A stretch of 64,000 bases of DNA from an uncultured Ruminococcus sp. (GTDB taxonomy: Bacteria > Bacillota > Clostridia > Oscillospirales > Ruminococcaceae): assembly GCA_947566125.1 (NCBI GenBank), contig CANOIR010000003.1, forward strand, positions 3,239-67,238, in the 5' to 3' direction. A program made the translations under genes and the position numbers. Under the pieces are notes generated by a model. That model saw only the letters and a program-made list of their open reading frames with translations. It was not told where the DNA came from and did no database searches. Every line of letters begins with the position of its first letter. The stretch's first letter is position 1. Below, piece by piece: positions 1-64,000 of this stretch.

Positions 1-470
1 GGAGCGTAAATCTTCATATCAAGCAGATCTTCCTGAACATCAAGACAGCGTACATGAACATAGTATCCATGTTTTGAAGGAATATATTCTATCTTAACTT
101 CTCCTTCACGTTTTAGCCTTTCGAAATATTTAAGAGCACATAATACTATTTTATCACGATATGCTTTGCTTACACAATCACGAAGCTGCTTTGCACACTG
201 GATACCTTCTCCAGCAAGAATATATGCCGGCTTACCATCATCTGTTTTAGTTAGAACTATAGAACCATTCTTTTCAAGATATGAAATCGATTCCTGATAG
301 AAAAAATAATTTATTATATTATTGCTTACAGCAATATCATAAAGGTGTGCCTTTTCAATAGGACGGTCAATCTTATAAAGCAAATAACAGATAAGTATAC
401 TTGCCGTATATGTTTCCATAATGGGCGGAGTTGCCCTTTCGGACATTTTCATCAAATTTTCTTCCTGCAT
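1..470 (-). CDS. DUF4364-like winged-helix hypothetical protein, truncated by window edge
   Basis: Not in ORF track. Manual translation from ATG at 470 (GGAGG RBS upstream) gives MQEENLMKMSERATPPIMETYTASILICYLLYKIDRPIEKAHLYDIAVSNNIINYFFYQESISYLEKNG..., open to base 1. Family assigned by recalled resemblance only. Confidence 0.65.
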   Translation of the reverse strand, partial: MQEENLMKMSERATPPIMETYTASILICYLLYKIDRPIEKAHLYDIAVSNNIINYFFYQESISYLEKNGSIVLTKTDDGKPAYILAGEGIQCAKQLRDCVSKAYRDKIVLCALKYFERLKREGEVKIEYIPSKHGYYVHVRCLDVQEDLLDMKIYA

Positions 471-506
471 CGAATTCGCCTCCGGTCAATAATTTCAAGT
501 TGCTAA

Positions 507-1598
507 TTAAAAATGAGGATAATTCATCATATGAGAAAGAATAGCAATATTGACAGCTGCTTCAACACACGGAACAGCTCTTGGTACTATGCACGGATCA
601 TGTCTGCCTTTTACCTCTAATATCTCATTTTTCTTTTCCCTGAAATCAACTGTTTCCTGAGGCTTGGCTATTGATGCCGTAGGTTTTATTGCAACATTAA
701 GAGTAATTGGCATTCCGGAAGAAATGCCTCCAAGTATTCCACCATGGTTATTTGTCTTTGTCTTCACTCTGCCGTTTTCATCAATATAAAAATTGTCATT
801 ATCCTGACTGCCCACCATTTCAGCGACCTTAAAACCTGCACCAAATTCCAGACCCTTTACTGCCGGTATTCCAAATACAAGCTGTGCAATAGAATTTTCA
901 AGTCCCTCAAACATAGGCGAACCGATTCCAGCAGGAACATTTACGCAAGCACATTCTATAATACCACCTAATGACTCACAGCCTTCTCTAGCTTTCAGTA
1001 TATCTTCACGCATCGCCTGTCCTTGTTCATCATTTATAACCGGAAAATCTTTTTTACGAACATCAAGCAGATCAGCTTTTGAAACATTAGTTGTATTGAA
1101 CATATCATCCTTGATACCATGTATAGAAGCGATATGAGCACCTGTATAGATACCCCTTCTTTCCAATATCTGACCGCAGACCGCACCTGCAAAACAAAGC
1201 GGTGCTGTTAGTCTTCCTGAAAAATGACCGCCACCTCTTACATCATTAAATCCTTGATACCTAACCGCACCGGTATAATCAGCATGACCAGGTCTTGGAA
1301 GTCTTGACAAATTGCTATAATCCTTTGAACGTGTATCTGTATTCTGAATCATCGCACAAAGCGGTGCACCTGTTGTTCTCTCATTAAGCACACCTGACAT
1401 TATCTGCGGAAGATCTTTTTCTCCCCTTGGCGTGGTAGTGCCGTCCTTTTTGGGTGCACGGCGTGACATAAAATGCAGCAGCTTGTCTTTGTCTATATAT
1501 TCTCCCGGCGGCAGATTATCTATTACAATGCCGATTGCCGGACCATGAGATTCCCCAAAAATTGAAAATGTAATGCGGTTATTCCAGAACGATGACAT
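507..1598 (-). CDS. aroC: Chorismate synthase
   Basis: IFGESHG, RPGHADY, RGGGHFSGRLTA and GRHDPCIVPRA motifs. Confidence 0.97.
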   Translation of the reverse strand: MSSFWNNRITFSIFGESHGPAIGIVIDNLPPGEYIDKDKLLHFMSRRAPKKDGTTTPRGEKDLPQIMSGVLNERTTGAPLCAMIQNTDTRSKDYSNLSRLPRPGHADYTGAVRYQGFNDVRGGGHFSGRLTAPLCFAGAVCGQILERRGIYTGAHIASIHGIKDDMFNTTNVSKADLLDVRKKDFPVINDEQGQAMREDILKAREGCESLGGIIECACVNVPAGIGSPMFEGLENSIAQLVFGIPAVKGLEFGAGFKVAEMVGSQDNDNFYIDENGRVKTKTNNHGGILGGISSGMPITLNVAIKPTASIAKPQETVDFREKKNEILEVKGRHDPCIVPRAVPCVEAAVNIAILSHMMNYPHF

Positions 1599-1838
1599 AT
1601 TACTTCCTCCCGATTTTTAACTTTAAAGTGATAACATTACCATTTATTATTTTATATTATAACATAGACATTACAGGATTTCAATAGTTTTTCTTTTTTT
1701 AATATGTTCATATGAAAAATAAATACATTCAAGAGCCAATCACCAATTGTTCATAACTGATGATTAAAAATCTGCACTGTTTTATTTATATTTTTATTAT
1801 TTGATTAAAATTTACAATATTTGCTGCTTGCCAAGTTT

Positions 1839-2615
1839 TTATATATAAATTTCTGCTATAGAAAAAAGTGCTGCCTTTCCGCTTAATAAAATTCTACCTT
1901 CATTATAACGGCAATAAAGTATACCGCCACGTGAAGATGCCTGATATGCTGTAAGCTCTGTTTTTCCCAACTTTTTTGTCCAAATCGGAACGACATGACA
2001 ATGACCTCTTCCGCATACAGGATCTTCTGCAACTCCAAATTTTGGTGCAAAGCTGCGTGTTACACAATCATATCTGTCACCCTTTGCAGTAATATGAAAA
2101 CAAGCACCACCTAAGCTTTTTATAATAGCTTGATTTGGTATTATGCTTCTAACTTGTTTTTCACTTTCAAGCACACACACAATATCATCGCCCATGTAAG
2201 CTTCCTTAGGTTTAACACCGATTGCATTTATAATTTCATCGGTAGTTTCAATAGCTTTTAGTTTATATGACGGAAAATCCATTGTCATCAAATCACCGCT
2301 TTTATTTACAGTTAAAAGACCGCTTAATGTATCAAAGCAAATTTTACTACAACCAGGTTCTATAAATCGAGTAATAATATAAGCGGTTGCCAGTGTTGCA
2401 TGACCGCAAAGTTCAACTTCACCGCCCGGTGTAAACCAACGTAAATGATAATGTTCACCCTCTTTAACTGCAAAAGCTGTTTCTGACAAGTTATTTTCCA
2501 AAGCGATTTTTTGCATTATTTCATCAGAAATCCATTTTTTCATAATACAAACAGCAGCTGGATTTCCTGTAAAAACTTTATCAGTAAAGGCATCTACAAC
2601 ATATTGTTTCATCAT
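1839..2615 (-). CDS. PhzF-family isomerase/epimerase
   Basis: VDAFT..FTGNPAAV, NLSETAF, RWFTP..EVELCGHAT and EDPVCG motifs. Confidence 0.9.
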   Translation of the reverse strand: MMKQYVVDAFTDKVFTGNPAAVCIMKKWISDEIMQKIALENNLSETAFAVKEGEHYHLRWFTPGGEVELCGHATLATAYIITRFIEPGCSKICFDTLSGLLTVNKSGDLMTMDFPSYKLKAIETTDEIINAIGVKPKEAYMGDDIVCVLESEKQVRSIIPNQAIIKSLGGACFHITAKGDRYDCVTRSFAPKFGVAEDPVCGRGHCHVVPIWTKKLGKTELTAYQASSRGGILYCRYNEGRILLSGKAALFSIAEIYI

Positions 2616-2637
2616 TAATTCCCATTACTTTCAAACT

Positions 2638-3681
2638 TTATTTTTCCATCCACGCTGAAAATGAATCAAACGGCATTGTATGGATCTCTGCTTTGCCGAT
2701 AGTTTTACATACAATAAACCTAAGCTGACTTGCAGCACGCTTTTTATCTTTACCGCAAAGTGGAACAAGTTCTTTTATATCAGCAGGTACATCGGTGGGG
2801 AGATTATATGCCCTTACGCAATCTTTAAGCTTATTTGCAATTTCAGCATCACAAGTTTTATCCGACATCATGCACATACCAACAGCAACCGCACTTCCAT
2901 GACTGTAAGTTTCATAATGATAATAGCTTTCTATAGCATGCCCCAAAGTATGACCGAAGTTTAAAATCATTCTCTCTCCTGTATCAAACTCGTCCATTTC
3001 TACAACATCACGCTTTATACTTATACAGTTAGCAATAATATCTGTAATATCCGCCCATATGCTTTCCTGATCATGCTTTGCAATAAGCTCAAAAAGCTTT
3101 TCATCACGTATCATACCATATTTTATAACTTCACCCATACCATCTGAGAAAATTTCAGAAGTAAGAGTTCTGAGCGTTTCAGGATCACATATTACACATA
3201 AAGGCTGCTTAAATGCACCAACAAGATTCTTTCCGCCTTTAAGGTCAATAGCAGTTTTTCCGCCAACTGATGAATCTACTTGTGCAAGAAGTGTTGTAGG
3301 TATCTGAACAAAATCCATTCCTCTTAAAAACGTAGCTGCTGCAAATCCTGTAATATCGCCAACTACACCACCGCCCAATGCAACCAAGCAGTCAGTTCTT
3401 GTTATACTGTTTTCACATAAAAAATCATATATCTCAACAAGTGTATCTGCACATTTTGAAGTTTCTCCATGAGGAAAAACAAATTTTATAATATCAAATC
3501 CTGCTTTGGAAATAGAATCTTCCACAACTTTGCCATACAAATCATTTACCATATCATCTGTAATAATCGCTATCTTCTGTGCCTTTGTTTTTTCTTTTAT
3601 AATATCTCCGCATGATTTTATAAGACCTTCCTGAATAAGAATATCATATTCAGTGCTTGCATGAACTGTAATCTTCTTCAT
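2638..3681 (-). CDS. aroB: 3-dehydroquinate synthase
   Basis: ALGGGVVGDITGF, PTTLLAQVDSSVGGKT, KNLVGAF and LNFGHTLGHAIE motifs. Confidence 0.97.
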   Translation of the reverse strand: MKKITVHASTEYDILIQEGLIKSCGDIIKEKTKAQKIAIITDDMVNDLYGKVVEDSISKAGFDIIKFVFPHGETSKCADTLVEIYDFLCENSITRTDCLVALGGGVVGDITGFAAATFLRGMDFVQIPTTLLAQVDSSVGGKTAIDLKGGKNLVGAFKQPLCVICDPETLRTLTSEIFSDGMGEVIKYGMIRDEKLFELIAKHDQESIWADITDIIANCISIKRDVVEMDEFDTGERMILNFGHTLGHAIESYYHYETYSHGSAVAVGMCMMSDKTCDAEIANKLKDCVRAYNLPTDVPADIKELVPLCGKDKKRAASQLRFIVCKTIGKAEIHTMPFDSFSAWMEK

Positions 3682-3941
3682 AATGCATCCCTCAATTCTA
3701 AACAGTTATTATCATTATTATTATACTCAACTTACATTATTATGTCAAGAATACAATTATAACTTATAAAACTTACAACCACAACATATTATCATATTTA
3801 TAATAATATAAGCAATACTAAAAAGATCACACCTCTGCATATTTTTTGAAAAAACTATGGTAATTATAATTTAAATATGATATAATATCATTGTGTATAT
3901 GTTGCACGCAATAATTTAGAAAGGAATAAGAGAATTATAAT

Positions 3942-5231
3942 ATGTCAGCTTCATACAAAAGATCTATGCTTTCGGAATCCATCGGATTTAATGCGATAGT
4001 TGACCCGAAATTCAAAACGAATGCTATAAATGTGCGTTTTATACTGCCCATTTCAAAAGAACGAAGTGCTGGCTATGCCTTAGCTGCCAGTCTTTTAACT
4101 ACTAGCTGCCAGAAATATCCATCTGTAACTCTGCTGAACAGAAAAATGAACAGACTCTACTGCGGCTCTGCCAGCGTAAGCATCAATAAACTTGGTAATT
4201 ATCAGGTGATAAACGTGTCATTCTCTGCTTTATGCAATTGCTATGCACTTGAGAATGAAGACATCCTTGGCGAGCTTTTGGATATTGCAGAAAACTGCCT
4301 TCTCTATCCAAATATCGAAGACGGAGGCTTTTCAAAAAATGAATATGCGATCAAATATAAAGATTTACTTGATACAATCGAGGCGGAAATAAATGATAAA
4401 CGTGACTATACACTAAAAAAATGTATGGGAATCGCTTATAAAAACGAAATATCCGCATTTTCAAGCTATGGTCAAAAGGAAGATGTTTTAAAACTTACTC
4501 CGCAAAGCACATATGATGCCTATAAAGAACTTTTAAGCACATCGGCAATTGAAATATTTCTTGTATCTCCAAAGCCTGAACCATCTGTTGCTGATAAGTT
4601 TAAAAAGATTTTCTCTGCTGCAAATCGTGAAAATCCTATGACTTTACCATCATTTATAACACCAAGTCCGCTAAAAAGTAAGCCGGAAGAATTTACAGAA
4701 GTACTTCCTGTTACTCAATGCAAAATGGCTATGGCATTTAAAACAGATTGTGACCAGGTTTACACTATGATGCTTTTAAATATGTTATATGGTGCTACAC
4801 CATTTTCATTGCTGTTTTCAAATGTTCGTGAAAAATTAAGCCTGTGCTACTACTGTTTAAGTTCTTACAGCGAAACAAAACAGACTCTAATTGTTGACTG
4901 CGGTGTTTTGAAATCAAACATCGAAACGGCTAAGGCTGAAATTATAAAACAACTTGAAAATATCGCAAATGGTGAATTTTCAGACGAACTTTTAGAGAAT
5001 ACTCGTATGTCTGCATATAACTCTATTAAATCATTAGGTGCTACATCTTCATCATATGTGAGATGGTATTTTACAAATATTATTCGCAATGAAAATAGAA
5101 CTGTTGAAAGTGCTATTGCCAAGTTTAAAGCAGTAACCCGTGAGCAGATCATGGCAGCAGCTGCATCTCTTAAACTGGATACTGTTTATATACTTGAAGC
5201 ATCTTCAGAGGAGGAAAGCGTTAATGAGTAA
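3942..5231 (+). CDS. M16-family peptidase-like protein lacking the HxxEH motif (YfmF-like)
   Basis: KFKTN, LYGATPFSLLFSNVREKLSLCYY motif typical of the non-catalytic partner, paired with a downstream HFLEH paralog. Confidence 0.8.
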   Translation: MSASYKRSMLSESIGFNAIVDPKFKTNAINVRFILPISKERSAGYALAASLLTTSCQKYPSVTLLNRKMNRLYCGSASVSINKLGNYQVINVSFSALCNCYALENEDILGELLDIAENCLLYPNIEDGGFSKNEYAIKYKDLLDTIEAEINDKRDYTLKKCMGIAYKNEISAFSSYGQKEDVLKLTPQSTYDAYKELLSTSAIEIFLVSPKPEPSVADKFKKIFSAANRENPMTLPSFITPSPLKSKPEEFTEVLPVTQCKMAMAFKTDCDQVYTMMLLNMLYGATPFSLLFSNVREKLSLCYYCLSSYSETKQTLIVDCGVLKSNIETAKAEIIKQLENIANGEFSDELLENTRMSAYNSIKSLGATSSSYVRWYFTNIIRNENRTVESAIAKFKAVTREQIMAAAASLKLDTVYILEASSEEESVNE

Positions 5232-6546
5232 AACAACAACTAAAACTATTATTAAAAGCAACATCACAGGAGATACCTGCATTAAAATAAGCCATTCAAG
5301 CGGACTTACTATTTATGTTGCTGAAATGGAAGGTTTTTCTACAACTCATGCTTTATTCGCTACAAAATATGGCTCTATAAATACAAAATTTAAGACTTGC
5401 CATGATGATGATTACTGTACTGTGCCTGAAGGCATTGCTCATTTTCTGGAGCATAAGCTTTTTGAAAACGAAGATTGCGATGTATTCAACCTATATGCTA
5501 AAACGGGTGCAAATGCTAATGCATACACATCCTTTGACAGAACTTGCTATCTTTTCAGCTGCTCTGACCACTATAAAGAATCACTTGAAATACTGCTTTC
5601 ATTTGTGCAAAATCCTTATTTCACTCCCGAAAGCGTACAAAAAGAGCTTGGCATAATCGGACAGGAAATACAAATGACAAATGACGATCCGGGCTGGATA
5701 GTACTTTTCAATATGCTTAGAGGTCTTTACCACAATCATCCTGTAAAAATCGACATTGCCGGCACAGAAGAAAGCATTGCACAAATCACAGATACTCTTT
5801 TGTATCGCTGCTATAATACTTTTTATAATCTTCACAATATGGTACTTTCAGTTGCCGGCAACTGCAAAGTTGACGAGGTTTTGGAAATTGCTGACAAGCT
5901 ATTAAAACCTTGTGAATACTTGAGTTTGGAATCAGTATTTCCTGATGAACCGATGTCGATTGTAAAAAATGAAATGGTGGAATATGCAGCAGTTGGTACA
6001 ACAATGTTTTCACTTGGATTCAAATGTGCTCCAAAAGATGGTTTTTGCAGTACAAAAGCAAGAACAGAAGCATATCTTGCAATACAGATACTCGCTAATG
6101 CGTCTTCGGAACTTTATCGCTCACTTATGGATGATGGACTGATAAACAATGTTTTTGCAAGCGAAATATTCAACGGTGACGGATATTTTACAATCATATT
6201 TGAAGGTGAATCACCGGACCCAAATACTGTAAAAGATAGAATTATAGAAGCGATCTATAACGCTAAGAAAAACGGTCTTGATAAAGAACTCTTTGATGAA
6301 GTTTTAAAATCAACATACGGTGAAATGATAATTGATACAAACAATGTAGGCTCTATGGCAAACATCATGTTGAATGCTCATCTAAATGGTGACGATTCTC
6401 CGTTTGATACTATAAAATTATTATCAAAAATGACAATCGATGATGTAAACAGATTCGTATGTGACGAAATAGATCCACAGCTATACTCTCTTTCAATTGT
6501 AAAGAACAGTCAAAACTGTCATGCGGAAGGAGATGTACAGCAATGA
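5224..6546 (+). CDS. M16-family zinc peptidase (YfmH-like)
   Basis: GIAHFLEHKLFE, ANAYTSFDRT and KELGIIGQEI. Start moved to ATG 5224, which overlaps the upstream stop. Confidence 0.88.
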   Translation: MSKTTTKTIIKSNITGDTCIKISHSSGLTIYVAEMEGFSTTHALFATKYGSINTKFKTCHDDDYCTVPEGIAHFLEHKLFENEDCDVFNLYAKTGANANAYTSFDRTCYLFSCSDHYKESLEILLSFVQNPYFTPESVQKELGIIGQEIQMTNDDPGWIVLFNMLRGLYHNHPVKIDIAGTEESIAQITDTLLYRCYNTFYNLHNMVLSVAGNCKVDEVLEIADKLLKPCEYLSLESVFPDEPMSIVKNEMVEYAAVGTTMFSLGFKCAPKDGFCSTKARTEAYLAIQILANASSELYRSLMDDGLINNVFASEIFNGDGYFTIIFEGESPDPNTVKDRIIEAIYNAKKNGLDKELFDEVLKSTYGEMIIDTNNVGSMANIMLNAHLNGDDSPFDTIKLLSKMTIDDVNRFVCDEIDPQLYSLSIVKNSQNCHAEGDVQQ

Positions 6547-7670
6547 GCGAAGAATATTTGAATCTACAGCATGACCAGGTGGCTTTTCCAAAACTTGGGT
6601 TGATATTTGACTTGGACTCCACTGCGTTTACAATATTCGGCGTTGATATTCAATGGTACGGATTGCTGATAACTTTTGGTATGCTGCTTGCAATAATTTT
6701 TGCATTCTCTCAAATGAAACGTTACGGCATAGTTGCTGACCGTGCTATTGACGCTATTATAGGCGGTATTATAGGCGGTATTATAGGTGCAAGAACTTAT
6801 TATGTTATACTTGAATGGGATCAATACAAAGATCACCCTGTAGATATTTTCAATATACGTCTTGGCGGACTGGCTATTTACGGCGGTATAATAGGAGCGA
6901 TCCTTGTTGGCGGAATAGTCGCCAAACTGCGTAAAGTAAAATTGCTGCCTTTGCTTGACATTGTCGGTCAGGGTTTTCTTATAGGACAATGCATTGGAAG
7001 GTGGGGAAATTTCTTTAATCAGGAAGCTTTCGGCTGCAACACCGATTCTATTTTTGGAATGACAGGCGGAAGAATTCAAAGCTGGATCGCTTCTAACTAT
7101 GCAAATACTAACTGCTATAATAATTTGCAGGTTAACTTAGATCCTAGTATGCCTGTACATCCATGCTTTTTATATGAATCAATATGGTGTCTTTTAGGAT
7201 TTATTCTACTTGCAGTTATTGCAAAAAAATGGCGTAAATTTGATGGACAGATCTTCCTTATATACATTGCTTGGTACGGACTTGGACGCTCATTTATAGA
7301 AGGTCTTAGAACTGACAGCCTTGTAATAGGCAATATACGTATTTCTCAGGCCCTGTCAATATTATGTGTGGTCATATCCGTTGCTCTTCTAATTATAATC
7401 GGCTCAAAGGTAAAGAGGCTGGGCAGCGATTATAAACTTTACTGTGAAACGGATGAATCAAAGGAACTTCTTATGCAGGCAAAAAAAGCTCGTTTAAAAG
7501 ATAAGTCTAAATCAAAAACTAATAAAAATATTCAAGAAAAAGAACCTGAAGATAAAGATACTGAAAAATCAACAGATTCTCAAACAGATGAAAACAGTCA
7601 AAAAAATGCAGACAATGCAGACAACATAAATAATGAAACAACTGATGCTGACAAAAACAAGGAGGAATAA
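6543..7670 (+). CDS. lgt: Prolipoprotein diacylglyceryl transferase with charged C-terminal tail
   Basis: WYGLLI, GGLAIYGG, GQCIGRWGNFFNQEAFG, HPCFLYES and EGLRTD motifs. Confidence 0.96.
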   Translation: MSEEYLNLQHDQVAFPKLGLIFDLDSTAFTIFGVDIQWYGLLITFGMLLAIIFAFSQMKRYGIVADRAIDAIIGGIIGGIIGARTYYVILEWDQYKDHPVDIFNIRLGGLAIYGGIIGAILVGGIVAKLRKVKLLPLLDIVGQGFLIGQCIGRWGNFFNQEAFGCNTDSIFGMTGGRIQSWIASNYANTNCYNNLQVNLDPSMPVHPCFLYESIWCLLGFILLAVIAKKWRKFDGQIFLIYIAWYGLGRSFIEGLRTDSLVIGNIRISQALSILCVVISVALLIIIGSKVKRLGSDYKLYCETDESKELLMQAKKARLKDKSKSKTNKNIQEKEPEDKDTEKSTDSQTDENSQKNADNADNINNETTDADKNKEE

Positions 7671-7672
7671 TT

Positions 7673-8533
7673 ATGTCAAAAATCATAAGCGGAAAGATAG
7701 TATCCGCAGAAGTTCGTGAAAGTCTTAAAAAGGAAACAGAGGCACTTATTGAATCCGCAGGAATTCACCCAGGATTGGCAGTAATTCTTGTTGGAAATGA
7801 TCCGGCATCTCAGGTTTATGTACGCAACAAACAGCTTGCCTGTGAAGAACTGGGGTTCCACGCATTTGAGTATAAACTCAGTGAAAACACTACTCAAGAA
7901 CAGCTGCTTGATCTTATCAATATTTTAAATAAAGATAAAAAGGTACATGGTATATTAGTACAGCTTCCTCTTCCGGATCACTTGGACGAAAAATCAGTAC
8001 TCTATTCAATCACACCGGAAAAAGATGTTGACGCATTCCATCCGCTGAATGTAGGCAAAATCATGATAGGAAATTACGATGTACTTCCTTGTACACCGGC
8101 TGGTGTTATGGAAATGATCGATTGGGCTGGAATAGAAATATCCGGAAAAAAATGCGTTGTTGTAGGAAGAAGCAACATTGTTGGCAAACCTATGGCTATG
8201 CTTCTTCTTCAGAGAAGTGGAACTGTAACAATATGTCACTCCAAGACAAAGAACCTAAAGGAAGTATGTGCTGACGCTGATATTCTGGTTGTAGCTATAG
8301 GAAAACCTAAATTCGTCACCGCTGATATGGTAAAGGAAGGTGCAGTTGTAATTGACGTTGGCATTAACAGAGATGAAAACAATAAACTCTGTGGTGATGT
8401 TGATTATGAAAATGTAGAGCCAAAGGCAAGCTTTATAACTCCTGTTCCTGGCGGTGTTGGACCTATGACAATAACAATGCTTATGAAAAACACTCTCCAT
8501 GCAGCTAAACTTCAGAATGGAATTAAAGACTGA
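7673..8533 (+). CDS. folD: Methylenetetrahydrofolate dehydrogenase/cyclohydrolase
   Basis: KDVDAFHP, PCTPAG, GRSNIVGKP and TPVPGGVGPMT motifs. Confidence 0.97.
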   Translation: MSKIISGKIVSAEVRESLKKETEALIESAGIHPGLAVILVGNDPASQVYVRNKQLACEELGFHAFEYKLSENTTQEQLLDLINILNKDKKVHGILVQLPLPDHLDEKSVLYSITPEKDVDAFHPLNVGKIMIGNYDVLPCTPAGVMEMIDWAGIEISGKKCVVVGRSNIVGKPMAMLLLQRSGTVTICHSKTKNLKEVCADADILVVAIGKPKFVTADMVKEGAVVIDVGINRDENNKLCGDVDYENVEPKASFITPVPGGVGPMTITMLMKNTLHAAKLQNGIKD

Positions 8534-8732
8534 AAGCGAGCTGTCGCCAGCTCGACCGCCCTTGGTGATCGAGGAATTGATAATTATAGTCAACGTCAAA
8601 AATAATTTGACGTTGACTATAATAACTTATTTAAACTGCCTCACACATCCGTACGCTTATGCGTGCTACGTGCGAATCGGCAAATAGCAAAAAAGGCTGT
8701 TGCAATTCAAATTTCTGCAACAGCCCTTTTTT
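8534..8732. repeat. Intergenic multi-palindrome element (REP/MITE-like)
   Basis: CGAGCTG-tcgc-CAGCTCG (8537-8554), a perfect 18-bp inverted repeat (8583-8600/8606-8623), and GGCTGTTGCA-N11-TGCAACAGCC (8695-8725), the last shared with 37421-37451. Confidence 0.7.
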
Positions 8733-8757
8733 GTAACTATTTTATTTTGCCTGAATC

Positions 8758-8988
8758 TTATTCAGCAGCGTTGTCAATGTAATTTACAATGTCGCCAACT
8801 GTCTTGATGTTTTCAACATCTTCATCTTCAATCTTAACTTCAAATGCATCTTCAACAGACATTACCAGGTCAACAATATCCAAAGAATCAGCACCGAGAT
8901 CGTCCTGAATATTAGCCTCCATTGTTACCTTGTCTTCCTCAACATCAAGCTGATCTACAATGAGTTCCTTAATCTTGTCAAATGTCAT
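8758..8988 (-). CDS. acpP: Acyl carrier protein
   Basis: [14 protein letters not shown] phosphopantetheine site, 76 aa acidic protein. Confidence 0.97.
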
Positions 8989-9054
8989 TTCAAAATTCCT
9001 CCAAATATTTTATTTTTGGGTCATCTTAACCCAGAATGTATATAATCAATGTGC

Positions 9055-9864
9055 TTAAATAAACACACCAATTTTCCTAAACTTAGTATACCGTTCTTTT
9101 AGCAAAAGGTCAATATCTTTTTTAGATTTTTCCGCAACAATTTTAGCCAAATATTCTTTCATATTTTCTGAGATTTTGTATAAATCGTTTACCACATCTG
9201 TATCAGACTCTGAAATTATTGCTTCTGCTACACCAAATTCAACCATATCTTCAGCAGTTATGTGCAAAACTTCACAAGCTTCCTGTTCACGTGACGCATC
9301 TTTCCAAAGAATAGACGCTGCACCTCTAGGTGAAATAGGTGTATATAGGGCATTCTCAAGCATTGCCAAAGCATCGCATACACCAAGTGCAAGTGCACCG
9401 CCGCTTCCGCCTTCGCTAAGTACAATTGAAATTACCGGCGTTTTAAGTGACATAAACTCCGCAATATTCTTCGCAATAGCTTCGCCCTGTCCACGCTTTT
9501 CGGCTTCTACACCACAGAATGCACCGGGTGTATCTATAAAACAAATAACAGGTCTATGAAACTTCTCTGCCTGACGTGCAAGACGAAGTGCCTTGCGGTA
9601 TCCTTCAGGGTGAGGCATTGCAAAATTAGATGCCTTGTTTTCCTGTATATTTCTACCCTTTACTTCGGCTATGATCGTAACAGGAGTTCCACAAATTCTG
9701 CCTATTCCACCAAGAATAGCTCCATCATCACCTACTCCTCTGTCGCCGTGAAGTTCATAGAAATCCTCAAAAACAAGCGGCAGATAATCACGAATAGTCG
9801 GTCGTGTTTTATCATGAACAATAGCCATTCGTTCCCATGCTGTTCTTGTATTAACTCTTTTCAT
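9055..9864 (-). CDS. accA: Acetyl-CoA carboxylase carboxyltransferase alpha subunit
   Basis: ELHGDR..GDD, HPEGYRKALR, DTPGA and EGGSGGALAL motifs. Start moved to ATG 9864 (GGAGGTG upstream). Confidence 0.93.
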   Translation of the reverse strand: MKRVNTRTAWERMAIVHDKTRPTIRDYLPLVFEDFYELHGDRGVGDDGAILGGIGRICGTPVTIIAEVKGRNIQENKASNFAMPHPEGYRKALRLARQAEKFHRPVICFIDTPGAFCGVEAEKRGQGEAIAKNIAEFMSLKTPVISIVLSEGGSGGALALGVCDALAMLENALYTPISPRGAASILWKDASREQEACEVLHITAEDMVEFGVAEAIISESDTDVVNDLYKISENMKEYLAKIVAEKSKKDIDLLLKERYTKFRKIGVFI

Positions 9865-9868
9865 CGCT

Positions 9869-10726
9869 TCACACCTCCTGCTTTTTTGGTTCTGCATTAT
9901 ATCCGTGAAGCTTAAGCAAATGAGAAAGCACACTACGCATCTTGTTACGTCTTACTATCATATCAACAAATCCATGTTCCAACTGAAATTCTGCCAGCTG
10001 GAAATCATTAGGCAAATGCTGTTTTATAGTTCCTTCAATAACTCGTCTGCCTGCAAATCCAATGAGAACCTTTGGCTCTGCTATTATAATATCGCCGAGT
10101 GATGCAAATGATGCTGTTACACCGCCTGTTGTAGGGTCGGTCATTACAGTTATGTAAAGCTGTCCGGCTTCGTTGTGTTTCTGCACAGCGGCAGAAGTTT
10201 TTGCCATCTGCATAAGAGATATGATTCCCTCTTGCATTCTTGCTCCGCCTGAAGCTGTAAAAGCAACTACAGGAAGTTTATTTTCTGCTGCATATTCAAA
10301 TGCACGTGTAATTTTCTCACCGACAACGCTGCCCATAGACGCCATCATAAAGTTTGAATCCATTACTATCAAAACAGTTTTGCTGCCTTTTATTGTGCAC
10401 ATACCAGTAACTACAGCGTCCTTAAGACCGGTCTTTTGCTGTAAATCTGCCACCTTTTGAGCATAACCCGGAAATTCCAGTGGGTCAGCACTGCAAAGAT
10501 CCTTGTCAAACTCTACAAAAGAACCACCATCAGCAGTTATTGATATTCTTTCAGCAGCCGTCAGTCTGGCATGATACTGACAATTCGGGCAGACTTTTCC
10601 AAGCTCTGCAAGTTTCTGCTGAGTTATAGATGCTCCGCAGCGTGGGCATTTAAACATTGGCACTGCGGATTCAGGGTCATCACCATTAAAACGCTTTGTG
10701 ACCGTTTTAAACAAATCTTCTAACAT
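9869..10726 (-). CDS. accD: Acetyl-CoA carboxylase carboxyltransferase beta subunit
   Basis: CPRC...CPNC zinc finger, SGGARMQEG, PTTGGVTASFA and GFAGRRVIE motifs. Confidence 0.95.
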   Translation of the reverse strand: MLEDLFKTVTKRFNGDDPESAVPMFKCPRCGASITQQKLAELGKVCPNCQYHARLTAAERISITADGGSFVEFDKDLCSADPLEFPGYAQKVADLQQKTGLKDAVVTGMCTIKGSKTVLIVMDSNFMMASMGSVVGEKITRAFEYAAENKLPVVAFTASGGARMQEGIISLMQMAKTSAAVQKHNEAGQLYITVMTDPTTGGVTASFASLGDIIIAEPKVLIGFAGRRVIEGTIKQHLPNDFQLAEFQLEHGFVDMIVRRNKMRSVLSHLLKLHGYNAEPKKQEV

Positions 10727-10781
10727 ATCGTATCACCATATTACAGCTGCCTTATGCAGCCTGTCCTCTTCCATTATGATC

Positions 10782-12140
10782 TTATGATTTTTTCAGCTGT
10801 TCCAGATAATTCATCAGAAAAGCATTGTCATAATTTCCTTCTTCAAAATCCTGATTCTTAAGAAGTTTCAACTGGAAATCTATATTCGTATCTATTCCTT
10901 CTACAATAAATTCAGCCAGAGCCAAACGCATTTTCATAATGGCTTCTTTTCTTGTAGGTGCATGAACAATGAGCTTTGCAATCATTGAATCATAATAAGG
11001 TGGAATCGTGTAGCCCTGATATACTGCACTGTCAATTCTAACTCCCGGACCTCCAGGTATGTAAAGTGCATCTATTGTACCAGGTGACGGACGAAAATCC
11101 AAATCAGGATTTTCTGCATTTATACGGCACTCTATTGAATGACCGGTAAGCTTTATATCCTCCTGATTAAACGGCAGCTTTTCACCCTGTGCAATTTTAA
11201 GCTGCATTTGTACAAGATCAATTCCTGTTACAAATTCTGTTACAGGGTGTTCTACTTGGATACGTGTATTCATTTCCATAAAATAGAAATTTCTATCCCT
11301 ATCAACAAGAAATTCTATCGTACCTGCATTGCAGTAGCCTGCTGCTTTAGCAGCCTTTACAGCTGCTTCCTGCATTTTCTGTCTTAGTTCATCCGTCATA
11401 AGCGGACTCGGACTTTCTTCCAATACCTTCTGATTACGACGCTGCATACTACAGTCACGTTCTCCCAATGCCACTGTATTGCCGAATGAATCTGCTAAGA
11501 TCTGTATTTCAACATGATGAGGGCCAACAATAAACTTTTCAATGTAAACATCGTCATTTCCAAAAAATTTCAAAGCTTCGTCCTTGGCAAGTGCAAGCTG
11601 TGCTTCCATCTGCTCATCATTGTCGACTCTTCTTATGCCTCGTCCACCGCCGCCTGCCGATGCTTTTACAAGTACAGGATAACCTATTTCAGCTGCAATC
11701 TTCTTTGCATCCTCTACTGAACCCACAACACCATCTGAACCAGGAATTACAGGAACTCCTGCTGCTTTCATAGTTTCTTTGGCGTTGGCCTTGTCACCAA
11801 GCATTAAAATAGATTCTGGTGTAGGTCCTACAAATGTTATACCATGCTCTCTGCAAAGTGCTGCAAATTCTGCACTTTCAGATAAAAATCCAAAACCAGG
11901 GTGAATTGCATCTGCACCTGTATTCTCACACGCTGCAATGAGTGCCTGCATATTGAGATAACTATCCTTTGTAGCTGGAGGACCTATACAAACAGATTCA
12001 TCTGAGATCTTTGAATGTATGGCAGATCTGTCAGCTGTTGAATATACTGTTACGCAATGAAATCCAAGTTCACGACAGGCACGTATAATTCTTACTGCGA
12101 TCTCACCACGGTTAGCGATTAAAACTTTACTGAAACTCAT
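10782..12140 (-). CDS. accC: Biotin carboxylase
   Basis: KVLIANRGEIAVR, IHPGFGFLSE, KASAGGGGRG, EMNTRIQVEHPVTE and YYDSMIAKL motifs. Confidence 0.97.
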   Translation of the reverse strand: MSFSKVLIANRGEIAVRIIRACRELGFHCVTVYSTADRSAIHSKISDESVCIGPPATKDSYLNMQALIAACENTGADAIHPGFGFLSESAEFAALCREHGITFVGPTPESILMLGDKANAKETMKAAGVPVIPGSDGVVGSVEDAKKIAAEIGYPVLVKASAGGGGRGIRRVDNDEQMEAQLALAKDEALKFFGNDDVYIEKFIVGPHHVEIQILADSFGNTVALGERDCSMQRRNQKVLEESPSPLMTDELRQKMQEAAVKAAKAAGYCNAGTIEFLVDRDRNFYFMEMNTRIQVEHPVTEFVTGIDLVQMQLKIAQGEKLPFNQEDIKLTGHSIECRINAENPDLDFRPSPGTIDALYIPGGPGVRIDSAVYQGYTIPPYYDSMIAKLIVHAPTRKEAIMKMRLALAEFIVEGIDTNIDFQLKLLKNQDFEEGNYDNAFLMNYLEQLKKS

Positions 12141-12153
12141 AAGCAATGCTTCC

Positions 12154-12591
12154 TTACTTTTCTACGGCAAATTTTATCTCACAGGTAACAGCTTTCTTGC
12201 CATCGACAGATGCAGTAGCCTTGCCTACGCCTATAGGACCTCTTTGACTAATGATCTCAACTTCAAGGTCAAGAACATCACCCGGTACTACCTGACGGCG
12301 AAACTTTGCCTTATCAATACCTGCAAAAAGTGCAATTTTTCCCTTGAACTCCGGCTGAGAGAGAATACATACCGCACCTGCCTGAGCCAGCATTTCAACC
12401 ATAAGAACACCAGGTGTTACAGGTTTCTCCGGAAAATGTCCCTTGAACCAATAGTCATCTTCCTTTATATATTTACGTGCAACAACACGCTTGCCTTCTT
12501 CCATTTCTAATACTTCATCTATAAGCAGAAATGGGTCACGATGAGGTATTACCTCCATGATCTGTTCTCTGTTCATCAAAACCTCTGCCAT
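12154..12591 (-). CDS. fabZ: 3-hydroxyacyl-ACP dehydratase
   Basis: IPHRDPFLLID and FKGHFP..PVTPGVLMVE motifs. Confidence 0.96.
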   Translation of the reverse strand: MAEVLMNREQIMEVIPHRDPFLLIDEVLEMEEGKRVVARKYIKEDDYWFKGHFPEKPVTPGVLMVEMLAQAGAVCILSQPEFKGKIALFAGIDKAKFRRQVVPGDVLDLEVEIISQRGPIGVGKATASVDGKKAVTCEIKFAVEK

Positions 12592-12612
12592 TTGCTAAAC
12601 CTCCTGTATATT

Positions 12613-13092
12613 TCAGCGAATACGCATAATCGGCTGATCATATTCTACTGCTTCGCCATTTGAAACAAGTATTTCATCTACAACACCATCAAAGTCGCTT
12701 GTAACTTCATTCATAAGTTTCATTGACTCAATAATCATAAGCACATCACCTTTTTTAACAGTGTCACCCACTTTTACATAAGGTTCATCATCAGGACTTG
12801 CTGATGAATAAAATGTTCCAACCAGCGGAGCTTTTACTATATTTCCAACAGGTGCTTCTTCCTTCTTTGCAGATGTATCAGCAGCTACTTCTGTCGGCTC
12901 TGCATTTATTGCCGGTACAGCTTCCTGAATTGCAGGAACATATGGAGCAGCTGCAGACTGCATTATCTGAACAGGCTGCGGAGCTGTTCCCTCAATAACA
13001 ATCTCATATTCATCTGTCTTTAATTTGAGCTTTTCAAGCTTATACTCTGAAACGGCTTTTGCAAGCTCTTTTATTTCATCAATAGTATACAT
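12613..13092 (-). CDS. accB: Biotin carboxyl carrier protein
   Basis: APLVGTFY and ESMKLMNEV biotinylation site. Confidence 0.96.
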   Translation of the reverse strand: MYTIDEIKELAKAVSEYKLEKLKLKTDEYEIVIEGTAPQPVQIMQSAAAPYVPAIQEAVPAINAEPTEVAADTSAKKEEAPVGNIVKAPLVGTFYSSASPDDEPYVKVGDTVKKGDVLMIIESMKLMNEVTSDFDGVVDEILVSNGEAVEYDQPIMRIR

Positions 13093-13104
13093 CTCTATTC
13101 TCCT

Positions 13105-14343
13105 TTAGTCTTCGATCTTCTTGAAGCACAGCGTTGCATTGTGTCCGCCAAAGCCTAAAGAATTTGACAAAACAGCCTTTACAGGCATTTGAACCGGACC
13201 GTCTGTACAATAATCAAGATCACACTCTTCATCAGGTGTTGTATATCCAATAGTCTGATGAATGAAATCATCCTTGATAGACAGAGCAGAAACAATAGCT
13301 TCTACAGCACCTGTACCGCCAAGCATATGACCAGTCATAGACTTTGTGGAATTTATTTTTACCTTGCGTGCGTTTTCTTCACCTAAAGCAATCTTTATTG
13401 CCCTTGTTTCATATTTATCATTAAGACCTGTTGAAGTGCCATGTGCATTTATATAGGTAATATCCTCTGGAGCAAGACCTGCTTCTTCATATGAATTCTT
13501 CATAGCTCTCGCAGCAGCTTCACATTCCGGTGAAGGTGATGTCATATGATAAGCATCACAAGTTGCACCATAGCCTGCAAGTTCACAATAGATCTTAGCT
13601 CCTCTTGCCTTTGCATGTTCATATTCTTCAAGCATAAGAACGCCTGCACCTTCTCCCAATACAAAACCGCTTCTGTTCTTATCAAACGGCGTAGATGCCT
13701 TTGCAGGATCGGTTTCACGTGTGAGTGCTTTCATAGTTTTAAATCCGCCGATAGTAAATTCAGTTACAGTGGACTCAGTACCACCGCAAAGACAAGCGTC
13801 TAAATATCCATCCTTTATCTTACGGAATGCCTCACCTATCGCATGAGTAGCAGATGCACAAGCTGTAACAGTAGCAAAGTTATCGCCTCTGAAATTTATT
13901 TTCATAGCGATCTCACCTGCTGCCATATTAGAGATCATCATAGGAACGAAAAACGGTGAGATTCTGTTTGGACCTTTTTCCAGATACTTTTTATGTTCTT
14001 GCTGTGTCATTTCCAAACCACCTATACCACAGCCAATAATAACACCGCACTTGTAAACATCAAGATCTTTCATATCACTGCCACAGTCTTCAATAGCCTG
14101 CTTTGCAGAAGCAACTGCAAACTGGGTAAAACGTTCCATATGGCGAATATCCTTTTTGTCACAATAAGCAGTAGGGTCAAAATCACGCACGATTCCTGCT
14201 ACGCTTACACCTACTTCTGTTGTATCGAAACTGTCGATTTTAGAAATTCCCAGTTTTCCTGCTTTAACATTATTCCAAAATGTAGGAACATCACAACCAA
14301 GAGGATTTACAGTTCCCATACCGGTAATAACTACTCTTCTCAT
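13105..14343 (-). CDS. fabF: Beta-ketoacyl-ACP synthase II
   Basis: TACASATHAIGEA, NAHGTST, KSMTGHMLG and SNSLGFGGHN motifs. Confidence 0.97.
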   Translation of the reverse strand: MRRVVITGMGTVNPLGCDVPTFWNNVKAGKLGISKIDSFDTTEVGVSVAGIVRDFDPTAYCDKKDIRHMERFTQFAVASAKQAIEDCGSDMKDLDVYKCGVIIGCGIGGLEMTQQEHKKYLEKGPNRISPFFVPMMISNMAAGEIAMKINFRGDNFATVTACASATHAIGEAFRKIKDGYLDACLCGGTESTVTEFTIGGFKTMKALTRETDPAKASTPFDKNRSGFVLGEGAGVLMLEEYEHAKARGAKIYCELAGYGATCDAYHMTSPSPECEAAARAMKNSYEEAGLAPEDITYINAHGTSTGLNDKYETRAIKIALGEENARKVKINSTKSMTGHMLGGTGAVEAIVSALSIKDDFIHQTIGYTTPDEECDLDYCTDGPVQMPVKAVLSNSLGFGGHNATLCFKKIED

Positions 14344-14435
14344 AAATATATTTCACTCTGCCAAATTATCATAATAACAGATAATACTTCAGCAAACTCC
14401 TTTCTGATTAAATAAATAAATTCAATACAGTTTTA

Positions 14436-15176
14436 TTACATCATAAGACCGCCGGATATTTCAATAGTCTGACCTGTTACATAACTTGCATCTTTTGAAC
14501 AAAGGAATGAAACAACACTGGCGATCTCTTCCGGCAAACCATAACGCTTCATTGCAACAAGGCTAAGCATTTCCTTTTTCTGTTCTTCTGTAAGAACATC
14601 TGTCATAGGAGTTTTAATAAATCCAGGTGCTACAGCGTTTACTGTAATATTTCTTGAACCAAGTTCTTTAGCAGCAGTCTTTGTCATGCCTATAATAGCA
14701 GCCTTTGACGCAGAATAATTCATCTGTCCAGGATTGCCGTAAAGACCTGCAACAGAAGCCAGACTTACAATACTGCCGTGCTTCTGACGAAGCATAACAG
14801 CACCAACGAGCTTTATCATATTAAATACGCTCTTCTGGTTTACTGCAATAACTGTATCATATTGTTCTTCTGACATTCTAAGCAGCAAGCCGTCTTTTGT
14901 GATTCCAGCATTATTTACCAAAGCATCAATGCTTCCAAATGTACTCTTGACTGCCTTTACCATTTCGTCACACTGAGCATAATCAGCAACATTTGCTGCA
15001 AAAAGTTCTGCCTTAACTCCAAAGCTGCGGCAAGTTTCTGCAACCTTTTCTGCATTTGCTTTATCATTATCACTTGGAAAATGATTTATTGCAACATCAT
15101 ATCCATCTTTTGCAAGACGCTCTGCAATACACGCACCTATTCCCTGAGATGCACCTGTTATGAGTGCTGTAGCCAT
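14436..15176 (-). CDS. fabG: 3-oxoacyl-ACP reductase
   Basis: TGASQGIG, NNAGIT and NYSASKAA motifs, within the FASII cluster. Confidence 0.94.
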   Translation of the reverse strand: MATALITGASQGIGACIAERLAKDGYDVAINHFPSDNDKANAEKVAETCRSFGVKAELFAANVADYAQCDEMVKAVKSTFGSIDALVNNAGITKDGLLLRMSEEQYDTVIAVNQKSVFNMIKLVGAVMLRQKHGSIVSLASVAGLYGNPGQMNYSASKAAIIGMTKTAAKELGSRNITVNAVAPGFIKTPMTDVLTEEQKKEMLSLVAMKRYGLPEEIASVVSFLCSKDASYVTGQTIEISGGLMM

Positions 15177-15195
15177 TTATTTTTCTCCCTTCAAA

Positions 15196-16122
15196 TTATC
15201 TGCCCAAAAGCTTTTCAGCCTGTGACATCATTTCTTCTATTACATCTTTACATGGACGAATATCCTTTACCATGCCTGCGATAAGTCCACAAAGGAATGA
15301 ACCTTCGTCTACATTGCCGTCTACAACAGCTTTACGCAGTGAACCTACTGTCAATGCTTCAAAATCTTCCGGAGGTGCAGCATTCTTTTCCATCTCCTGA
15401 AGTTTCTTTGTATACTTTGTCTTTACGCTACGGCATGGGCTTCCGGAATAGAAACCTGTAATCTGATTATCTGTATCCTTTGCTTTTAAGACAAGATTCT
15501 TATAGTTTTCGTGAATCTGACATTCTTCTGTTGCAAGGAATCTTGTACCTACTTGCACACCTTCTGCACCAAGCATAAATGAAGCTGCAACTCCTCTGCC
15601 GTCTGCAATACCGCCTGCTGCAATAACAGGGATATTAACTGCATCAACTATCTGAGGTACAAGGCACATTGTAGTATTCATGCCTATATGTCCGCCTGAT
15701 TCTGTACCTTCTGCAATAACTGCATCTGCACCGCTGCGTTCCATACGCTTTGCAAGAGCAACAGATGGAACTACAGGTATAACCTTAATGCCTGCTGCTT
15801 TCCAGCTTTCCATATACTTGCCCGGATTGCCGGCACCTGTTGTTATAAACGGAACTTTCTCATCAATAACAAGCTGTGCTAAATCTTCAGCATTTGGACT
15901 CATAAGCATAATATTTACGCCAAAAGGCTTGTCTCCCACTTTATCTCTGCATATTCTTATCTGCTCACGAAGATAGTCAATAGGTGCACTGCCGCCTGCA
16001 ATAATGCCACAACCACCTGCATTTGTAACAGCTGCTGCAAGTGTGCTTTCTGCTATCCACGCCATACCGCCCTGAAAAAGCGGATATTTGCAGCCAAGCA
16101 ACTCTGTGATTTTTGTTTTCAT
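15196..16122 (-). CDS. fabK: Enoyl-ACP reductase II
   Basis: QGGMAW, EGTESGGHIG, AAGGIADGRG and GTRFLAT motifs, FASII context. Confidence 0.93.
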   Translation of the reverse strand: MKTKITELLGCKYPLFQGGMAWIAESTLAAAVTNAGGCGIIAGGSAPIDYLREQIRICRDKVGDKPFGVNIMLMSPNAEDLAQLVIDEKVPFITTGAGNPGKYMESWKAAGIKVIPVVPSVALAKRMERSGADAVIAEGTESGGHIGMNTTMCLVPQIVDAVNIPVIAAGGIADGRGVAASFMLGAEGVQVGTRFLATEECQIHENYKNLVLKAKDTDNQITGFYSGSPCRSVKTKYTKKLQEMEKNAAPPEDFEALTVGSLRKAVVDGNVDEGSFLCGLIAGMVKDIRPCKDVIEEMMSQAEKLLGR

Positions 16123-16173
16123 AATATTTTCCTTTCTCCGTTATCGGATACTTCTACAGCTAATGTTCAAAAT

Positions 16174-17184
16174 TTAATATTCCATAATTATAGCCGCATA
16201 GGTAAGACCAGCACCGAAACCTACAAGACATATCTTATCGCCACGCTTTATCTCACCTGAACGAACAGCCTCATCGAGTGCGATAGGGATAGAAGCACTT
16301 GATGTATTTCCATGCTGTTTAATATTCACAACGACTTTTTCCATAGGAAGTTTCAAATTTTTCATAGCAGTTTCAATAATTCTTATATTTGCCTGATGAG
16401 GTACTATCTTATCAAGACTGCTGAGTTCAAAGCCTATTTTATCAGCAGCAGCTTTTGCAGCCTTTGGCATTGCATGGGTCGCAAATCGATAAACTTCCTT
16501 GCCGTCCTGCTTCATGCCATGAGGATAGCTGCCTTCAGGTGCTGAGCTGAAATCATGCCATTCATATGACAGTTTTTCTTCATCAACAAAAGGTGAATCA
16601 GGAAGTGCACTTTTTGCAAAAAGATACTTAGCACCTGTACCATCAGCACCAAGATGACTGGAATAAAGTGTATCTTCTTTGTATTCCACAACAGCAGCGG
16701 CTGCACCATCGCCAAACAGAATACATGATGAACGATCCTCATAGTTTGTGATACGTGACAACTGTTCATTTGCAATAACCAGAGCATATTTTGAATCAGG
16801 CTCTGTTTTTAGAAAACGATGTGCCATATCCATAGCATACACAAATCCGGAACAAGCTGCATTTAAGTCAAAGCAGGCTGCATTAACCGCACCCGTTTCA
16901 CGCTGAATAATGCAAGACATAGACGGTGTACAGTAATCCTGTGTAATGGTTGTATCAATAATAAGTGCGATCTCAACCGGATCTATTCCAGCAGCATCAA
17001 TTGCCGACTTTGCTGCCTCAGCACCCATATACCATGTAGGCTCTCCTGTTGCAACATGTCTTACGCTTATGCCGGTACGTGTACGAATCCACTCATCATT
17101 CGTTTCAATAAATTTTGTCAGATCCTCATTTGTAAGCATTCCATCCGGCTTAAAGCTGCCGGTTCCTAAAATGTGAAGGCCCAT
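16174..17184 (-). CDS. fabH: Beta-ketoacyl-ACP synthase III
   Basis: DLNAACSGF, LFGDGA, PHQANIRII and HGNTSSASIP motifs. Confidence 0.96.
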   Translation of the reverse strand: MGLHILGTGSFKPDGMLTNEDLTKFIETNDEWIRTRTGISVRHVATGEPTWYMGAEAAKSAIDAAGIDPVEIALIIDTTITQDYCTPSMSCIIQRETGAVNAACFDLNAACSGFVYAMDMAHRFLKTEPDSKYALVIANEQLSRITNYEDRSSCILFGDGAAAAVVEYKEDTLYSSHLGADGTGAKYLFAKSALPDSPFVDEEKLSYEWHDFSSAPEGSYPHGMKQDGKEVYRFATHAMPKAAKAAADKIGFELSSLDKIVPHQANIRIIETAMKNLKLPMEKVVVNIKQHGNTSSASIPIALDEAVRSGEIKRGDKICLVGFGAGLTYAAIIMEY

Positions 17185-17287
17185 GGAAAAATTCCTCCGT
17201 TCCTATTGTGTTTATTTTAATTTTGTGATATGATTAGAAAAGCAGAGATAACATAATACTCATCTGCTGGAAATCATATACTCTTAT

Positions 17288-17316
17288 ATTATACAATATT
17301 TCGGTGACTTTTGCAA
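17288..17316 (-). promoter_or_regulatory. Sigma-A-type promoter for the fabH operon
   Basis: Minus strand TTGCAA (17316-17311), 17 bp spacer, TATAAT (17293-17288). Confidence 0.6.
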
Positions 17317-17438
17317 TGACAAAGCGTGTTTTTTATATAAACTCCAACAGCTTTATATATTTTGTACATTCAAATGCGCTTTTACAAAGCAATCATTAGC
17401 ATAATTCACCAATGAAAGTGGAAAGGACTTACGTTTTT

Positions 17439-18347
17439 ATGACAATTTCTCTATTTTCAGGACAAGGCTCACAATTTATCGGAATGGGCATTGACCTCTT
17501 AAATGCAGACCCTTCTCTTGGCTTTATTTATGACACAGCCTCAGATGTTTTAGGCTTCGACCTAAAAAAAATCATATCTGAAAGCGATGCTGAAACACTT
17601 TCAAGAACAATTTACGCTCAGCCAGCCATTATGGCAACCTCTCTTGTATGCCTTGAGGCTGCAAAAAAGCGTGGCTTTGAATTTGAAGGTGTTGCCGGAC
17701 ATTCTCTTGGTGAATATGCTGCTATGGTCGCTTCCGGTATGCTGTCTTTGGAATACGGATTCCGTGTTATCAAAGCCCGTGCTGCTGCAATGGATAAAGC
17801 TGCACAAAATTCAGAAGGTTCAATGTGTGCTATTCTAAAAATGGTTCCGGCAGATGTTGAAAAACTCTGCGAAGAAATTGATGGCTATGTTGTTCCGGCA
17901 AACTATAACTCATCTGTTCAGACTGTAATTGCTGGTGAAAAGGCTGCTGTTGCCGCTGCTGCAGAAGCTGCTGCCGCTAAACGTGCAAGAGCCGTTCCGC
18001 TTGCTGTAGCAAGTGCATTCCACACAAAAATTATGCAGCCTGCCGCTGATGAATTTTATGAAATGGTAAAGGATGTTAAATTTAACGTTCCAAATGTTAA
18101 ATTCTATTCAAATGTGCTTGGAACAGAACTTACTGACTTTTCTGATATTCCAACACTGCTGGCTAAACATATTGTATCACCTGTTCGTTTTACAGCAGAA
18201 CTGGCTGCTATGCAGTCTGATGGATTTGATAGATTCATAGAATTCGGTCCAAAAAATGTTCTGACCGGTCTTGTTAAAAAGACTCTTAAGGATGTAACAG
18301 CTAAAAACTGTGAAAATTGCAGTACTCTTGAAGAGGTGATGGCATAA
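17439..18347 (+). CDS. fabD: Malonyl-CoA:ACP transacylase
   Basis: FSGQGSQ, AQPAI, AGHSLGEY and AFHT motifs. ATG 17439 follows a GAAAGGA RBS. Confidence 0.96.
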   Translation: MTISLFSGQGSQFIGMGIDLLNADPSLGFIYDTASDVLGFDLKKIISESDAETLSRTIYAQPAIMATSLVCLEAAKKRGFEFEGVAGHSLGEYAAMVASGMLSLEYGFRVIKARAAAMDKAAQNSEGSMCAILKMVPADVEKLCEEIDGYVVPANYNSSVQTVIAGEKAAVAAAAEAAAAKRARAVPLAVASAFHTKIMQPAADEFYEMVKDVKFNVPNVKFYSNVLGTELTDFSDIPTLLAKHIVSPVRFTAELAAMQSDGFDRFIEFGPKNVLTGLVKKTLKDVTAKNCENCSTLEEVMA

Positions 18348-19207
18348 TGAATAAATACATACTTATAGGTCACCCTTTGGGTCACTCGATGTCACCTATG
18401 ATACATGAAAGACTTTTTGCAATAAAAGGCAGAGAAGTTGATTACAGTCTGGTAGAAATAACTCCGGAAGAATTACATTTAAAAGCTGATTTTTTAAGAC
18501 AATTCAAGGGATTTAATATAACAATACCACACAAGCAAAATATTATTCCTCTGCTTGATGAAATAGGTGAATCTGCTGCAAGATATAACTCTGTAAACTG
18601 CGTTGTAAACGATGGCGGAAAGCTTATTGGATATAATACTGACTGTGACGGATTTATAAGAAGTGTAGAAAAATATCCCATGAATGGAAAAGTTCTTCTT
18701 GTAGGCTGCGGCGGTGTTGGCAGAATGATGGCAATTGAAGCTGCGAGAAGCGGTGCTGATCTTACATTTGGCATACTGCCGTGTGATAAGGAAAGGGCAG
18801 CTATTCTTACAGAAGAGATACATATCATGAGTCCTGATACAAAGATAAAAACTGTTCTTACATCAGACCTTGATGACAGCTTTGATGTTATACTAAACGC
18901 TACTCCGGCAGGAATGTATCCTAAGACAGAAACTTGTGCTGTAAGCGATTCTCTGATCGAAAAATGCAACTATGTATTTGACGCTGTTTATAATCCTGTT
19001 GAAACTACACTCATGAGAAAGGCAAGGAGTTTTGGAAAAACTGCCAAGGGCGGAAGTGCAATGCTGGTATTACAGGCTGTAAAGGCTCATGAACTTTGGG
19101 ATAATGATTTCTATACTGAAGATCAGATAGATGAAATAATAACAGCAATGGAAAAGCAGGTAACAGAGCAATTCCCTGTAACTGTAAACGGAGGTGACCA
19201 TAGGTGA
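18347..19207 (+). CDS. aroE: Shikimate dehydrogenase
   Basis: GHSMSPMIH, NITIPHK, GYNTDCDG and NATPAGM motifs. Confidence 0.94.
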   Translation: MNKYILIGHPLGHSMSPMIHERLFAIKGREVDYSLVEITPEELHLKADFLRQFKGFNITIPHKQNIIPLLDEIGESAARYNSVNCVVNDGGKLIGYNTDCDGFIRSVEKYPMNGKVLLVGCGGVGRMMAIEAARSGADLTFGILPCDKERAAILTEEIHIMSPDTKIKTVLTSDLDDSFDVILNATPAGMYPKTETCAVSDSLIEKCNYVFDAVYNPVETTLMRKARSFGKTAKGGSAMLVLQAVKAHELWDNDFYTEDQIDEIITAMEKQVTEQFPVTVNGGDHR

Positions 19208-19725
19208 CGATATTTCTTTGCGGCTTTATGGGCTGCGGAAAAACCACTGTCGGACACTCTCTTGCCAAAACTCTTGGCATTCCGCTCATTGATACAGATG
19301 AAGAAATCGTAAAACATGAGAGTATGAGCATACCTCAGATTTTTGAACAGAAGGGTGAACCTTATTTCAGAAAAGTCGAAGCTGAAATAGTTTGCGGTCT
19401 TTGCTCAAAAAACGCAGTTATAGCTTGTGGCGGCGGTGCTATGTTAAACAATGATACTGCATTAACTGTAAAAAACTCAGGAGCTTCTATAGTACTTCTT
19501 GACTTAAATTTTGAAGAATGTTATGCCAGAATAAAAGATGACCAAAACCGCCCTATAGTTCAGAAAAACACAAAGCAGCAGCTGAATGAAATATTTGATA
19601 ATCGTTTAGGCGTATATCAAAACAATGCAACAGTATCTGTTAAGCTTTCATATGAACTTACACCGGACGAATCAGCAAAACGCATTATTGAAATCTTAGG
19701 CATAAATGTGCCTACAGCTTGTTAA
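19204..19725 (+). CDS. aroK: Shikimate kinase
   Basis: GFMGCGKTT P-loop, GEPYFRKVE and CGGG motifs, GTG start. Confidence 0.94.
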   Translation: MTIFLCGFMGCGKTTVGHSLAKTLGIPLIDTDEEIVKHESMSIPQIFEQKGEPYFRKVEAEIVCGLCSKNAVIACGGGAMLNNDTALTVKNSGASIVLLDLNFEECYARIKDDQNRPIVQKNTKQQLNEIFDNRLGVYQNNATVSVKLSYELTPDESAKRIIEILGINVPTAC

Positions 19726-19737
19726 ACAGGAGATAAA

Positions 19738-20883
19738 ATGAAAATATATAATGCAGTGATATATACTATGACCGACAAAGGCATTATCGACAGAGGATTT
19801 GTATCTGTTGAAAATGGAAAAATATCTGAGGTTTCCAGCGGATACCCTGATAATATTTCCGTAGAAGATATTGACGCAGAAGGCAGTATACTTCTACCTG
19901 GTTTTATTGATGCACACACTCACCTTGGCATTTTAGAAAACGGACTTGATTTTGAAGGAGATGACTGCAACGAAGCATCCGATCCATTCACTCCACAAAT
20001 GAGAGCTATCGATGGCGTAAACCCTTTGGATTTCTGCTTTGAAGAAGCCAGACGGAGCGGTGTTACTGCTGTTATGACTTCTCCGGGCAGTGCAAATGCC
20101 TGCGGCGGTTCTATGCTTGTTATGAAAACTATGGGCGTTTGTGCCGATGATATGGCAATAGCTACAGCGGGAATTAAATTTGCTCTTGGCGAAAATCCAA
20201 AGAATGTATACAATAACAGAGATGAAGCACCTAAAACAAGAATGGCTACAGCGGCAATCATACGTGAAGGACTTTATAAGGCTAAGCGTTATCTTTCCGA
20301 TTGCGAAACAGCTGATGATGATACTGAACTTCCGGATTATGATGCTAAATGTGAATCGCTTATTCCACTTCTAAAAGGTGATATGAAAGCTCATTTTCAC
20401 TGTCATCGTGCTGATGATATATGCACCGCTATACGTATTGCAAAGGAATTTCACCTTGACGCTGTAATCGTTCACGGAACAGAGGCACATCTTATTCCTG
20501 AAATAATAAAAAGAGCCGACATTCCGGTAATATGCGGACCTACTCTTTGCGACAGATGCAAGCCTGAGATGAAAAATCTCACTATAAACAATCCGGCAAT
20601 TCTGAAAAAAAATGGAATTCAAACAGCTATATGCACTGACCATACTGTTATACCGGTGCAGTATTTGTCTACTTGTGCTGCCCTTGCTGTAAAAGGCGGA
20701 ATGTCAACAGAAGACGCACTTTACAGCATAACAATGGGAGCATCAAAAATCCTTGGAACTGAAAAACACATCGGATGTATAGCAAAAGGAATGGACGCTG
20801 ATCTTCAGCTGTACAGAAAAAATCCGCTTGACCTAACAGAAGATCCTTGGCTAGTAATGATAGACGGAAAGGAGTGCTTCTGA
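19738..20883 (+). CDS. Metal-dependent amidohydrolase (imidazolonepropionase-like)
   Basis: PGFIDAHTHLG, KFALGENPK, HCHRADD and TDH motifs. Confidence 0.88.
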   Translation: MKIYNAVIYTMTDKGIIDRGFVSVENGKISEVSSGYPDNISVEDIDAEGSILLPGFIDAHTHLGILENGLDFEGDDCNEASDPFTPQMRAIDGVNPLDFCFEEARRSGVTAVMTSPGSANACGGSMLVMKTMGVCADDMAIATAGIKFALGENPKNVYNNRDEAPKTRMATAAIIREGLYKAKRYLSDCETADDDTELPDYDAKCESLIPLLKGDMKAHFHCHRADDICTAIRIAKEFHLDAVIVHGTEAHLIPEIIKRADIPVICGPTLCDRCKPEMKNLTINNPAILKKNGIQTAICTDHTVIPVQYLSTCAALAVKGGMSTEDALYSITMGASKILGTEKHIGCIAKGMDADLQLYRKNPLDLTEDPWLVMIDGKECF

Positions 20884-20885
20884 TA

Positions 20886-21374
20886 ATGGATATAGACGAA
20901 GAAATGAAAAAGATGGAAGATGAAATAAAAGCGGAAAAACAAAAGAACAAAAACAAAAAAACAACATCATCCACCTACTCACCAAGCGTAGAAAAGAAAA
21001 AAACAAATCCACTTCTTGAATTTTTAATAGGCTTTGTAATGCTTGGCGGCGGTATTTACTGGGTTCTTAACTCATTTGTTGTATCCTTTTCATGGGGTAG
21101 TATATGGAGCAGTTTCGGTATGAGTCCGGCTCTTTCAACTGGTCTTATGCTAATACCACTCTTTGTGGGAATAGGTCTTGCGTTTTTCATGGAGAAAAAA
21201 GCTCTACCGGGTGCTGTGATAGCCCTTGGAGTGCTTATAATTCTTATAACACTGCTCACAAGCGTTCGATTTAGACCACTTTCAGCTTCATTATGGCAAT
21301 ATATAGTCATGTTTAGCATGATCGCTGCCGGAACAGGTCTTCTTGCAAAGTCACTTTTTAAAAAAAGTGAATAA
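20886..21374 (+). CDS. Hypothetical 4-TM membrane protein with charged N-terminus
   Basis: ATG 20886 after GGAAAGGAG; four hydrophobic segments. Confidence 0.75.
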   Translation: MDIDEEMKKMEDEIKAEKQKNKNKKTTSSTYSPSVEKKKTNPLLEFLIGFVMLGGGIYWVLNSFVVSFSWGSIWSSFGMSPALSTGLMLIPLFVGIGLAFFMEKKALPGAVIALGVLIILITLLTSVRFRPLSASLWQYIVMFSMIAAGTGLLAKSLFKKSE

Positions 21375-21502
21375 AAACTGGTATTATTCAGAAAAAAATC
21401 AAAAAAAGTATTCCCATATGAAAAAATATGTGATATAATGATTAAGTACAAAATTTGTGCAACAAATAATATTTTAATGTTTTATCAAGAGGTGTATATA
21501 AA

Positions 21503-22570
21503 ATGGAAATCAAAAAAACTCTTACAACAACACCTAAGGCTAAGCCTACAGATGAAAGCAAGCTTGGCTTTGGCCACGTTTTCACTGACCATATGCTGGT
21601 TATGCCTTATGATACTGGCAAGGGCTGGCATGATCCAGAAATCATTCCTTATGGCAATCTTTCATTAAGTCCGGCTGCAATGTGTTTGCATTATGGTCAG
21701 ACAGTATTTGAAGGTATGAAGGCTTATCGTGCTGCTGATGATTCTATCCAGCTTTTCCGTCCTGAGGAAAACTTTAAAAGACTTAATAAGTCAAATGAGC
21801 GTCTTGTTATTCCGGAACTTCCTGTTGACCTTGCTATGCAGTGCTTAAAGGAACTCCTTGAAGTTGATAAGGATTGGGTTCCACATATGGACGGCACTTC
21901 ACTCTATATTCGTCCATTTATAATTGCAGCTGACCCATTCCTTGGCGTACGTCCTGGTGACCAGTATTTGTTCATTATCATTCTCAGTCCATCTGGTGCA
22001 TATTATGCTTCCGGTTTGAATCCTGTAAATATTTACGTTGAAGATAAGTATGTTCGTGCCGTAAGAGGCGGTATGGGCTTCGCTAAGACAGGCGGCAACT
22101 ATGCTGCTTCTCTCCACAGCCAAGATGATGCTCACAAAATCAATTACTCACAGGTTCTGTGGCTTGACGGCGTAGAACAGAAGTATATTGAAGAAGTTGG
22201 TGCTATGAATATCTTCTTCGTTATTGACGGCGAAATAGTTACACCATCACTTGAAACAGGTTCTATTCTGGGCGGTATCACAAGAAAGTCTACAATCGAA
22301 CTTTGTAAGAGCTGGGGCATGAAAGTTTCTGAAAAACGTATAACCATTCAAGAAGTTGCAGATGCCTATGATGCGGGTAAGCTTGATGAAGTATTTGGTA
22401 CTGGTACAGCTGCCGTTATTTCTCCTGTTGGTCATCTCAAGTGGGAAGACAAGGTAATGGAAATCAATGACAATAAGATCGGATCCATTTCTCAGAAGAT
22501 CTATGATACACTTACAGGTATTCAGTGGGGTAAGGTTGATGACACATTTGGCTGGACTCAAAAGCTCTAA
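21503..22570 (+). CDS. ilvE: Branched-chain amino acid aminotransferase
   Basis: LHYGQTVFEGMKAY, YIRPF, AKTGGNYAAS and FGTGTAAVISP motifs. Confidence 0.96.
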   Translation: MEIKKTLTTTPKAKPTDESKLGFGHVFTDHMLVMPYDTGKGWHDPEIIPYGNLSLSPAAMCLHYGQTVFEGMKAYRAADDSIQLFRPEENFKRLNKSNERLVIPELPVDLAMQCLKELLEVDKDWVPHMDGTSLYIRPFIIAADPFLGVRPGDQYLFIIILSPSGAYYASGLNPVNIYVEDKYVRAVRGGMGFAKTGGNYAASLHSQDDAHKINYSQVLWLDGVEQKYIEEVGAMNIFFVIDGEIVTPSLETGSILGGITRKSTIELCKSWGMKVSEKRITIQEVADAYDAGKLDEVFGTGTAAVISPVGHLKWEDKVMEINDNKIGSISQKIYDTLTGIQWGKVDDTFGWTQKL

Positions 22571-22611
22571 TATAAATTTAATTTAGGCTAAAAATAAATA
22601 TTAAACAAATT

Positions 22612-22658
22612 GGCGTAAGGTTTAACTTAAAAAGTTTGAAACCTTACGCCGATTTTTT
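22612..22658. terminator. Intrinsic terminator between convergent ilvE and small ORF
   Basis: 12-bp stem GGCGTAAGGTTT/AAACCTTACGCC followed by a T-tract. Confidence 0.8.
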
Positions 22659-22929
22659 ATTCCACAGAGTTGATCTGCTTTTCAGAATATTCGGATTGCT
22701 TTGCTGCATTCAATTTTTCAAGGTTATTCACAAGATAATCTGTACTGCGGTATACACTTCTGTTTATTGGAGGCTCATACGTCACTTCAATATTTCCATC
22801 TGAATTTTTTTCCAAAATAAGCTTAAGATTTTTTGGAAGCCTTACTCCCCATCTTTTCTTAGTATAAATTATACATCTTTTTATCTCTTCGTCCGTAAAA
22901 CTGCCGCACTTTATTTCCGTCTGCATCAT
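22657..22929 (-). CDS. Small protein with NrdD C-terminal (glycyl-radical domain)-like tail, Gly replaced by Asp
   Basis: AGAGAGGTG RBS and own terminator. RSTDYLVNNLEKLNAAKQSEYSEK aligns with NrdD RITGYLVGTLDRFNDAKRSEEHDR from this window. Confidence 0.75.
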   Translation of the reverse strand: MMQTEIKCGSFTDEEIKRCIIYTKKRWGVRLPKNLKLILEKNSDGNIEVTYEPPINRSVYRSTDYLVNNLEKLNAAKQSEYSEKQINSVE

Positions 22930-23075
22930 TTATAAAAACACCTCTCTTAATTTTAATAATATAATAACACAACGCTGACCTAAATATATTGACAAACAAT
23001 GAATTTATAAAAAATTTGCGTCTTAAACCAATATCTGCTGCATACCATTTTTTTAAAGAGATGGAGGTGTTTTTT

Positions 23076-25610
23076 ATGGCAGGACTTACAGAACGTGAAG
23101 CACAGGCACGTCTGCGTGCAGAAGGTGAAAATTCACTGGCACAAGGAAAGCAAACGGGTATCATGAAAATATTTCTCGGACAATTCCGAGATTTTATGGT
23201 AATGATACTTCTTGTCGGTGCTGTTATAGCTGCACTTTTGGGTGAAGTTACTGACGCTGTCACTATTATACTTATTGTTCTTTTAAATGCTATACTTGGA
23301 TTTGTACAGGAATATCGCACCGAAAGAACACTTGAAGCACTAAGAAATATGACGGCACCAAAGGCAACGGTCTGCCGTGATGGAAAATGGCAAAAGCTGC
23401 CTGCAAAACTGCTTGTATGCGGTGACTTGATTCGTATAGAAGCAGGTGACAATGTTCCGGCTGATTGTGCTGTGACAGAAAGTCAAGGTCTGGCTGTTCA
23501 GGAATCAATTCTAACAGGTGAATCTGAACCAGTTTCCAAAACGGTTGTACAGCCGATGCCAAGTTCAAATGCTCTGCATCAGAAAGGTGTACTTTATTCA
23601 GGTACAGGTGTTCTGAAAGGAAGCGGTGAAGGAATAGTTATTGCAACAGGAGTAAATACTCAGATGGGTAAAATATCTGAAAGCCTTTCTGATATTGAAG
23701 ATTCTATGACGCCATTACAGAAACGTCTTGCAGGGCTTGGAAAAGTTGTTGGCTCTTTATGTATAGGCGTATGCATTGTTGTATTTTTAGCAGGCATTTT
23801 ACGTGGCGAACCGTTTTTTGATATGATCATGACAGGTATAACCATAGCAATTGCAGCTATTCCAGAAGGTTTGCCCGCTACAGTAACAATAGCTCTTGCA
23901 CTCGCTGTAAGCAGAATGAGGCAACATAATGCACTTGTTAATCGTCTTCACAGTGTAGAAACTCTCGGCTGTGCAAATGTAATATGCTCCGATAAAACCG
24001 GAACAATTACAGAAAATAAAATGACAGTTACTGAAATAAGACTTCTAGGCGAATGTTTCAATGTGACCGCAAACAGCATTGCCAAAGGCAGAGAAAACAT
24101 TAGTGTAAATTCCAACACTGCTCTTTCAGAACTGCTTCACTGCGGAATATTATGCAGCACCGCAACTGAAACAGAAGGCGATCCAACAGAAACTGCAATA
24201 ATAACAGCAGCAAAAAAAGCCGGTCTTTATGCAGAAAGAATAAGATCAAAATATCCACGAATTTCAATAGAACCGTTCGACAGCGATAAAAAATATATGA
24301 GAGTGACTATTAGAAACGGTTCAAAAGAAAAGGTATATGTAAAAGGTGCTGCTGATGTTCTGCTTAAAATGTGTAAAAAATGTCTGTATAACGGAATTTG
24401 CACTGATCTCACTCCAGAGCTTTTGCAAGATATAGAGAGATCTACATCTGACATGTCTGACAAAGCACTGAGAGTCTTGGGATTTGCATATGGCGAAAAT
24501 GATAGTGAACTTGTATTTGCCGGACTTTGCGGAATGGAAGATCCGCCACGAGCAGCAGCAAAAGCTGCTATACGCCTGTGCAGCCATGCAAGAATAAGAA
24601 CTGTTATGATAACAGGCGATCATCCTAAAACGGCTTCTGCAATTGCAAAAAAAGCAGGCATTCAAAGAGCAGGTCATGTATTGACCGGTGCGCAAATCGA
24701 TACCATGTCAGACAGTGAACTGGCAGCGGATGCCGACAGATATGGTGTGTTTGCAAGAGTAAGTCCTGCACACAAACTTCGTCTTGTAAGGGCATTTCAG
24801 GCAAATGGTGCTGTAGTTGCAATGACAGGCGATGGCGTAAACGATGCACCTGCAATAAAAGCTGCTGATGTAGGCGTTGCAATGGGAAAATGTGGCACAG
24901 ATGTGGCACGTCAGGCTGCCGATGTTGTATTGCTTGACGATAATTTTGAAACGCTTGTAAGTGCCGTAGAACAGGGACGATGCGTTTATGCGAATATAAG
25001 AAAATTCGTGCGTTATCTTCTCTCATGCAATATAGGAGAAGTGGCAACAATGTTCCTTGGAATACTTGTAGGAATGCCCACACCATTGCTGCCAGTGCAA
25101 ATTCTTCTTGTAAATCTGGTAACAGATAGTTTGCCGGCAATTGCATTGGGCCTTGAACCACCTGATCCAGACGATATGTACTCACCGCCACGAAATAAAA
25201 ATGATGGATTCTTTTCTGGCGGACTAATGCAAAAGATCGGACTTAGGGGTATACTCATAGGTCTTTGCACTCTTGGTTCATTCAGCACTGCCATGCGTTT
25301 AGAAGGTACCCTTGCAGGTGCAAGAACTGCTGCTCTCTGTACACTTATTCTCTCACAGCTTGTTCATGTATTTGAATGCAAATCAGAGAAAAAGGGTCTC
25401 TTCAGCATAAATTACACAAACAACATGAAACTTGTCGGTGCTGTCTTGATTTCATTTGCAGCACTTATCGCAGCAGTTCAAATACCAGTTATGCAGGTGA
25501 TTTTCGGCACTGTTGCACTAAGTCCATTGGGCTGGATCTCTGCAATAGGATTTTCAATTGCCGTTCCTATATGTGCTTCACTTGCCCTTTCAGGCAGAAA
25601 ATCAAAATAA
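23076..25610 (+). CDS. Cation (Ca2+)-translocating P-type ATPase
   Basis: TGES, AIPEGLP, CSDKTGT, KGA, TGD and GDGVNDAPA motifs. Start at ATG 23076 after GGAGGTG. Confidence 0.93.
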   Translation: MAGLTEREAQARLRAEGENSLAQGKQTGIMKIFLGQFRDFMVMILLVGAVIAALLGEVTDAVTIILIVLLNAILGFVQEYRTERTLEALRNMTAPKATVCRDGKWQKLPAKLLVCGDLIRIEAGDNVPADCAVTESQGLAVQESILTGESEPVSKTVVQPMPSSNALHQKGVLYSGTGVLKGSGEGIVIATGVNTQMGKISESLSDIEDSMTPLQKRLAGLGKVVGSLCIGVCIVVFLAGILRGEPFFDMIMTGITIAIAAIPEGLPATVTIALALAVSRMRQHNALVNRLHSVETLGCANVICSDKTGTITENKMTVTEIRLLGECFNVTANSIAKGRENISVNSNTALSELLHCGILCSTATETEGDPTETAIITAAKKAGLYAERIRSKYPRISIEPFDSDKKYMRVTIRNGSKEKVYVKGAADVLLKMCKKCLYNGICTDLTPELLQDIERSTSDMSDKALRVLGFAYGENDSELVFAGLCGMEDPPRAAAKAAIRLCSHARIRTVMITGDHPKTASAIAKKAGIQRAGHVLTGAQIDTMSDSELAADADRYGVFARVSPAHKLRLVRAFQANGAVVAMTGDGVNDAPAIKAADVGVAMGKCGTDVARQAADVVLLDDNFETLVSAVEQGRCVYANIRKFVRYLLSCNIGEVATMFLGILVGMPTPLLPVQILLVNLVTDSLPAIALGLEPPDPDDMYSPPRNKNDGFFSGGLMQKIGLRGILIGLCTLGSFSTAMRLEGTLAGARTAALCTLILSQLVHVFECKSEKKGLFSINYTNNMKLVGAVLISFAALIAAVQIPVMQVIFGTVALSPLGWISAIGFSIAVPICASLALSGRKSK

Positions 25611-25611
25611 A

Positions 25612-26463
25612 TTAAAGCGACTGAGCATCCGCAAATGTAAATTCGGGATGAAGTGCAAGATTTATTCCACATGAGATCATACCGGCTGCGTGATCTATAA
25701 GTCTGTCAATATCTCTTGGCGTGACCATCATATTTGGACTGTCTTCCGGTATATCCTGCCCTGTAATCGCCCTTGCTACAGTGTGCAGATCAACTACTGT
25801 AGGCACACCAATGGCAATTACAGGTATACCTAGAGTATGTTCTGACAGCTCCAAACGCTTATTATCAACGCCGCTTCCAGGGCATATTCCACTGTCACAC
25901 ATTTGAATTGTCGTGCCAAGCCTTGAAAGCTCGGCACACGCCAAGGCATCTATCGCTATAACTGCTGAGGGATTTATTTTTTCACATACTGCTGAAATTA
26001 TCTCTGCTGTTTCCATTCCGGTCTGTCCTAAAACTCCGCTTTGGATAACGCTGACAGGACGCAATGATCTAAGGAAATCAGCTTCGCCCTCTGCAAGTTC
26101 CTGTCTAAGATGACGTGTTGCCAAAATCTTTCCGGCAGCTCTTGGACCTAATGCATCCGGAGTAATGGCACTATTGCCAAGTCCGGCTATAAGAACCGGT
26201 CCATCTGACGGCAAGAATGAGGAAAGTTCAAGTGAAAACTCTTCTGTCATTTCCTGATAGTTATCTGAAAATCGGCTGAGTGCAGAAGTTTCAAGCGTAA
26301 GATATTTTCCTTTTGGTTTTCCTATTCGTCTGCCGCTTGAATCGCTGTCAATTCTTATATCTGTTATTCTAAATGCATTTCCTCTTATTGTACTGTGAAT
26401 TCCACTATCATTATATGAATCTTGACTTATTCTTTCAAGGGCAAGGTCCGTTCTTGCAGCCAT
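25612..26463 (-). CDS. gpr: Germination protease GPR (spore protease)
   Basis: RTDLALE, GLGN..ITPDALGP, IDALA, GIPVIAIGVPTVVD and MMVTPRDID motifs; divergent from rpsT. Confidence 0.93.
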   Translation of the reverse strand: MAARTDLALERISQDSYNDSGIHSTIRGNAFRITDIRIDSDSSGRRIGKPKGKYLTLETSALSRFSDNYQEMTEEFSLELSSFLPSDGPVLIAGLGNSAITPDALGPRAAGKILATRHLRQELAEGEADFLRSLRPVSVIQSGVLGQTGMETAEIISAVCEKINPSAVIAIDALACAELSRLGTTIQMCDSGICPGSGVDNKRLELSEHTLGIPVIAIGVPTVVDLHTVARAITGQDIPEDSPNMMVTPRDIDRLIDHAAGMISCGINLALHPEFTFADAQSL

Positions 26464-26554
26464 TATATCAGCTCCTTTTTATATTAAAGAAATATTTGTG
26501 CGTTTTTACCGTAATTGGGGATAAAAAATCGTTATTTTATTTAAATAATAACTA

Positions 26555-26583
26555 TTGCATTATTTTATAAATCGTGGTATAAT
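26555..26583 (+). promoter_or_regulatory. Sigma-A promoter of rpsT
   Basis: TTGCAT (26555), 17 bp spacer, TATAAT (26578) with extended -10 TG. Confidence 0.7.
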
Positions 26584-26589
26584 AAGATT

Positions 26590-26725
26590 TAGTCATGATG
26601 CGATTAAACCCAATTGCATTGGCAAATGGTCGTACCATCTTGCAGGAAGCGGTACCGTGTCAATTCCGTTTCTATGATATGACTTTGCTTATCGGATATT
26701 CACGGAAAATCCGACCATAAAAAAC
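26590..26725 (+). promoter_or_regulatory. Putative structured 5' leader of rpsT
   Basis: Stems AGTCAT/ATGACT, TGCGATT/AATTGCA, GTACC/GGTAC and TCGGAT/ATCCGA found by eye. Confidence 0.45.
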
Positions 26726-26740
26726 AAGGAGGTGGCACAA

Positions 26741-27001
26741 ATGCCAAATATTAAATCTGCTAAGAAGAGAGTAAAGGTTATCAAGACTAAGACTGCACTC
26801 AACAAGTCAAGAAAGTCAAATATGAAGACTCTTATCAAGAAGGCTGATGCAGCTTGCAAAAACAACGCTGCTGATAAAGACGCTGCTATCAAGGTAGCTA
26901 TCAAGCGTGTAGACCAGGCTTGCGCAAAGGGTCTTATGCACAAGAATGCTGCAGCTAGAAAGAAGTCTCAGTTGATGAAGAAGCTGAATGCAGCTGGCTA
27001 A
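26741..27001 (+). CDS. rpsT: 30S ribosomal protein S20
   Basis: MPNIKSAKKR...HKNAAARKKSQL; AAGGAGGTG RBS. Confidence 0.98.
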   Translation: MPNIKSAKKRVKVIKTKTALNKSRKSNMKTLIKKADAACKNNAADKDAAIKVAIKRVDQACAKGLMHKNAAARKKSQLMKKLNAAG

Positions 27002-27036
27002 GTCATTACTTAGTCTGTACTAAAGTATAAAAATTG

Positions 27037-27072
27037 GGCTGTTGCGTTAAATATCGCAGCAGCCTTTTTTGT
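27037..27072 (+). terminator. rpsT intrinsic terminator
   Basis: GGCTGTTGCG/CGCAGCAGCC stem followed by a T-run. Confidence 0.75.
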
Positions 27073-27092
27073 AGTTCAAATAAAATTTATTA

Positions 27093-27320
27093 TCATTTAT
27101 AATTTGATTTAGGATAAGGACTTTTTTCATCAGTTCTTCCCATAAGATAATCAACACTGGTATTATAAAATTCAGCTAGAGATTGCCATACAAAGCTTGG
27201 TATGTCATTTTCGCCTGTTTCATATTTGGAATAACCCGTTTGTGACATATTTAGATATTCAGCGATTTGCTTTTGAGTCAAATCAGCATCTTCTCTTAAA
27301 TTACGTATTCTATTATGCAT
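27093..27320 (-). CDS. XRE-family HTH regulator
   Basis: RIRNLREDADLTQKQIAEYL..SQTGYSKYETGENDIP..SVDYLMG. Confidence 0.92.
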   Translation of the reverse strand: MHNRIRNLREDADLTQKQIAEYLNMSQTGYSKYETGENDIPSFVWQSLAEFYNTSVDYLMGRTDEKSPYPKSNYK

Positions 27321-27353
27321 AATTACTCCCCTAATTTATAGGTTATAAGCAAA

Positions 27354-27581
27354 TTATTTTTTACTTTTGGGATAAGGCTTTTTCTCATCAGTCAAGCCAA
27401 GCAAATAATCCACACTGGTATCATAAAACTTGGCAAGTGCAACAAGCACTTCGGTTGGAATATCTCTTGTTCCAATCTCATATCGGGAATATGTGACTTG
27501 TGTGCAGTGGAGATATTCCGCCAAATCACGCTGATATAAGTCAGCATCTTCACGTAAATTTCTAACTCTTTCGTACTGCAT
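27354..27581 (-). CDS. XRE-family HTH regulator (paralog of 27093-27320)
   Basis: RVRNLREDADLYQRDLAEYL..TQVTYSRYEIGTRDIP; start at ATG 27581 after AAGGAGTGA. Confidence 0.92.
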   Translation of the reverse strand: MQYERVRNLREDADLYQRDLAEYLHCTQVTYSRYEIGTRDIPTEVLVALAKFYDTSVDYLLGLTDEKKPYPKSKK

Positions 27582-27613
27582 ATCATCACTCCTTTTATGA
27601 AATATTATATAGC

Positions 27614-27658
27614 AAACCAAATTGGTATATTGACATATAAACCGAATTGGTATATAAT
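27614..27658 (+). promoter_or_regulatory. Consensus promoter overlapped by a 17-bp operator-like direct repeat pair
   Basis: TTGACA (27630), 17 bp spacer, TATAAT (27653). AAACCAAATTGGTATAT (27614-27630) and AAACCGAATTGGTATAT (27639-27655) match 16/17. Confidence 0.8.
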
Positions 27659-27681
27659 ATTTCAATGAAAGGTGGTATATT

Positions 27682-27882
27682 ATGATGATACAAAATGAAT
27701 ATATAAGATATAAAAAAGCTTATTTTTGTTTGCTTTGTGCTATGTGTGATGCTATCGAGCTTTTAGAAAGTATCCTTACAGAAATTGATGTACAAAATGA
27801 AACAAAAAAGCTGCTGACAGCTGAAATCGAACGTCTTAAAGCTGTACAGCAGCAAACAGAGGAATTTATTATATCAGACTAA
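27682..27882 (+). CDS. Small helical hypothetical protein divergent from the XRE pair
   Basis: GAAAGGTGG RBS, perfect promoter upstream, YKKAYFCLLCAMCDAIELLE...QQQTEEFII. Confidence 0.7.
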   Translation: MMIQNEYIRYKKAYFCLLCAMCDAIELLESILTEIDVQNETKKLLTAEIERLKAVQQQTEEFIISD

Positions 27883-27888
27883 AATATA

Positions 27889-28239
27889 TCACTCTGCTCC
27901 AAGTCCAAAACTTATTTGCAATGCGTTATTTATTTGAGTCATAGAACCGGTATCAAGTGTTCCCATCTTATCTTTAAGTCTGCGTTTGTCAATTGTACGT
28001 ATTTGTTCCAAAAGAACAATGCTGTCCTTTGTAAGTCCGCACGAATCCGCACTTACCGGAATATGAGTAGGCAGCTTTGCCTTATCTTTCTGGCTGGTAA
28101 TTGCCGCTGCGATTACTGTTGGACTGTGTCTGTTGCCAATATCATTCTGCACGATAAGTACGGGTCTAACTCCGCCCTGTTCAGAGCCTACTACTGGGCT
28201 GAGATCTGCGTAATAGATGTCGCCACGTCTGACCATCAT
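27889..28239 (-). CDS. mazF: PemK/MazF (NdoA/EndoA-type) endoribonuclease toxin
   Basis: [44 protein letters not shown] and [13 protein letters not shown] motifs. Confidence 0.95.
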
Positions 28240-28339
28240 ATATATTCACTCCTATTTAAGAATTATACTCTGTCTGGATTATGCCCTGTTATTACTATTT
28301 TATGCACTGTTTAAATATAGGTGCAGAAAGGAATTTTTT

Positions 28340-29065
28340 ATGATAGAATTTTCAACGATTCACTTTGAAGAATTAGATTCAACAAATACAAAATGTATGT
28401 CACTTGCAAGAAATGGTGCAGCACATGGTACAGTTGTAATTGCAGATCACCAAAGTGCCGGAAAGGGCAGACGTGGACGTTATTTCTGCTCGCCAAAGGG
28501 TGCTGGGCTTTATTGCAGTGTTTTAATTCGTGAAGGATTTAACATGGAAAATATAAATCTTATAACACCTTATACCGCTGTTGCTGCTGCCAAAGCTATT
28601 GAAGAATTATCCGGACATGAAGCGAAAATCAAATGGGTAAATGATATTTTCATGGGCGGAAGAAAACTTTGTGGAATTCTTACAGAAGCATCTTTGCCTG
28701 ATTTTGCTGTTATAGGAATAGGCATAAATCTTTTGTATGTAAAAGACGAATTTACAGAAGAATTACATTCCATTGCAACATCTATTGAAGAGCAAACAGG
28801 AAAAATTATAACACCCATAGAAATGGAAAAAGCACTGCTGTTCCACCTTTCAAACGAACTTTCAAAAATCAGCAGCAAAGCATTCTTAAATGAATACAAA
28901 AAACGTTCTTTTGTAATAGGAAAAGAAATCGAGGTTCATTCAGGCAATGAAATTTACAATGCCAAAGCAATCGATATAGATGACAATGCCGGACTTATAT
29001 TAGAATTACCCGATAAAACAAAACGAACACTGATAACCGGTGAAGTGTCTATAAGAATCAAATAA
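28340..29065 (+). CDS. birA: Biotin-protein ligase without N-terminal HTH
   Basis: DSTN, QSAGKGRRGR, IKWVND, KLCGILTE and GIGIN motifs; start at ATG 28340. Confidence 0.93.
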   Translation: MIEFSTIHFEELDSTNTKCMSLARNGAAHGTVVIADHQSAGKGRRGRYFCSPKGAGLYCSVLIREGFNMENINLITPYTAVAAAKAIEELSGHEAKIKWVNDIFMGGRKLCGILTEASLPDFAVIGIGINLLYVKDEFTEELHSIATSIEEQTGKIITPIEMEKALLFHLSNELSKISSKAFLNEYKKRSFVIGKEIEVHSGNEIYNAKAIDIDDNAGLILELPDKTKRTLITGEVSIRIK

Positions 29066-29124
29066 CAAGAAAAAGAGCCACAAAAATTTGTGACTCTTTT
29101 TTATAAAAATTTAAATTACAATTA

Positions 29125-30012
29125 TTATTCCTTAACGCCACCCAGAGCAACGCCGCCAACGATAAACTTAGACAGACAAAGGTAGATGACAACAATCGGA
29201 ATTACAGACAGAGCAACAGCTGCATACTGTGCACCTACGTCAGGATGCTTATCCTGACCAAGTACGTTCTGAATCATGATAGGCATTGTGTAACGCTTTG
29301 TGTTACTCAAAATAATCATGTTCTGTGTGTAGTAGTTGTTCCAGTTCTGAACGAATGCAAATATAGCCTGTACTGCAATAGCAGGTTTACACATAGGAAT
29401 TGCAATAGAAACAAATGTACGGAACTCTCCGCAGCCGTCAATTCTTGCTGCTTCTACTATATCCAGCGGGAATGAAGACTTCATATACTGACGCATATAG
29501 AATACAACAGCAGGAGCTGCAATAGCTGGAAGAATAAGTGGAATATAAGAGTTTGCAAGACCCAGAGTACCAACCATAAACTGTACAAAACCTGTAGATG
29601 TTACCTGAACAGGAATCATCATTACAGCCAGAATGATTGTATAAGCTGTGTCACGAATCTTGAAGTTGTAAACAGTTAAACCGTATGAAGTCAGTGCAGA
29701 GAAGAATACAGTAAGAACTGTAGAGCAGCCTGCAATGATCAAGCTGTTTAAATAACCTGTCCAAACATTGAAGTCTGGGAACTGAGCCATTTCGCCCTGG
29801 GAAATATTATAATAGTTTGTAGCAAAATCGCCGCCAGGAATGAAGTTAATAGGATTGGTACTCAAGAAAAATCTGTCATGTGTAGCATTACATACCATTA
29901 TCCACAGAGGAACGATACATACTGCTGCAAGCAAAAGACAAATAATGAAACAGCCTGCTGACTTAATTTTTTGAATCAACATATAATTCTTAGATACGCC
30001 AACATTTTCCAT
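29125..30012 (-). CDS. Carbohydrate ABC transporter permease
   Basis: EAARIDGCGEFRTF EAA loop, FVQNWNNY, GGVALGGVKE. Confidence 0.93.
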   Translation of the reverse strand: MENVGVSKNYMLIQKIKSAGCFIICLLLAAVCIVPLWIMVCNATHDRFFLSTNPINFIPGGDFATNYYNISQGEMAQFPDFNVWTGYLNSLIIAGCSTVLTVFFSALTSYGLTVYNFKIRDTAYTIILAVMMIPVQVTSTGFVQFMVGTLGLANSYIPLILPAIAAPAVVFYMRQYMKSSFPLDIVEAARIDGCGEFRTFVSIAIPMCKPAIAVQAIFAFVQNWNNYYTQNMIILSNTKRYTMPIMIQNVLGQDKHPDVGAQYAAVALSVIPIVVIYLCLSKFIVGGVALGGVKE

Positions 30013-31043
30013 TATTCAATACCTCCCATCTTTGCAAGCTTCTGTTCTTTTTTGTAAGCCTTAATCATTTCCTTACGCTCTTTCTTTTTACGAACTTCAT
30101 CAGCGTCACGATTTGCACGGAATACAAAAATACCCAGAATAGCTGTTACAATAAACAGCATGATGGAAGCTGCACCAGCAATACCATACTGCGGGCTATG
30201 TACATTGTTACCAACACGGAACTGTTCGTAAATAAATACAGCAACAGTACGCAGATGATCCTTGATGTCACCCTGTGCTGTGTGATACAGGAAAGGAATA
30301 TCAAACATCTGGAGACCACCGATCATAGAAGTGATCAGTGTATAAACAACCATTGGTCTGAGCAAAGGAAGAGTGATCTTTCTCAAAACCTGACCACTGG
30401 ATGCACCGTCAATATTAGCTGCTTCAAACAGTGATGGATTGATACCAAGAATGCCAGACATCATCATGATCATAGTATTACCAAACCACAACCATGTTTG
30501 AATAAACATTACAATGCCACGGCTCCATGCTGCACTGTTCTCAAACTTGATAGCGGTTTTACCCATGTTGTGCAGAACAACATTCATTGCACTTGTTTCA
30601 CTGTTAGAAATGAAACGCATGAAGAGAGCTGCTACAGATACAGCAGTGATAATATTAGGCAAATACATAATTACCTTAAATGCACCCTTGCCAGGAATAT
30701 GCAGCTTGGAATCTGTAAACCATACAGCAAGCAACAGGGAAAGGAAGATCTGAGGAATAAAGTTACCTACCCAAAGAATAATAGTGTTAATAAAAGACTG
30801 AGTAAATGTATTGTGCAGTGAAGCTGCTCTACGATCACCGGTACCAAAAAGCAGTGTCTGATAGTTCTCCAATGCTACAAAATCACTTGCAGCATTACCA
30901 TTGCCTTTAAAACTCAAAATAAAAGTATTGATCAATGGCCAAATCTGAAAGAACAGATAGACAATGAAAAATGGTGCGATGAACATATAGCCGTACTTGG
31001 CATAGCTAATAGACTTAATACGACTTTGTGCTGTCGATGCCAT
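30012..31043 (-). CDS. Carbohydrate ABC transporter permease
   Basis: FEAANIDGAS, ITLPLLRP and IGGLQMFDIP motifs. Confidence 0.93.
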   Translation of the reverse strand: MASTAQSRIKSISYAKYGYMFIAPFFIVYLFFQIWPLINTFILSFKGNGNAASDFVALENYQTLLFGTGDRRAASLHNTFTQSFINTIILWVGNFIPQIFLSLLLAVWFTDSKLHIPGKGAFKVIMYLPNIITAVSVAALFMRFISNSETSAMNVVLHNMGKTAIKFENSAAWSRGIVMFIQTWLWFGNTMIMMMSGILGINPSLFEAANIDGASSGQVLRKITLPLLRPMVVYTLITSMIGGLQMFDIPFLYHTAQGDIKDHLRTVAVFIYEQFRVGNNVHSPQYGIAGAASIMLFIVTAILGIFVFRANRDADEVRKKKERKEMIKAYKKEQKLAKMGGIE

Positions 31044-31179
31044 TTTTAAACACGCCCTTTCAAAAATTTAGTAAAATAGTAGTAGAAAAATAGAAATAAA
31101 AATAAATATACACCTGCACAGCAGAATTTCGCCGTGCAGGTTGTACATTATTAAGTTAAGTTTAAATAATTATTTTAAA

Positions 31180-32703
31180 TTATTCAACTGTGATATCTGT
31201 AAGAGCTTCAGAAACCTTGTTCAGGAACTCATCAACGCAAGCATCCTCAGAATCGATTGTGCCTTCGCAATAAGCCTTTACAGCATTCTGGAGTTCAGTG
31301 TTGATAGTAGCATCATACTGAGTAGCAATGCTCATATCGATATTTGCAGCAGAGTCAGCCAGAACAGCGAGCTGATCCTGACCACCGAGCAGTGCGTTGC
31401 TGTTTGTGCCAGCAGCAATTGTGTTAGCCATAACAACCTTGTTGTTTACGAAGTCGCCCTTAGCGTCAACGTACTTCTGCATAGAAGTTGTATCAACTGT
31501 CATGTAATACAGGAACTGACCAGCTTCTGTAGCATTATCACACTTAGGAGATACGCAGATCCATGTGCCGCCCCAGAACCAGCTTGTAGGACCAGCAACG
31601 ATGTTGAACAGACCATATGTAGAACCTTCTGCACCCTCTTCGCCTTCAGCCTGAGACAGCTGTGAGCCAGCACCCAGTGACCATGTTGGGAAGAAGAAAC
31701 CGAATGTCTTGTTAGCCTGTGTACCAGCACTCATACCCTGTGGAAGCCAGTCATCTGTCCACTGAGAAGCTGTGCTGATGTAACCAGCGTCATAGTTTGT
31801 CTTTGCCATAGAGATGAAGTCACCGAGGCAAGCCTTTGCGTTGTCAGCTGTGATTGTGCCGTCCTGAACCCAAGCAGATGTTCTGTTACCGTTAGAGTAT
31901 GCTCTCCAAACGCCGTCAACAGAGTCAGCCATAGCTGTTGCGCCTTCAGACTTTTCAGATACTGTAGCAGCTGTTGCCCAGAATGCATCCCAGTCAGAAA
32001 TAGCAGCCTGCATATCTTCAGGAGTTGTAATGCCGAGGTATTCTTCAGCGAGGTCAGTTCTATAAGCATAACCACCAGCAGCAACCTGCCATGTAGCACC
32101 CTTAAGAACGCCGTTGTTATCCTTACCCATTGCTACTGTGTAGTCATATGCATTTGCATACATATCTTCAGTGATACCTACAGCAGACAGAGGAGCAGAA
32201 TACTCATCGTTATTCTGGTAAGCCTTATTCCAGTCAGCATCGCAGAAGTACAGGTCAACGTCATCATCAGAAGCGAATACCTGTGCATACTTCTCGTTAG
32301 CTTCGCCGCCAGCTGAACCTACGTTCTTGTATACCATCTTAGACTTGTCCATGCCAGATGCTTCAGCAACTACATCGTACATATAAGAAAGGTCGTCTTC
32401 TGTCCAGCAGAGAATTGTCAGAGCGTCGCCGCCCTCACTCAGTGTGCCATCAGGTGCACCGAGAGCTGGTACTTCAGCTTCAGAAACGGACTCAGACTCA
32501 GACTCAGATTCGGATTCAGATTCGGACTCAGATTCAGCCTCAGACTCGGATTCAGATTCGGACTCAGACTCTGCTTCAGTTGCAGCCTCAGTAGCGGATT
32601 CAGATGTAGATGATGATGTGTTATCATCGCCACATCCAACAAATGCTGTAGCAGTCATAGCAAGAGCTGCTACGAGTGCCAATGTCTTCTTCAGATTGTT
32701 CAT
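31180..32703 (-). CDS. Sugar ABC transporter solute-binding lipoprotein with Ser/Glu linker
   Basis: Lipobox FVGC, (SE)n linker, family-1 SBP-like body (YAYRTDLA, WGGTW). Start at ATG 32703 after AGGAGG. Confidence 0.9.
   Translation of the reverse strand: MNNLKKTLALVAALAMTATAFVGCGDDNTSSSTSESATEAATEAESESESESESEAESESESESESESESESVSEAEVPALGAPDGTLSEGGDALTILCWTEDDLSYMYDVVAEASGMDKSKMVYKNVGSAGGEANEKYAQVFASDDDVDLYFCDADWNKAYQNNDEYSAPLSAVGITEDMYANAYDYTVAMGKDNNGVLKGATWQVAAGGYAYRTDLAEEYLGITTPEDMQAAISDWDAFWATAATVSEKSEGATAMADSVDGVWRAYSNGNRTSAWVQDGTITADNAKACLGDFISMAKTNYDAGYISTASQWTDDWLPQGMSAGTQANKTFGFFFPTWSLGAGSQLSQAEGEEGAEGSTYGLFNIVAGPTSWFWGGTWICVSPKCDNATEAGQFLYYMTVDTTSMQKYVDAKGDFVNNKVVMANTIAAGTNSNALLGGQDQLAVLADSAANIDMSIATQYDATINTELQNAVKAYCEGTIDSEDACVDEFLNKVSEALTDITVE
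32480..32600 (-). repeat. Degenerate 6-bp tandem repeat encoding an ES dipeptide linker
   Basis: gactca/gattcg/gattca units encoding ESESESESESEAESESES... Confidence 0.85.
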
Positions 32704-32821
32704 TGGAAATTTCCTCCTTAAATTATATATTATATTATCTTTATAAATAATATAATTTGCTTTTTTTGCTTGCAAAGCGTGAGAATTTCCCACTACTCAG
32801 CAGCAATCCTTTGATAAGTTT

Positions 32822-32850
32822 AATATACACTAATTCTTAAACAAAGTCAA
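32822..32850 (-). promoter_or_regulatory. Promoter of the sugar ABC operon
   Basis: Minus strand TTGACT, 17 bp spacer, TATATT. Confidence 0.55.
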
Positions 32851-33006
32851 GTAATATTCCATTCATTCATTTTTTTCAGCAAATAGCACATGTTTCAATA
32901 GTTTAATTTGTACTATTTGTACAACATACAGACAGATTCACTTGCAAAAGTTACAAAACGGTTAAATAATAATTGATCATTTTGCCGATTAAAATGGTTA
33001 TAAAAC

Positions 33007-33777
33007 CTAGCAAACAAGATACTCATCTATAGATCTATATAATTCTACAGTCATTCCTTCGACATAAAGTAGTTCAAGAATGTTCTTATAACCACCTATT
33101 TCATCACGCAAAGCAATGATTTTACTTGCAAGTTCCATATCTACACCCGGTAAATATGCAAATTCTTCCGCTGACGCTGTATTAACATTAACTATAACAG
33201 GTATCCAATCTGTTTTCTGAGTGTTTTCATAATCAGTTTCCGGCGGATTTGTTTCCTCAGTAGAGTCATAATATTCCACATCAAGATAAACAAGGTCATA
33301 TATTTGCTGGTAACGTATTTTTCCAATACCGTTTACTTCCAAAAGCTCTTCCCTGTTTCTAAATCCACCATTTGCTTCTCTGTAAGCAATTATATTTTCA
33401 GCTGTGATCTCGCCTATTCCTGGAAGCTGGATCAGTTCCTCAAATGAAGCTGCGTTTAAATTAAGCGGAAATTCAACATATTCATTTCCAAATTCCATTT
33501 CATCTTCGTATTCAAAATACTCAAACAAAGATGTTGTAGTTTCTGTTTCAGCTTTTATTTCTGTCTTTTCAAAATTCTCTTCCGTCTGCACTGCCGATTC
33601 ATTATATGATACAGTTGCTTCCTTGATAAAATCTCCTGTAGTTCCAAAACAAACCACCGCCTGAATATTTTTATTCGTCAGCTCTTGTTCATCATCATCA
33701 AGAATCATATAAATACTTATTGCAGTAAAGACAATCATAATCAGAATTGCTGCAAATGTCTTGATCTCATTCATCAA
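33007..33777 (-). CDS. ComEA-like membrane-anchored protein with two helix-hairpin-helix regions
   Basis: N-terminal TM; LNLNAASFEELIQLPGIG...NGIG; VNVNTASAEEFAYLPGV. Confidence 0.88.
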   Translation of the reverse strand: MMNEIKTFAAILIMIVFTAISIYMILDDDEQELTNKNIQAVVCFGTTGDFIKEATVSYNESAVQTEENFEKTEIKAETETTTSLFEYFEYEDEMEFGNEYVEFPLNLNAASFEELIQLPGIGEITAENIIAYREANGGFRNREELLEVNGIGKIRYQQIYDLVYLDVEYYDSTEETNPPETDYENTQKTDWIPVIVNVNTASAEEFAYLPGVDMELASKIIALRDEIGGYKNILELLYVEGMTVELYRSIDEYLVC

Positions 33778-33888
33778 GTAATGTCACACTTAAATGTCAA
33801 TATCCAAATTTGTCGATGCAAAAATTATAAAATAATGCAGCGATCAACCCATGCTTAACCGCTGCATATATTTTTTAATCAATTATAA

Positions 33889-34848
33889 TTATTCAGCATC
33901 ACTCTGCATTGCGTCAATTACATCACGCAAAGCCTTTGTGCTCTTCTGAAGAGCTGCTAAATCAGCATCGTTAAGAGGAGGTGTGATCTCACGCTCTACA
34001 CCTGCTGCACCAACTACACATGGAAGGCTGAGGCAAACGTCCTTAACGCCTTCATAACGACTGCCGTCCTGATATGTAGATACTGTAAGAGCTGTCTTTG
34101 TATCACGAAGTACAGCTTCTGCAATCATATTTACAGAAAGTGCAATTGCATAATATGTTGCACCCTTGCACTTGATAACTTCAGCACCGGCTTCCTTTAC
34201 TTCCTGAACGATTTCGTTCTTGTCACCAAGATCCTTTACAGAATTGCAGTAATCTTCAAAAGGCATACCGCAAACAGATGCCAGACTCCACGGTACCATT
34301 GAGGAATCACCATGTTCACCGAAAACATAAGCGTGTACATTCTTAGAACTTACATTAGCATGGTCTGCAAGACAAGCTCTAAGACGTGAGGAATCAAGAA
34401 CTGTACCAGAACCCATAACCTGTGATGGCTTCAAACCAGAAACCTTGAGTGCTTCATATGTAAGAACGTCAACAGGATTGCTTACAATAATATAGCAGGC
34501 ATTTGGAGCGTACTTTGTGATTTCAGGCATTACAGATGCTATGATCTTAGCATTTGTCTTGCAAAGATCCAGTCTGCTCTGACCTGGCTTTCTTGCTATA
34601 CCTACAGTTACGATTACCAAATCTGAATTTACCGCATCAGAATAGTCACCGTCTCTTACATCACAGCCAGGATAGAAAGAATTACCCTGCATAATATCCA
34701 TTGCTTCGCCCTTAGCCTTAGGCTTGTTAATATCTACAAGCACCATTTCAGAGCAAAGGCCTTTTATTGCCATAGCAAATGCAATAGATGCACCAACATT
34801 GCCGGCACCTAAAATAGTTACCTTTTTACCTTTTTTTATTTCGTTCAT
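33889..34848 (-). CDS. ldh: L-lactate dehydrogenase
   Basis: GAGNVG, RKPGQSRLDL, SNPVDVLTY, SGTVLDSSR and GEHGDS motifs. Confidence 0.93.
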   Translation of the reverse strand: MNEIKKGKKVTILGAGNVGASIAFAMAIKGLCSEMVLVDINKPKAKGEAMDIMQGNSFYPGCDVRDGDYSDAVNSDLVIVTVGIARKPGQSRLDLCKTNAKIIASVMPEITKYAPNACYIIVSNPVDVLTYEALKVSGLKPSQVMGSGTVLDSSRLRACLADHANVSSKNVHAYVFGEHGDSSMVPWSLASVCGMPFEDYCNSVKDLGDKNEIVQEVKEAGAEVIKCKGATYYAIALSVNMIAEAVLRDTKTALTVSTYQDGSRYEGVKDVCLSLPCVVGAAGVEREITPPLNDADLAALQKSTKALRDVIDAMQSDAE

Positions 34849-35419
34849 TTTTTTATTTTCCTCCTAACATCTTTGTATGATCAATATAATCATTTATAAA
34901 ATTACCTTTATAATAATTACCTTTTTTCGCCCATGTCAATTAAGTTTACAACTAAATTTTCGACACAATGCATTGTATTTATTATACCATACCATTCTTT
35001 ACTTTGCAAGAGTGTTTAATGTCACTCAAATTTTTTTGTTAATTTGCAACATATTACCACAAGGAAAATAGCTGTTTTATACAAACATTTTATACAAATA
35101 AATTTCCAAGCCGATTTTGACTTTTTAATAAAGCTATTCTTTTCTCACTTTAATATCACATTTTCATTTATAGCCTGAGTTATTTAATATGTTTTGCATA
35201 TTATAAGCCACAGTTTTAAAGATATATTTGTTGTGAATTGCTAAAGTTTTGGAAAAATTATGTGAAATGGGTTCACTTTGGAAAATAAGTGTGATATAAT
35301 ATATATTACGCAAATTACAAAACAATTACAAAAGGTTTCAAATCAGTAATGACATAAAAGAAAAAAACATAAAAACAAGAAAGCACTTTAATTTATTAAG
35401 TGAAAGGAACTTAAGTATA

Positions 35420-37324
35420 ATGAAATCAAAAAAAAGCAAAATCATTTCAATTGTCACTGCTGCTGCGGTGCTTTTGACATCGGGGATAATTTTAAGCAAA
35501 ACAACTACAAAAGCAAGTGCAAGTGACGCTGTACTGCTTCAATACGACTCACAATGGGGAAGCTATCCTTATGGTGATGGTACTATCAGCGACAGCGGCT
35601 GCGGTGAATTTGCAATTATAAACGCTGTAAAATATCTTACAGGAAACACTATGGACATTTATACTGTAGCTGACTGGGCAAGTGCAAATGAATACATATG
35701 GGGTGTAGGTTCAAGTTTTAGCATCGCTCCTGATGCAGCTGCAAAATTCGGCGGTGAATATGGATTTCAGCTTGATTTGCACTATGGATTCAAAGGATAT
35801 GTAGGAAGCTCTTATCCTGATTCCGAAGAAACATTTGATGCAGCGTGGGATGTGATTGTGTCAAAGCTCTCACAGGGTGAAGTTGCTGTAGGTTTGGTCG
35901 ACAATCACTTTATAGCATTGGTAGATTATGACAGCAGTACTGACAGTGTACTTGTTTATGATCCCGGTGCTGGTTCTAAACGTCAGACAACATCCGCCGG
36001 CAACTGGAAAACTCATGACGAACTTAATTACTGGTCTAGTGCCGGAACACAATATTTAAAGCTTAGGGCATATCTTACATTCTATTTTGCAACGGGAAGT
36101 TCCGGTTCATCTGGAGCAGAAACACAAACAACACCAGCATTCAGCGGTTCTGCCGATGCGGCTGGAACATATACTGTAAATACAGGTGGCGGTGAACTTA
36201 ACCTACGTGCTTATCCTAACGCATCATCTGCTGTATTAAACTCTATTCCAAATGGTGCTGATGTGGAAGTAATAGAATCTGATGGAAATTGGGCAAGCGT
36301 TACTTATAATGGTCTTAACGGATATTGCAGCGTACAATATCTTGAACGCAAACTTGAAACCACAAATTCTTCCGAAAGCTCAGAAATAACAACTACTAAA
36401 ACTACAGAAGAAACAATATCGACAACAACAGAAACTACCTCAGCACTTTCTGAAGAAAATGCTGGAGAATATATCGTATCAGCAGATGGTTCATACCTCA
36501 ATATGCGTGAAGGAATGGGTACTGAATTTGACATTGTAGTGCAAATTCCTGATGAAACAAAAGTAACTGTAACAGCTGCAAATGATGAATGGGCTGCTGT
36601 AACATGGGATGGCAATACAGGTTACTGCTCATACATATATCTTAAGAATGCAGAAAACAGCACTACTGATACATCTGAATATGTAGATGGAACATCTTAT
36701 TCAGAAACAGAAACCGAAACTGTATCAATCGAAACAGACAGCTCAAATAAAGATTCGATTAAATCTGATGAAAATAATGATATACAAAATATATATTCAA
36801 ATATAGACTCTATAGCAGATGAATCAGAAGAAACTTCAGAATCTTCTAATTCTAATGATGCCGGTGCTTATCGTGTAAAAACAGACGGACTACTCTTAAA
36901 TCTCCGTGCCGAATGTGATATGAACGCAGAAATCTTGGAAAAGATCCCTGACAACAGTGAAGTATTTGTAATAAATGCCGGAGATGAATGGTGCAATGTT
37001 TCATGGAAAGACACTGTCGGCTATTGCAGAACAGAATACCTGGAAAAGGTTATAATCGCTGCTGATCAAAGTGTTGATGATATTGAGAATATAGACCCTG
37101 CTTACAGAACATTATACGGTGATTCCGACAATGACGGTGAAGTTAAGATGTCTGATGTAATACTGCTTCACAAGGCACTTACAGGAGCTATTTCTCTAAA
37201 CAAAACAGCTGCTGCAAATTCAGACTGCTACACTGATGGAAAACTTGATATAGTAGATGTAACAGTCATCATTCAGCATCTTATAAGAAATTGTGATATG
37301 CCGATAAATCCGGCTGAATTTTAA
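35420..37324 (+). CDS. Secreted C39-like cysteine peptidase + 3x SH3b + dockerin
   Basis: Signal peptide; QYDSQW..SGCG, NHFI and VYDPG; three LNLR/LNMR SH3b repeats; C-terminal YGDSDNDGEV...DCYTDGKLDIVD dockerin. Confidence 0.82.
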   Translation: MKSKKSKIISIVTAAAVLLTSGIILSKTTTKASASDAVLLQYDSQWGSYPYGDGTISDSGCGEFAIINAVKYLTGNTMDIYTVADWASANEYIWGVGSSFSIAPDAAAKFGGEYGFQLDLHYGFKGYVGSSYPDSEETFDAAWDVIVSKLSQGEVAVGLVDNHFIALVDYDSSTDSVLVYDPGAGSKRQTTSAGNWKTHDELNYWSSAGTQYLKLRAYLTFYFATGSSGSSGAETQTTPAFSGSADAAGTYTVNTGGGELNLRAYPNASSAVLNSIPNGADVEVIESDGNWASVTYNGLNGYCSVQYLERKLETTNSSESSEITTTKTTEETISTTTETTSALSEENAGEYIVSADGSYLNMREGMGTEFDIVVQIPDETKVTVTAANDEWAAVTWDGNTGYCSYIYLKNAENSTTDTSEYVDGTSYSETETETVSIETDSSNKDSIKSDENNDIQNIYSNIDSIADESEETSESSNSNDAGAYRVKTDGLLLNLRAECDMNAEILEKIPDNSEVFVINAGDEWCNVSWKDTVGYCRTEYLEKVIIAADQSVDDIENIDPAYRTLYGDSDNDGEVKMSDVILLHKALTGAISLNKTAAANSDCYTDGKLDIVDVTVIIQHLIRNCDMPINPAEF

Positions 37325-37456
37325 AACGAGCTGTCGGTGAGGGGTTTCACCCTTCCGTCACGGCTAATGCTGTACCACCTGCCCTTTCAGGGATGGTATT
37401 TATAATAAAAACAACAAAAAGGCTGTTGCAACTCAAACTTCTGCAACAGCCTTTTT
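37325..37456. repeat. Intergenic palindromic element related to 8534-8732
   Basis: Starts AACGAGCTGTCG right after the stop codon. Ends GGCTGTTGCA-actcaaacttc-TGCAACAGCC, 29/31 identical to 8695-8725. Confidence 0.72.
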
Positions 37457-37475
37457 AATTACATTTACAATTATC

Positions 37476-40199
37476 TTACTTGAGCTTTATCATCTCTTTC
37501 ATAACACTCAAATCAAATATATTAAGTCTTTCGTCTTTACATACATCGCCTGCAAATGGTGCTGTAAGCTTTCCGTTATTCACGATATAGTTCTGCATCA
37601 TGATAATATCAAGCATACTGAATATGCCATCGGCATTTACATCGCCTATAACGGGCTTTTGTTCAGCAACTGTGGGTTCTAAAATAAACTTTTGTCCATT
37701 GCCACCCCAATAATTCCACTGACAAATATTTGCACCGTCATCAAGGCTGATTCCATAAACATCAGCACATGATTTACCTCCGGATATGGCACTTAAAAGC
37801 GTATATGTACCATCACTGTTACAATAAAGCTCAAATTTCTGCGAATCACTGCCGTTTAACTTTTCAAGATAAATGTTAGCACCATCGTCAGCAGAGCCGT
37901 TTTCCACTGTAAGAGCAAGTCCGGATTCTGACTGAATGGTATATGTACCATCACTTTGTTTTGTAAATGTCCAGTTTACCTCAGCTCCTTGAATTGCATT
38001 GCCGTTGTTTTCAGCAATAAAGCGTCCACTGTTCAAATTTCTTATGGCATATGTTCCATCGCTTACCATAGGGCAAACAGGTGTAAGCTTCCACATCTGA
38101 CAAGCTCCACCCCAATAATTCCACTGTTTTATAACTCCTCCGTTTTCATTTGACCAATCATATACATCAAGACCGGATTTTTCTCCTGAACACTTGGAAA
38201 CGATTCCGCAAAATGCTCCATCTTGAACTATTCTAAAAAGCTGATTGTCAGAACCGGTGTAAGTTTGAAGTTCCACATTAAAGCCATCAGAGGCATCATT
38301 ACCGGCAACAGCAATACACTTTGATTCATCTTTCATAGACAAAAGCTTGCAATATGTATCGTCAACAGCAACTATTCTCCATTCCTGATGACTTCCTCCG
38401 CCAAGTCCCCACTGCTGTATCTGTGTTCCTTCATCTGCCGCACCATCTTTCAGGTCAATGACCTTTCCGCTAAATTTATTTGTTATATAATAAGGAATTC
38501 CGCTTAAAAATGATGTATCACTAAGTTTGGAAGTACTGCCTATTCCCTGAACAGAACTTGAATTGTAAATCAACTTACTATCCTTATTTTGAGAATTTAT
38601 CATATCACTTGAAAAATTGTATGCATCCTTTTTGCTGCCCCAAATACAAGTATTATTTCCCGAGGCAGTAAAAGTCATTTTCTTAATCATATTTACCGAC
38701 TCATCAGATTGTACAACAAAACTGCCCTTATATGTTACACCATTATATGTAAATGTCATTTCAGCAGAATCCTTTGACATAGTCCATTTTCCAGCTATAT
38801 CACCTGTTACCGTACCGTCAGCATTTAATATAATATTCTGAGAATACTGAACTTCCGCATTATTGCCGCTTGTTACTTGGTCAGCAACAATTTTTTGATT
38901 AAGCTTATGAAATATAAACTCATAATCGCCCGTAACAGCGTCCATAGTATGCGGTGCATTTGAAGCCTCTTCACCGGGAACATATTCATAAGGCGTTGCA
39001 ACAGGCCAGTTGTCCTCATTCATTATAAGCTGATGAACACGAACCTCGTGGAAGCCATATGCATCGTCAAATTTATTGTGATAAATTACAAAAAGCTTGC
39101 CATCATCATCCATAAGAACTGAATTATGTCCTTGTGCTTTATTTGGGCGGTCATTACAGTTCCATTTATAGTTGCTCATAAGACGCATACCAATATTGCC
39201 GCCAATATTGTCACCTCCGGTTTTATAAATTGCAGAATTTCCATTTTGATCTAAATATGGTCCAGATGGATTTTCGCTTCTAAATATACGCATATTATAT
39301 CCGCCGTCATTATTAAAGCATCCATAAGACACAAATAAATAATAATATCCCTTGCCTGTTTCAGAATTTTCCATGTATTCTATATAAGGACCTTCTCCGG
39401 AAACCCAGTGACCGCCGGCAGCTTTAATTCCCATATATGCATCTGAAACATCAGCAACTGTGTCATACTTGACATTATAATCACGCAAGCCCGTATTTTC
39501 ATCAAGTTCAAGCATAAAAAGTCCGCCAAACCATGAACCATATATCATCCAGAGATTTCCGTTCTCATCATAAAATACAGCAGGGTCAATCGCATTTGTG
39601 CCATAATTTGGATTCCATGAACCATTTCTATCAAGATAACGTGAAAGGTCAGGGTTATTTCCCAAAACTTTTGGCACATCTGTTTTTGAATAATTAAATG
39701 TACTTGTATTATCAAATCCAGAATACACAATTGTATCAACATATGTATAAGGACCGTCAATATTATCTGCTGTACACATTACAATTGATGATTTATAATT
39801 ATCACCGTTTATACTTAGATACATGCAATATTTACCGAGCACCTTATTGTAAACAATATCTGGTGCCCAAAGGTTTCCTGACAAATCATAATTTTTATTG
39901 GATGGCGATGACCATGCCGCAGGCACTGCAAGATCAGTATATATATCTTTGAAAAATGTAGTATTTTTAGTTCCTGCATTTGAATTTGCGGTAAATGTCC
40001 AGCTTCCAAGATCCTTGGAACGTGCGGCAGCCAAATGTGAGCCGGCAATATAATAACTGCCATCCTCTAATTTTACAATTGACGGATCATGTACACCTAC
40101 TCTTGCATGATTTGCAGCAGAAACAGAACTGTTTGAAAAAGCACTGCTAAACATAATGGTACTTGCAATCAGTAGCGATGCTGTTTTTTTTAATCTCAT
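37476..40199 (-). CDS. GH43 (endo-arabinanase-like) + GH43 C-terminal domain + ricin-type beta-trefoil (CBM13-like) modules + dockerin
   Basis: HDPSI, WAPD, AIDP, GEGP and GHNS motifs; QxW repeats (QQW, HQEW, NQLF, CQMW); C-terminal GDVNADG...GDVCKD dockerin. Confidence 0.9.
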   Translation of the reverse strand: MRLKKTASLLIASTIMFSSAFSNSSVSAANHARVGVHDPSIVKLEDGSYYIAGSHLAAARSKDLGSWTFTANSNAGTKNTTFFKDIYTDLAVPAAWSSPSNKNYDLSGNLWAPDIVYNKVLGKYCMYLSINGDNYKSSIVMCTADNIDGPYTYVDTIVYSGFDNTSTFNYSKTDVPKVLGNNPDLSRYLDRNGSWNPNYGTNAIDPAVFYDENGNLWMIYGSWFGGLFMLELDENTGLRDYNVKYDTVADVSDAYMGIKAAGGHWVSGEGPYIEYMENSETGKGYYYLFVSYGCFNNDGGYNMRIFRSENPSGPYLDQNGNSAIYKTGGDNIGGNIGMRLMSNYKWNCNDRPNKAQGHNSVLMDDDGKLFVIYHNKFDDAYGFHEVRVHQLIMNEDNWPVATPYEYVPGEEASNAPHTMDAVTGDYEFIFHKLNQKIVADQVTSGNNAEVQYSQNIILNADGTVTGDIAGKWTMSKDSAEMTFTYNGVTYKGSFVVQSDESVNMIKKMTFTASGNNTCIWGSKKDAYNFSSDMINSQNKDSKLIYNSSSVQGIGSTSKLSDTSFLSGIPYYITNKFSGKVIDLKDGAADEGTQIQQWGLGGGSHQEWRIVAVDDTYCKLLSMKDESKCIAVAGNDASDGFNVELQTYTGSDNQLFRIVQDGAFCGIVSKCSGEKSGLDVYDWSNENGGVIKQWNYWGGACQMWKLTPVCPMVSDGTYAIRNLNSGRFIAENNGNAIQGAEVNWTFTKQSDGTYTIQSESGLALTVENGSADDGANIYLEKLNGSDSQKFELYCNSDGTYTLLSAISGGKSCADVYGISLDDGANICQWNYWGGNGQKFILEPTVAEQKPVIGDVNADGIFSMLDIIMMQNYIVNNGKLTAPFAGDVCKDERLNIFDLSVMKEMIKLK

Positions 40200-40404
40200 A
40201 AAATTTTACCTCCTATTATTTTTAAAACAATTCAGAATAATAATTATTTATTATATATACATTATATACTCAACAGTAAAAAAATAAAATGACTTTTTAC
40301 ATCAAAAATATTGCATAATGCATTATTTTTAAGGCTGTTTAAAAAATAAAATTATAAAATAAAAAAGTCATGCGGCAAAAACAAACCACATGACTTTACA
40401 CTTT

Positions 40405-40480
40405 TGGAGCTTGTGACGGGATTCGAACCTGCGACCTGCTCATTACGAATGAGCTGCACTACCAGCTGTGCTACACAAGC
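40405..40480 (-). tRNA. tRNA-Thr(CGT)
   Basis: GCTTGTG/CACAAGC acceptor stem, GCTCA-TTCGTAA-TGAGC anticodon arm, GTTCGAATC T-loop, encoded CCA, 76 nt. Confidence 0.96.
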
Positions 40481-40720
40481 TTATTTAATGTGTGTATTAT
40501 ACCATATAAATACAGCTTTGTCAATAGATATATAATTTTTAATCACAGCACGTTCCAGACCTTAAATATTTCGGCGTTTTGACAGGATTTTGCGTAAATT
40601 CTTCGTTTGTATGGTTCTTTCTACAAAAAAACTTAGAAATTCCCAATTTGTTATTGAATTCTATTTCAGAGTGTGTTATAATAAGTATAACTAATTTTTA
40701 GTCTAAAGGAAGGTTTCATT

Positions 40721-42103
40721 ATGAAAAAGAAGAACAAGGCTACCTCCATACTTGGAGTGATCGTTTCCATCATCTTAATTATTGTTGCCGCTGCAACACT
40801 GTTTACGACAGTTCTTTTTGCAAGAAAGGATACGCCTGAGCTTTTTGGGTACTATCTATATATGCAGAAAAGTTCTGCCATGGAAGTTTCTGACTTTGAA
40901 GATGATTCAGCATCCATTCATGCAGAAACAGTTGTATTCTCAAAAGCATATAACGGAACTGATCCGCTGTCAGTAAATAATGCTGTTTTATGTGTGCTTG
41001 GTCCTGATGATGCTTCTCCGATCGAGGACAAGGATTCAGACGGTTATGCGATCCGCAGAATACTTAGAATTGAACCAAATGAAGAAACCGGCGAGCTTAT
41101 GTATTACCCTACAACAATGCAGCAAGACAGCGTAGGAACTGAACCTGCTATTTCAGGCTCATCTATCATTGGTATATGTGAGTTTGAACATGCCGGTTTG
41201 TATTCATACATCAAATTTGTCCAGACTATCCCTGGAATTATACTGCTGCTTGCACTTCCATGTATACTTCTTATAGTGATGATAATAGTAAAATGCGTTC
41301 GTTCCAGAAGCCGCAGACTTGAAGAAGATGAATATGCATTTGAAGAAAGCTATGACGAAGTTCCAGGCGAAGATGTGTATGACGAAGATGAATATGATGA
41401 TTATGACGATTATGATGATGGCGAATTCGATGAAGCTATGGATAATGATAGCGATGACTTCGATGACAATTATGATAAGAATTACACTTCGGAACAGACA
41501 AAGCCGCTCTATACTCCTGACATCACAAACACAAGCACACTTGACCGCAAGCGTGTATCAATTGCACAAAACTTCACTCCAAAGGCTGTAAATCCAAATT
41601 CACCTTATCAGAAGGCTCGTACAATGCAGTTCAAAGCACAAAAGGATATACCGATTCTGAGCAATGCACCATATGAACAGCCGGTTCAGCCTCGTCCGGA
41701 AAATGAATATGTCGGCAAGTATTCAAATAATACACAGAATATACCGCCTATACATGAATCCCCTGTTACATTTGCTCATGATGATCAGCCTGCTCCAGCT
41801 CAAGTACAAACACCATCTTATCATGGCACTCACGAAGCTGACGGCACATCAAGCGGCAAAATATTCCGTAAAAACAGTTCAATTTCATCATTTAAGAAGC
41901 CTAATGTTGACGATATATTAAATAACGACCCAATTACAAGAACTACAGCTGAAGTACCAGCTCGTGAAGCTGCACCGGAAACACAGAGCTCTGCTTCAAA
42001 AAAGAATTACTTCCAATCATCTAAAAACCGCAGCGAATCTGTAAACAATGCCTCTATAGACGACCTGCTTGAAATGATTGAAAATCAAAAGAAAAGATCT
42101 TGA
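40721..42103 (+). CDS. Membrane protein with degenerate signal peptidase I (SipW-like) module and long acidic disordered C-terminus
   Basis: TM - FGYYLYMQKSSAME - AIRRILRI - SIIG - TM layout, then D/E/Y-rich and P/Q/T/S-rich tail. Confidence 0.55.
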   Translation: MKKKNKATSILGVIVSIILIIVAAATLFTTVLFARKDTPELFGYYLYMQKSSAMEVSDFEDDSASIHAETVVFSKAYNGTDPLSVNNAVLCVLGPDDASPIEDKDSDGYAIRRILRIEPNEETGELMYYPTTMQQDSVGTEPAISGSSIIGICEFEHAGLYSYIKFVQTIPGIILLLALPCILLIVMIIVKCVRSRSRRLEEDEYAFEESYDEVPGEDVYDEDEYDDYDDYDDGEFDEAMDNDSDDFDDNYDKNYTSEQTKPLYTPDITNTSTLDRKRVSIAQNFTPKAVNPNSPYQKARTMQFKAQKDIPILSNAPYEQPVQPRPENEYVGKYSNNTQNIPPIHESPVTFAHDDQPAPAQVQTPSYHGTHEADGTSSGKIFRKNSSISSFKKPNVDDILNNDPITRTTAEVPAREAAPETQSSASKKNYFQSSKNRSESVNNASIDDLLEMIENQKKRS

Positions 42104-42131
42104 TTTATTTAATGTAAAAACATAACTAAGC

Positions 42132-42173
42132 AAAAAGCGTCCCTGATTCTGTATTGAATCAGGGACGCTTTTT
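42132..42173. terminator. Bidirectional intrinsic terminator
   Basis: A5-GCGTCCCTGATTC-loop-GAATCAGGGACGC-T5 between convergent genes. Confidence 0.88.
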
Positions 42174-42208
42174 ATTATTCGATTTGTTATTTTTGTTATT
42201 TTTAATCT

Positions 42209-42820
42209 TTAACCAATCGTTCTCTTTACAGATTCAACTATTATATCGGAACAAAGATCTATTCCAAGTGTACTGCTATTAAGACAGAGTGCATAATTTG
42301 ACTTATCATACCAGTTTCCACCTGTATTTATACTATAAAATGTTTCTCTTCTCTTATCCGATTTTCTAAGCATAGCTTCAGCTCTTCTTGGCTCTATGCC
42401 GTAATTATCAACTGCTCTCCTAACTCTTGTTTCTGTATCAGCATATATAAATGTACTGAATGTTCTATCGAGTTCACGCAAAATATAGCTTGCACACCTG
42501 CCTACTATTACGCAATCTCCTTTTTCTGCCAGCTCTTTTATAATATTTGTTTCTACTATATATACTTTATCAGACAGTGGTAAATTATCTTCTATTGAAC
42601 GTGTTGGATTAGATGAAAGCATAAGTGTATATAAAAAGCTCTTTGGAGCGGCTTCTTCAGCACTTGCAAGATAATCTACAGATACACCGCATCTCTCTGA
42701 TGCCATCTCAAGTATTTCTCTGTTATAAAATGCTATTCCGAGTTTTTCTGCCACCTTTTGTCCTACTTCACGTCCGCCGCTTGCGTATTCTCTTTCGATT
42801 GTGATAATTCTGTTGCTCAT
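42209..42820 (-). CDS. Cytidylate kinase-like family protein
   Basis: IITIEREYASGGREVG, VIVGRCA, DKRRETFY and YALCLNS motifs. Confidence 0.85.
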   Translation of the reverse strand: MSNRIITIEREYASGGREVGQKVAEKLGIAFYNREILEMASERCGVSVDYLASAEEAAPKSFLYTLMLSSNPTRSIEDNLPLSDKVYIVETNIIKELAEKGDCVIVGRCASYILRELDRTFSTFIYADTETRVRRAVDNYGIEPRRAEAMLRKSDKRRETFYSINTGGNWYDKSNYALCLNSSTLGIDLCSDIIVESVKRTIG

Positions 42821-43035
42821 ATTCTAAGCTCCTTTCGTATTATATATGTGATTTCTCTATTATAGCATATTTTAATGAAAAAATCATTAGTTTTTTTATA
42901 TTTTCTATCAATAAAAACAATTTTCAGCAATTTCAACAACTGTAAAGCTATCGTATTATGCACATTGTAAACATTTTACAGGTAAATGATTACTTTTTAT
43001 TGCTTTTTATGAATTATAAATAATTAAATCTTATC

Positions 43036-45201
43036 TTACTCTGCACCACGCATTATAGCATTAACTATAGATGGATAATACCAAGTGCAATCTTTACGAT
43101 TTAAAAGACCAAATCCATTATCGCCATCAGAATTTACCGAACCATTGTCCCATATAAAACATTTTATTCCATTCTGCTTTGCACTCTTTACATAATATTC
43201 AATATGAGCTGCTCTATCTGCTGTATTATCATTCTTATTTACAGAACCGCATTCATCAATAATTACAGGAACACCCTTACTTATAAATGTATCTGCAAGA
43301 TATTTAAAGTTTTTATCAAGCTCTGCTTTATCAGCATCGCTACCCCATGTTGAACGGTCACTTTCAGTACCGCAAAAATCCCATGGTGCATAACTATGAA
43401 TAGAAACTATAATATGATCGTCATTCGGAACCTTAACATCATTTACCGCTGCTTCTGTTATAGATTGCGCATGAGATGTTACTATAAGAGTTCTGTCTGC
43501 ATTAAGTCCGCCGGTACTACGTACTGTTTCAACAAATTTTGCAAAAAGCTGATTTATAACATCTCTCTCTTCAGGAGTACCGCCACTCCATTCAGTTGAT
43601 GAGCCTACTACACGAGGTTCATTCATGCCTTCAAAAATAAGATGATGATCATATTCTCCAAAGGTGCTGCAAATCTGTTCCCAAATATGCATAAGCTTCT
43701 TTTCTACATTTGCTTGTTCACTATATGTAGGTGTGATCCATGTATAATCATCGTGATGCACATTCAATATAACGTACATACCGTCATTATATGCATAGTC
43801 AACTACTTCCTTTACACGTGACATCCATGCTGCATCAATAGTACCATCAGATGAAATATGATCACTCCACGTTACAGGAACTCTAACTGCATTAAATCCA
43901 GCATCTTTTACAGCATCAATCATCGCCCTAGTGGTCTTAGGATTTCCCCAACCGGTTTCTGTATCTGCACTGTTTGTATCGTAACTATCAAGAGTATTTC
44001 CAAGATTCCAGCCTACTTTAATATCATTTACAATTTCAGCCGAAGACATTTTATTAACATCTTCAGAAGAGGCTGTTGTACCTGAGATTGAATCAAGCTT
44101 TTCATCATCTGTCACAGCATTTGTATGTGACATTTCTCCTGTAAAATTACTATAACGTACAGATACTCTGTCAAGAGTTACTGTCGGCTGATCGCTCCAC
44201 CAGAATCCAAGCATAACCTGACCATCCGGAGAAATATCTTCCTTTATATTATCCGGTACTATCCATGTAAGAGAAAGATTCGATGAATCTGTAATTACAG
44301 CAAAATCATTGCTCTGATACCAGTTTTCATCTGTTGCAGCTTTGCTGTTATCTTTAAGCGATATACCAAATGCTCCTGTAAACTTGCCCAAGCTGCCGCC
44401 TGAAGAAATATCAAATGTTACTGTTTGAAGTGTATCATCAGAACTTAAAAGCTCGGTCAAATCAATTTTGCCTGTTTTGGAATCTTCATCGCCAAAGCTG
44501 AGTGACTTAGCCGGAGATATAGCATTTTGACCATCTACAGGAACTTCAGCTGTTCTGGTATAATTGCAAACAATACTGCTCAAACGTACCTGTTGAACTT
44601 CGCTCCACCAATAACCGATAAGCACTTCACCGCCAGCATCAATATATGGAACAACATCTGATGGAACATTCCAAGTTATTTCAGCATACGCACCATTTAC
44701 CGCATATTCAAAATCATCTGACTGATACCAGCCTTCATCTGTTGCAGCTTTGCAGTCATCTGTTACAGATATACCACAAGCTCCTTTGTAATTCACCATA
44801 TCAGAAACATCGTCCGATGAATAGAAAATAAAGGTAAACGAATTTACAGTGTCACCTTCCTCTATCATATCAGAAAGTTTAGCTTTGTATGTATTAGTAC
44901 CATCTCTGTCAAGCATAGCGTCAATGTTGCTAAGCTCTGCACCAAGAGTAGTACTTACTGTTTCCATAGGACTTATGTGTTCTGTTGGTTTCTCTTCTTC
45001 CGATGCCTTTGTTTCTTCGTCATTATCTGAATCTGCCTTTTCGGCATCTGTTTCAGTTTCCTTTTCAGCCGCATCAGTAACTGCCTCTGTTGCCTTTTCA
45101 GTAGTACTGCTGCTTTCATTACTGCTTGAGGAACAACCAGAAAAAACTGTTCCAAAACACATAACAGCCATTGCCGCTGCAAGATATGACTTCCATTTCA
45201 T
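43036..45201 (-). CDS. Lipoprotein GH5 endoglucanase with two tandem CBM-like modules
   Basis: Lipobox FSGC; repeated KAATDE.WYQS...G(Y/F)WWS modules; GWNLGNTLD, RVPVTW, HH, FEGMNEP and IIDECG catalytic motifs; no dockerin. Confidence 0.9.
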   Translation of the reverse strand: MKWKSYLAAAMAVMCFGTVFSGCSSSSNESSSTTEKATEAVTDAAEKETETDAEKADSDNDEETKASEEEKPTEHISPMETVSTTLGAELSNIDAMLDRDGTNTYKAKLSDMIEEGDTVNSFTFIFYSSDDVSDMVNYKGACGISVTDDCKAATDEGWYQSDDFEYAVNGAYAEITWNVPSDVVPYIDAGGEVLIGYWWSEVQQVRLSSIVCNYTRTAEVPVDGQNAISPAKSLSFGDEDSKTGKIDLTELLSSDDTLQTVTFDISSGGSLGKFTGAFGISLKDNSKAATDENWYQSNDFAVITDSSNLSLTWIVPDNIKEDISPDGQVMLGFWWSDQPTVTLDRVSVRYSNFTGEMSHTNAVTDDEKLDSISGTTASSEDVNKMSSAEIVNDIKVGWNLGNTLDSYDTNSADTETGWGNPKTTRAMIDAVKDAGFNAVRVPVTWSDHISSDGTIDAAWMSRVKEVVDYAYNDGMYVILNVHHDDYTWITPTYSEQANVEKKLMHIWEQICSTFGEYDHHLIFEGMNEPRVVGSSTEWSGGTPEERDVINQLFAKFVETVRSTGGLNADRTLIVTSHAQSITEAAVNDVKVPNDDHIIVSIHSYAPWDFCGTESDRSTWGSDADKAELDKNFKYLADTFISKGVPVIIDECGSVNKNDNTADRAAHIEYYVKSAKQNGIKCFIWDNGSVNSDGDNGFGLLNRKDCTWYYPSIVNAIMRGAE

Positions 45202-45294
45202 AATACCATCTTCTCCTTAAATTATTATAATATTAAAAGAATCAGGCTGTTCTAAAAAGAACAGCCTGCATACTTTTTAACGTATTTTAACGTG

Positions 45295-46116
45295 TCAACG
45301 TGCACCTTTCTTTTCAAATACCACCTTGACAGTTTTAAGAATGAGCTTTAAATCAGCCTTTATAGACCGTTCCTTTATGTATCTGATGTCACTTTCAACC
45401 CATTCATCAAAAGGCATATCACTTCTGCCATTACACTGACAATAACATGAAAGTCCACCTTTTACCAGCAATCTCTGCATCTGATATGGTGTATATAAAT
45501 TTACTTCACGTGGCAGCGGTGGTCTTGGTCCTATAAGGGACATATCGCCTTTAAGCACGTTAAACAACTGAGGAAGTTCATCTATAGATGTCTTTCTTAA
45601 AAATTGTCCGATTTTAGTAACTCTTGGGTCATTTTCCATCTTGAATGCCAATCCGTCACGTTGATTTGTCTTTTGAACTTCAGCAAATCTTTCTTCAGCG
45701 TCCATACACATAGAACGGAACTTATACATATTAAATGTCTTGCCGTCCTTTGTAAGACGTACCTGTGAAAAAATAGGATTTCCTTTATCTTCACGGTAAA
45801 TAAGCAGAGAAACAATTCCCATAGGCACTGCCAATACTGCTAATCCACAAAGAGAACATATAATATCAAATGTTCTTTTGACTGCACGGTAAATTCTTCC
45901 TCCGCCAGGTTTAATATCACTGCTGCTAATAGTGTTTTTCACATTGTCAGAAAGTTTTTTAAGTGCTGCTTCATCAAAATCAATAACTGGATAATCAGTT
46001 ATTACGCTGTCGACAACTATTTTTTCAGATTTTTCAGATATGCGTTCAGGTGCATATTTTACTGAACTTCTAGATGCAAAAAAATCGTCATACAACGCTG
46101 TTTCGTTGCTGCTCAT
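45295..46116 (-). CDS. Priming glycosyltransferase (bacterial sugar transferase family)
   Basis: KRTFDI, YKFRSM, DPRVTKIGQFLRKTSIDELPQLFNVLKGDMSLIGPRP. Confidence 0.93.
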   Translation of the reverse strand: MSSNETALYDDFFASRSSVKYAPERISEKSEKIVVDSVITDYPVIDFDEAALKKLSDNVKNTISSSDIKPGGGRIYRAVKRTFDIICSLCGLAVLAVPMGIVSLLIYREDKGNPIFSQVRLTKDGKTFNMYKFRSMCMDAEERFAEVQKTNQRDGLAFKMENDPRVTKIGQFLRKTSIDELPQLFNVLKGDMSLIGPRPPLPREVNLYTPYQMQRLLVKGGLSCYCQCNGRSDMPFDEWVESDIRYIKERSIKADLKLILKTVKVVFEKKGAR

Positions 46117-46466
46117 AAAAAAATTCCTCCTTTATAATTTTTTCACTTAATCTATCCCTTGTTACAGCCCATAGGCTCGCCGCAGCATAACTCACCACAA
46201 AGCTATATTATACATTATAACATATTTGTTTCAAAAATGGAACCCTTTTTCCCTTAGTCAAAGCAACAATATTATTATCATCTTCATTTTTAATTTGTAC
46301 GCTTGTTACAAAACAGATACAAAATTATACAATTATTCACCTTTTGAGAAATTTCACTTTGCAGAAATTTGTTTTGATTGACAATAATAAAATTATGTGA
46401 TAAAATAAATTAAGATTTATTAAGATTTTAAAATCCATATTTATTATTGAAAGGAGTCCTTTTATC

Positions 46467-46892
46467 ATGGACGCTACAACTTTTCCAATTTCGCTTACAT
46501 ATCATATAGTATTCTGTGCTGTTGCCTGCATTTTCTTTGTGATTCAATACGTTCGTACAAAGAAATCATATCCGCTTCTTTTAGCTATAGGCATACCTGC
46601 ATCACTGTTTATATACATAAAGCCGGATAACAGCTCGCTTTTTTATACAGTAGGCGTTTTTGAAACGATTATTTTAATCGGTGCTTTAATATTTGCAATA
46701 ATAGAACGTAATCGCCGCAAGCAGGAAATCGAAGACACAACTCCGCTGCCTGATATTTCAGAAAAGCATACTGACAATGAAAATATTCAGCCTGAGCAGC
46801 CAGAAGAAAATTCTGAAAAAGCTCCTGAAGAAAATCAAAAAAACTCTGAAGAGCCAGAATCTGAAGAAAATTCAAACGGTAAAAACGAATGA
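46467..46892 (+). CDS. Hypothetical 3-TM membrane protein with acidic tail
   Basis: GAAAGGAG RBS, hydrophobic segments, E/N/P-rich C-terminus. Confidence 0.75.
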   Translation: MDATTFPISLTYHIVFCAVACIFFVIQYVRTKKSYPLLLAIGIPASLFIYIKPDNSSLFYTVGVFETIILIGALIFAIIERNRRKQEIEDTTPLPDISEKHTDNENIQPEQPEENSEKAPEENQKNSEEPESEENSNGKNE

Positions 46893-47845
46893 AAATAGTT
46901 ATAACTGACTGGCAGACAATGAACTGCAAAGATGAGATCTCTTATAAATGTTTTGAAAGCCTTGGAAATGTTTCTGCCTATCCACTTACTGCACCTGAAG
47001 AAACTGCAATGCGAATTGGTGATGCGGAAATTCTCCTTTGCAACAAAACACCCATAACAGCTGATGTAATAAAACAATGCGGCAATCTTCGATATATAGG
47101 GATTCTTGCTACAGGATATAACAACATCGATATGGCTGCTGCCGCAGATGCCGGAATAACTGTTTGCAATGCAGGAACATATTCAACTGATGCTGTAACT
47201 CAGTATGTATTTGCACAGATACTTTATCATTACAATAAGATTCATTTATATGATGAAAGTGTGCGAAACGGTGACTGGATAAAAGCTCCTGCATTTTCAT
47301 ATTTTCCATTTCCTGCATATGAACTAAGCGGTAAAACCCTTGCAGTTATCGGATATGGAAGCATTGGCAAAAAGGTAGCAAAAATAGGCGATTCATTCGG
47401 TATGAATGTAATTATAAGCACACGAACCAAACCGGAAAACTGCCCATTTAAGCTCGTAAGTATACAAGAAGCATTTTCAAAAGCTGATGTACTTACTATA
47501 CATACTCCATTAACATCAAAAACAAAAGGGCTTGTTTCAAGAGAAAATATTGCTCTTATGAAGCCTTCTGCACTTCTTATAAATTCATCAAGAGGTCCTG
47601 CTGTAGATGAGTACGCTTTAGCAGATGCTCTCAAAAAAGGCATGATCGCAGGAGCAGCAGTTGACGTTCTTGAAAAAGAACCTATGGACAGCGAATGTCC
47701 TTTAAAGGACATTCCAAACTGTACTATAACACCGCATATTGCTTGGTCACCTATTGAAACAAGACAAAGACTTCTCGATATTGCATATTGTAACCTTAAA
47801 GCATACCTTCACGGGAAACCACAAAATGTAATCAGTATATATTAA
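46889..47845 (+). CDS. D-2-hydroxyacid dehydrogenase
   Basis: ATGYNNID, GYGSIG, LINSSRG, DVLEKEP and TPHIAW motifs. Confidence 0.92.
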   Translation: MKIVITDWQTMNCKDEISYKCFESLGNVSAYPLTAPEETAMRIGDAEILLCNKTPITADVIKQCGNLRYIGILATGYNNIDMAAAADAGITVCNAGTYSTDAVTQYVFAQILYHYNKIHLYDESVRNGDWIKAPAFSYFPFPAYELSGKTLAVIGYGSIGKKVAKIGDSFGMNVIISTRTKPENCPFKLVSIQEAFSKADVLTIHTPLTSKTKGLVSRENIALMKPSALLINSSRGPAVDEYALADALKKGMIAGAAVDVLEKEPMDSECPLKDIPNCTITPHIAWSPIETRQRLLDIAYCNLKAYLHGKPQNVISIY

Positions 47846-47867
47846 AAATGAAAGGTATCTATAAAAT

Positions 47868-48671
47868 ATGTTTGATATTTCCTCAAAAAAAAGAATCGTA
47901 CTTAAACTAGGAACATCTACGCTTACCCACAAAACAGGTAAGCTAAATATCCGCCGTATGAAAAATCTTATACAGATACTTGCGGATCTGCATAATTCCG
48001 GAAGAGAAATTATAATAGTTTCTTCTGGTGCAGTCGGCATGGGTATAGGCAAATTGAATTTAACATCAAAGCCTACTGATACTCCCACAAAACAGGCTGT
48101 AGCTGCCGTTGGGCAGTGTGAACTTATGCACACTTATGATAATATGTTTGAAAAATATAATGTTACAGTAGCTCAGATATTGCTTACAAAGCACATTTTA
48201 TCAAATGGTCTTTCCAATGTTCAGAATACTCTTCAAAGACTGCTTGAAATGGGTGTAATTCCTATTGTAAATGAAAATGACACTGTGGCTATTGATGAGT
48301 TGGAACTGAAAATCGGTGAAAACGATTCTCTTGCTGCTATGGTTGCAAATATCGCTGACGCAGACCTGCTTATAATAATGTCTGATATTGACGGACTTTA
48401 TTCTTCCGATCCTCATAAAAATCCGGATGCCAAGGTAATACCTGTTGTTGAAAGAATAGATGAAAATATTGTAGAAATGGCAGGCGGTGCAGGTTCTGCT
48501 CTGGGAACAGGCGGAATGGCTACAAAAATAAGTGCTGCAAAAATGGTTACAGATGCCGGCATTGATATGATAATAATGAACGGCAAAGACCCTGAAAAGC
48601 TCTATGATCTATTTGACAACAAGGAAGTAGGTACAGTATTTCTCGCAAAAAATTATTCTGATAAATCTTAA
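47868..48671 (+). CDS. proB: Glutamate 5-kinase (no PUA domain)
   Basis: VLKLGTSTLT, VSSGAV, AAVGQ, NENDTV and GTGGMATK motifs. Confidence 0.96.
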   Translation: MFDISSKKRIVLKLGTSTLTHKTGKLNIRRMKNLIQILADLHNSGREIIIVSSGAVGMGIGKLNLTSKPTDTPTKQAVAAVGQCELMHTYDNMFEKYNVTVAQILLTKHILSNGLSNVQNTLQRLLEMGVIPIVNENDTVAIDELELKIGENDSLAAMVANIADADLLIIMSDIDGLYSSDPHKNPDAKVIPVVERIDENIVEMAGGAGSALGTGGMATKISAAKMVTDAGIDMIIMNGKDPEKLYDLFDNKEVGTVFLAKNYSDKS

Positions 48672-48818
48672 TGCATAATACAATTTCTTTGTTGATATTT
48701 CCTTCATAGCTTACTGAGCATCGATTTTCTTTAATACTTACTTAATAATACTTTAATTATAATAAAAAATTCGCTAATCAAACCGTTTTGCAACTTACCA
48801 TAATATATTGAAAGGACA

Positions 48819-49826
48819 GTGATATATTTGTATAGCATTGAAATGAAAAACGTTTCTAAAGAATTCAAGGTGCTAAATCGACATGAAGGATTAAAGGGCA
48901 GCTTGAAAGATTTATTTTCAAGAGATTACAAAATTATTCGTGCTGTGGATAATATAAATATGAATATTGAGCAGGGCGAAATTGTTGGTTATCTGGGACC
49001 AAATGGTGCAGGTAAATCTACTACAATAAAAATGATGACAGGTGTATTAGAACCTACTTCAGGTGAAATTTTAGTCGGCGGCAACGTTCCTTATAAGAAC
49101 AGAACAAAAAATGCACAGGAAATTGGTGTCGTTTTTGGTCAGCGTTCACAGCTTTGGTGGGCTTTGCCACTGATTGAATCTTTTAAGATACTAAAAGATA
49201 TTTACGGCGTAAGCGATGAAGATTATAACAATATGCTCACACTCTATCAATCACTTGTGGATATAGAACCACTTTTGCATAAACCTGTTCGTCAAATGTC
49301 ATTGGGTCAAAGAACTCTTAGCGATATTCTTGCAGCATTTTTGCATAATCCCAAAATTGTTTTTTTAGATGAGCCGACAATTGGTCTGGATGTTTCTATG
49401 AAAGCGAAAATACGCACACTTATTCACGCTTTGAACAAGGAGAAAAATACAACAGTTATTCTTACTACACACGACATGGGTGATGTAGATGCACTCTGTC
49501 AAAGAATAGTTATTATAGACAAGGGTAAAATGCTCTATGATAATGATACTATGCACTTAAAAAATTTCTTCGGTTCATACAGAACACTTAAAATCCGTAT
49601 AGATGGAAATTTAAAACAACAGACAGAAAAAATAAAGTTTGCTCTCCCTGATTTCAGCATTTCTGCTGATGAGGAATGGATTTCAATTCTTATAGATGAA
49701 GAAAAAGCCAAGGTTATGGAGGTTTTAAACCAACTTCAAAGTTCCTATGAGATACGTGATATGCAGCTTGAAGAAATCTCCACGGAAGATGTAATAAAGA
49801 AAATCTACGAGGAGGGTGTGGAATGA
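48819..49826 (+). CDS. ABC exporter ATP-binding protein
   Basis: GPNGAGKST, MSLGQR and LDEPTIGLD motifs; GTG start after GAAAGGA. Confidence 0.93.
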   Translation: MIYLYSIEMKNVSKEFKVLNRHEGLKGSLKDLFSRDYKIIRAVDNINMNIEQGEIVGYLGPNGAGKSTTIKMMTGVLEPTSGEILVGGNVPYKNRTKNAQEIGVVFGQRSQLWWALPLIESFKILKDIYGVSDEDYNNMLTLYQSLVDIEPLLHKPVRQMSLGQRTLSDILAAFLHNPKIVFLDEPTIGLDVSMKAKIRTLIHALNKEKNTTVILTTHDMGDVDALCQRIVIIDKGKMLYDNDTMHLKNFFGSYRTLKIRIDGNLKQQTEKIKFALPDFSISADEEWISILIDEEKAKVMEVLNQLQSSYEIRDMQLEEISTEDVIKKIYEEGVE

Positions 49827-50626
49827 AAATAAAAAAATTTCTTACTCTCACACGTGCCGGAATTATTGAATCTCTTCAATTTAGACTTGGAACAGTGGTT
49901 ATTATCATAGGAAATATATTGTATCTGATTGTAGTGTATTTCCTATGGAAAGCGATCTATTCCTCTGCCGGAACAGATATAGTAAACGGCATGACGTTTT
50001 CTGATACTCTTATATATCTTGTTCTTGCAACAGCATTATTTAACTTTATGGAAATGTACATAGTCTGGGAAATAGGACGAAACATTCAATCCGGAAAAAT
50101 CGTACTTGACCTGATAAAGCCTATGAAATACAGACAATATATGTTCTGGTCATATTCAGGCTCATTTATAACAAATTTCTTTTTCACTCTCCTGCCAACA
50201 TTTATTGTTGTAGCAATCGTTACTCATGGAGCAATATATTTTGGTATAAATCTGCTGCTTTTCATTATTTCTGTAATAATAGCTGTTTCTATCAATTACA
50301 GCATTGATTTTATCGTAGGAACGATCTGTTTATACACTGAATCAATATGGGGCATAAATATTATGAAACAAGTTATAGTTATGCTCTTGTCCGGAGTAAC
50401 CGTTCCTATTGCATTCTTCCCCGAACCACTTAAATCAATTGTGTACCATTTACCGTTTCAGTCAATTTATAATGCTCCTCTATCCGTTTTACTTGATGGA
50501 AACCCTCAACTGAATACAGTACTTACAACGATTGGAACACAACTTTTTTGGTGTGTTACAATGATTGCTCTAAGCAAACTATTCTGGAAAGTGTCTATAC
50601 GTAAAATTACCGTGAATGGAGGCTGA
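49823..50626 (+). CDS. ABC-2 family permease (DUF990-like)
   Basis: Multi-TM; IQSGKIVLDLIKP, LLSGVTVPIAFFP, ITVNGG end. Confidence 0.88.
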   Translation: MKIKKFLTLTRAGIIESLQFRLGTVVIIIGNILYLIVVYFLWKAIYSSAGTDIVNGMTFSDTLIYLVLATALFNFMEMYIVWEIGRNIQSGKIVLDLIKPMKYRQYMFWSYSGSFITNFFFTLLPTFIVVAIVTHGAIYFGINLLLFIISVIIAVSINYSIDFIVGTICLYTESIWGINIMKQVIVMLLSGVTVPIAFFPEPLKSIVYHLPFQSIYNAPLSVLLDGNPQLNTVLTTIGTQLFWCVTMIALSKLFWKVSIRKITVNGG

Positions 50627-50629
50627 GTT

Positions 50630-51433
50630 ATGAAAAGAAAAGGTTTAAGTTTCTATTTTCGGATATATTGTAAAATTCTTGCACAAGACTTAAAAAGCAA
50701 AATGAGCTACCGTGCTGATTTTATCATATCAACAATAGGTATGATTTTTACAAACATTGCAGGTTTTGTGAGCTTTTGGATACTGTTTAGAAGCTTTCCT
50801 TCAATTAACGGATGGAGTTACTATGAAATTCTGTTTCTTTATGGATTCTCACTTGTATCTCTCACTCCTGTACAATGCTTATTCGATAACAACTGGAATC
50901 TGAGGCAATACGTTTATTCAGGTGATTTTATAAAATACTGCTTCCGACCTATAAACTTGTTTTTCTACTATCAGTCGGAAGTCTTTGACATAAAAGGCTT
51001 GGGACAGCTTGCATTCGGCATTGGTACACTGGCCTACTCATGGAATAAACTTGAATTAGGATTTACACCTCTTATGCTGATAAAAATGGTGATTTTCCTA
51101 ATTACCGCTTCTTTTATCATGATCGCTTTGCAAAATGCTGCGGCAGCCACCTGTTTTTGGATTCAAAACTCGTTTTATGTTATGGACTTGGTTCTGAAAT
51201 TTAAAGATTATGCAAAATACCCAATAACCATTTTCAGTCCAATATTCCGTTTTATATTCACGTTTATTATACCAATCGCTTTCATTGCTTATTACCCCAG
51301 TGTTGTGATACTTCGTCCTGATGCCGTTCCTGTATTGTCATGGCTTTCGCCCATTATCAGTTGTATATTATTTGGACTCAGCTATAAATTCTGGATGTAC
51401 AGTGCAATGAAATACAATGGTACAGGCTCATAA
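50630..51433 (+). CDS. ABC-2 family permease (DUF990-like)
   Basis: MSYRADF, GDFIKYCFRP, KYPITIF, YNGTGS end. Confidence 0.88.
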   Translation: MKRKGLSFYFRIYCKILAQDLKSKMSYRADFIISTIGMIFTNIAGFVSFWILFRSFPSINGWSYYEILFLYGFSLVSLTPVQCLFDNNWNLRQYVYSGDFIKYCFRPINLFFYYQSEVFDIKGLGQLAFGIGTLAYSWNKLELGFTPLMLIKMVIFLITASFIMIALQNAAAATCFWIQNSFYVMDLVLKFKDYAKYPITIFSPIFRFIFTFIIPIAFIAYYPSVVILRPDAVPVLSWLSPIISCILFGLSYKFWMYSAMKYNGTGS

Positions 51434-51497
51434 TTCAAAAATACATTTTAATAAAAGTAAATAAATTATAATAAAATATAGAAAGGTAGGATAATAT

Positions 51498-52760
51498 ATG
51501 AATTACGCACAGACACTTGGTGAAAAATCAAAAACAGCAGCTGCTAAAATGGCAGCTGTTTCACCGGAAGCAAAAAATGCTGCTCTCTATGCAATTTCCA
51601 AAGCTCTTATTGAAAGAAAAGATGAGATAATCAGTGCAAATAAACTCGATTTAAAAGCTGCTGTGGAAAACAATATGAGTGATGCAATGCAAGATAGACT
51701 CCGTCTTACAAATGCACGTATTGAAGGAATGGCGAATTCTATATCCAAACTTATAGCTATGGACGACCCAATAGGCTCCGTTATACAAGGCAGCGTTCGT
51801 CCAAATGGTCTTAGAATTGTAAAAACACGTGTACCACTCGGATCGATCGGTATAATTTTTGAATCACGTCCAAATGTTACTGTAGATGCTGCTACTCTTT
51901 GTCTAAAATCAGGAAATGCAGTTCTGCTTCGTGGCGGTAAAGAGGCAATAAATTCAAATATATGTCTTACAAATATAATGCGTGATGCTGTAGAAACTGC
52001 TGGTCTGCCAAAAGATTGCATTCAGCTTGTAGAAGATACATCAAGAGAAACTGCTGCTGATATGATGAAACTGAATGGCTATTTGGACGTATTGATACCA
52101 AGAGGCGGTGCAGGACTAATTCAATCTGTAGTTAAACAGGCGACTGTACCTGTAATTGAAACAGGAGCCGGAAATTGCCATATATATATTGACAAGTGCC
52201 TGCCAACAAATGAAGATTTTGAGATGGCAGTAAAAGTCGTAGATAATGCAAAAACTCAGCGTCCGTCTGTCTGCAATGCAATTGAAGGCATTGTTGTACA
52301 TGAAGCTGTAGCAGAAAAAATTCTGCCAATGATAAAATCTGCACTTGACTTGCATGATGTTGTAATTTACGGTGATGAAAAAACTGCTGCTATACTTGGC
52401 GAATGCGTTCTTCCTGCAACTGATGAGATTTACAATACTGAATTTAATGATTACAAGCTCTCAGTAAAAATTGTATCATCATTTGATGATGCTCTTGCTC
52501 ATATAGCTAAATACAGCACAAAACATTCTGAATGTATAATAACAAAAGATTTTGATGCTGCAATGCGTTTCCAGAGAGAAGTCGATGCAGCAGCTGTATA
52601 TGTAAATGCATCAACAAGATTTACAGACGGCGAAGAATTCGGATTTGGAGCTGAAATAGGTATCTCTACTCAAAAGCTTCACGCAAGAGGTCCAATGGCT
52701 CTTACTGAACTTACAACGGTAAAATATCTGATTGACGGAACTGGTCAAATAAGACAATAA
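51498..52760 (+). CDS. proA: Gamma-glutamyl phosphate reductase
   Basis: IFESRPNVT, PRGGAGL, QRPSVCNA, VNASTRFTDG and STQKLHARGP motifs. Confidence 0.97.
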   Translation: MNYAQTLGEKSKTAAAKMAAVSPEAKNAALYAISKALIERKDEIISANKLDLKAAVENNMSDAMQDRLRLTNARIEGMANSISKLIAMDDPIGSVIQGSVRPNGLRIVKTRVPLGSIGIIFESRPNVTVDAATLCLKSGNAVLLRGGKEAINSNICLTNIMRDAVETAGLPKDCIQLVEDTSRETAADMMKLNGYLDVLIPRGGAGLIQSVVKQATVPVIETGAGNCHIYIDKCLPTNEDFEMAVKVVDNAKTQRPSVCNAIEGIVVHEAVAEKILPMIKSALDLHDVVIYGDEKTAAILGECVLPATDEIYNTEFNDYKLSVKIVSSFDDALAHIAKYSTKHSECIITKDFDAAMRFQREVDAAAVYVNASTRFTDGEEFGFGAEIGISTQKLHARGPMALTELTTVKYLIDGTGQIRQ

Positions 52761-52811
52761 CAACAAGCTGTTTTCAGCTCAGTTGCTATATAATATTTTA
52801 TAAAAATATAT

Positions 52812-52846
52812 GCTGCCGCAAACCTGTATTTTGCGGCAGCCTTTTT
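52812..52846 (+). terminator. proA terminator-like hairpin
   Basis: GCTGCCGCAAA/TTTGCGGCAGC stem followed by a T-run. Confidence 0.7.
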
Positions 52847-52938
52847 GTTGCCGCTTTGAAAAAAGTTGCTCATAGCTGTTGCAAAAATAGAAATAATGTA
52901 GTATAATAATAAAAACAGAGAATATGGGAGGAACAACT

Positions 52939-54801
52939 ATGTGCGGATTTATAGGCTTCACTAATACGATCTCCAATGCTGATTCGGTTCTTGGCACAAT
53001 GCTTGATAAAATCAAACATCGTGGCCCTGATGCAGAAGGTAAATATGTTGATGATAATATTGCCCTTGGTCATAGAAGACTCAGTATCATTGACGTTTCT
53101 GATGCAGGAAATCAGCCGCTGTACAGCGAGGACGGCAAACTTATCCTTGTATTCAATGGAGAGATCTATAACTACAAAACAATAAAAGCTGAACTTATAA
53201 AAAAGGGTTATAAATTCAAAACTCAAACTGATTCCGAAGTTCTTATATATGGATATAGAGAATACGGCGAAAAACTCCTCGAAAAACTGCGTGGTATGTT
53301 TGCATTTATCATATGGGATAAAGAAAACAAATCCATTTTCGGTGCAAGAGATTTTTTCGGCATAAAACCTCTCTATTACGCACAAATGGGCAAGACATTT
53401 ATGTTCGGTTCAGAAATAAAAAGCTTTTTATGCCACCCAGACTTCAAAAAAGAACTGAATACCGACGCTCTTGAAAATTATCTTTCTTTCCAATATTCAC
53501 CATGTGCAGAAACTTTCTTTAAGGGTGTATATAAGCTTCCTCCTGCTCACTGCTTTACTTATAAAAACGGAAAATTAGAAATAAAAAGATATTGGGAAGT
53601 AAAATTCACACCTGATGAAAAGCCCGAGCTTGATGAATGGGTAAACCGCATATCTGATACTTTCCACGATTCTGTAAAGGCTCACAAAATCGCTGATGTA
53701 GAAGTTGGCTCATTCCTGTCAAGCGGCGTTGATTCAAGCTATGTCGCTGCTATTGCAGATGTAGATAAAACATTTACAGTTGGATTTGGCAGCGAAGAAC
53801 GTTATAATGAAATAGGCTGGGCTAAAGAATTTTCAGAAGCAATAAACATAAAGAATTACAATAAAGTAATCTCACCAGAAGAATACTGGAATATACTGCC
53901 TTTGATCCAATACCACATGGACGAACCCCTTGCAGACCCATCAGCAGTTGCACTTTATTTTGTGTGCAATTTGGCATCACGTTCACTGAAAGTAGCCCTT
54001 TCCGGTGAAGGTGCTGATGAAATATTCGGCGGATATAATGTATACAGCGACCCTGGTTCTACATTTTATGATAAACTTCCTATCGGTTTAAGACACGGTA
54101 TTGCATCTATTGTAAGCAAACTGCCTGCTAAAAGAGGTCTTAACTTTTTTGTAAGAAAAGGCAGAACGGTTGAAGAAAGATTTATCGGCAATGCCTATAT
54201 GTTTAGTCCAAAGGAAAGAAAAGAACTTCTTAAAATAAAAACAAATGCACCTGACCCCACTGTAATCACAAAGCCGTTTTATAACAAAGTAAAAGATAAA
54301 GATGATGTAACAAAAATGCAGTACCTTGACCTCCATATGTGGATGACAGGTGATATACTCTTAAAAGCTGACAAGATGAGTATGGCAAATTCTTTGGAAG
54401 TAAGAGTTCCTTTTCTTGATAAAGAGGTAATGGCTCTTGCTGAGCAAATACCTACAAAATACAGAGTATCTCACAAAAGCACATCTGATGGTATGAAATA
54501 TACTACAAAATATGCTATGAGAATGGCTGCTAAAAAGGATACACCTCCAAGTACTGCCAAAACAGCTGTAAAGAAAAAACTCGGATTCCCTGTTCCTATT
54601 CGAGTATGGCTCAAAGAAGACGGATATTATAACATAGTAAAAACAGCATTCACCGGAAAAGCAGCTGAAAAATATTTCAATACAGATAAACTTGTAGAGC
54701 TTTTGGATAATCATAGATTAGGTAAAGGTGATTATAGTCGTAAAATCTGGACGGTTTATATGTTCCTTGTATGGTATGACGTATATTTTGGAAAAGTGTG
54801 A
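52939..54801 (+). CDS. asnB: Asparagine synthase (glutamine-hydrolysing)
   Basis: MCGF N-terminal nucleophile, HRGPD, GHRRLSIID, FNGEIYN, LSSGVDSS and SGEGADE motifs. Confidence 0.95.
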   Translation: MCGFIGFTNTISNADSVLGTMLDKIKHRGPDAEGKYVDDNIALGHRRLSIIDVSDAGNQPLYSEDGKLILVFNGEIYNYKTIKAELIKKGYKFKTQTDSEVLIYGYREYGEKLLEKLRGMFAFIIWDKENKSIFGARDFFGIKPLYYAQMGKTFMFGSEIKSFLCHPDFKKELNTDALENYLSFQYSPCAETFFKGVYKLPPAHCFTYKNGKLEIKRYWEVKFTPDEKPELDEWVNRISDTFHDSVKAHKIADVEVGSFLSSGVDSSYVAAIADVDKTFTVGFGSEERYNEIGWAKEFSEAINIKNYNKVISPEEYWNILPLIQYHMDEPLADPSAVALYFVCNLASRSLKVALSGEGADEIFGGYNVYSDPGSTFYDKLPIGLRHGIASIVSKLPAKRGLNFFVRKGRTVEERFIGNAYMFSPKERKELLKIKTNAPDPTVITKPFYNKVKDKDDVTKMQYLDLHMWMTGDILLKADKMSMANSLEVRVPFLDKEVMALAEQIPTKYRVSHKSTSDGMKYTTKYAMRMAAKKDTPPSTAKTAVKKKLGFPVPIRVWLKEDGYYNIVKTAFTGKAAEKYFNTDKLVELLDNHRLGKGDYSRKIWTVYMFLVWYDVYFGKV

Positions 54802-54828
54802 TCAAATACTTGTTAAGGAGGGAAATCG

Positions 54829-55497
54829 GTGGCAAGCAATGTAACCTATGAATATATCAGAAGAAATCCAGCTGTTTTAGAATATGTAAGACGTGCTGAT
54901 AAGGTGATGGAATCTATTGGATATACAGAACACTCTTTTGCTCACGTGGAAAAGGTTTCTTATGTGTCTTCCATGATACTTGAGGAACTTGGATATCCGG
55001 AAAGAACAGTAGAACTTGCAAAGATAGCCGGTTTTCTTCATGATATAGGAAATGTAATAAACCGCAATGACCACGCTCAAAGCGGTGCTGTAATGGCATT
55101 TGTTTTGCTTGATAAACTTCATATGCCTGCTGATGAAGTATGCTCCATTATTTCCGCAATAGGAAACCATGATGAAAGTACCGCTCAGCCGGTAGATCCA
55201 ATATCGGCGGCTCTTATTCTTGCCGATAAAACTGATGTTCGTCGAAGTCGTGTAAGAAATACTACTTTTACATCATTTGATATTCATGACCGAGTAAATT
55301 ATGCTGTTACAAATTCCAAGCTTACTGTTTCGGATGATAAAACAAGTTTTACTTTAGAATTGAATATCGATACTGAAATATCTTCGGTACTTGAGTATTT
55401 TGAAATATTTATGGACAGAATGCTACTCTGCAAACGTGCAGCACAATATTTTGGAATGTCATTTAAAATATATATGAATGGTACTATTGTACTTTAA
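54829..55497 (+). CDS. HD-domain phosphohydrolase
   Basis: TEHSFAH, FLHDIGN, GNHDE and ADKTD motifs; GTG start. Confidence 0.9.
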   Translation: MASNVTYEYIRRNPAVLEYVRRADKVMESIGYTEHSFAHVEKVSYVSSMILEELGYPERTVELAKIAGFLHDIGNVINRNDHAQSGAVMAFVLLDKLHMPADEVCSIISAIGNHDESTAQPVDPISAALILADKTDVRRSRVRNTTFTSFDIHDRVNYAVTNSKLTVSDDKTSFTLELNIDTEISSVLEYFEIFMDRMLLCKRAAQYFGMSFKIYMNGTIVL

Positions 55498-55567
55498 TTT
55501 AAACAATGCTTTAATATTGCAGATACAATTTTTTTGTATCTGCGATAAAATATAGGAGGTTTCAAAT

Positions 55568-56653
55568 ATGATTTCATCGTATCCACATCTTATTGACCTT
55601 GACGACTATCCGGTTTCATGGTGGAAGGAAGTAGTCGATTTGGGTGAAAAGATCAAAAACAATCCAGAGATCTATTCCGGTGCCTGTCAAGGAAAAATTA
55701 TGGCAACTTTATTTTATGAGCCATCTACACGTACACAAATGTCCTTTCAGACAGCAATGCTTCGTCTGGGCGGAAGACTTATAGGCTTCGATAATCCTGC
55801 AAATTCTTCTGTATCAAAAGGTGAAACTTTAAAAGATACAACAAAAATCGTAAGCAATTACGCAGATATTCTTGTAATGCGTCATCCTGTTGCAGGTGCA
55901 GCAAAGGCTGCTGCACTTACTGCTGACTGTCCTGTTATAAATGCTGGTGACAGCGGTCATCTTCACCCGACTCAAACTCTTACAGATCTTTTGACCCTTA
56001 AATGCGAAAAAGGAAGACTTGACCATCTCACAATAGGTCTGTGTGGTGATCTTATAAACGGCAGAACTGTACATTCATTGCTTAAAGCAATGTCCTGTTT
56101 TGAAGGCAATGAATTTGTTCTGATCTCCACACCGGAACTGAAACTTCCATCATATGTAAAAGATATACTCAAATCAAGCGGCTGTCCATTCAGAGAGGTA
56201 TCATCTCTGGAAGAGGTTCTCCCTGAGCTTGATGTACTATATATGACAAGAATCCAACAGGAAAGATTTGCAAGCCGTGAGGAATATCTGGCACAAAAGG
56301 ATACATATATATTGACAACAAAAAAACTTAAAACCGCTAAACCGGATATGATAATACTTCATCCGCTGCCAAGAGTAGACGAAATAGAAGTGGAAATAGA
56401 CGATGACCCAAGAGCTGCATATTTCAAGCAGGCAAGATATGGAATGTATGTAAGAATGGCACTTATAATAACAATGCTCAATCTTGACACAAAAACCACT
56501 CTGCTGCATGGAACGATCCATAATGATGCAGTATGCAAAAACCCGAATTGCATTACTCATACAGAAAAGTATTTGCCAAAAAGCTTTGTTTCAATCGGTG
56601 ACAGTTTGCTGGAATGTGAGTACTGCAATGAAAGATTGCTGATTGAAAGATAA
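55568..56653 (+). CDS. pyrB: Aspartate carbamoyltransferase catalytic chain with C-terminal PyrI-like zinc-binding domain
   Basis: FYEPSTRT, HPTQTLTD, RIQQER and HPLPR motifs, plus tail CKNPNCIT...CEYC. Confidence 0.94.
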   Translation: MISSYPHLIDLDDYPVSWWKEVVDLGEKIKNNPEIYSGACQGKIMATLFYEPSTRTQMSFQTAMLRLGGRLIGFDNPANSSVSKGETLKDTTKIVSNYADILVMRHPVAGAAKAAALTADCPVINAGDSGHLHPTQTLTDLLTLKCEKGRLDHLTIGLCGDLINGRTVHSLLKAMSCFEGNEFVLISTPELKLPSYVKDILKSSGCPFREVSSLEEVLPELDVLYMTRIQQERFASREEYLAQKDTYILTTKKLKTAKPDMIILHPLPRVDEIEVEIDDDPRAAYFKQARYGMYVRMALIITMLNLDTKTTLLHGTIHNDAVCKNPNCITHTEKYLPKSFVSIGDSLLECEYCNERLLIER

Positions 56654-56732
56654 GCGAAGTTGCCTGTATATTTAATAACCTTACGACATAAGGCAATGAT
56701 ATTATCATTAAGGATAAAAAGGAGGAAATGCA

Positions 56733-56870
56733 ATGAGCAGTAATCGTGACCGCTATGGCAGACGAAAGATCCAGCCAAAAATACGATTCCGTTTTAGAAA
56801 TATAATAATAATCTTTATCGTCTGTATAGTAATAGGTCTGGCTTATTACATGATAAAGATGAACCTTTAG
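56733..56870 (+). CDS. 45-aa small single-TM protein (below the ORF-track cutoff)
   Basis: AGGAGG RBS 7 nt before ATG; MSSNRDRYGRRKIQPKIRFRFRNIIIIFIVCIVIGLAYYMIKMNL; followed by a terminator. Confidence 0.65.
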   Translation: MSSNRDRYGRRKIQPKIRFRFRNIIIIFIVCIVIGLAYYMIKMNL

Positions 56871-56891
56871 AAAAAAATCCCTAATGCCTTT

Positions 56892-56926
56892 ATTTCCGGG
56901 TCGTCTGCATACCCGGAAATTTTTTT
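56892..56926 (+). terminator. Intrinsic terminator
   Basis: ATTTCCGGGT/ACCCGGAAAT stem followed by a T-run. Confidence 0.8.
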
Positions 56927-57007
56927 GCTAAGAAAAATATAAATTTAACCTATGCCTATTGACAAATTCCTTAAAATGGGCTATACTGGATAACAGTGAT
57001 GATTTGC

Positions 57008-57055
57008 ATACAAGATACGCTGTGTGTTTTGCAAGCCACATACAATATTTTGTGT
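57008..57055 (+). promoter_or_regulatory. Tandem NrdR boxes
   Basis: ATACAATATTTTGTGT (57040-57055) matches acaCwAtATaTwGtgt at 14/16. ATACAAGATACGCTGT (57008-57023) matches at 11/16. Starts are 32 bp apart, just upstream of nrdD. Confidence 0.6.
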
Positions 57056-57078
57056 TTCTTGGAAGGAGCTTTATTATT

Positions 57079-59397
57079 ATGATCATACATATTATAAAAC
57101 GTGACGGACGCAAAGTTCCGTTTAATATTGAAAAAATCGCAAACGCTGTATTCCGTGCAGCTCAGTCTGTAGGCGGTACAGATATGAATGAAGCAATGGA
57201 TATTGCTGTTAAAACCTGTGAGCTTTATGAAGAAAATTATGGCAAGGAAATTCCTACCGTTGAGATAATTCAGGACTTGGTTGAAAAGACTCTTATTGAA
57301 AGCGGTCACGCTCAGACTGCAAAGGCATATATTCTCTATCGATATGAGCGTACACGTGATCGTGAAATGAAATCAAACCTCATGAAAACTATGGGTGAGC
57401 TTACATTTGATTCCGCAAAGGACAGCGATATAAAACGTGAAAATGCTAATATTGATGGTGATACCGCAATGGGTACTATGCTCAAGTACGGTTCTTCTGC
57501 TGCTAAGGAATTCTATGAAATGAAAGTTCTGAATCCTGCACACGCAAAGGCTCACCATGACGGGGATATTCATATTCATGATCTGGATTTCTTAACTCTT
57601 ACTACTACTTGCTGCCAGATCGATCTTATAAAGCTGTTTGAAGGCGGATTCTCTACAGGTCACGGCTTTCTGCGTGAACCTAATGATATTGCAAGTTATT
57701 CTGCACTTGCTTGTATTGCTATTCAGTCTAATCAAAATGACCAGCACGGCGGTCAAAGCATTCCAAACTTTGATTATGCAATGGCAGGCGGAGTTAAGAA
57801 AACATATAAAAAGCGTTATCTGCGTAATATGGAACGTGGTCTTACACTTGTTGCTGGAATGGAAAACAGCGGCAAATTCGTAAAAGATTATGCCACAAAA
57901 ATTTTTAATGAAAAGGGCATTATTCCTTGCCTTGCAAATGATAACGGCTTTCAGGAAGCTGAAAAAGAATATCTGCTGACTAAAATAGATGAAACTATGG
58001 CTGATAAACTTCAAAGCTTCACTGCCGAAAATGCTTATCGTGAAACAAATCGTGCAACATATCAGGCAATGGAAGCTCTTATTCACAATCTCAATACAAT
58101 GAACAGCCGTGCAGGTGCACAGACACCATTTAGCTCTATCAATTATGGTACTGATACTTCTCCTGAAGGTAAAATGGTTATTGAAAATATCCTGCTTGCT
58201 GAAGAAGCCGGTCTTGGAAACGGTGAAACACCTATCTTCCCTATCCATATTTTCAAGATAAAAGAAGGCATAAACTATAATGAATCTGACCCGAATTATA
58301 GTCTTTTCAAACTTGCCTGCCGTGTTTCCGCAAAAAGACTTTTCCCAAATTTTGCATTCCTTGATGCACCATTTAATAAGCAGTATTACAAAGAAGGCGA
58401 TTACCGTACAGAGATAGCATATATGGGCTGTCGTACAAGAGTTATAGGCAATGTATATGATACTGATAATGAAATAGTTACAGGAAGAGGAAATCTGAGC
58501 TTTACATCTATCAATCTTCCAAGACTTGCTATAAAGGCTGATCACAATGTTGGTCTGTTCTTTGATATGCTTGATGAAATGATGGATCTTACAATTGATC
58601 AGCTTATGCACCGTTTCCATATCCAGTGTCAGAAAAAGGTTAGAAATTATCCTTTCCTTATGGGTCAGGGTGTTTGGATCGGCTCTGATGCACTTTCAGC
58701 TGATGATACTGTTGAAGAAGTACTAAAGCATGGTACACTTTCTGTTGGATTTATTGGTCTTGCTGAGGCTCTGAAAGCTCTGATCGGTTCACACCATGGA
58801 GAAAGTGAAGAAGCTCGTGAACTGGGTTTGGAAATAATCACAGCAATGCGTGAACGTATGGATCTTGAAGCAAAGAGAACAGGTCTTAACTTCTCACTGC
58901 TTGCAACACCGGCTGAAGGTCTTTCGGGAAGATTTGTACGTATTGATAAAGAAAAGTATGGCGTTATTCCGGGTGTTACAGACCGTGATTATTATACAAA
59001 CTCATTCCATGTGCCAGTATATTACCCTATAAGTGCGGTTGATAAAATACGCATTGAAGCTCCATATCATGCACTTACAAACGGTGGTCATATCAGCTAT
59101 ATAGAAATGGACGGTGACCCACTCCAGAACTTATCTGCATTTGAAAAAGTTGTACGCTATATGAAAGAATGTGGTATTGGTTATGGCTCTATAAATCATC
59201 CTGTTGACAGAGATCCTTGCTGTGGATTTACCGGCATTATCGGCGACACCTGCCCTATGTGCGGACGCACTGAAGAAAATGGTTCATTTGAACGCATACG
59301 CAGAATAACGGGTTATCTTGTAGGTACACTTGACAGATTCAACGATGCTAAACGTTCAGAAGAACACGACAGAGTAAAGCACGGTTTAACAAAGTAA
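57079..59397 (+). CDS. nrdD: Anaerobic (class III) ribonucleoside-triphosphate reductase with ATP cone
   Basis: IIKRDGRKVPFNIEKI ATP cone, IHIHDLD, MGCRT, GRGNLSFTSINLP, YYTNS and RRITGYLVG motifs; ATG 57079. Confidence 0.97.
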   Translation: MIIHIIKRDGRKVPFNIEKIANAVFRAAQSVGGTDMNEAMDIAVKTCELYEENYGKEIPTVEIIQDLVEKTLIESGHAQTAKAYILYRYERTRDREMKSNLMKTMGELTFDSAKDSDIKRENANIDGDTAMGTMLKYGSSAAKEFYEMKVLNPAHAKAHHDGDIHIHDLDFLTLTTTCCQIDLIKLFEGGFSTGHGFLREPNDIASYSALACIAIQSNQNDQHGGQSIPNFDYAMAGGVKKTYKKRYLRNMERGLTLVAGMENSGKFVKDYATKIFNEKGIIPCLANDNGFQEAEKEYLLTKIDETMADKLQSFTAENAYRETNRATYQAMEALIHNLNTMNSRAGAQTPFSSINYGTDTSPEGKMVIENILLAEEAGLGNGETPIFPIHIFKIKEGINYNESDPNYSLFKLACRVSAKRLFPNFAFLDAPFNKQYYKEGDYRTEIAYMGCRTRVIGNVYDTDNEIVTGRGNLSFTSINLPRLAIKADHNVGLFFDMLDEMMDLTIDQLMHRFHIQCQKKVRNYPFLMGQGVWIGSDALSADDTVEEVLKHGTLSVGFIGLAEALKALIGSHHGESEEARELGLEIITAMRERMDLEAKRTGLNFSLLATPAEGLSGRFVRIDKEKYGVIPGVTDRDYYTNSFHVPVYYPISAVDKIRIEAPYHALTNGGHISYIEMDGDPLQNLSAFEKVVRYMKECGIGYGSINHPVDRDPCCGFTGIIGDTCPMCGRTEENGSFERIRRITGYLVGTLDRFNDAKRSEEHDRVKHGLTK

Positions 59398-59429
59398 AAA
59401 AAGGATCAAATCAATAAAAATTTTTCAGT

Positions 59430-59560
59430 CCAGCAGTTTTTTAAAAATGCTGGCGAAGCTCAAGTCAGAGTCTCGAATGATTGCTTCGCAATCATCTGGG
59501 ACTTCTCGTCCCAAACCCTACGACTGTTTTTTTGAGAAAAAGCAGCGCAAAAAACTTTTA
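59430..59560. repeat. REP-like multi-hairpin element between nrdD and nrdG
   Basis: CCAGCA/TGCTGG, ATGATTGC-ttc-GCAATCAT, GGGAC/GTCCC and CTGTTTTT/AAAAAGCAG stems. Confidence 0.6.
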
Positions 59561-59586
59561 TTGATATTATAACGGGAGAGATAAAC

Positions 59587-60099
59587 ATGGATATTCGTAT
59601 TGCCGGTACTGTAAACGATTCAATAGTTGATGGAAATGGAATCCGTTTTACTATTTTTACTCAGGGCTGTCCTCATCACTGCAAAGGCTGCCATAATACG
59701 CAAACGCATGACTTCAATTGCGGCACTGTAATTTCAGAAGAAGAACTGTTAAAAAAAATCAAATCTAATCCCCTTCTGGACGGCGTAACATTCAGCGGCG
59801 GTGAACCATTTTGTCAAGCAGCTGCACTTGCAAGTATTGGAAAGAAAATTCACTCCATGGGCAATCTTGATATTGTAACATATACCGGCTATACATTTGA
59901 AGAACTTGTAAACAGCTTTGATAAACATCCTGAATGGAAAGAACTGCTTGAAGAAACAGATATTCTTATTGATGGAAGATTTGAAGAATCACTAAAAAGT
60001 TATGATATAAGATTCCGTGGCAGTACAAATCAACGTTATCTTGATGCCAAAGAAAGCCTTAGGCAAAATGTACCAATAGACGCCAAACTTCCTGAATAA
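59587..60099 (+). CDS. nrdG: Class III RNR activating radical SAM enzyme
   Basis: DSIVDG.GIR, CPHHCKGCHN, GVTFSGGEPF and FRGSTNQR motifs. Confidence 0.96.
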   Translation: MDIRIAGTVNDSIVDGNGIRFTIFTQGCPHHCKGCHNTQTHDFNCGTVISEEELLKKIKSNPLLDGVTFSGGEPFCQAAALASIGKKIHSMGNLDIVTYTGYTFEELVNSFDKHPEWKELLEETDILIDGRFEESLKSYDIRFRGSTNQRYLDAKESLRQNVPIDAKLPE

Positions 60100-60307
60100 T
60101 TTACAATCACTGCTCATATATATTATTATTGTAATTATATAATACAAAAATATACTGAATATGCATAAATTACAATTCAGTAAAAAAGAATTCCAATATG
60201 GTAAACAATGTTTACAGTTTACTAATTTGCTTGCATATCCGCCTCAGATGTGATATTATGATATTGTGTTCTAAAGAAATAAATCTGCTGAGAAGGGAGT
60301 GCTGATT

Positions 60308-60460
60308 ATGAGCAGCAAAAATCGTATTTTAGTTTCTATCTTAATTCTTATGGGAGCTGCAATGCTGAGTTCCTGCACAAGTGCTGCTGATACCAGTGCG
60401 GCGGCAATGACAACAACAGCATCTATTACGTCAGCTTGTGCAGATTATGAGATGGTTTAA
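60308..60460 (+). CDS. 50-aa micro-lipoprotein (below the ORF-track cutoff)
   Basis: MSSKNRILVSILILMGAAMLSSCTSAADTSAAAMTTTASITSACADYEMV; lipobox LSSC; promoter TTGCAT-17-TATTAT (60230-60258); AAGGGAG RBS; terminator at 60477-60506. Confidence 0.62.
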   Translation: MSSKNRILVSILILMGAAMLSSCTSAADTSAAAMTTTASITSACADYEMV

Positions 60461-60476
60461 ATTAAAGGTATAAAAC

Positions 60477-60506
60477 AAAGCTCTCAAAAATCTTGAGAGC
60501 TTTTTA
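60477..60506 (+). terminator. Intrinsic terminator after the micro-lipoprotein
   Basis: AAAGCTCTCAA/TTGAGAGCTTT stem followed by a T-run. Confidence 0.75.
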
Positions 60507-60528
60507 TTATAAAAAAGGGTTATAAATA

Positions 60529-61644
60529 ATGAAGAAAATATCATTTATTACAGCATGGATTATTATTTCTACTATGCTTACAGGCTGCGTAAGTCGTGAG
60601 CAACGTGAAGAAAACCGAAAAAATCTGATTCAAGCAGAGAAAAATGCTGTTTTATATATTAAAGACAAGTATGAATTTACAGCTGATATAAAAAATTCCA
60701 AAGTTGAATCAGAAGGAGGATTATTCGGGCCTACATTTACAGGCTATGCATTTATTGAAATGGAGTATGATGGAAAAAGATTTACAGTCTATATAGATGG
60801 TAAAACAGTAAATCAAGACGGGCGGGACAACTATCAGGAAAAGGAAATAACAAAATTTATAGAAAATAAACTTTATGAAGAAACAGGAATCCAATGTGAC
60901 AGCATTTTAATGCAAAATCATTATAACTATAAACAAAAAGAAAGTATGGATAATTATTATCTGCTTTACAATACATATTTTAACGGTGATAATATTGATG
61001 ATATTTATGAAGAACGCCGCTTTAACTGTGCAGTAAGCTGCTTTGGAGCAGCTGATATATCCGTTCTTGATGAAGAAACCATGGACGATGTATTCGGCGA
61101 AAACTATGCAGCCGTATTTTCTTATAATGAAAGTACTAATACCTCTGATTGGTATAGTCAATACAATGAGTTGAATTCAGTAACTAGCTATAATGATTAT
61201 AAATATAAATATGGAATGTACATTAATGAAGCAGTTTCATATAAATATTCCAAAAGCGATTCAAAATACGACTATTTCAAGCCCGTGATACAAACCTGTG
61301 GAGATATTTCATATATTACTGAAAATAACGAGATAATAAGCCTGCATGAAACTGAACCTGACGACCCTGAAAACTGGAACTACAGCGATACAGTCAATGC
61401 ACAAATAGTTTCAAAGGCATATTCCATTCCGACATCTAAAGAAACCCTATGGGTATATTTTGATAAGAATAATCTTCCACAAAATGGCGAAAATTGCAGA
61501 ATTGCACTGTCATGGCTTTCTGACAATGGCAAAAGAGAATATTCATCAGGAGCTTTGAATTATGATTGCGGTGATTATCTTGTAAGTGAAATAAAACCAC
61601 AATTTGAAGACTACTACTGCGTAGTTATATACAAAGGAAAGTGA
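60529..61644 (+). CDS. Hypothetical lipoprotein, Tyr/Asp/Asn-rich
   Basis: Lipobox LTGC; AT-rich; no family recognised. Confidence 0.75.
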   Translation: MKKISFITAWIIISTMLTGCVSREQREENRKNLIQAEKNAVLYIKDKYEFTADIKNSKVESEGGLFGPTFTGYAFIEMEYDGKRFTVYIDGKTVNQDGRDNYQEKEITKFIENKLYEETGIQCDSILMQNHYNYKQKESMDNYYLLYNTYFNGDNIDDIYEERRFNCAVSCFGAADISVLDEETMDDVFGENYAAVFSYNESTNTSDWYSQYNELNSVTSYNDYKYKYGMYINEAVSYKYSKSDSKYDYFKPVIQTCGDISYITENNEIISLHETEPDDPENWNYSDTVNAQIVSKAYSIPTSKETLWVYFDKNNLPQNGENCRIALSWLSDNGKREYSSGALNYDCGDYLVSEIKPQFEDYYCVVIYKGK

Positions 61645-61654
61645 TATTTATTTT

Positions 61655-62605
61655 ATGAAGAAAAATAAAAAAGTGTTAAAACACACAATAATCTGTGCAT
61701 CAGCATTATCTTTAACAATATTTTTAAGTGGATGCGATATATTAGACAATGTAATTGATGAGATGAAACGCAAATCTGAATTGCCTTCCAATCTGGAAAT
61801 TGCACAAGAACTCACCGCTTGTTTTAATGATAAAGATACTTCAGCATTAAAGGAAATGTTGTGTGAAAGATCTCAGGATCTTGATGATATAGATGAGCAG
61901 ATACAGGATGCATTTGATTTTATAGATGGAAATATCATTTCATTTGATAAAAATGTAACAGGTTCAGAAGGCGAATCAAACAGATACGGAACTACTACAG
62001 AACTTAACCGTTTTTTTAGTATAGATGACATTGTAACAGACACAGAACAGGAATATTCTATATATGTATCGGAAAATCTTATATATCTAAATGACCCGAA
62101 ACGTGAAGGCATTACACAAATAATTATAGAGAATAAATCTGATGATTCAAAAATAGAAGTAGGATACCCATGGCAGGAATTTTATACTGAAGGACGTGAT
62201 ATTGCCTCGGAAGCTGCAAAAGCTCTTGGTGAAGGTGATGATTATGCTTTCAGTCAACTCCTTTGTGATGATCTTGCAGAATCACCTGAAACTCAAAACA
62301 ATATTAGCAAAACTATGGATTTCTTTGAAGGTATGCCTTATTTTGGTAAAGTTCCTGATGATAACTTAGAATACGATGGAAAACATGATATACACGTAAC
62401 AGTATATGAAGAAGAAACTGTTGAAAAGGGTGAACCTGTTTGCATTAAGCTTAAAATAGACTGCGAAAATATTGATACAGACGCAGATAGAATATTTACA
62501 AGTGAAATCGAAGCATATATTCAAAATGATGAAAATCCGGAACTTATAGGAATTACAAAATTTATACTTTTTGACGAAGATAAAAACAGTATTATAATAG
62601 AATAA
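61655..62605 (+). CDS. Lipoprotein with two internally repeated DUF5104-like domains
   Basis: Lipobox LSGC; CFNDKDTSALKEMLC..DEQIQDAFDFIDG repeated as ALGEGDDYAFSQLLC..QNNISKTMDFFEG; both end in .GIT.(I/F)I. Confidence 0.68.
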   Translation: MKKNKKVLKHTIICASALSLTIFLSGCDILDNVIDEMKRKSELPSNLEIAQELTACFNDKDTSALKEMLCERSQDLDDIDEQIQDAFDFIDGNIISFDKNVTGSEGESNRYGTTTELNRFFSIDDIVTDTEQEYSIYVSENLIYLNDPKREGITQIIIENKSDDSKIEVGYPWQEFYTEGRDIASEAAKALGEGDDYAFSQLLCDDLAESPETQNNISKTMDFFEGMPYFGKVPDDNLEYDGKHDIHVTVYEEETVEKGEPVCIKLKIDCENIDTDADRIFTSEIEAYIQNDENPELIGITKFILFDEDKNSIIIE

Positions 62606-62697
62606 TAATAGAACAAAAGCCGTCAAACTGACCATCAAAACGATGATTTTTAGGTCAAAATTTCACAGTATTTCAAAAGTAAATTACGGAAAAAAGC

Positions 62698-62726
62698 TTG
62701 ACAAAATGCACTTTTTAGTATATAAT
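62698..62726 (+). promoter_or_regulatory. Sigma-A promoter of rplM-rpsI
   Basis: TTGACA (62698), 17 bp spacer, TATAAT (62721). Confidence 0.8.
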
Positions 62727-62732
62727 TATTCT

Positions 62733-62870
62733 TGTACTGTCAGAGAGACCGGTTAGTATCTTGCGAAACACCGGCAGTGCAGTCTAACCCAACTGCCCTC
62801 TGCCTGGTTTTCCTAATGCATAAAAGCAAACAGGAAACGAAGATATTTTTGATAGAAATTCAGGAGGAAT
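62733..62870 (+). promoter_or_regulatory. Putative structured rplM leader (L13-leader-like)
   Basis: Locally GC-rich UTR with CAGAG/CTCTG, GGTTAG/CTAACC, GGCAGT/ACTGCC and CCGGT/ACCGG complementarities. Confidence 0.5.
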
Positions 62871-62875
62871 TGACT

Positions 62876-63304
62876 ATGGCAACAACTATGCCTAAGGCTT
62901 CAGAAATAAGCCGTAAATGGTATATCATTGATGCAGAAGGCAAGCCGCTTGGTCGTGTTGCAGCACAGGCTGCTCACATTCTGAGAGGTAAGCATAAACC
63001 TACTTTTACTCCACACGTTGACTGCGGCGATTTCGTAATCGTTATCAACTGTGACAAGGCTGTTCTTACAGGTAACAAGCTTGAGCAGAAGTATTATTAT
63101 TGGCACACAGGTTGGATCGGTGGCTTAAAGAAGATTCAGTATAAGGATATGATGGCTGAACGTTCTGATGAAGCTATGAAGATCGCAATCAAGGGCATGC
63201 TCCAGCACAATAAGCTTGGTGCAGCTCAGCTGACTCGTTTACGCACATACAAGGGTGCTGAACACAAGCAGGCTGCACAGAAGCCAGAAGTTTGTGAATT
63301 CTAA
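62876..63304 (+). CDS. rplM: 50S ribosomal protein L13
   Basis: [27 protein letters not shown] and [11 protein letters not shown] motifs; ATG 62876. Confidence 0.98.
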
Positions 63305-63321
63305 GGAAGGGAGCATAAAAA

Positions 63322-63723
63322 ATGTACGAATCTAAAGTTAAATATTATTACGGTACAGGCAGAAGAAAGCACTCTGTAGCAAGAGTTAGACTGTATCCGG
63401 GCAACGGCAAAATCACTATCAACGGTAGAGATATTGATAATTACTTCGGTCTTGATACTCTTAAGCTTATCGTCCGTCAGCCTTTGGCTCTGACTGATAC
63501 TCTGGAGTCCATGGACATCGTTTGTACTGTTACAGGCGGCGGTGTTACAGGTCAGGCTGGTGCTATCCGTCACGGTGTTTCTCGTGCTCTTTTGGAATTT
63601 AATCCTGAGCTTCGTCCTGCTCTTAAGAAGGCTGGATTCCTTACTCGTGATCCAAGAATGAAGGAAAGAAAGAAGTACGGTCTCAAGGCCGCTCGTCGTG
63701 CTCCTCAGTTCTCAAAGAGATAA
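63322..63723 (+). CDS. rpsI: 30S ribosomal protein S9
   Basis: [21 protein letters not shown] and [19 protein letters not shown] motifs. Confidence 0.98.
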
Positions 63724-63749
63724 TTTTATCCCCATCGGGATTACTCATA

Positions 63750-63788
63750 AAACCTCGAAAACAAAACGTTTTCGGGGTTTTTGTTTTG
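63750..63788 (+). terminator. rplM-rpsI terminator
   Basis: AAACCTCGAAAAC/GTTTTCGGGGTTT stem followed by T-rich sequence. Confidence 0.8.
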
Positions 63789-63947
63789 TATGGATATAGC
63801 TAAAATCGGGTAAAAATCAGGTGGCAACTAACATGTAACTCACAAAAAATAACGCTGAAACATATCTATGATAAAAAGTCTTGAAAAACGTTATTGAATA
63901 TGATATAATAAATAACAACCCAATTTGAAAGAAAGGAGCAATCCTCT

Positions 63948-64000
63948 ATGTACAAAATAATGCACAAAACCGAAGTAATCGCATTCGCAGATGAAGAAAA
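63948..64000 (+). CDS. N-terminus of a hypothetical protein, truncated by window edge
   Basis: TTGAAA-17-TATAAT promoter (63881-63909), GAAAGGAG RBS, MYKIMHKTEVIAFADEE... Confidence 0.6.
   Translation, partial: MYKIMHKTEVIAFADEE

Follow-up and report, generated by a model that had tools for sequence, protein, structure and literature searches.

A stand-alone homologue of the NrdD glycyl-radical tail with aspartate at the radical position in an uncultured Ruminococcus

What is the function of a small protein that ends like the class III ribonucleotide reductase NrdD, but carries aspartate where the reductase carries its radical glycine? The question is raised by a 90-aa open reading frame (ORF) in a DNA stretch of 64,000 nt from an uncultured Ruminococcus sp., which is termed the window in the following. 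An earlier reading of the sequence alone (the sequence-only reading) had described the ORF as a detached mimic of the NrdD tail. The elements of the ORF and of the nrdDG locus in the same window are listed below, with the basis of each assignment in brackets.

22657..22929 (stop codon within), minus strand: coding sequence of the 90-aa Asp-type stand-alone NrdD-tail protein (ORF and close homologues)
22765..22929, minus strand: N-domain, residues 1-55, predicted beta-alpha-beta-beta (common to the Gly-type 90-aa family by hhalign; AF2 model)
22669..22764, minus strand: NrdD-tail module, residues 56-87, NRSVYRSTDYLVNNLEKLNAAKQSEYSEKQIN (Smith-Waterman, profile search, hhalign)
22738..22740, minus strand: GAT codon of Asp64, the position of the NrdD radical Gly (sequence; Asp invariant in clade members)
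22939..22946, minus strand: ribosome-binding site GAGAGGTG, 8 nt upstream of the ORF start (sequence and relatives)
22961..22969, minus strand: putative extended -10 TGTTATTAT of a sigma-A-type promoter (aligned with TGTGATATTAT / TATGATATAAT of relatives)
22612..22650, no strand assigned: terminator hairpin GGCGTAAGGTTT/AAACCTTACGCC between the convergent aminotransferase gene and the ORF (sequence)
57079..59397, plus strand: nrdD, class III ribonucleotide reductase, 772 aa (ATP-cone, barrel, Zn ribbon, intact tail)
59287..59382, plus strand: NrdD glycyl-radical tail FERIRRITGYLVGTLDRFNDAKRSEEHDRVKH (radical Gly codon GGT at 59311-59313)
59587..60099, plus strand: nrdG, radical-SAM activase of NrdD (window sequence)

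The protein starts with MMQTEI. Its gene is surrounded by genes for a class IV aminotransferase, a P-type cation ATPase and the GPR germination protease, the latter two being mentioned by the sequence-only reading as well (a Ca-type ATPase and gpr). The ribosome-binding site and the terminator claimed there are present as well, whereby the hairpin is probably common to the ORF and the aminotransferase gene and thus bidirectional. A simple terminator scan missed it because the 15-nt loop exceeds the limit of the scan. A consensus promoter scan gave another, weak site for the ORF at 23011-22983. The distance of ~34 kb to nrdDG was likewise stated correctly. NrdD starts at ATG 57079 and not at the upstream TTG (56959) of the ORF list. 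The nrdD promoter (TTGACA-17-TATACT, window 56960-57081) is followed by two NrdR-like boxes at ~57010-57025 and ~57040-57055, whereas no NrdR box with up to 3 mismatches was found near the ORF.

Homology of the tail to NrdD

Searches of Pfam and NCBIfam gave nothing relevant for the window ORF, and PF13597 (NRDD, gathering cut-off 26.2 bits) did not match even at E 10. PF01228 (Gly_radical) gave no match either, hence the ORF is not a member of the PFL-type glycyl-radical domain by sequence. BLASTP of the ORF against NrdD left the tail alignment unreported and returned an internal match of 9/32 instead, while a full Smith-Waterman alignment recovered the tail. Here VYRSTDYLVNNLEKLNAAKQSEYSEK of the ORF pairs with IRRITGYLVGTLDRFNDAKRSEEHDR of NrdD without gaps, showing 11 identities in 24 positions and a score of 55 over a length of 26. 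Shuffled versions of the ORF reached this score once in 2000 trials against the whole of NrdD and in none of 20000 against the NrdD tail. The alignment of the last ~30 residues quoted by the sequence-only reading is exact, as are its codons (ACA GAT TAT CTT GTG in the ORF versus ACG GGT TAT CTT GTA in nrdD).

Since a single pairwise match found post hoc is weak evidence, profiles were used. The profile of the Asp-bearing family aligned to that of 21 NrdD C-termini with a probability of 96% and an E-value of 3.9e-9 over 38 columns reaching to the C-terminus (hhalign). Against the Gly-bearing 90-aa family the alignment spans the full length of 91 columns (probability 99.7%, E 4e-26), and the Gly-bearing family in turn aligns to the NrdD tail with E 2e-29. 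In line with the sequence-only reading, none of the N-terminal ~55 aa of the Asp family aligned to NrdD (hhalign). The ten-stranded barrel with the catalytic Cys loop and the Zn ribbon of NrdD are absent from the 90-aa protein, the tail alone being alignable.

Single-sequence and genome-wide searches agree with the profile alignments. A six-frame search of the window's genome with the Asp-family profile matched the tail of its own NrdD (E 8e-4 per genome), and the same type of search in dozens of related genomes hit the C-termini of NrdD frames of ~770-870 aa (E 1e-4 to 1e-3 per genome). Gly-bearing members match PF13597 positions 533-562 with 28-36 bits, which is above the cut-off, and Gly-type 90-aa proteins also score on NCBIfam NrdD models. 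One Asp-bearing member (P0035) matches positions 711-743 of the NrdD model NF005497 with E 7e-4. An hmmsearch of PDB sequences with the Asp-family profile found no NrdD, because the tails of the T4 and T. maritima enzymes are too divergent. Taken together, the last ~32 residues of the ORF are confirmed, on sequence grounds, to be truly homologous to the glycyl-radical tail of NrdD, with Asp at the position of the radical Gly.

The stand-alone family and its Asp clade

A family of autonomous NrdD-tail proteins, as inferred by the sequence-only reading from the ORF, indeed exists. Its members consist of a small N-domain of ~55 aa, homologous across the family, and a C-terminal NrdD tail. Among 1.84 billion representatives searched, 161 (clusters at 50% identity) have full-length profile matches. 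In a profile search of 90%-identity clusters all 8000 scored pass E <= 0.001, so that the family comprises at least 8000 such clusters, most of which keep Gly. The tabulation proposed along with that reading gave G in 251 and D in 36 of 287 family sequences with the motif, and no other residue. Nearly all members keep RITGY, and the window ORF with its Asp64 does not. The Gly-type proteins share with it the architecture, the N-domain and the C-terminal position of the tail, and both types occur within one bacterial family. The ORF differs from them by having Asp for Gly, by falling below the PF13597 cut-off and by belonging to a single restricted clade. Some members of 87-97 aa are automatically annotated as 'anaerobic ribonucleoside-triphosphate reductase'.

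In 201 genomes sampled from the window's bacterial family, the Gly-type 90-aa gene was found in ~30 and the Asp-type gene in 7. Both types are not mutually exclusive, since one genome (G022; loci L004, L057, L058) carries one Asp-type and two Gly-type paralogues of 90 aa in addition to an intact nrdD. The Gly-type module also occurs fused to long N-terminal regions in P0084 (535 aa), P0103 (236 aa), P0168 (401 aa) and P0160 (295 aa), and a weak DUF3849 match of P0103 suggests carriage on mobile elements. Full-length Gly-type 90-aa genes are moreover present on MT838827.1 and MT837046.1, two short contigs from human faeces that are labelled 'Bacteriophage sp.' and lack annotation. A tblastn search of 50,697 phage records with the Asp-type ORF gave no match.

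According to a 2026 review, formate lyases are the only enzymes with known spare parts, other glycyl radical enzymes being an open question (PMC13450708). This agrees with the statement of the sequence-only reading that no equivalent for class III ribonucleotide reductase has been described. Spare parts or decoys for NrdD were not found in the literature. The Gly-type stand-alone NrdD-tail family is undescribed in the literature, and the Asp clade is likewise new.

A single clade with an SH-aLRT support of 99 comprises 15 of the 16 Asp representatives. In a tree built from the N-domain only, the Asp members still cluster; the G/D label requires 3 changes there, and a single origin of Asp is not excluded. 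The outlier (P0093) has a Gly-type tail with an independent G-to-D exchange, is also devoid of R-3, R+20 and H+23 and looks like a decaying copy. Within the clade, Asp occupies the radical position in 42 of 42 loci checked. Four Asp subgroups can be distinguished, having N-domains of differing divergence and all exhibiting YR(S/A)(T/A)DYLV. For the window ORF, 28 close homologues at 63-94% identity were found plus one at 38% (P0031), the N-terminal sequence of which differs while its tail is nearly identical.

Among one genome per GTDB species at least 34 carriers of the Asp type were counted, as the patterns used miss some variants. These are labelled Ruminococcus, Ruminococcaceae or Oscillospiraceae (gut/rumen), except for one contig binned as Alistipes. 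In other families of the same order the Asp type was found in 0 of 375 genomes. A cultured carrier is Ruminococcus champanellensis DSM 18848, whose protein (WP_015557514.1) is annotated as 'hypothetical protein'; a literature search for the R. champanellensis accessions found nothing.

Synonymous sites are saturated in the Asp clade, dN being 0.18-0.26 between closer pairs. Where dS was computable, dN/dS (omega) amounts to ~0.08-0.10. The sequence-only reading depended on conservation of the motif among homologues, and the tail is kept throughout the clade with invariant Asp. Only G and D occur at the site, all 42 loci checked have D, the bearers form one clade, omega is ~0.1 and the outlier P0093 stands in contrast to them. 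On these grounds we consider the Asp to be under selection and not to be a product of decay. We regard the product of the window ORF as a real and probably expressed small protein and, judged by its alignment, as a radical-dead (Gly to Asp) offshoot of the stand-alone family.

Tail residues, promoters and genomic context

Residues R-3, T-1, Y+1, L+2, V+3, N+10, A+12, K+13 and E+16 are invariant or nearly so in NrdD and in the Gly-type and Asp-type 90-aa proteins. All three also keep an acidic residue at +19, a basic one at +20 and mostly H+23; the window's own Asp protein has N at +23. Fixed in the Asp clade are the loss of F-8 and the exchanges R-6 to S/C, R-4 to Y, I-2 to S and G0 to D, further G+4 to N, R+8 to K, F/W+9 to L, R+14 to Q and R+20 to K. 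In the window protein, Gly is absent from the whole tail (residues 56-90). The Asp tail module kept the family signature, lost several arginines and gained a carboxylate.

The AF2 model of the Asp protein, based on an alignment of 74 sequences and of moderate quality (mean pLDDT 75), predicts the elements E3-8, H13-27, E36-41 and E47-52. The tail is modelled with a short helix at residues 75-83, the counterpart of the short helix following the Gly loop in NrdD. Foldseek searches of PDB and BFVD with this model gave no significant match.

In the cryo-EM structures of P. copri NrdD, the glycyl-radical domain is held to the substrate flap through Tyr+1 and Arg+8, while the tail past the Gly loop 'makes few specific interactions' with the core (PMC11226230). 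Because this part contacts the NrdD core so little, the invariant helix residues are candidate determinants of the activase and may plausibly serve its recognition. The glycyl-radical domain lies outside the barrel in one monomer per dimer and, with dATP, in all monomers (PMC11226230). By analogy, empty NrdD barrels are likely to exist in vivo.

The five Asp-carrying genomes checked, including a complete one (G157), each possess a single intact nrdD, which encodes its own Gly tail and has nrdG beside it. A class I/II reductase (PF02867) was not found in any of the five, and NrdD is therefore the only ribonucleotide reductase found in them. The Asp gene never adjoins nrdDG. In the window's subgroup the order aminotransferase -> <- ORF, ATPase -> is kept in ~10 loci. 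The P0033-type subgroup (L005, L076, L125-L133) has the gene convergent to spo0A in 12 loci, the two being ~9 bp apart in L005. In a third subgroup the gene resides within a def-ORF-ksgA housekeeping operon. No neighbourhood is common to the whole Asp clade, conservation being restricted to the subgroups.

The promoters are conserved within subgroups as well. The spo0A-adjacent subgroup shows a promoter near consensus (TTGCAA-17-TGTTATAAT) and the window's subgroup a conserved extended -10. A sporulation-type promoter was not recognised at the Asp genes, a sigma-A-like extended -10 being conserved instead. Both gpr and spo0A are convergent or divergent to the Asp gene and not co-transcribed with it. 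In the window's subgroup gpr is located 2.7 kb from the ORF, and the occurrence of two sporulation neighbours may be a coincidence. The sequence-only reading had suggested a shut-off of dNTP synthesis specific to sporulation. This part finds no support in view of the conserved sigma-A-type promoter, the housekeeping operons elsewhere and the lack of co-transcription with gpr or spo0A. A vegetative promoter combined with a sole reductase would make a constitutive pure inhibitor costly. Hence a throttling or protective role appears more plausible than that of a pure inhibitor or off-switch.

The related genomes also show variation of nrdD itself. In 20 genomes of the same bacterial family (L032-L051) nrdD is naturally split: the ORF for the body stops soon after the Zn ribbon and is devoid of the Gly loop, the tail is provided by a separate ORF of 45-60 aa (e.g. 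MSAMQKQSVVGKDVPFERIRRITGYLVGTMDKWNDAKKAEERDRVKHL), and nrdG follows. In two further loci, L071 (G055:C98) and L072 (G076:C417), NrdD has 853-873 aa with two tandem, nearly identical glycyl-radical tails in frame; these are likely intermediates between intact and split nrdD. Another contig of the window's genome (G000:C46) carries an orphan tail fragment of the T4/E. coli type (..RRTCGYLGTQFWNQGRTQEIAERVLHL*, L097 4141-4240, minus strand) without start codon. A truncated NrdG-like ORF of 119 aa, which matches Fer4_12 positions 1-99 of 137, overlaps with this fragment. Both are probably what is left of a second nrdDG pair, which may have come from a phage.

Possible function of the Asp protein

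A glycyl radical is impossible at Asp64. An L-residue at this position cannot yield a captodatively stabilised glycyl radical, as its side chain sits where the activase abstracts the pro-S hydrogen; for the PFL activase, abstraction of the pro-S hydrogen was reportedly found in the work of Frey et al. from 1994. The Asp protein is therefore not a spare part. The role of a decoy or inhibitor of NrdG or NrdD, put forward by the sequence-only reading for the Asp version, is plausible. Most likely the Asp tail still docks where NrdD tails dock, because the residues conserved in every NrdD tail are retained. That these residues were kept over a long divergence together with a strictly invariant Asp points to a specific role with the partners of NrdD tails. 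Both the partner bound and the direction in which the protein would act are inferred.

We tentatively favour, at somewhat less than even chances, that the Asp protein acts as a non-activatable pseudo-substrate in the tail-binding cleft of NrdG. The Asp tail would occupy this cleft and could not be activated. As an effect, the share of NrdD bearing the O2-sensitive radical at a given moment would be limited, and/or idle NrdG would be capped. The cell might thereby gain a reserve of non-radical, O2-insensitive NrdD, and capped NrdG might be protected from uncoupled SAM cleavage or cluster damage. NrdG is preferred over the barrel as target since NrdG binds flipped-out tails, while NrdD keeps its own tethered tail. 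Several points speak against NrdG. The basic RIRR cluster before the loop is lost (R-6, R-4, I-2) along with G+4, which could weaken recognition. The Asp gene is unlinked to nrdDG and has no NrdR box. Moreover, the promoter is of the vegetative type, and a strong constitutive inhibitor of the activation of the sole reductase would be costly. As NrdG is catalytic, a decoy would also need to be abundant or tightly binding.

A rather doubtful possibility is that the Asp tail instead enters an NrdD barrel whose own glycyl-radical domain has flipped out, become disordered or been cleaved by O2, leaving it empty. Either the Asp tail would then stabilise or shield active site and flap as a placeholder, or it would lock the monomer in an inactive state. 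The residues that tie the flap in P. copri NrdD are invariant (Y+1) or conservatively exchanged (R+8 to K) in the Asp clade, and cryo-EM reveals barrels without the domain in one monomer per dimer and in all monomers with dATP (PMC11226230). The naturally split nrdD of related genomes demonstrates that a tail can be supplied in trans, but the Asp clade and split nrdD do not co-occur. In addition, NrdD is intact in five of the five Asp genomes checked, and a tethered tail should out-compete a free one. Whether the enzyme would tolerate an Asp carboxylate buried beside the catalytic Cys is also questionable. At the radical Gly position of NrdD only Ala is said to have been crystallised (T4 G580A).

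Less probable still, the module could have been neofunctionalised such that the ancestral fold was kept for a partner unrelated to NrdD and NrdG, with rpsT, ksgA, def, gpr and spo0A as hints. This unlikely reading would account for nrdDG never being in the context of the Asp gene and for neighbours that are housekeeping or sporulation genes. The N-domain of the window's subgroup contains a strongly conserved basic motif (YTKKRWGVRLP), and the top Foldseek matches are ribosome hibernation factors, albeit weak and not significant (E > 0.1). On the other hand, the contexts vary among the subgroups, and the conserved residues of the tail are exactly those of NrdD tails despite saturated synonymous divergence.

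We assign only a slim chance to the Asp itself being a reactive site, at which NrdG or another radical-SAM enzyme would abstract a hydrogen from the side chain (C-beta). Radical-SAM chemistry on the C-beta of Asp has a precedent in RimO. Asp is strictly invariant here, and A or S, which would kill the radical equally, were never seen. The side chain of an L-residue would also point to the site of attack by the 5'-deoxyadenosyl radical, as deduced from the stereochemistry of PFL-AE. However, no dedicated extra enzyme is encoded nearby, and second activase-like genes are either ordinary-looking GRE activases of 250-270 aa or the truncated remnant on G000:C46. If true, a new post-translational modification or a protein radical with a function of its own would result, beyond a mere block of the activase.

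A non-functional relic, i.e. a decaying copy of a Gly-type gene, is next to inconceivable. The loss of the radical residue would fit it, and the lone G-to-D sequence P0093 does look decayed. Yet omega is ~0.1, an invariant tail is shared by at least 40 species-level genomes and D is kept in four diverged subgroups; the start codon is conserved too, as are the promoter and the ribosome-binding site. The pseudogene reading was rejected as contradicted by the conservation data.

Apart from the Gly-type family, the Asp protein can be compared to systems already known. In E. coli GrcA/YfiD, and in phage T4 Y06I, serve as autonomous glycyl-radical 'spare parts' for pyruvate formate-lyase. Like these, it is a small stand-alone C-terminal radical module encoded away from the enzyme gene. 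In contrast to them it copies the tail of NrdD and not that of PFL, has another N-domain, does not match PF01228 and, with Asp for the radical Gly, cannot be a spare part. With the glycyl-radical domain of NrdD, including the detached tail ORFs of 45-60 aa, it shares R-x-T-[G/D]-Y-L-V ... N-x-A-K-x-x-E ... [RK]-x-x-H, but it has neither Zn ribbon nor barrel, is encoded away from nrdD/nrdG and carries Asp at the radical position. Yeast Rnr4 is a full-size ribonucleotide reductase subunit which lost its radical residue and has a chaperone-like role. Both are paralogues of a radical-carrying reductase component, without the radical residue, and kept by selection as partner or regulator. Rnr4 however belongs to another reductase class and fold, the module of the Asp protein being a tail of 30 residues.

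Glycyl radical enzymes are central to anaerobic metabolism. The locus reveals a large family of detached tails for class III ribonucleotide reductase, one lineage of which is incapable of carrying the radical and yet under strong selection. With R. champanellensis DSM 18848 (WP_015557514.1) as cultured carrier, the Asp protein is directly testable. Should it prove to act on the activase as a pseudo-substrate or on the reductase as a plug, this would be the first case of a protein that regulates how glycyl radicals are installed. The Asp protein would then further offer a natural probe for the encounter complex of NrdD and NrdG, which is still unsolved, and a handle on how strict gut anaerobes shield dNTP synthesis from oxygen pulses.
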